DNA of 64,000 nucleotides from Hormiphora californensis. Its lineage: Eukaryota; Animalia; Ctenophora. Below the pieces are notes generated by a model, which saw only the letters and a program-made list of their open reading frames with translations, did not search any database and was not told the origin of the DNA. The stretch spans positions 3,472,001-3,536,000 of the forward strand of contig CM035352.1 in the NCBI GenBank assembly GCA_020137815.1, written 5' to 3'. Each line of letters starts with the position of its first letter. The first letter of the stretch is position 1. Of the stretch, positions 1 through 64,000 are shown piece by piece. Made by a program: the position numbers and the translations under genes.

Positions 1-322
1 CATTGAGTGTCTGAAACAAAAGCTTCGTTAACCACTGCATCCACTACCAAACAACAATAATTTATTGATCTAACATCTTTATTGAATAAAGATTTTATGA
101 TTTATATCCTACACGCAATGATCTGGGTATTGTGAAGGAAAGTGACTATGAGATGAGACCTTGGTAGGGGAGGGAGTTTTCGTTGGGTATGACTTGTGGA
201 GGTAAAACACCTGGCCACAAAACCTGTTATAAAATGCATACATTTCAAGATATAATATGACTACAACTGACTAAAATAGGACTCTGAGAATTGCATAACA
301 TGCGACCTTCTTGGAGAGAGAG

Positions 323-324
<2 letters not shown>

Positions 325-412
<88 letters not shown>
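325..412. repeat. (GA)n microsatellite; similar tracts at ~2636-2683, 9600-9730, 41866-41982, 42135-42435, 45770-45895, 57895-57950, 60015-60085
   Basis: Directly visible. These tracts produce the SLSL/ERER pseudo-ORFs. Confidence 0.97.
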
Positions 413-413
<1 letters not shown>

Positions 414-474
414 GGAGACATTGCTTGTGAAGTATTAGATATGTAAACAGGAGCTTTCAATCCTTTTTGTTTTC

Positions 475-2040
475 TCATTCGCTCCATTGCACCTTGCTCC
501 TTGAACTGCCACTGGAGTGCCGCAGCGCCGGTAACTCAGAGATGAAAATATAGAGGGAGAGAGAGGGGGAGCTTGGAGAAAGCGAGAGAGAGAGGGTACA
601 ACGGATAGAGAAATGCATGACATGCAGGTCGGCATCACTTTAGCCATTAACTTTCTAATAATATTATTGAATAGGGAGATCTCTTAGCTTGCCATGCTGG
701 AACTTAGCATGAATGGCCGGATGTGATACTGATAGCCACAACATACATATCCAAACACCTCTCTCTATCTCTCTCCTTTTTCTCTGTATCTATCATTTTC
801 AATCTATCCTGATCATTTTATGTATCTCAAAAGATTGGATTGCATGGTTGGTATATTGGCAGCCCATTTTGGGTGTACACGGGATAATGGGTTATATTGG
901 GTTATATTGGGTAGCATACTAAGGCAAATTATATATATGTAAAAAGGGATCATGCCCATTGCCCCAACACAGTGGAGAAATTAGTACAAAAGCTTATAGT
1001 CAACCCCTAGTCCTGTATTATCAAGGACTGATGGATACGCGTTCGGGGAGATAGGATAGTATAGAGTAAGGACAACCGACTAAGTTATGCTGAATTCCCA
1101 GAGAGGGTAGAGCAAGGCCCAAGGGGGGGGGAAGGAGAGAGGGTAGAGCAAGGACTATAAAGGGCGTGCGGGGAGAGGGTAGATCAAGGGGACTAATGGC
1201 GTCAGGGGAGTGAGGACTGAGGGTAGAGCAAGGACTAGGGGTGTAGAGGGGGACTGGGGAGAGAGGGTAGAGCAAGGTGACTAAGGGCGTACAGGGGAGT
1301 GAGGGTAGAGCAAGGTGACTAAGGGCGTCAGGGGAGTGAGGGTAGAGCAAGGGGACTAATGGCGTCAGGAGAGTGAGGGTAGAGCAAGGTGACTAAGGGC
1401 GTCAGGGGAGTGAGGGTAGAGCAAGGGGACTATAAGGGCGTCAGGGGAGTGAGGGTAGAGCAAGGTGACTAAGGGCGTCAGGGGAGTGAGGGTAGAGCAA
1501 GGTGACTAAGGGCTGGACTCCCACCTGTTCCATAGCGCTCTGCACTCGTTCCCTCAGACTCCCCTGCTGCTTTCCATCCTCCTCCCCCTCCTCAGGAACA
1601 GGAGCCACTGTTGGTGGAGCGGTGGCAGGTCGGGGAGCTGATGGACCATTGATAATGGACCACCGAGCAGTAAGGGTACTGACAAACCGACTGGAGGTCA
1701 AATTGTCAAACTGGTAAACTGAAAAGAGACAAGAACTTTTCGTAACTAATGTAAGAAATATAATAGAGAGAAGCATAGCGAGTAGGGTAAACTAAACACT
1801 AATGGTATCAAGAGATATATTACATTGGACGAGAGGGGATGAAGCAGGGGTTGAACAGTAGAAACATCTCTTTTTCGCCCAGTTGTGAGACCCCTTCTTT
1901 GTTTCCGGGGTCGGGTATTGTAGGTGAAGAATGGAGAGATTCTTTGCTGATTTTGGACGGTATACAGGCTGAACGGGTGGCCGGTTAGGTCGTGGAACCC
2001 GTGCTGAGTGGGGTCTTGCACCATACAGGGATGTCACCAT
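475..2040 (-). CDS. Hypothetical small multi-exon protein with RPxSA/RPATA low-complexity motifs (possibly ciliary or cytoskeletal)
   Basis: Exon 2040-1824 ([18 protein letters not shown]...SPLVQ) joins in phase 1 across a 105-bp GT-AG intron to exon 1718-1525 ([12 protein letters not shown]...RPATAPP...AMEQ). The last exon (~534-475, LPALRHSS...WSE*) is tentative because its acceptor is weak. Confidence 0.5.
1100..1512. repeat. ~36-bp intronic minisatellite (gagggtagagcaaggtgactaagggcgtcaggggagt)
   Basis: About 11 degenerate tandem units that begin just after the donor at 1524. Confidence 0.92.
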
Positions 2041-2633
2041 GATATTGTAGCGAGCAAACTGGCCAGAGAGAGAAATGAAACTGGAGAGATATAGCAACTA
2101 TACAAGATACAGTTGTACAGAGATCTCTCCCTCAAAGGAGAGAACACAGCTTGAGCGGTATAGTTTTTGATTAATTGGGCGAAGGACCACAGAGAGAGAG
2201 AGAGGGAGAGAGTGAGATATAGTTGTGAACCGCTCAGGGAAAAGCGGTAGAAGAAAGTTAGAGATTAGCATGAAAACGATTGGTAATGTGTGCTACTAAT
2301 AGAGTGCATGTCGAGTTTACTTGGGGGTTTTGGAAGTTTCCTTCGGCTGCATTTAATTGAAATTCTGTATATAATATAACTCAAGAGAAGGGGCAATTTT
2401 GGCTTCAATACAAATCGTAAAATTGTAAAAATGAAAATCACAAAACAGGGCCACTTGCAAGATAACGAATTCTCTTGTTTTGTTCGAGCAAGGCAAGAAT
2501 TTAGACGCACAATGGACCAATTGAAAGACGGTTAAAACACACTGCATTTCAACACGGATTACTCATGAACTCAGCACTATTGAACTAATATTGTACTACG
2601 CGTTTTTGTTGTTTTCAAGTAGATAGAGGGAGC

Positions 2634-2688
<55 letters not shown>

Positions 2689-3037
2689 AGGAGAGATAGA
2701 TTGAAATAGTGTGTTATATGGCCATTGCATATGATAATTCATTCTGTGGTTAGACAGTGCAGGACTATTATCATGCTCGGAGCTACAAGATCTGGGCGAC
2801 AAGAACAATAGCTCACAACAACAAGCTTTACACAATGCTTGGAACTGGAGCTATTATATAATGAGGAAAAGATCTGTTTAAAATTATGCTGCAGAGACTA
2901 GTAATCAGTTGTTGATTTTTCGAAATGTGCAGCTATAGTCGGCTCAAGTACGTCAACTTGAAGAACCGTACACTGAAGGAAGGAGTAGGACGGGAGTAGG
3001 ACTCAACTTGGTTACCCAAGCCTTCTGTAGAATTATA

Positions 3038-6000
3038 CAGGGTGTGAACTGCATGTCGTGTTTGCTAGTCGCGAGCGCGCTTGCGAGACAAGTAAACACG
3101 TCAAGGTTCATTAACAAGCATGCTGCTCAGTCATTTTAGATTTAATACACAATGTAAGGATACCATGTAATAGGTGAGACTCTTGCCGTCACCCTCGTTC
3201 AAGTCCCGTGAAAAACGGAGCAGTACACGCAAACTGATGCCCATTTTCCTCGCGTGACCCCGATTCAGCAGTTTGAGACACCAACTCTTTAGGGGGCCAT
3301 ATCTCAGGAACCAGACAAGATAGGAAAAATCGCCGTCTAATGAGGCGTACAGTTTTTAATCTAGTTTACCACTGTACCGGCCGTTTCACTCTCCGACCTA
3401 AAACAAAAATCGCAACCCCACAAAACTTCAAAATAATGAAATTCGCATCTCGCATGTCGTGTTGCATGTCGTGTCATGTTATTGACGCGCTCGCGTTCAA
3501 CTCTCACACAGCAGCTGCAGAACATGGCGGGAAACATCGAGGAGTAGAGAGAGGGTCGGTGCCGAATCAAATATTTCTTGATCTTGATCTACTCCATCTC
3601 TCAGCTATCCTACCCCTCATCAACTCGATCTCTCAGCTACCCTACCCCTCATCTACTCCATCTTTCAGCTACCCTACCCCTCATCTAACTCCATCTTTCA
3701 GCTACCCTACCCCTTATCTAGTCCATCTCTCAGCTACCCTACTCCTCATCTACTCCATCTCTCAGCTTCCCTATTAGGGAAGCATAGAGATGGAAACGAT
3801 TAGGGGTAGGGAATCCCTATCCATAATCGTTTCCATCTCTATGCTTCCCTAGCCCTCATCAACTCCATCTTTCAGCTACCCTACCCCTAATCTAGTCCAT
3901 CTCTCCGCTACCCTACTCCTCATCTACTCCATCTCTCAGCTACCCTACCTCCCATTTACTCCATCTCTCAGCTACCCTACCTCCCATTTACTCCATCTCT
4001 CAGCTTCCCTACCTCCCATTTACTCCATCTCTCAGCTTACCTACCTCCCATTTACTCCATATCTCAGCTTCCCTAACTGCCATTTACTCCATCTTTCAGA
4101 TACCCTACCTCCCATTTACTCCATCTCTCAGCTTACCTACCTCCCATTTACTCCATCTCTCAGCTTCCCTACCTCCCATTTACTCCATCTCTCAGCTTCC
4201 CTACCTCCCATTTACTCCATCTCTCAGCTACCCAACCTCCCATTCACTCCATCTATCAGCTACCCTACCTCCCATTTACTCCATCTCTCAGCTTCCCTAC
4301 CTCCCATTTACTCCATCTCTTAGCTTACCTACCTCCCATTTACTCCATATCTCAGCTTCCCTACCTCCCATTTACTCCATCTCTCAGATACCCTACCTCC
4401 CATTTACTCCATCTCTCAGCTTCCCTACCTCCCATTTGATCCATCATGGGAGTCCCATTTACTCCATCTCTCAGCTTACCTACCTTCCATTTACTCCATC
4501 TCTCAGCTTCCCTACCTCCCATTTACTCCATCTCTCAGCTTCCCTACCTCCCATTTGATCCATCATGGGAGTCCCATTTACTCCATCTCTCAGCTTACCT
4601 ACCTTCCATTTACTCCATCTCTCAGCTTCCCTACCTCCCATTTACTCTATCCCTCAGCTACCCTACCTCCCATTTGATCCATCTCTCAGCTTCCCTACCT
4701 CCCATTTACTCCATTTCTCAGCTTCCCTACCTCTCATTTACTTACTCCATCTCTCAGCTACCCTACCTCTCATTTAGTACTCCATCTCTCAGCTACCCTA
4801 CCTCCCATTTACTCCATCTCTCAGCTTCCCTACCTCCCATTTAGTATTTACTCCATCTCTCAGCTTCCCTACCTCCCATTTACTCCATCTCTCAGCTACC
4901 TTACCTTCCATTTACTCCATCTCTCAGCTTCCCTTCCTCCCATTTACTCCATCTCTCAGCTACCCTACCTCCCATTTACTCCATCTCTCAGCTTCCCTAC
5001 CTCCCATTTACTCCATCTCTCAGGGGTAGGAATGTTAGGATAAATGAGAGATGGAGTAAATGGGAGGTAGGGAAGCTGAGAGATGGAGTAAATGGGAGGT
5101 AGGGAAGCTGAGAGATGGAGTAAATGGGAGGTAGGGAAGGTAAGCGATGGAGTAAATGGGAGGAAGGGAAGCTGAAAGATGGAGTAAATGGGAGGTAGGG
5201 AAGCTGAGAGATGGAGTAAATGGGAGGTAGGGTAGCTGAGAGATGGAGTAAATGGGAGATAGGGAAGTTGAGAGATGGAGTAAATGGGAGGTAGGGAAGC
5301 TGAGGGATGGAGTAAATGGGAGGTAGGGAAGCTGAGAGATGGAGTAAATGGGAGGTAGGGAAGCTGAGAGATGGAGTAAATGGGAGGTAGGTAAGCTGAG
5401 AGATGGAGTGAATGGGAGGTAGGGTAGCTGAGAGATGGAGTAAATGGGAGGCAGGGATGGAGTAAATGGGAGGTAGGGAAGCTGAGAGATGGAGTAAATG
5501 GGAGGTAGGGTAGCTGAGAGATGGAGTAAATGGGAGGAAGGGAAGCTGAGAGATGGAGTAAATGGAAGGTAAGGTAGCTGTGAGATGGAGTAAATGGGAG
5601 GTAGGGAAGCTGAGCATCGAGATGGAGTAAATGGGAGGTAGGGAAGCTGAGAGATGGAGTACTAAATGAGAGGTAGGGAAGCTGAGAGATGGAGTAAATG
5701 GGAGGTAGGGAAGCTAAGAGATGGAGTGAATGGGAGGTTGGGTAGCTGAGAGATGGAGTAAATGGGAGGTAGGGAAGCTGAGAGATGGAGTAAATGAGAG
5801 GTAGGGAAGCTGAGAGATGGAGTAAATGGGAGGTAGGTAAGCTGAGAGATGGAGTAAATGGGAGGTAGGGAAGCTGAGAGATGGAGTAAATGGGAGGTAG
5901 GGAAGCTGAGAGATGGAGTAAATGGGAGGTAGGGTAGCTGAGAGATGGAGTAGATGAGGAGTAGGGTAGCGGAGAGATGGACTAGATTAGGGGTAGGGTA

Positions 6001-6742
6001 GCTGAAAGATGGAGTTGATGAGGGCTAGGGAAGCATAGAGATGGAAACGATTATGGATAGGGATTCCCTACCCCTAATCGTTTCCATCTCTATGCTTCCC
6101 TAATAGGGAAGCTGAGAGATGGAGTAGATGAGGGGTAGGGTAGCTGAGAGATCGAGTTGATGAGGGGTAGGATAGCTGAGAGATGGAGTAGATCAAGATC
6201 AAGAAATATTTGATTCGGCACCGACCCTCTCTCTACTCCTCGATGTTTCCCGCCATGTTCTGCAGCTGCTGTGTGAGAGTTGAACGCGAGCGCGTCAATA
6301 ACATGACACGACATGCAACACGACATGCGAGATGCGAATTTCATTATTTTGAAGTTTTGTGGGGTTGTGATTTTTGTTTTAGGTCGGAGAGTGAAACGGC
6401 CGGTACAGTGGTAAACTAGATTAAAAACTGTACGCCTCATTAGACGGCGATTTTTCCTATCTTGTCTGGTTCCTGAGATATGGCCCCCTAAAGAGTTGGT
6501 GTCTCAAACTGCTGAATCGGGGTCACGCGAGGAAAATGGGCATCAGTTTGCGTGTACTGCTCCGTTTTTCACGGGACTTGAACGAGGGTGACGGCAAGAG
6601 TCTCACCTATTACATGGTATCCTTACATTGTGTATTAAATCTAAAATGACTGAGCAGCATGCTTGTTAATGAACCTTGACGTGTTTACTTGTCTCGCAAG
6701 CGCGCTCGCGACTAGCAAACACGACATGCAGTTCACACCCTG
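3038..6742. mobile_element. 3.7-kb foldback element: ~550-bp near-perfect outer arms with CAGGGTGTGAACTGC ends (Tc1/mariner-like) around inverted 32-bp minisatellite arrays
   Basis: 3038-3588 is the reverse complement of ~6192-6742; ORFs 3340..3777(+) and 6090..6440(-) mirror each other. Flanks are TATA and TTATA, so the TA TSD is imperfect on the right. Confidence 0.9.
3589..6191. repeat. 32-bp minisatellite foldback (catttactccatctctcagcttccctacctcc), inverted about a spacer at ~5021-5045
   Basis: Unit period is 32 (ccatctctc at 3961 and 3993). Orientation flips at caggggtaggaatgttaggataaatgag. Confidence 0.95.
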
Positions 6743-7559
6743 TTATAGTTTGGGGAAGATTATATTACCAAGAAATTCACGAGCGCTGTTAGAACAAAGT
6801 TGTAGCGGTTTCAGAAAAGATAAAATGTTGAACATCCGCAGATTTATGTGTTTAACACACGAGTAGGGATGATGATCTGATCACAAATGCTTTGATTTTC
6901 AAGCTAGCTGCTTGTCATAGAACGTGCTCAACTGCTAGAATCATAGTGTATGCTATTTGAATCACAGCTAGGAATAATAAAACATTCAAAACAGGATCAT
7001 CATCTCTCTCACTCTCACTCTGCCTAGAATCTGGATTAGCATAGTTTCTGTCGTTGTTTAATCGGAGCTCGCACCCTTTTGAAACAGCACGGGTGAGAAA
7101 CTCTACCCTGTTTAAAACTTACCCTATTTGGAAGCGATGTAGAGAAAGAAGATGACCGGGGATAGAGTTGTGTACCACACACAGCACATCGTAGTAGGAG
7201 GGCACCGGTCAGAACTACCTCCCCAAGGAACCGTACTGCAGTAAATCCACACAAGCAAGATGCCAGAGAGAAACTCATTTTACTAAACCCAGAACAGAAA
7301 ATTGGACAAGCTATAAATGGATCAATGGATCGATGGTGCTTACTATTTTACTAAACGAGCTCGCACAAAACTGGACTAAGGACAAGCTAAAGGTTGAGCA
7401 ATGGTACCAGATGATGCTATATGGATCCCCCTTCCACAGTGAGCACCATTTCACTGGGAGGGTGAACCAAGCAATGTGCAACATCAAGAAACGGGAGTAG
7501 AGGAAAAGAGAAAGACAAAAAATGAAGGACATTTAGAGAGTAACTGTCAGTATAGCTAG

Positions 7560-7720
7560 GGTGATCCTACCTTGAGGTGGGATCCGACGTTGAGTGTAAA
7601 ATCATACGTACCTTGAGTGTAAAAAACGTAAGGTCTGTGGGATCCTACGTACCTTGAGTGTAAAAAACGTAAGGTCTGTGAGATCCTACCTTGAGTGTAA
7701 AAAACGTAAGGTCTGTGAGG
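7560..7720. repeat. ~39-43 bp tandem repeat (gatcctacgtaccttgagtgtaaaaaacgtaaggtctgtg)
   Basis: 3-4 degenerate tandem copies. Confidence 0.8.
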
Positions 7721-7995
7721 AATCCGGCGTGGAGGAAGACTACTTCCGAGTATGAAACTCGAGCAACTTTCATGATACAGAGAGATAGAAGTTACAGAGA
7801 TAGATGGTTGACAAGGATGATGTTGTGAAAAATGGACGATAAGTGAACCATCCTAGAATACCGGACATGTTTTTCTCTTTTCCTCACCGATGAGAGAGAG
7901 GAAAGATAGGATGTATTAGAGAGAGATAAAGGGATAAGCAATAAGCAATGAGAGTAAAGGAGAGAAAGATCAGTAAAATAGGCCAGGACGTTCTG

Positions 7996-9457
7996 CGGTA
8001 GTATGGTAGTTAAGGTCGTGCGCACTTTTTGGCGCCATTTGGCGCCAAATTGGCGCCACGTGGCGCCACGTGGCGATATTTTAGCGCCAAATGGCGCCAA
8101 AATTTGGCGACTGCGCACAACCGCCAATTTGGCGCCAAAATGGCGCCAAGTTGGCGATTTTTTGGCGCCAAATGGCGCCACGTGGCGCCAAGTGGCGCCA
8201 CGTGGCGATTGTAAATCGCCAAGTGTTGGCGGTATTTGGCGGTACCGCCACGTGGCGATGCGAATTTGTCTGAATAAACTGTGTCCATCGCCAAGTGGCG
8301 CCAAATTGGCGCCAATTTGGCGATAGTACCTAAAATTCCAAATATTCATAACGTCCATCAGAGGAATTCCTATCGCCAAGTGGCGCCAAATGGCGCCAAG
8401 TGGCGCCAATTTGGCGCTAAATTGGCGATTAGATACAAATCGCCAACTTAGCGCCAAATTGGCGCCAAATTGGCGCTGCTTGGCGATTGCCGCCAACTTA
8501 GCGCCAATTTGGCGCCAAATGGCGCTGCTTGGCGCCAATTTGGCGCCAAATTGGCGATTCGACACAAATCGCCAACTTAGCGCTGCTTGGCGATTGCCGC
8601 CAACTTAGCGCCAATTTGGCGCCAAAATGGCGATTGGCGCCAAATTAGCGCCAATTTGGCGCCAAATGGCGCTGCTTGGCGCCAATTTAGCGCCAAATTG
8701 GCGATTGGATAAAAATCGCCAAATTAGCGCCAATTTGGCGCCAAAATGGCGATTGGCGCCAAATTAGCGCCAATTTGGCGCCAAATGGCGCTGCTTGGCG
8801 CCAAATTGGCGATTGGATAAAAATCGCCAAATTAGCGCCAAAATGGCGATTGGCGCCAAATTGGCGCTAAATTGGCGCCAATCGCCATATTGGCGCCAAT
8901 TTGGCGCTAAGTTGGCGATTTGTATCCAATCGCCAATTTGGCGCTAAATTGGCGCTAAGCAGCGCCACTTGGCGCCAAATTGGCGCCTATCGCCAAGCAG
9001 CGCCAATTTGGCGCCAAGATTGCGCCAAAGAGGTGGTTAATTTCCGCTTCTGAATGTTCCCAGTCGCCAAGTGGCGCCAATTTGGCGCCAAATTGGCGCC
9101 AAGAGTGAAAAGTGCATGGCGCCAAATTGGCGCCAATTTGGCGCCACTTGGCGATGGACACAGTTTATTCAGACAAATTCGCATCGCCACGTGGCGGTAC
9201 CGCCAAATACCGCCAACACTTGGCGATTTACAATCGCCACGTGGCGCCACTTGGCGCCACGTGGCGCCATTTGGCGCCAAAAAATCGCCAACTTGGCGCC
9301 ATTTTGGCGCCAAATTGGCGGTTGTGCGCAGTCGCCAAATTTTGGCGCCATTTGGCGCCAAAATATCGCCACGTGGCGCCACGTGGCGCCAAAATGGCGC
9401 CAATTTGGCGCCAAATGGCGCCAAAAAGTGCGCACGACCTTAACTACCATACTACCG
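7996..9457. mobile_element. Non-autonomous foldback transposon with CGGTAGTATG termini, 6-bp TSD GTTCTG and TGGCGCCA-based ~11-bp minisatellite
   Basis: Reads gttctg|CGGTAGTATGGTAGTTAAGG...CCTTAACTACCATACTACCG|gttctg, with ~325-bp inverted arms. Confidence 0.93.
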
Positions 9458-9594
9458 GTTCTGCTGCTGTGCTGCTGATGATAAACATTTGCTGCAGCTG
9501 TGAACAACAGAAAACAACACCTTGACCTCTCAATTACACTCAAATTGTTCTCTCTCACACTTTCACCCTTTCTCTCTCTATCTATCTCACGCTA

Positions 9595-9668
<74 letters not shown>

Positions 9669-10099
9669 TCTCTCTCTCCCTCCCTCTCTCTCCCTCTCTC
9701 CCTCTCTCTTTATCTATATTTCTCTCTCTCTCGGCAAGAATATCCCATGAACCGCGCTCGAGTCTCGACAGCGAACAAAACGAGGAAGAGAGAGAAATCA
9801 GGGTATCGGGAGGGTATCACATGGAGCTGAGTAAGCCTCTCTTATCGACACCGTTGCTAGGTTACTAAATATTCCAGAACATTACACCCCCATATATCAT
9901 TCTAAGTTTGCCCAGAGCATGAAAGAATACTGACATCTCTGAATCTCAGACCGTATCTCATCTTTAAATGGTACAAGAAAATATCATATCAAGGCCGGTG
10001 TGAAATCAGCAGTTGTATATGACTTGTTGCTAGGTCACAAAAAGTTGGTAATTCGAGGTGAATTCCAAACAAAACATCATATGACACATATGTGATGTA

Positions 10100-11690
10100 C
10101 CTCACTCGCTGGGTATTCTTTAGACAACATTGTGTGTGTTACTGGGGAGCTGTTACCCTGGGTAAATGTTACCCTGCACAGCTCCCCAGCTGTTACCCGG
10201 TGGGCAACAGAACTCAGCACTCACCTCAACGCCTTTGGGATCAGCTACACAGACAAACAATCTACCACACGAAGCGGGGAGAGGAAGATCCAATTAGGGG
10301 GTTGGCAACGTCTCGTTACTTACAGTATTTGGGTTGTATGGTTCCTCTATAATGGGCGGCGGGTGAAGCTGTTGTCTCAGAACCTGGTCTATCTCATCAT
10401 CAGTATCAGTGTAGTGCTTCTAATGGGGGATACTATGTATTAGACAATATCTATCACGGGGATGCACACGCAGTCACCCCACCACTACCATAATCACACC
10501 CAGAATCTGATTCTGCGGGATTCCAGGGTCACTGGTAATCGTTATCCTTCCCAATGGGGGGAGGGGGGATAAACGACCCCAAAGAAATTAAACTTACCAG
10601 TTTTTCCCGAATGTACTCTGGAAGTGGTTTCACATACAGTTCCGTCAGCAGGGTCGGGTTGTTTCTCAGTGCGTGTAAACTGAAATTGGGCAAATTGTAT
10701 ATATATCACGACTTGTAATCAGTACTCGGTCTTGGTGAGCTAGACACTATCTAGACGCTATCTAGTAGACAGTAGACTGGGTGATACCTACTTGTGTAAA
10801 ATCGTCATGACTCTTTTTTCCTCGTCAGCTCCCACATGGGAATTCCTCCGTCTCTTTCCCTCCAGTCCCTTACTCCTATTGTATGTTATCTGATGGCTAC
10901 TAGCTCCCCCCACTCTTCCCGTCCTGCAATTAGGGAGATTTATATTTAGTATTATAGATCAAGGGTGGATGTGGAAGGATATATTCTAAGGGCCAAGGGG
11001 TAGGAAAACTGACCTCTGTTTTCTTTGAGGCTGTTTCACGGCGGGAGTTGTAGGCTGAAATGAAATATCACTCAGTTAGTGCTGTCGGTGCACAACTCAC
11101 ACAATCACTGATGCAACAGCCATGATCAAAGAATTTATTATTAAACAGTCTTCTCAATACTAAAATCATGGAATTGATTGAGTCACTATTGGCACTCTGT
11201 ATTCAAACATTGTTCATTGCTACTTACTGGCCGGGGTGAGAGTGAGGATGTGCTACGTGAGAAGAGGCATCGAAGTTGAGACTTGATTGTACAGGATGCA
11301 GATAGGGGCCGTCGTGTGGCGGGGAGAGGAGGAGGGGGAGCAAACATACAATCTATACGTGCAGAGGATTAGTTAAGTACACATGTACACTGTACACATG
11401 TACATTGTACACATTGACACTTGTATAACAGCTGACGGGGGAAATATACGGAATTAATCAGTAGCTCCATGCGACATACACAGCAGCAGATTTTGTTCGA
11501 TCAAAGCAGCAAATAAATCGTATCTGTATCATGTTTATGATACCTGGTCAAATATAAACTAATTTAGTTGACGTGTTTGTACCGTGCGTCTATCTACTGC
11601 TAGTGGTCAGACTGATTTACCTGAACGATGGAACATTGACCCACTTTTCCTGCATAGTAAACGGGCCTCAGCATTTGATATCTACCGAAC
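10100..11690 (-). CDS. Hypothetical multi-exon gene, partial model, no recognised family
   Basis: Phase-compatible GT-AG exons at about 11350-11227, 11053-11013, 10923-10792, 10679-10598, 10383-10324 give ...RPLSASCTIK...PTTPAVKQPQRKQRTGRV...NLHALRNNPTLLTELYVKPLPEYIREKLVLRQQLHPPPIIEEPYNPNT. Start and end are uncertain. Confidence 0.5.
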
Positions 11691-12479
11691 CCTCACAGAT
11701 CCGCACAACTCAGTAAAATAATGTGCCACACAACACAAAGAGACTCACAGGGTGCAAAGACTGATCTCTCAAGCCGGTAGATTTCTATTCCTAGTGACCT
11801 GTCTCTCTCTCTCATATATAAAGTCATGCAGTTGCAGATCATGTTAACAAGATGCCACCAGAGACATGACATTACTGGACGTGCCACCAGACACGAGGCA
11901 GTGCAGTGCACCCAATGGCCACTACACATACAGGGGGTGCCACCAGACTCCAGTGCACCCAGCTCATAATATTGAATATTCACTACAAATTACAAATCAC
12001 CAGCAGCATATGAATCATGTGAATGAGCCACAATTATATCACAACAGGTGCAGGAGCACACAATGACACAAATCATCCCCCGCACATGCGGTCATGGCTA
12101 AACAGTGAAATACAATCTCTCTGCACGTTAACACAGACAATTCTCCTGCAAGACTAACTTCCCCTAGTGCATTATATTCTGCTCACACTAGACATGTGAT
12201 AGAGAGCTGTGGTGCTATCGATCTGCTTCAAAGGACGGGCACGGTGTTCCTCCCACACACATGACGGTGCACGGGAAATTAATTTAATATTTCTACCCCA
12301 CTGTATTACAGAAGTCTCTCAGGGAGACATGGGAAGAGTAAATATTACACTGAGTGATGGGGTAAATAGTTACCATAGTAACCGATCGTTGTGACCCAGA
12401 AGTCGTGTCACAGCTTCAATATTCATGATTCATTTAACACCAAACTCACTGCAATAGGAACGTTTTGTTTCTACACATA

Positions 12480-13200
12480 CAACCTATCTCTCCGTTCTTC
12501 AACTGTTCTATCAGGAGAAAGAAAAACTTTGTCAAACGTATATCGATCCCTTTCAGCAGGGATTTCTTCGACATTATTAACATTTAAGCGTCTTTGCTCC
12601 TCAGCATGACTTTCACAGGTCTCGCAGGTGAGGACTGCTTTACTAAGCAGTCCTTCTAATCAAGCTCACTGAAAAGAGACTTAATTTGAGTTTCAAGCTC
12701 ATCACCATTAACATTGTCTTTTAACTCTTCCAATCCGTGGATGATGATGTTACACCCACGGTCCTCCGAGGCTGCCACGATAGCCGATTGAATCTTCTTT
12801 GGAGCCAGGGCTGAAGCCCGTTCCTTCTCCAAAATGGAGGCAAAGCTCTTCATTTCTTGCTGTCCCTTTGACTGCACAGCTGTTATCTCAACCTCCCTCT
12901 TCTCAAGAAACTGCCTCTGGATATTCAGTAGTTCCTCTTGTGTCAGATACAAGGTTTTGATAAGCTCTTAACTATGCATTTTGAGCTCCTTTTCATATTA
13001 GTATATTACTTCATCATCGTGGTTTCATATCCCGTGTGTGACAACTGTTCACCAACTGGGAAGGTCTGTTCAATGAGAATACGGCATGAACCCTCCACAA
13101 GATCTAGAAGCACTAGCTTGTTCAGTGCACTGAGTTTGTTCCTATAGGGAACCTTCAGAATTCAGATCATCCCAAACTTCCACTATTTGTGGTCCGATAT
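12480..13200 (-). pseudogene. Degraded non-LTR retrotransposon ORF1-like remnant (coiled coil plus RRM)
   Basis: Motifs RGCNIIIHGLEE and VFLSPDRTVEERR resemble L2/CR1-type ORF1 proteins; the frame is interrupted. Confidence 0.6.
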
Positions 13201-13498
13201 ACTTTACTCTATCTGCTCTGATATATTTTATCAAACCCTCCAGTTAGTGTTAACATCTTGCTTACCCACTCCACGGTTTGTTCTTGGCATTATCGGGTTT
13301 TGCCGCGGTTTCCCACGGTCATTGCTCCACCTCCTGATGAGAAAGACTTGAAATTTTGAGGATAGAAAAAACTCGACATGATCTTCCCAGCCTTAAAATG
13401 TCAGTTTCTATCTCATCAGGGGTGGAGCAGTGACAATGTGAAGTATTTGATTGGGTTTGAAAAGGTAACAAACAAACAAACAAACAAAAGACAAATTT

Positions 13499-13747
13499 GG
13501 CCAGCGTTAAAATCTGGGTGTTTCGTGAGTGCTGACAAACGGTTTTTTAGGGTTAGGGCTAAAGTGGGGTTAGGGTTAGGGCTGGTGTTTGGGTTGGGGT
13601 TAGGCCTTGACATTGCCTACCACATAAACTTTGAATTAGCCAAAACGGTTGAGTGGTTCGGCGGTTAGAGCCGTTTTAGTGAATCAACTTTTTTGGTAGC
13701 GCGCACCTGTAAACAGGCCACCAAACACCCAGATCGTAACGGCGCCC
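13499..13747. mobile_element. MITE with GG..CC ends, 9-bp TSD GACAAATTT and internal TTAGGG-like repeats (MULE/Merlin-like)
   Basis: TSD at 13490-13498 and 13748-13756; imperfect TIR cgttaaaatctgggtg / cacccagatcgtaacg. Confidence 0.75.
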
Positions 13748-14195
13748 GACAAATTTGGGGCGCCGCGCAGCTGCACCAAATTTAAAAAACGTATACGCGC
13801 GCCGCGCAGATTTTAACTGCATCGCATTTATGATTTATTTGCGCTCGCACAATTCGTTTGACAGTTTTTCATGGTATGTCGGTGCAAGATGATCCAATAC
13901 CGCCCTAGAAACAGTAATAAAACATATTTAATTTAACGGTGGTGAAATTAGAAATAATAACAGTAACAATTAAAGTTAAACAGGAATTCTGATTCAATCT
14001 AATTTTTCTCTAACTCTAGCACTGGTCAAGCTTAAAATGTTAATTGATTTTTTATTGTATCACTGATCGTAATACTGTAAATATCTTTCTAGTTTCTACC
14101 TCTTACATAACAGTTTATATCTTCTGTAATAGTTAAATCAATGATCAATATGAATAAACTTGTAGTAAAGTCTCTCCCATAGTATAGGATCTCTC

Positions 14196-14264
14196 TTGGT
14201 AATGAAATTACCCCTCTGTTATTATTGCTCATGTATGCAATAAAAGGGGTGACTTCGTAACCAA
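14196..14264. mobile_element. 69-bp micro-MITE, TTGG...CCAA ends, 9-bp TSD GGATCTCTC; second copy at 29025-29090 with TSD GCTTAATAA
   Basis: Both copies have exact 9-bp flanking direct repeats and ~20-bp imperfect TIRs. Confidence 0.85.
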
Positions 14265-14384
14265 GGATCTCTCCCTCTCTCGGAAAGGTGAGACTGATAC
14301 TCTGACTGACAGAACTCTGAGTCAAACTCTCAACCCTGTTTATTCTGATAGTGATAACACATAATGATAAACCCGAAACTATAT

Positions 14385-14541
14385 GTAAAGTCGGATTTTT
14401 TGAAACTGTCACCCCAAAATGACCGCGCATGTGAAATTTATCAATTTTGACGCGCACACCACACGTTAACATGTGATGTGACGCGCAAAAACATTCCGCG
14501 CACGAAAAGGGGGGTGACAGTTTCAAAAAATCCGACTTTAC
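14385..14541. mobile_element. MITE-like inverted repeat (gtaaagtcggattttttgaaactgtcacccc); related end at ~49257-49288
   Basis: ~31-bp TIR pair; TSD not resolved. Confidence 0.65.
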
Positions 14542-14618
14542 CACTACAATATCCCTATCAGTTGATCAGTATCAACCTGAAATTGCTACTACTTTTATAT
14601 CAGTCCCCTCTCAATAAA

Positions 14619-47801
<33,183 letters not shown>

Positions 47802-48192
47802 TGTTCTGGATGGACGGGGAGAGACAACAGAGCAAACAACAGGGTGAATCAAAATAACTTCCTCTGACACTCACACGGGCTCTCTCTATCTCTCTCTTTT
47901 CTCCCTATACATATCTCTCTATCCCTCTCTCTTTCTCTCTATCCATAGCTAACTCTTAGACTGATTGTTATGATAGGACATAACACATACTAGCACACAC
48001 ACACACACACACACACGTACAAAGATACACACATGCCAACACAAACACACGTCAGTAGAGGAAGGAATGTACAATCGTGTGAAATGTGCGGATGCTCTCT
48101 GTGAGAAAATACAGCAGAAAAAAAGCAACTCAAACTAAAATTCTAAACATCTCAAAAACATGTTTCATTGTCTTATCATCTCAAAAATTGTT

Positions 48193-49110
48193 TCATTCCA
48201 TCGTTGTGACGGGAACAGAATTAAGCTCATCTTCCCAGCCTAATTCTCGACAAATATCCGTCACTACCTCATCACAATACCCCTGCAGGTAGGCATCCTC
48301 CTGCCTACTGAAACTGACATCCGCAGACAGTGAGAGGAGAAATCCGGCTACCCCACCAACTTTTCCTGGTGGAGTTAGATTGATGTAGACCCGGGGCACA
48401 CCGCTCTTTGTCTCACCCACTAGAGTGTTAAAGGGGCTGACAGCCAGGGAGGTACCGAGAATGATTAGCAGATCACATGCCCGAAAATCATCACTAATAC
48501 TGTTGTGGAATCTCTGTGGAAGCTGTTCCCCAAACAGCACTACATCTGGCCTGACGACACCACCACAAGCATCACATTTTGGTACACCATCGTTTTTATC
48601 AGGGTTGAAAATCTCCTCCTTTAGCCACTCCAGTGGGTATTCTTTGCGACACTTTGTGCAATAACTTCTCTGGAAACTGCCGTGGGCCTCAATTACTTCC
48701 TCTTCAGACAAGCCCGCCAGGAACTCAAGAGCGTCAATGTTCTGTGTGTAGACACGTCTTAGAATACCCTTGTTTTTTAGTAGTGTAAAGAACTGGTGCG
48801 TTGTTGTGGGTGTCAGTTTTTGAGGATACATCTCACGAACTAGACCGTAGAATGGTCGTGGATCCTTCTTGAAATAACTGCCTTCGAAGACGGCCTCGGG
48901 GTAGGGCAGGTTGTATTTTCTTAGTTTGAAATAAAGGCCTGCGGATGGAGATCGAAAGTCAGGGATTCCTGCTGCGGTAGAAATGCCTGCACCACACATT
49001 ATCACGACATTTTTATAGCGTCCTTCCTTTATGCCTTTCACAAGGGACTCTTTTGAGAACTTTCCACCGGAATTTGTGCCACCGGTTTGTCTTGACTGAA
49101 ATCCACCCAT
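48193..49110 (-). CDS. Class I NAD-dependent deacylase (SIRT2/SIRT3-like sirtuin), single coding exon, 305 aa
   Basis: Motifs GAGISTAAGIPDFRSP, YTQNID, catalytic HG, Zn ribbon CTKC...CDAC, RPDVVLFGE and GTSLAVSPF. Confidence 0.96.
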   Translation of the reverse strand: MGGFQSRQTGGTNSGGKFSKESLVKGIKEGRYKNVVIMCGAGISTAAGIPDFRSPSAGLYFKLRKYNLPYPEAVFEGSYFKKDPRPFYGLVREMYPQKLTPTTTHQFFTLLKNKGILRRVYTQNIDALEFLAGLSEEEVIEAHGSFQRSYCTKCRKEYPLEWLKEEIFNPDKNDGVPKCDACGGVVRPDVVLFGEQLPQRFHNSISDDFRACDLLIILGTSLAVSPFNTLVGETKSGVPRVYINLTPPGKVGGVAGFLLSLSADVSFSRQEDAYLQGYCDEVVTDICRELGWEDELNSVPVTTME

Positions 49111-52100
49111 TCAAAACAGCTAAAAGTATTTGAATTTGTGATATGACCTCACATCAAAGTTAACTCTTTGGACGGGTGCCTTCGCGTGCACGGATTTGTT
49201 TTGGTCACCTATCATGTGGTGTCAACAAATCATACATATCACACGTACACGAACTTGGGGTGATAACTTCAAAAAGTCCGACTTTATACATAATGGCTCA
49301 AAAGAACAGTCGAATTATATCGCATTTGTAAAATTCAGAAACCTTAAAATCTGAATTCTGCGGTTACTTCCAGCTTCGCAATTTATGTTTGATAACAAGA
49401 ATTATTGCATTATGTATTCATAATGCGGTGTTTCCCTGCCACAAATGGATTTAAAATTGATGAATAAGCTTCAAAACTGGATTTCCTGATGAATTTTGTG
49501 CTCAAAGAGCATTTTTTGGCTGATGCGATGTTGGTTACTAAGGTAACTAGATAAGTTGCTATGGTAACCAAATCAGTTGCTATGGTAACCAGGACAGTTG
49601 CGATGGCAACCAAGGCAGTTACTTAGGAGACCCCAGTGGGTTACCAAGTGCCTCAACTTTAATCGCATCTCAACTCGAGTCACTAGTGTGACAGTAGTTT
49701 CATGCTTGGAAGACATTCTACCACTTCATAGCATGGCTGTAGGGGACGCAAAGTGATTTCAGGTGATAATGGGAAGTGCTATCAGCGAGTAATTGCGCGC
49801 CACAATGTGTGTTAATCATTTCCTTTGTTGAATCAACGAAGCGTGAGATGAAAGTTTTATGAAGGAGCAGACTTGTTGTTAGGCGTTGTCCGTGACGGAC
49901 GGACGGACACTTTTAGTTAACTACACAATCTGCTGATTTCTAAACCCTGAATGATCTTTTTAGCACGTGCGACGCACGTCGTGCGTGCTAAAAAGATCAT
50001 CCCGGGTGATTGCCTTCGGCAATCACCCGGGCAGGGAAAAAATTGGTCAAAGCGTCTTTGACCAAAGTTCCCAATACTGTTACAAATCTAATCACACATT
50101 CGTGAGTGTATCGTCAAAGGGTCATTCATCTGCATCATATGCCAAACACCAGGACAAACGGCACTGGCATCTTGAAAGTTGCAAAGGCAGGGCCGGGGTG
50201 GGAGCTCAAGTGTGTCAAGGGTTTGGGGCGGTGCCCCGCCCCTGCCAGGGGACGTGGGGTGGAAGCCCCTAAAGCGGGGAGCCCTAGCGGGATGCAGGGG
50301 CTGTAGGCTATGTAAATGTAAATTATGCACATAATATCCCACTCAATAGTGAATATATACCCAGAAAAATGGTGCCAACGCACTCTCTAAAGTATCACTT
50401 TCTCAAGTGGCTGTAGGGTTTGAGGGGATCAAAAGCCCTTTAGACCACTTCAGCATCTTCTGAGCGGTTTTTAGCATACACTGCAGTCTATTGGCCCCTC
50501 TACGCACGCATGAGGGCCGATGGGCACAGGTGCATTCCAAGCCCAAACTCTCAAGAGCGTGTTTGGTTTTTGTTTGTTTGAATTTAATTTTAGTGGAAGC
50601 TCTTACGGTAATTCCCACGCACCGTGGGAACATTTCCCACGCCGCGCCCTCTTTTCCCACGCTTTGCTTTCGACGCGCAAAAAATTATCGCGCGTGACGT
50701 CTACTAAAATGTTGAGGATGCAGTTGTTAACAACATTGGGCCAATTTGGGTAGTGCCGCGAGCATCGGAGCACTGCAGCAGCAGCACGTCACTGAGAATT
50801 TCGTTACAATCACACTGCACACACATGCCACATTGCATCAATGGATTGCATCATTGACGTTGGAACATCAATGAGGAACAGTTCGGTGGAAGGGAAACCA
50901 GTCCAAGAGTGCTGTCATGGCTGTAACCAGCCCCAGCGTCGTCTAATTACAACGATAAAGTATGAAAGTTTCACCCTCCGCCGAAACATTCCTAATTGAT
51001 ATATTGGGTACAAAATAAATATTCTTTGATTAGATGGATTTATAACAAATTGAACGCAAAGTTCTAAGAAGACAGATCACAAACAATTGTTAACTTTCTG
51101 GACACTACTTATCGATCACAATACATGTATGTAATATTCTCAAAGAGTTTTGTTCAAACCCTAGAACATGGTAAAAAGAGTTCGTGATATCCTAATCTAA
51201 CGATAATTATAGTCCTATAAATCTCAATTTACAGCAGCATCTTGTAGGGAATGCGGACAGTGACAGCTCCGTGTCTAACTTTAGTAGACGTGTCCGATGT
51301 CCGTACCGTAGTTAGTCGAATTCCGTTATATTATTATGGGAAACGGGTCTAACGGCTGATTCAAGGCATCGATTTTAGATACACATATCTTGTAGATGGG
51401 ATGATATTAATCGTCTAGAGAGGGTGTTGTAACCAGTACTCGGCATAATCCTGGGAGGGGGAGGGAAGGTTAGTTAAAAGAGCGTCCAGTACCATGCTCC
51501 TTTTATAATTTGGTTTATCGACTATTCAAAAAGACAACCGTCTAGCTGAGAAAGAGACACAAATCATCTCTTCTGAGAAGGGATGATTTCAGTCTTCTCC
51601 GCTTCCTTCCTTATCTTAATGTGTCACATGGGGTGGGCCTCTATCAGAAATGACAAGAATCGATAATTTTGTACCTCTCATCTGGCCGGGATCCGAAGTG
51701 GCGGGGCAACTAAAATGTGGTTTGAATGGGAGCCTCTCTCATTATCTCTAGTGCTCGGTCGTGGGTACAGTTAGTCAGGACCTGCAAGGAGAGCTGTTAT
51801 TACATATCTAGGTATGTATGATTGTGTAAAAATTCCCTCTTATTCCCTCTCCTGAATTCCCCTCGACAATGTTCTTATGTTACATTTGTTCGCGGCGTGG
51901 TGAAGCAGGGTGGAACAAGACAATCAGGTTCAGTACTCACCAGCTACACTGAGCAGTGTATCCTTAGGTATAATCTCAGTCGCCACTGCAGGACTACTCA
52001 ACACCCTGATACAGCCCTGGAGTGTGTCGCTACCTCCCTGAATCAGAATGCAGAATGGTGATGCCAAGAGCCTGCCGAACTATTGTCACCGTCACTATTT

Positions 52101-52174
52101 GTTCGTAGTGTAGAGTTTTACTGATCGTCAAACCTAGAGGATGAACAGGGTTTAGAGAGATCTGCACTCGGTAT

Positions 52175-52464
52175 GGGGAAACTCTAACTGAATGGCATCC
52201 CATTAATGGGATCCCATCAACAGTAAAACTCTAACTGATAATGGACCACAGTGATGGTTCTTTCTCTGTATTCTCTCTGTGTGCGCGCCCGCGCCCGGGC
52301 ATGCCCTATAGTTCTTTCTCTGTATTCTCTCTGTAGGCAGTACATAGATGTACTGCCTACAGAGAGAATACAGAGAAAGAACCATCACTGTGGTCCATTA
52401 TCAGTTAGAGTTTTACTGTTGATGGGATCCCATTAATGGGATGCCATTCAGTTAGAGTTTCCCC
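52175..52464. mobile_element. 290-bp palindromic MITE with GGGG..CCCC ends and 3-bp TSD TAT (Harbinger-like)
   Basis: tat|GGGGAAACTCTAACTG...CAGTTAGAGTTTCCCC|tat. Confidence 0.85.
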
Positions 52465-52569
52465 TATCAGGGGAGTGTGAGCAGGTTGTTATGTTCTGAG
52501 TTCTGACCCTCCTAAAAATTTGTAAACACACACAACAAGAATCCCATTCAAAAGAAAGACTATGAAATG

Positions 52570-52828
52570 CTCTCCATCTCTCCATCTCTCCATCTCTCCA
52601 TCTCTCCATCTCTCCATCTCTCCATCTCTCCATCTCTCCATCTCTCCATCTCTCCATCTCTCCATCTCTCCATCTCTCCATCTCTCCATCTCTCCATCTC
52701 TCCATCTCTCCATCTCTCCATCTCTCCATCTCTCCATCTCTCCATCTCTCCATCTCTCCATCTCTCCATCTCTCCATCTCTCCATCTCTCCATCTCTCCA
52801 TCTCTCCATCTCTCCATCTCTCCATCTC
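52570..52828. repeat. (CTCTCCAT)n 8-bp perfect tandem array, ~32 units
   Basis: Directly visible; source of the MERWRDGE pseudo-ORFs. Confidence 0.97.
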
Positions 52829-53647
52829 TAACAATTCTCCCTCCCTACTCACGGCGGAGTAACTTTTCAGCTACTATAGTGTAACTTAGCCTACAGTGCA
52901 ACAAGGTCGAACAAGGCAAGGCAGGGGGTGTGATTTGATCGAAAATGGAACTGGTAAGAGATTATAGCAAGTAGCAACGTGTGATCTGAAACTTACTCAT
53001 GAGTGGTAAGTGCACTGCTATCTCCATCCCCGATATTAAAGAGCATCTCCAGCTCTGCATCGGATGGGGGCACTGGACAAGATTGGCATTCATTACAGTT
53101 AGTCGGACCCTATTCTTGCATTGTCGTAGTAGGCTGCCTGTTCGAATGATATGCCACTAACGGGGACATCGTTTATTGCAGGGACAACGTCACCCGACCG
53201 GAGACGGCCATCTTGGTATATTAGACCTGGGGGAAGAGGTGAGGTCAGTCAAGACTAGATCTGGTGAAGAGAGGATCAGGACCTGGTGATGGATATGTAA
53301 TCAATAAACCTGGGTTTATATGTAGCGGGTCACCCGCTAGGGTGATTCGCTGCACCATATACTGCCCGACCTGCGAAGCAGGGAGGGTGGTAAATGGTAT
53401 AAAACCCTACCAAAGGGAGGGGTTTATACTTTATACACCCAGGCCAAAAAGACGGAAGAAGAAAAAATGGAAAAACCAAAAAGAATGGTGCTCCAACCAC
53501 AATTTACAATTACTACAGAGTACAGAAGGGCAATTCTTTATCTTGTGTTACCTGTTTGGAGGTGAGCATCAGCAGCTGCAGCCTGCAGCCCCATCTGAAT
53601 GTCTTTCTTTTTATATTATGTGGGGAAACGACGAATCAAAGGAGCTT

Positions 53648-54622
53648 TACGGTGGCAGATTCCGGCCAAGAGTTTTTTCAATCAAGTGAAATATTTTTGT
53701 TTGAAGTTTTATAAAAATTTTATTTCAAAATAAAAATAAACATGTCGATAAAATTATTGGCCGGAATCTGCCACGCGAGTGGCAGATTCCGGCCAAGATT
53801 CTCAAAAAACCTTGGCCAGAATCTGCCACACACGTGGCAGATTCTGGCCAACCAACTAAAACTTGTTTATATCAAAGCGAAAACCACTGTATCCGACTAA
53901 TTTTGATACGCTGAATCACGTAAGATACTTTTCCAATCCCTCAGAGGTCGGGAAAGTGTAATAACTGACCATAATTGGGTCTAATTGACCCCACTTACAA
54001 CTTCTCACCTTAAAACGATAGACGCTTATGTAAAGGCACTTTTCCGACTAATTTTGATACGCTGAATCACGTAAACAACTTTTCCAAGTCCTCAGAGATC
54101 GGCAAAGTGCCCTAATTGAGCAATTAAGGCTAATTAGACCCAATTATACCCAATTAAGGCATTTTCCCGACCTCGGAGGACTTGGAAAAGTTGCTTACGT
54201 GATTCAGCGTATCAAAATTAGTCGGAAAAGTGCCTTCACATAAGCGTCTATCTTTTTAAGGTGAAAAGTTGTAAGTGGGGTCAATTAGACCCAATTATGG
54301 TCAGTTATGACACTTTCCCGACCTCTGAGGGATTGGAAAAGTATCTTACGTGATTCAGCGTATCAAAATTAGTCGGATACAGTGATTTTCGCTTTGATAT
54401 AAACAAGTTTTAGTTGGTTGGCCAGAATCTGCCACGTGTGTGGCAGATTCTGGCCAAGGTTTTTTGAGAATCTTGGCCGGAATCTGCCACTCGCGTGGCA
54501 GATTCCGGCCAATAATTTTAACGACATGTTTATTTTTATTTTGAAATAAAATTTTCATAAAACTTCAAACAAAAATATTTCACTTGATTGAAAAAAACTC
54601 TTGGCCGGAATCTGCCACCGTA
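53648..54622. mobile_element. 975-bp palindromic MITE with TAC..GTA ends and 6-bp TSD GAGCTT (IS3EU-like)
   Basis: gagctt|TACGGTGGCAGATTCC...GGAATCTGCCACCGTA|gagctt, with ~450-bp arms. Confidence 0.85.
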
Positions 54623-57264
54623 GAGCTTTGTCTAAAGAGTAAAAACTAAAAACTGAATCGAAGAAACGAAAAATTTGAGAAATCCACGCGCAGCCCAGCT
54701 GTTTTGTCAGCACTGTATATGCTTTCGGCGTGGGAAAAATGCGCGCAGCGTGAGAATTTCCCACGCTCGTGGGAATTACCGTAAGAGCTTCCACTATTTG
54801 GGAAATCTGCTTTTTTAATCAAGATTAGAAAAGCGTCGCGGTTTATGTTCCGCGCGAAAATATGGTGAAAGCGTTGCCAAGCATCTACTCTCTAAGCCGC
54901 GCATTAACAATTTTGTCGCGATCGTGTTCATAAAATTTTTTGTCCCACCAGAAAAATTTTCGTAGGGTAAAAAATCCAAAATGACCCCTTTCTCCCTTTT
55001 CTCTCAAAAGAAAGTATGCCCTGGACACACAGCACACTGGACATCTTCGCCAATAACCACTGTACAAAGGTTGCACCAAGTGGAGTAGGGCAAAAATGCT
55101 TGCAGCCCCTCGACACAACGCCGGGAGAGCGCGGGGGTTTCATAATTCATCCATCCACACCCCCGGTTTAAGAAGGCCCATCGCCATCCCTGATCCATGA
55201 TCGGTGTGGATTGCCATGGACCACACCAGGGTCGGTGTTGACTGTCGCGTCCGCCCATGTGGGTCCCACCGGGGGGAGTGTAGGTGGCAGAGTCCCTGCG
55301 AGCAGGGGCCAGGGGCTGCAAGCCCCGGTGGGGTCGAGGGTGTCATCACACCAGGACTTCAGAGCAGGGGCCAAGATGATTCGTGGAAGGGACGAAATAT
55401 TGGGCTGAAAGAAATCATTCTACATAAAAATTTGATCCTAGATTTTATTTTGATATTGATAGACGTAGACGTAGACGATTTTTTGCACTTTTATTGTTGA
55501 ATAAATGGGTAAAACTAGAAACAGAAACAAAAAATAATTACACTAACAAGTACTTTAACAGTTGCATCCCGATTTTCATTTTTCTCGGCATATTTCCACC
55601 CGAGCATCCTCGTAAATCGGGGTCAGATTTAAATACAAAATTTTAAATACAACATATAATTCGACTGCTAACAGTCTCTAAAACCTAAAACATTTTTGAT
55701 TCCGGGCACAGGACGTCGTTACTCGTTTCACGTCTTAATAATCAATCTGTTTCCGGAACTCTATGTAGCACTTCAGTGATCGACAACATCGATGGTCAAC
55801 ACGTCCTTTAATCGTTCCATTTATAACTTTATTGCACTTGATGTTCTCCCTAATACACTCTGAAAATTATATGTTAGTTACATATACATAGTCATAGTGT
55901 GTTTTTACGAATTTTATGTTCGCTAAAAACTGTTTAATTTTGTGTGTCCACCCTAGTAAGGTCTAGTAGTAGTGGGGTCTGTTAGTTGCAAAACTCTTCT
56001 GTTCTTGTAACATTTTATGAAACGCGATGTAACAGATCTGTTAACAGTTCTGCAAGTTCTTGCAAGTGAAAACACAGTTGCTAACAGAGCTGGGCGTCAT
56101 AAAAGGTTGTAGAGCTCACTGAGAACATCTAGCTGTTTTTGAAACGGATATCATATGTTTACTAGGGCAGTAGTTCTTTCACTTACTTCCTATTTTTAAG
56201 GTGGCATCATGGTTAAGTAGGTCATCATAGTTAAATATTGAACACCTCAGCATCTCACCAGTATATCCATGATAATTTTTTAACGTATGAAATTTCCGGA
56301 AGACGGTCTGCAGGCACTCCGAGTTAAGCCTGAAGGATGGAGTTACAATTAATTATTTAGTATAAGTATGTATAACCTATAATGAGTAAGAACTATGCAT
56401 ATGAAACTAACAATGAAATTGTCCAACTCTTACATTAGTGATCATATACTATAAAATTTGGAGAATCTTAGTGATAACTAGGGTTGGGGTTAGGGTTAGT
56501 TTTCTGATCCCTTGTCAGCGTGTTACTTACAGATGATGTTGGAAGATTACTCCCTCTTGAGTATAGCACTGCGACGTTTGAGCCGACACGGGGATAATAA
56601 CCACTATCAGGAGGGGAAACAAAATCCAAACCATCATTATTATAACTGACAAAATAATGGAGATCTTGGGATATTAAGAACGAAAATACGTCCGCTTTTG
56701 GGGCGGTGGCAAGAAGGATTTTTTTTTCAAATGATAAGAATGGGCTAAACCGTGATTTGAGTTGCACAACTGGGCAGATATGGAACGTCGCGTGGGTACT
56801 GGATAGGAATGCACGTGTTAGGTAGTGGTAACAACGAATCCAACGATTGTATCATATTATGATATAAACCTGGTGAATCAGGTCTACTTGAGAGTGACGT
56901 CTTGTAAATTGTAATTCCGGTTTAAAAATAATGACTCTGGATCATTTGTCATACAATAATAGCTATTTCTGTCTGAGATCAGCTTACCTCTCGAGGGTGC
57001 AGTCTGTAAACAGTCTGTGTTAATATCATCTTTCAAATGACGTGTTAGTAGCAATTTGTACACAAATTCTAGGGACCTACGTTTATTAAATTAGGCAAAA
57101 GGTAGTCGCACCTAGAAACACCTAATAGCCCTGTGTTCGGTGTTACCCCTAGTAACACCTAGAAACACCTAATAGCCATGTGTTCGGTGTTACCCCTAGT
57201 AACCCCTAGCAACACCCTTGGTAACCCATAGTATCGGCCCTAGAAACACTGATACCCACCTAGA

Positions 57265-57898
57265 ATGTCACGTCCAGAACACATCGGACCCCCGGAGTTG
57301 TTTTACAATGAAACAGAGGCTGCAAAATACACCAACAATACCCGGATCATTGATATTCAAATGTCAATGAGCTCCCGGGCCATTGAGCTGTTAAATCTCC
57401 CCGAGGATCAGCCCTCTTTTATCCTTGATGTCGGGTATGTATTTTGCTGTGCGGAGATTACCGATCTGCTTCATGTCTGGAGCTAGCTTAGATCTACAAC
57501 ATGTCTTAGTTTGGCCAACATGATACCCTTCAGATGTTAGGAACAAGATTTCTGAATTCTGATATATCTTCTCGTATCATCAGATCTCATTCACGTGATA
57601 CTCCTAGGTGTGGTTCAGGTCTGAGTGGTGAGGCTATCACGGAGGAGGGACACTACTGGATCGGCATGGACATCTCGCCCAGCATGCTTGATATTGCTGT
57701 GGAGCGGGAGGTAGAGGGAGATGTGGTTCTGGCTGATATCGGGGAGGGTGTTCCATTTCGGGCTGGATCCTTCGATGGTGTCGTCAGGTATAATTAGGGG
57801 AATTATGGGGGAGTATAACTGTTATGTAATGGAACCCCTGTGGTACATTACACGTGTACAGCTGTACACACGTGCTCTCTCACTCGTTCTTTCTCTCC

Positions 57899-57953
<55 letters not shown>

Positions 57954-58977
57954 TCTCCTCCCTTTCTCCCCTAAAAAGTTAACCCCCCTTTCTGCAGTAT
58001 ATCTGTACTCCAGTGGCTGTGCAACGCAGATAAGGCCTCTCACAATCCCTTCAAACGACTTCGTAGTTTCTTCACTATGCTATACTCATCGATGGTACGT
58101 GTTACACGTAACGTGTATAAAGCTTAGTAGAACACTGTTATCCCAGTTTTAAAAGATCTAGTTCATTTTAGTTCATATCCATTTTTGTTAGAGACAGGGA
58201 GGGAGAGCAGTTTTCCAGCTTTACCCAGAATCTCCAAAGCAGATGGAACTCATAACAGGTATAATACTCGGGGTAGAGATGACAGGGGGGTCTTCCTGAT
58301 TTTACCCCTCCTATCTTCTCCTTGAACTGCCATCCTCTCACAAGACCTTTTTTATTCCCAAATATGACCACTTTGCAGAGCAAGCGACCAGGTGCGGGTT
58401 TACTGGTGGAGTGGTAGTGGACTACCCAAACAGCACCAAAGCGAAGAAGATCTTTCTCTGTTTGTTCGCTGGGGTACCTGTAACGGGCGTGAAGATGCCC
58501 CAAGCGCTGGGGGCTGAGGGCGAGGATACTGTCCAGTTTAGTAACGAGAGGTGGGTCACTAGGTGTTACTAGGTGTTACTAGGGGTTACTAGATGTTACT
58601 AGGGGTTACTAGGTGTTACTAGGTGTTACTAGGTGTTACTAGGTGTTACTAGGTGTTACTATAGGGGTTACTAGGTGTTACTAGGTGTTACTAGGTGTTA
58701 CTAGGTGTTACTAGGTGTTACTAGGGGATACTAGGTGTTACTAGGGGTTACTAGGGGTTACTAGGTTGTTTCTCCTTTGAAATTTATATTTTAAAAATGT
58801 CGAAATATTCCTCCAATCAATTTATATTTTCCCAGGCAATCTGGTAAGAAGAGGAAGCGAGGGGAGGTTTCTAAAAAGGAATGGATCCACAACAAAAAAC
58901 AAAGAAGAAGAGTTCAGGGAAAGGAAGTTACCGCGGATTCAAAATACACCGGCAGAAAGAGGAAACCAAAGTTTTAA
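57265..58977 (+). CDS. BUD23: 18S rRNA m7G methyltransferase BUD23/WBSCR22, 6 coding exons
   Basis: Exons 57265-57434, 57608-57787, 57998-58094, 58192-58258, 58379-58550, 58836-58977. Peptide MSRPEH..PPELFYN...LDVGCGSGLSG...QWLCNAD...[18 protein letters not shown]...[12 protein letters not shown]. Confidence 0.96.
58556..58765. repeat. 10-bp minisatellite (ctaggKgtta)n in BUD23 intron 5; degenerate reverse-complement array at ~57108-57263
   Basis: Directly visible. Confidence 0.9.
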
Positions 58978-59169
58978 AGACTTTTATATACGAGACAAGT
59001 TTTCTGTTTTATTGCTCCTTTGTAATTTATTTATCACCTCCTACATCATCCTGCTTTTAATATTTGTGCTTCTGATTGTATTGATTTGCCTTACTCGACC
59101 ATATTCCCCCGGTCCCAGGAGGGTTAGAACATAACAAGCATTTATTAAATTGTAATCTCTCTTGATAGA

Positions 59170-60028
59170 ATGAGATATGTGAAAGGAGTTCTACTACTGT
59201 TTTTAGTAACTCAAGTAGCAGCAGAGCTAGAGTGTCCAGGTCTTTCAGGGGTAACAGGATACAATCTAAACCTTATAAATCGGTAAGGAGAGGTTCACTT
59301 CCCTTTACGTTGTTCGAAGCTGTACAGAAGATCAGATCCTCTGCTGCAACAGGGTCATCGCCTCGTGCTAACGCCCTGGTATATGAAGAGACTCTTTTTA
59401 TTTTCTGATGGTTTTTATAACATTTTATTATATTTCTAGGGAGTTTAAAACAGTTTACGAAGATACAGTTTTTAGATTAAATTTATGTGCCAACGTCTCG
59501 TCATGCGACGGTAAGTTTCATACTTCATACTTCATACTTCGTAGTTGATACTGCGTAGTATATTGTGTAGTTTACCACCCTTTGTCAAGGACTATTAAGG
59601 ACAACCCACCAGGTTCCATTCCAATCACCCTAACCCAGGGATGGGGTCCCCTAAACTCTAACTATTACAGGTTCAGTGGGTTGTTTCACAGTGATAGGAG
59701 GTGACACGACGTCCCTGGGAAATGTTACTAACGCCACAGCCAACTCAGATCACCTGCACGTGCAGTTATACCAACCTGCCAGCAATATCACCACCCACAT
59801 AACCCTGCTGTGTCAAGTCAATACTTTGGTATGTTGGCAAATTTGATATTGAGTATTTATACATTTAGTCCAAAAACCAATTAAATAAATTAGTTTGGAT
59901 GCCCGGGCCCATGTGGTGTCACGGGGGTAACACCTTTAGGCTATAACTGCCATAATTAACGGCATATCTCGTTAATTGTTAATTGTTATCCTTCAATCTG
60001 TCTATCTTTGTCTATCTCTCTCACTCTC

Positions 60029-60090
<62 letters not shown>

Positions 60091-63000
60091 CCACTGTTTC
60101 TTTCACTATATCTCTCTTTTTTCTCTCTCCTCATATTTATCTCTCCGTCTTTCTTGATTATATCTCACCCTTTCTATTCTAATTTCCTTTGCCTTTATCT
60201 CTCTCGATATCCATCATTTATGACAGTTATAGCCTAAAGGTGTTACCCCCGTGACACCACATGGGCCCGGGCATCCAAACTAATTTATTTAATTGGTTTT
60301 TGGACTAAATTTCTGTTCTTTTTGGTGTAAAATAGAAAAAGCTATTTTTCGGATTTTTTTTCTGATTTCTGCATATTTTCGAATTTGAATAATTCATAAA
60401 TATGCGAATAACGACTAAACGGTGAGAGATACGACTTTTTGTCAGGGGGACGACCCCCCATAAATCGACTATTCTGCGCCGGAATATGTCCATGAAAACG
60501 TTCTAGGACCATCCGAAGTGGAAATATTAAGAATATGCATTAAATCATGAATCGGTGCATAAATATGCAAATAACGGCTTAACAGTGAGAGATGAGGATT
60601 TTTGTCCCGAGTAAGACCCCCCATAAATCGACTATTTTGCGTCGAAATATGTCCATGAAAACGTTCTAGGACCAGCTGAACTGGAAATATTCAGAATATG
60701 CATTAAATTATGAATCGGTGCATAATTATGCAAATAACGGCTAAACGGTTCGAGATACGACTTTTCGTCCGGGGGACGACCCCCCATAAATCGACTATTT
60801 TGCGTCGAAATATGTCCACGAAAACGTTCTAGGACCAGCCGAAGTGAAAATATTGAAAATATGCATAAAATCGTGAATAGGTGCATAAATATGCAAATGA
60901 CGGCTTAACGGTGCGAGATAGAGATTTTTGTCCCGAGTAAGACCCCCCATAAACCGACCGTTCCGCGTCGAATAAGACCGGTTTCAAGTCTTTATGACCT
61001 TCCAGTCGTGTCATATCGCAACCATGGTTAAAATGAATATTTAATGACTAATTAATGAATAATTAATGAACTATGGCGATTTCGAAGTTCTCACACAGCT
61101 ATTACCGAGCGCAATGATGTAAGGAACCACTGTTCCAAACGGCAAGTCTCTACTATTTGTGGTTTAGGAGAACACTCAAAGATAAAAAAGCGTCCTCCTC
61201 CCCCTCCCCCTCCCCCTCCCCTCCCCCTCCCCTCCCCCTCCTTACATTTTTGCATTTTGGGACCCCTCTGGCAAATTTTTACCTTACATCCGATCGTTCT
61301 GAAAATTTGCATGCCTCTTCTCCTATATGAGGGCCCTTAGAGTACAAAATTTCAGCTCTCTACTTCATCTAGAACATGCTTTTTTAAAGCATCAAAAACC
61401 TCGAAATCTGCAATGGTATATAGTAGCACTGGCAGGTTTTCACGCGCTTGTGTGTAGAAGTGTTGCGTGTGCTCTCTCTTTTGTTTTTTGAGTTAGAGGG
61501 TATTTCTAAGGTGGGGGCTCTGCCCCCACACCCCCGTTTGTGGTGGGGGCTGTGCCCCCACACCCCCCTTTTGGGCCCGGGGCACTTGCCAGTGCTATGA
61601 TACTCAATATCAAATCATGAAATTATTATTTTTTTAAATAATAACTTCATGATTGTTATTTCATACTCAAAAGTCAAAAGTAGGCGATGTTAAAATAATT
61701 GTACTTCCCAAATCCAATCTCATACTCAAAACCGTTTTTAAAAGGAGCGGCACAAATAAAGATACATTATATAAACTCATAATTAAAGAGAAACAACGAT
61801 TTTGCAGTACTAATATTCAATTAAGAACAGGAGCTTTCGACTGATCTATGTCAGACGTCTTTAGCTATAAACTCATAATTTCTTTCTCCCAGGGTCGACC
61901 CGTGGTCCAGCACAAGACCAGCACTGCCATCTACATGGTTTGGGAAAGTGCAGCTGCGTGCAGTTCCGATACCCTCACCAACCCTTCCCTTGCACCCTGC
62001 TATGTGTACGATAACGACAACACGCTATATGATCTGAGCGGGCTGTCTGGTGTCACATATCACATTCCAGTATCAACCAGTGGGGTTTACCTGGCGGTTT
62101 GTGGCGCTGTTACCGGAGAAAACTCTTGCGATGGTAGGTGATACCAGCAACCGACCGAATCAGGAAATACTGGTCCCTGATTGGTTGATAACCAGTCACG
62201 TGACCTAAATAACGAGTTCTGATTGGTTGTTTACTTGTTTCGGTCGGTTCCTGGTAGGTGATACATATTTTCACTGGACACTATACTAAGTTATCCACTG
62301 AATTGTGTTTACCTTATGATAATGGGTAGTGTTTTCTCTGTTGAGTTGCCCTCAACATTGATCCATGTAGTATATGGGGTATAAGTTAAGGTGACAGTGA
62401 TATATGAGGTAGGAACCGACCGAAACAAGTAAACAACCAATCAGAACTTGTTATTTAGGTCACGTGACTGGTTATCAGCCAATCAGGGACCAGTATTTCC
62501 TGATTCGGTCGGTTCCTGATTTGAGGTGAGAGGGGTTCCTAACATCTGTAAACTTACAGGCGGGTCAGCTTGTTACAAGCGTCCCAGCGGCGACAAGGAG
62601 AGTATTGGACATTTGAACTCTACGACTAAGCCTTCTGTGGAGAATGGATTGGTGACCCTAACTTATGAAAAGAAGAATATTGGTTCGACAACCTGTCCCA
62701 CCATTACCACCATAATCTCCTTTGTGTGTGATGAGAGAATGGTAAGATTGAGAGAGATGGGGAGGGAGTTGGAGGGAGGAAGAAATTGGGGGAGGGAGAG
62801 CGAGAGAGTCTGAACAAAGCTTTCTACGCACATTGTTGTGGGAGTGGGATGACCGATGATATAAGCAAAAATTTCAACCCCAAAAAAGGAACCATTATTA
62901 CACAGTGCTATATTACATTACAGCAAAGTGCACCAGTACTGGTCAATACAGATGTGTTGTGTCTGTGGTTGGTTAGGTGGAAAACACCCAACGCGTGTCC

Positions 63001-64000
63001 TGTGAAACCTGTCAAGGATATCGGTTGTAAAGTCCACGGTCCTGGCATCTGGTTTGATCTCACACCACTTCAATCAAAGGGTATGGAGTATGAAGCTAAC
63101 ATGCTAGTGTATGAAGTATTGAATATGGTGTGTTTCAAATTCTGCAACGATGAACAAAATTATTTGAGATGGGGAGTGTTGAACAAAGATTAATAATTAA
63201 TTAATTATACAAATTAAAAACAACGGTAGTTTTTTAATTAATTAATTAAGATAATGGGGATGAGTACATGATATTTTATCTCACCCCATCCTCCCAGTGT
63301 TCAACGTAACGGAAGGTGATCACCAGTTCTCACTATCGGTATGCGGTACTACAATACCCTGCGATGGGTCCACCTCATCAGGATGCATTACAAACCCTGA
63401 AATCGGAGACCAAAAATCCATGGGAAGTTATACGGAGGGGAATCTGGTGTGGGATGATACTGGTCTATCTCTTGTTCTGTCTGGAGGTGCTCAGTGCTCC
63501 AGGGGACCTGTTAGGTCTACCAAGGTGAGATTATTTTGTATTTTGACAGAATTAGGTGAGGGTTATGTATGAGTAATGCATGAGCCTTTTGGTTCTGAAA
63601 TAAACCCTTAGTCAACTAATTTATTGGTTGCCTGTTTTTTTAGTCCCAACTGTGTACTACCGTTTCGTTCACCCACTACTCTCACAGGTGGTATTTGTTT
63701 GTGATAAGACAGCTGGAGAGGGTAGTCCAGTGCTAGAGGAGGATGTGTATTGTTTCTACCCTTTTATATGGAAAACATCATACGCCTGCCCTACCTCACA
63801 GGTATATTACTAGGTCTGCCCATCTTCACATTACCCTACTACTAGGCTGTACTACCCCACGGGGCCCACTACTACCATATTTCTGTACTAGGCAGGCAGA
63901 CAGCTAATACCGGGAGTCGAGAGAGATTGACAGTGGTGTTAGTAGTGTAGGGTAGTGTGCAATTTCTGGATGGAGAATCAATCACTTCGCTGATGTGGCA
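59170..64000 (+). CDS. IGF2R: Cation-independent mannose-6-phosphate receptor-like protein (tandem MRH/CIMR repeats), continues past the window
   Basis: Signal peptide MRYVKGVLLLFLVTQVAA. Repeated MRH patterns (YDLSGL...VCG, FDLTPL, FVCD...G.P...C...F.WKT..ACP) in exons starting at about 59440, 59671, 61893, 62560, 62924, 63297, 63688, 63892. Confidence 0.85.
59863..60310. mobile_element. MITE with ~86-bp perfect TIRs enclosing a (CT)n tract
   Basis: atttagtccaaaaacc...ggctataactg / cagttatagcc...ggtttttggactaaat. Confidence 0.8.
60398..60975. repeat. ~163-bp tandem repeat, ~3.5 units, intronic
   Basis: Units start at about 60400, 60563, 60727 and 60890, each with gacccccc-ataaa. Confidence 0.85.

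What the first reader, a model, noticed from the sequence alone, without database searches (positions are those of the whole stretch)
50591..54796. Academ-like TIRs enclose decayed exons and introns of a multi-PDZ gene (Pack-element-style capture)
Seen: between 29-bp perfect TIRs lie minus-strand exon remnants with splice sites, encoding parts of two PDZ domains (DGRLRSGD..AIND; LGITI...PKDTLLSVAG...THDRALEIMR) with stops and frameshifts. Three younger elements are inserted in between. The ORF track does not show this. Known: DNA-level gene capture is typical of Pack-MULEs, CACTA and Helitrons; TAG ends with 3-4 bp TSDs are typical of Academ. Inference: host gene transduplication by an Academ-type element, which I do not know to be documented.
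Basis: partly seen in the sequence, partly recalled or inferred. Interest (0 to 1): 0.72.

Follow-up and report, generated by a model that had tools for sequence, protein, structure and literature searches.

The report
Comb-jelly transposon spreading dead PDZ exons
A 4.2-kb jumping-DNA element, likely from a comb jelly, holds broken exons and an intron of a host scaffold-protein (multi-PDZ) gene between its two inverted ends and, judged by sequencing depth, likely sits at ten or more places in the genome; such gene capture is known in plants and some animals, but the carrier here is likely of the Academ type, for which our searches found no reported case.

Summary
Observation confirmed. Perfect 29-bp TIRs (TAG..CTA, flanked TTT/TTT) enclose three decayed exon remnants colinear with residues 906-1158 of a ctenophore five-PDZ protein; one intron matches relatives. 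In one individual's contigs, depth steps from 63-85 in the flank to 880-940 inside, and an insert-free cargo/right-end junction exists at depth 523: likely 10-15 near-identical copies that already share the lesions. Two nested MITEs are real (one IS3EU-type, TSD proven); the third insert is only an 8-bp tandem array. A related organism holds a ~93% identical decayed version, so the capture or the decay is old and the spread recent. Open: 'Academ' rests on end motif plus one 3-bp TSD (chance 2-3%; right flank uncovered in contigs; no transposase found); the intact parent in this genome was not seen. Verdict: a multicopy Pack-TIR, a known animal class (Tan 2021), new in lineage, probable carrier and intron-bearing cargo. 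The scan had no look-alike of this element but noted Pack-TIRs in other genomes.

The parts
50588..50590 (.). left copy of candidate 3-bp target site duplication (TTT)
   Evidence: chance 2-3%; no empty allele seen
50591..50662 (+). left TIR: 29 bp perfect (50591-50619), imperfect to about 50662, with TTCCCACG repeats (likely transposase-binding sites, inferred)
   Evidence: 7 of the 8 copies of the motif in the window lie in the two ends
50663..50948 (.). left subterminal region, unassigned; multi-copy with the element (X3 contig 50621-50886 depth 880); not covered in organism B
50949..51674 (-). internal DNA 3' of the PDZ exons, unassigned (acceptor-like site at 51451, AT-rich 50949-51225); shared with organism B in patches
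   Evidence: no significant protein match
51675..51781 (-). decayed exon C: second half of PDZ4 (P0006 aa ~1122-1158), in-frame stop at 51710-51712, frame broken at its start
   Evidence: 62% id, E 6e-9; spliced ortholog RNA contig in X22
51782..51940 (-). 159-bp GT..AG intron inside PDZ4, same position as in relatives
   Evidence: ortholog fragments end/start at P0007 aa 860; X22 loose end
51941..52161 (-). decayed exon B: linker and first half of PDZ4 (P0006 aa ~1060-1118), with a short duplication, lost codons and frameshifts
52175..52464 (.). nested palindromic MITE, GGGG..CCCC ends, TAT on both sides (PIF/Harbinger-like, inferred)
52570..52829 (.). tandem array, 32.5 copies of an 8-bp unit; not shown to be an element
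52853..52890 (-). possible 38-nt micro-exon (AG..GTGAGT), no significant protein match
52997..53226 (-). decayed exon A: second half of PDZ3 and linker (P0006 aa 906-982), two frameshifts
   Evidence: 81% id over 32 aa
53227..53647 (-). internal DNA 5' of exon A, splice-like signals, unassigned; 53642-53647 is the left 6-bp TSD of the nested insert
   Evidence: no significant match
53648..54622 (.). nested 975-bp palindromic MITE, TACGG..CCGTA ends, 6-bp TSD GAGCTT (IS3EU-type); absent from many other copies
   Evidence: PMC12730594 passage
54665..54796 (-). right end of the carrier (about 130 bp) incl. right TIR 54768-54796; other family members share it and diverge inward of about 54665
54797..54799 (.). 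right copy of candidate TSD (TTT)

Best explanation
This is a non-coding TIR transposon, likely of the Academ type, that carries a decayed, intron-containing piece of the host's five-PDZ scaffold gene and has likely been re-copied recently to about 10-15 places by a transposase supplied from elsewhere. Shown: paired TIRs, colinear broken exons with one ancestral intron, no PDZ homology outside, a depth step at the TIR, an insert-free cargo/right-end junction in other copies, later MITE insertion. Inferred: the piece was copied in at DNA level during repair or template switching (gap-filling or FoSTeST as proposed for Pack-TIRs); it decayed first (the collapsed copies share its stop and frameshift, and a related organism has a decayed version about 7% away) and was amplified afterwards, so it rides as a passenger; the TTCCCACG repeats bind the transposase; the carrier is Academ (about 55%).
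For: TIR and TSD geometry. Cargo = P0006 aa 906-1158, all 5 colinear HSPs inside the TIRs; outside only low-complexity hits; shuffled controls for the flanks not significant (4-22 of 100 shuffles as high). X3 contig depths: flank 63.2, 85.3, 77.6 (last ends at 50590) versus 879.9, 900.1, 939 inside and 1031-1158 at the right end, with 0-1 differing letters per contig. Contigs in X3 (depth 523) and X4 (671) join window 53631-53641 straight to 54623 with a single GAGCTT. Loose ends show other right flanks and other interiors inward of about 54665. Intron at PDZ4 shared with lobate fragments and spliced out in X22 RNA (read by hand). AcademX makes 3-4 bp TSDs (PMC10045372 passage). No transposase domain inside.
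Against: The right flank 54806-54960 has no contig cover in X3 or X4, so neither this junction nor an empty allele was seen (the tool warns that its filter leaves holes). No pair of flanks with its own TSD was obtained for any other copy. In X4 the inside/flank ratio is only about 1-3 (1177 and 671 versus 375-669). The intact parent in this genome was not found (no genome held; negative). The cargo lacks two introns inferred in lobate relatives (P0007 aa ~655 and 819). Contig depth is an estimate, not a count.
Confidence: 0.75

Rival explanations
1. Same mobile Pack element, but the carrier is not Academ (for example a TAG-ended hAT whose TSD is lost here, or an unclassified family).
For: TSD rests on one TTT triplet (chance 1.7-3%) at a junction not seen in contigs; TAG/CAG starts are common in hAT (recalled); hAT made 208 of 370 Pack-TIRs (PMC8277862 section 7); an earlier scan note on a similar 'Academ-like' capture doubted the carrier (e1-9830562, not tested).
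Against: 8-bp TSD 3/8, 9-bp 2/9, 10-bp 3/10, only 3 bp fits; the copy is within 0-1 letter per contig of its siblings, so a fresh TSD is expected.
Confidence: 0.3
2. The element captured DNA that was already a dead duplicate (a resident pseudogene older than the split from organism B), not the live gene; capture itself would then be recent.
For: Organism B's contig over 51817-52165 has 25 substitutions and is 19 letters shorter with no insertions, so it shares the lost PDZ codons (my accounting); B has no cover at 50696-50907; B's cover and an X4 contig (1549 nt, 283 nt unaligned beyond) both start near 50950.
Against: B also has TIR-matching cover in the 50590-50695 bin (mean 62, what about 70 matched bases at depth ~90 would give, the depth of its cargo contigs); a hole in contigs proves nothing; linkage in B was not seen either way.
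Confidence: 0.3
3. Multi-copy state comes from segmental or tandem duplication, not transposition.
Against: The left flank stays at single-copy depth up to the base before the TIR; several different flanks follow the TIR.
Confidence: 0.07
4. The cargo was copied from a partly spliced RNA and later enclosed by the TIRs.
For: Two introns inferred in lobate relatives are absent from the cargo; LINE reverse transcriptases occur in the window.
Against: At least one ancestral intron and several other GT..AG gaps are kept; intron loss in this lineage would explain the rest (the neighbouring sirtuin has no intron); no poly(A) tract seen.
Confidence: 0.08
5. Two solo ends landed by chance in a resident pseudogene.
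For: None beyond the unverified right flank.
Against: No PDZ homology outside; depth step at the TIR and multi-copy cargo/right-end junction.
Confidence: 0.03

Closest known systems
Multicopy animal Pack-TIRs: Pack-hAT-N8_XT and Ssk-FB4 (Tan et al. 2021, PMC8277862; read: abstract, sections 7, 9, 10, passages, term searches in 12 supplement files)
   Same: Non-coding TIR element carrying host gene DNA, with introns in the case of Ssk-FB4, spread by transposition.
   Different: There only 4 multicopy cases were found in the reference genomes, with 3-4 copies in the described examples and median cargo 224 bp; carriers hAT, TcMariner, Harbinger, Kolobok, piggyBac, MULE; 'Academ' has 0 hits in the supplements and no ctenophore is mentioned. 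Here about 1 kb of PDZ-matching DNA in about 2.2 kb of interior, likely 10-15 copies, cargo dead before the spread; Ssk-FB4 is expressed and intact.
Academ superfamily, AcademX lineage (Kojima 2020, not held; seen only through a passage of PMC10045372)
   Same: 3-bp candidate TSD; TAG..CTA ends (recalled rule); short TIRs.
   Different: No transposase or nuclease gene; interior is host DNA. PMC10799480 (passages) says it is unknown whether AcademH captures genes.
Plant Pack-MULE / Pack-CACTA (seen in search listings, and as described in PMC8277862)
   Same: DNA-level capture with introns, multicopy spread, mostly decaying cargo.
   Different: Different superfamily, TSD and kingdom.
Ctenophore five-PDZ scaffold: Mnemiopsis leidyi ACHWQZ_G009808 (P0006) and Bolinopsis microptera LOC134816172 (P0007, P0008)
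   Same: Colinear over PDZ3 second half, linker and PDZ4; one shared intron position.
   Different: Those are intact (5 PDZ stretches); the cargo is broken, keeps 88 of 125 residues invariant between the two species in five frame-correct pieces, and lacks PDZ1, 2 and 5.

Membership tests
Pack-TIR (Tan 2021) | paired TIRs enclosing non-TE sequence | tested here: met
Pack-TIR (Tan 2021) | interior duplicated from a host gene | tested here: met
   colinear with intact orthologs; intron shared
Pack-TIR (Tan 2021) | parental copy elsewhere in the same genome, not linked to TIRs | tested here: inconclusive
   no genome held; candidate low-depth contigs in X3 and X4 could not be read whole
Pack-TIR (Tan 2021), multicopy class | several copies with distinct TSDs | tested here: inconclusive
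   depth ratio 10-15 in X3, 1-3 in X4, and other flanks seen; no paired flanks
Academ | TAG..CTA termini (rule recalled, not read) | tested here: met
   sequence
Academ (AcademX) | 3-4 bp TSD (PMC10045372) | tested here: inconclusive
   TTT/TTT, chance 2-3%, no empty allele
Academ | terminal 11 bp align with a known member (Repbase rule, PMC4455052 passage) | not testable with these tools
   no Academ consensus library; 12 of 33 supplement files of PMC10294476 searched, 0 hits
Academ | autonomous partner with an Academ DDE transposase | not testable with these tools
   no genome; TIR absent from metagenome and viral contigs
hAT | 8-bp TSD | tested here: not met
   3 of 8
AcademH / MULE | 9-10 bp TSD | tested here: not met
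   2 of 9, 3 of 10
IS3EU (nested insert 53648-54622) | TAYGG..CCRTA ends and 6-bp TSD (PMC12730594) | tested here: met
   empty form with one GAGCTT in X3 and X4
PIF/Harbinger (nested insert 52175-52464) | 3-bp TSD, G-rich ends | tested here: inconclusive
   TAT/TAT and GGGG..CCCC; no empty form laid

The most novel reading that the evidence does not exclude
A Pack-Academ family in comb jellies: an Academ-type element that captured an intron-containing piece of a host gene before two species split, kept it as dead freight, burst again recently, and whose relatives carry other captured interiors behind the same 130-bp end, extending plant-style gene shuffling to a new superfamily and to the earliest-branching animal lineage.
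Probability: 0.35. Interest if true: 0.62.

Novelty: new variant of a known kind. Interest (0 to 1): 0.46.

Why it matters
Multicopy Pack-TIRs were rare in the one animal-wide survey read here (4 cases) and none involved Academ or ctenophores. A young, active, multi-copy element with kilobase intron-bearing cargo would show that a further superfamily shuffles exons, and the mix of an old decayed copy in a relative with a recent burst offers a test of how capture, decay and spread are ordered. The cargo itself is broken and likely has no protein function, and the scan has met many analogous Pack-TIRs in other animals, which limits the surprise.

Tried and rejected
Whole genome not held. TIR scan of metagenome and viral contigs: 0 hits. 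P0006 in metagenome contigs: 38 pattern hits, 0 confirmed. Exon B read-through found nothing real: 0 of 178 candidates, 3 spurious repeat proteins, 0 PDB hits; exon C alone 0 PDB hits. Putative extra exons up- and downstream of the PDZ part, the micro-exon and both flanks: no score above shuffles (best 4 of 100); my by-eye matches of 53227-53647 to the ortholog's preceding residues were dropped. Pfam on 18 short interior frames, Atlas on the 134-aa plus-strand frame, Rfam on 49000-56000: nothing. Two loose-end flanks are not in the window, so they do not show a further insertion next to the TIR. That the listed other flanks begin with TTT is likely a selection effect of alignment length and was not used as target preference. 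The uncovered right flank and the flank contig ending exactly at 50590 (a possible heterozygous empty site) were not used as evidence. One piece (B1) was in the wrong frame and was dropped (3 of 128 positions). Papers on Academ ends were not held; PMC5718144, PMC4746887, PMC5751038, PMC9783078, PMC3627910, PMC8969392 (term passages or supplement searches only) gave no terminal sequence.
Full report
Observation. The TIRs are real: 50591-50619 and 54768-54796 are 29/29 complementary, continue imperfectly to about 70 bp, begin TAG and end CTA, and carry 7 of the window's 8 TTCCCACG motifs. The chance expectation is about 1e-8. Both flanks read TTT; among lengths 3-12 only 3 matches fully, with a chance of 1.7-3%. 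The element is 4206 bp.

Cargo. Exon A (52997-53226, minus) gives PDZ hits in Pfam (E 0.004, below the curated cut-off) and PDB, and finds ctenophore proteins at 81% identity: Mnemiopsis ACHWQZ_G009808 (P0006) and Bolinopsis LOC134816172 isoforms (P0007, P0008). These have five PDZ stretches. tBLASTn of them against the window gives five colinear HSPs, P0006 aa 906-1158, all inside the TIRs; outside there are only low-complexity hits. Targeted alignments of the missing N- and C-terminal parts to the flanks are not above shuffles. The cargo keeps 88 of 125 residues invariant between the two lobate species (one mis-framed piece dropped) and has stops and at least four frameshifts. The 159-bp intron 51782-51940 sits where single-exon ORF fragments of relatives break (P0007 aa 860), and an RNA contig in run X22 joins the end of exon B directly to exon C (loose end read by hand); X22 shares next to none of the stretch's words and is likely a more distant relative. 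Two further introns inferred in lobates (aa ~655, 819) are absent from the cargo. About 1.2 kb of interior is unassigned. The genome is taken to be a ctenophore from these homologs; earlier scan notes say the same.

Nested inserts. 53648-54622 is a 975-bp palindrome with TACGG..CCGTA ends and GAGCTT on both sides, which fits IS3EU (TAYGG..CCRTA, 6-bp TSD; PMC12730594 passage). 52175-52464 is a 290-bp palindrome with TAT on both sides. The third item is a 32.5 x 8-bp array, not shown to be an element.

Mobility. No genome was held, so contigs of public runs were laid (4 of 22 runs on the left stretch, 2 of 22 on the right). In X3, flank contigs have depth 63.2, 85.3 and 77.6, the last ending at 50590; inside, contigs have 879.9 (50621-50886), 900.1 (51002-51516) and 939 (51487-51796) with 1, 1 and 0 differing letters, and the right end tiles at 1031-1158 up to 54796. 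That is a ratio of about 10-15. The 939-depth contig spans the stop and the broken start of exon C, so the copies share these lesions. In both X3 (depth 523) and X4 (671) a contig joins window 53631-53641 to 54623 through a single GAGCTT: other copies lack the IS3EU insert, and cargo and right end are joined in them. Other contigs share the right 130 bp but differ inward of about 54665, and several unrelated flanks follow the TIR. Against: in X4 the ratio is only about 1-3; the right flank 54806-54960 has no cover in either run, which the tool says may be a filter hole; no empty allele and no second TSD pair were seen; depth is an estimate.

Age. Organism B differs from the window by 13 of 172 letters at the sirtuin end and has contigs at depth 87-90 over 51202-51432 (17 substitutions) and 51817-52165 (25 substitutions, 19 letters shorter, no insertions). 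With no insertions it cannot hold the PDZ codons that the cargo lacks, so it is likely a decayed copy too. Decay therefore likely began before the split, and the near-identical copies in X3 spread much later. Whether B's copy lies between TIRs is open: B has cover in the TIR bin but none at 50696-50907. Hence the rival that a dead duplicate was captured.

Mechanism. Best reading: a non-autonomous TIR element took in host DNA by repair synthesis or template switching, as proposed for Pack-TIRs (PMC8277862 section 9); the piece decayed, gathered MITEs, and was moved in trans. Capture route, transposase identity and lack of function are inferred.

Comparison. Tan et al. found 370 animal Pack-TIRs, 87% hAT or TcMariner, four multicopy, median cargo 224 bp; 'Academ' has 0 hits in 12 supplement files that include the element list, 'ctenophor' 0 in the text, and 'academ' 1 passage not shown; Academ is not among the classes in their Data 2 header, so its absence may reflect the screen. 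Searches for Academ gene capture listed no report; PMC10799480 calls capture by AcademH unknown. The library lacks most subscription papers, Repbase Reports and Kojima 2020, so absence from print is not established. The 3-4 bp TSD of AcademX is from a passage of PMC10045372; the TAG-end rule is recalled. hAT (8 bp) and AcademH/MULE (9-10 bp) TSD tests were not met. The scan holds no look-alike of this element but several Pack-TIR notes from other genomes, unchecked here.

Verdict. A real, likely multicopy Pack-TIR in a ctenophore; new variant of a known kind; Academ carrier about 55%; interest 0.46.

Noticed in passing
window 50949-52097, run X4: One 1549-nt contig at depth 135 has 193 substitutions, and X4 lists 45 T>C places against 8 in X3 while other classes are equal; it shares 2 of B's listed T>C differences and none of the other listed ones. 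This would fit an A-to-G hypermutated (sense strand) copy of the element or its donor; the rows were not shown, so it is untested.
   Followed up: partly
window 50590 and 54806-54960: X3's left-flank contig ends exactly at the base before the TIR (possible heterozygous empty site), while the right flank has no cover in X3 or X4.
   Followed up: partly
window 54665-54716: At least 7 X3 contigs at depth about 30 share the right end but carry different inner sequence: other family members, perhaps with other cargo or the autonomous partner.
   Followed up: no
window 48193-49110 (-): Intronless 305-aa sirtuin (Pfam SIR2, E 5e-59) 1.5 kb from the element's left TIR, on the same strand as the cargo.
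   Followed up: no
window 49307-49335 and 55639-55667: Inverted pair starting CAGTCGAATTATAT that brackets the whole element (6.3 kb); no TSD seen; possibly an older host element.
   Followed up: partly
window 16394-17650 (+), 18170-20560 (-): Two LINE reverse-transcriptase frames, the second with an endonuclease domain.
   Followed up: no
window 7792-9600: Large palindromic region rich in TGGCGCCA repeats.
   Followed up: no
window 57260-58580: Intron-containing gene remnants on the plus strand whose translation looks like a BUD23/WBSCR22 rRNA methyltransferase (recalled motif match), interrupted by short tandem repeats.
   Followed up: no
window 44543-45703 and 46455-47870 (-): Two long proline-rich frames with similar starts, no Pfam family.
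   Followed up: no
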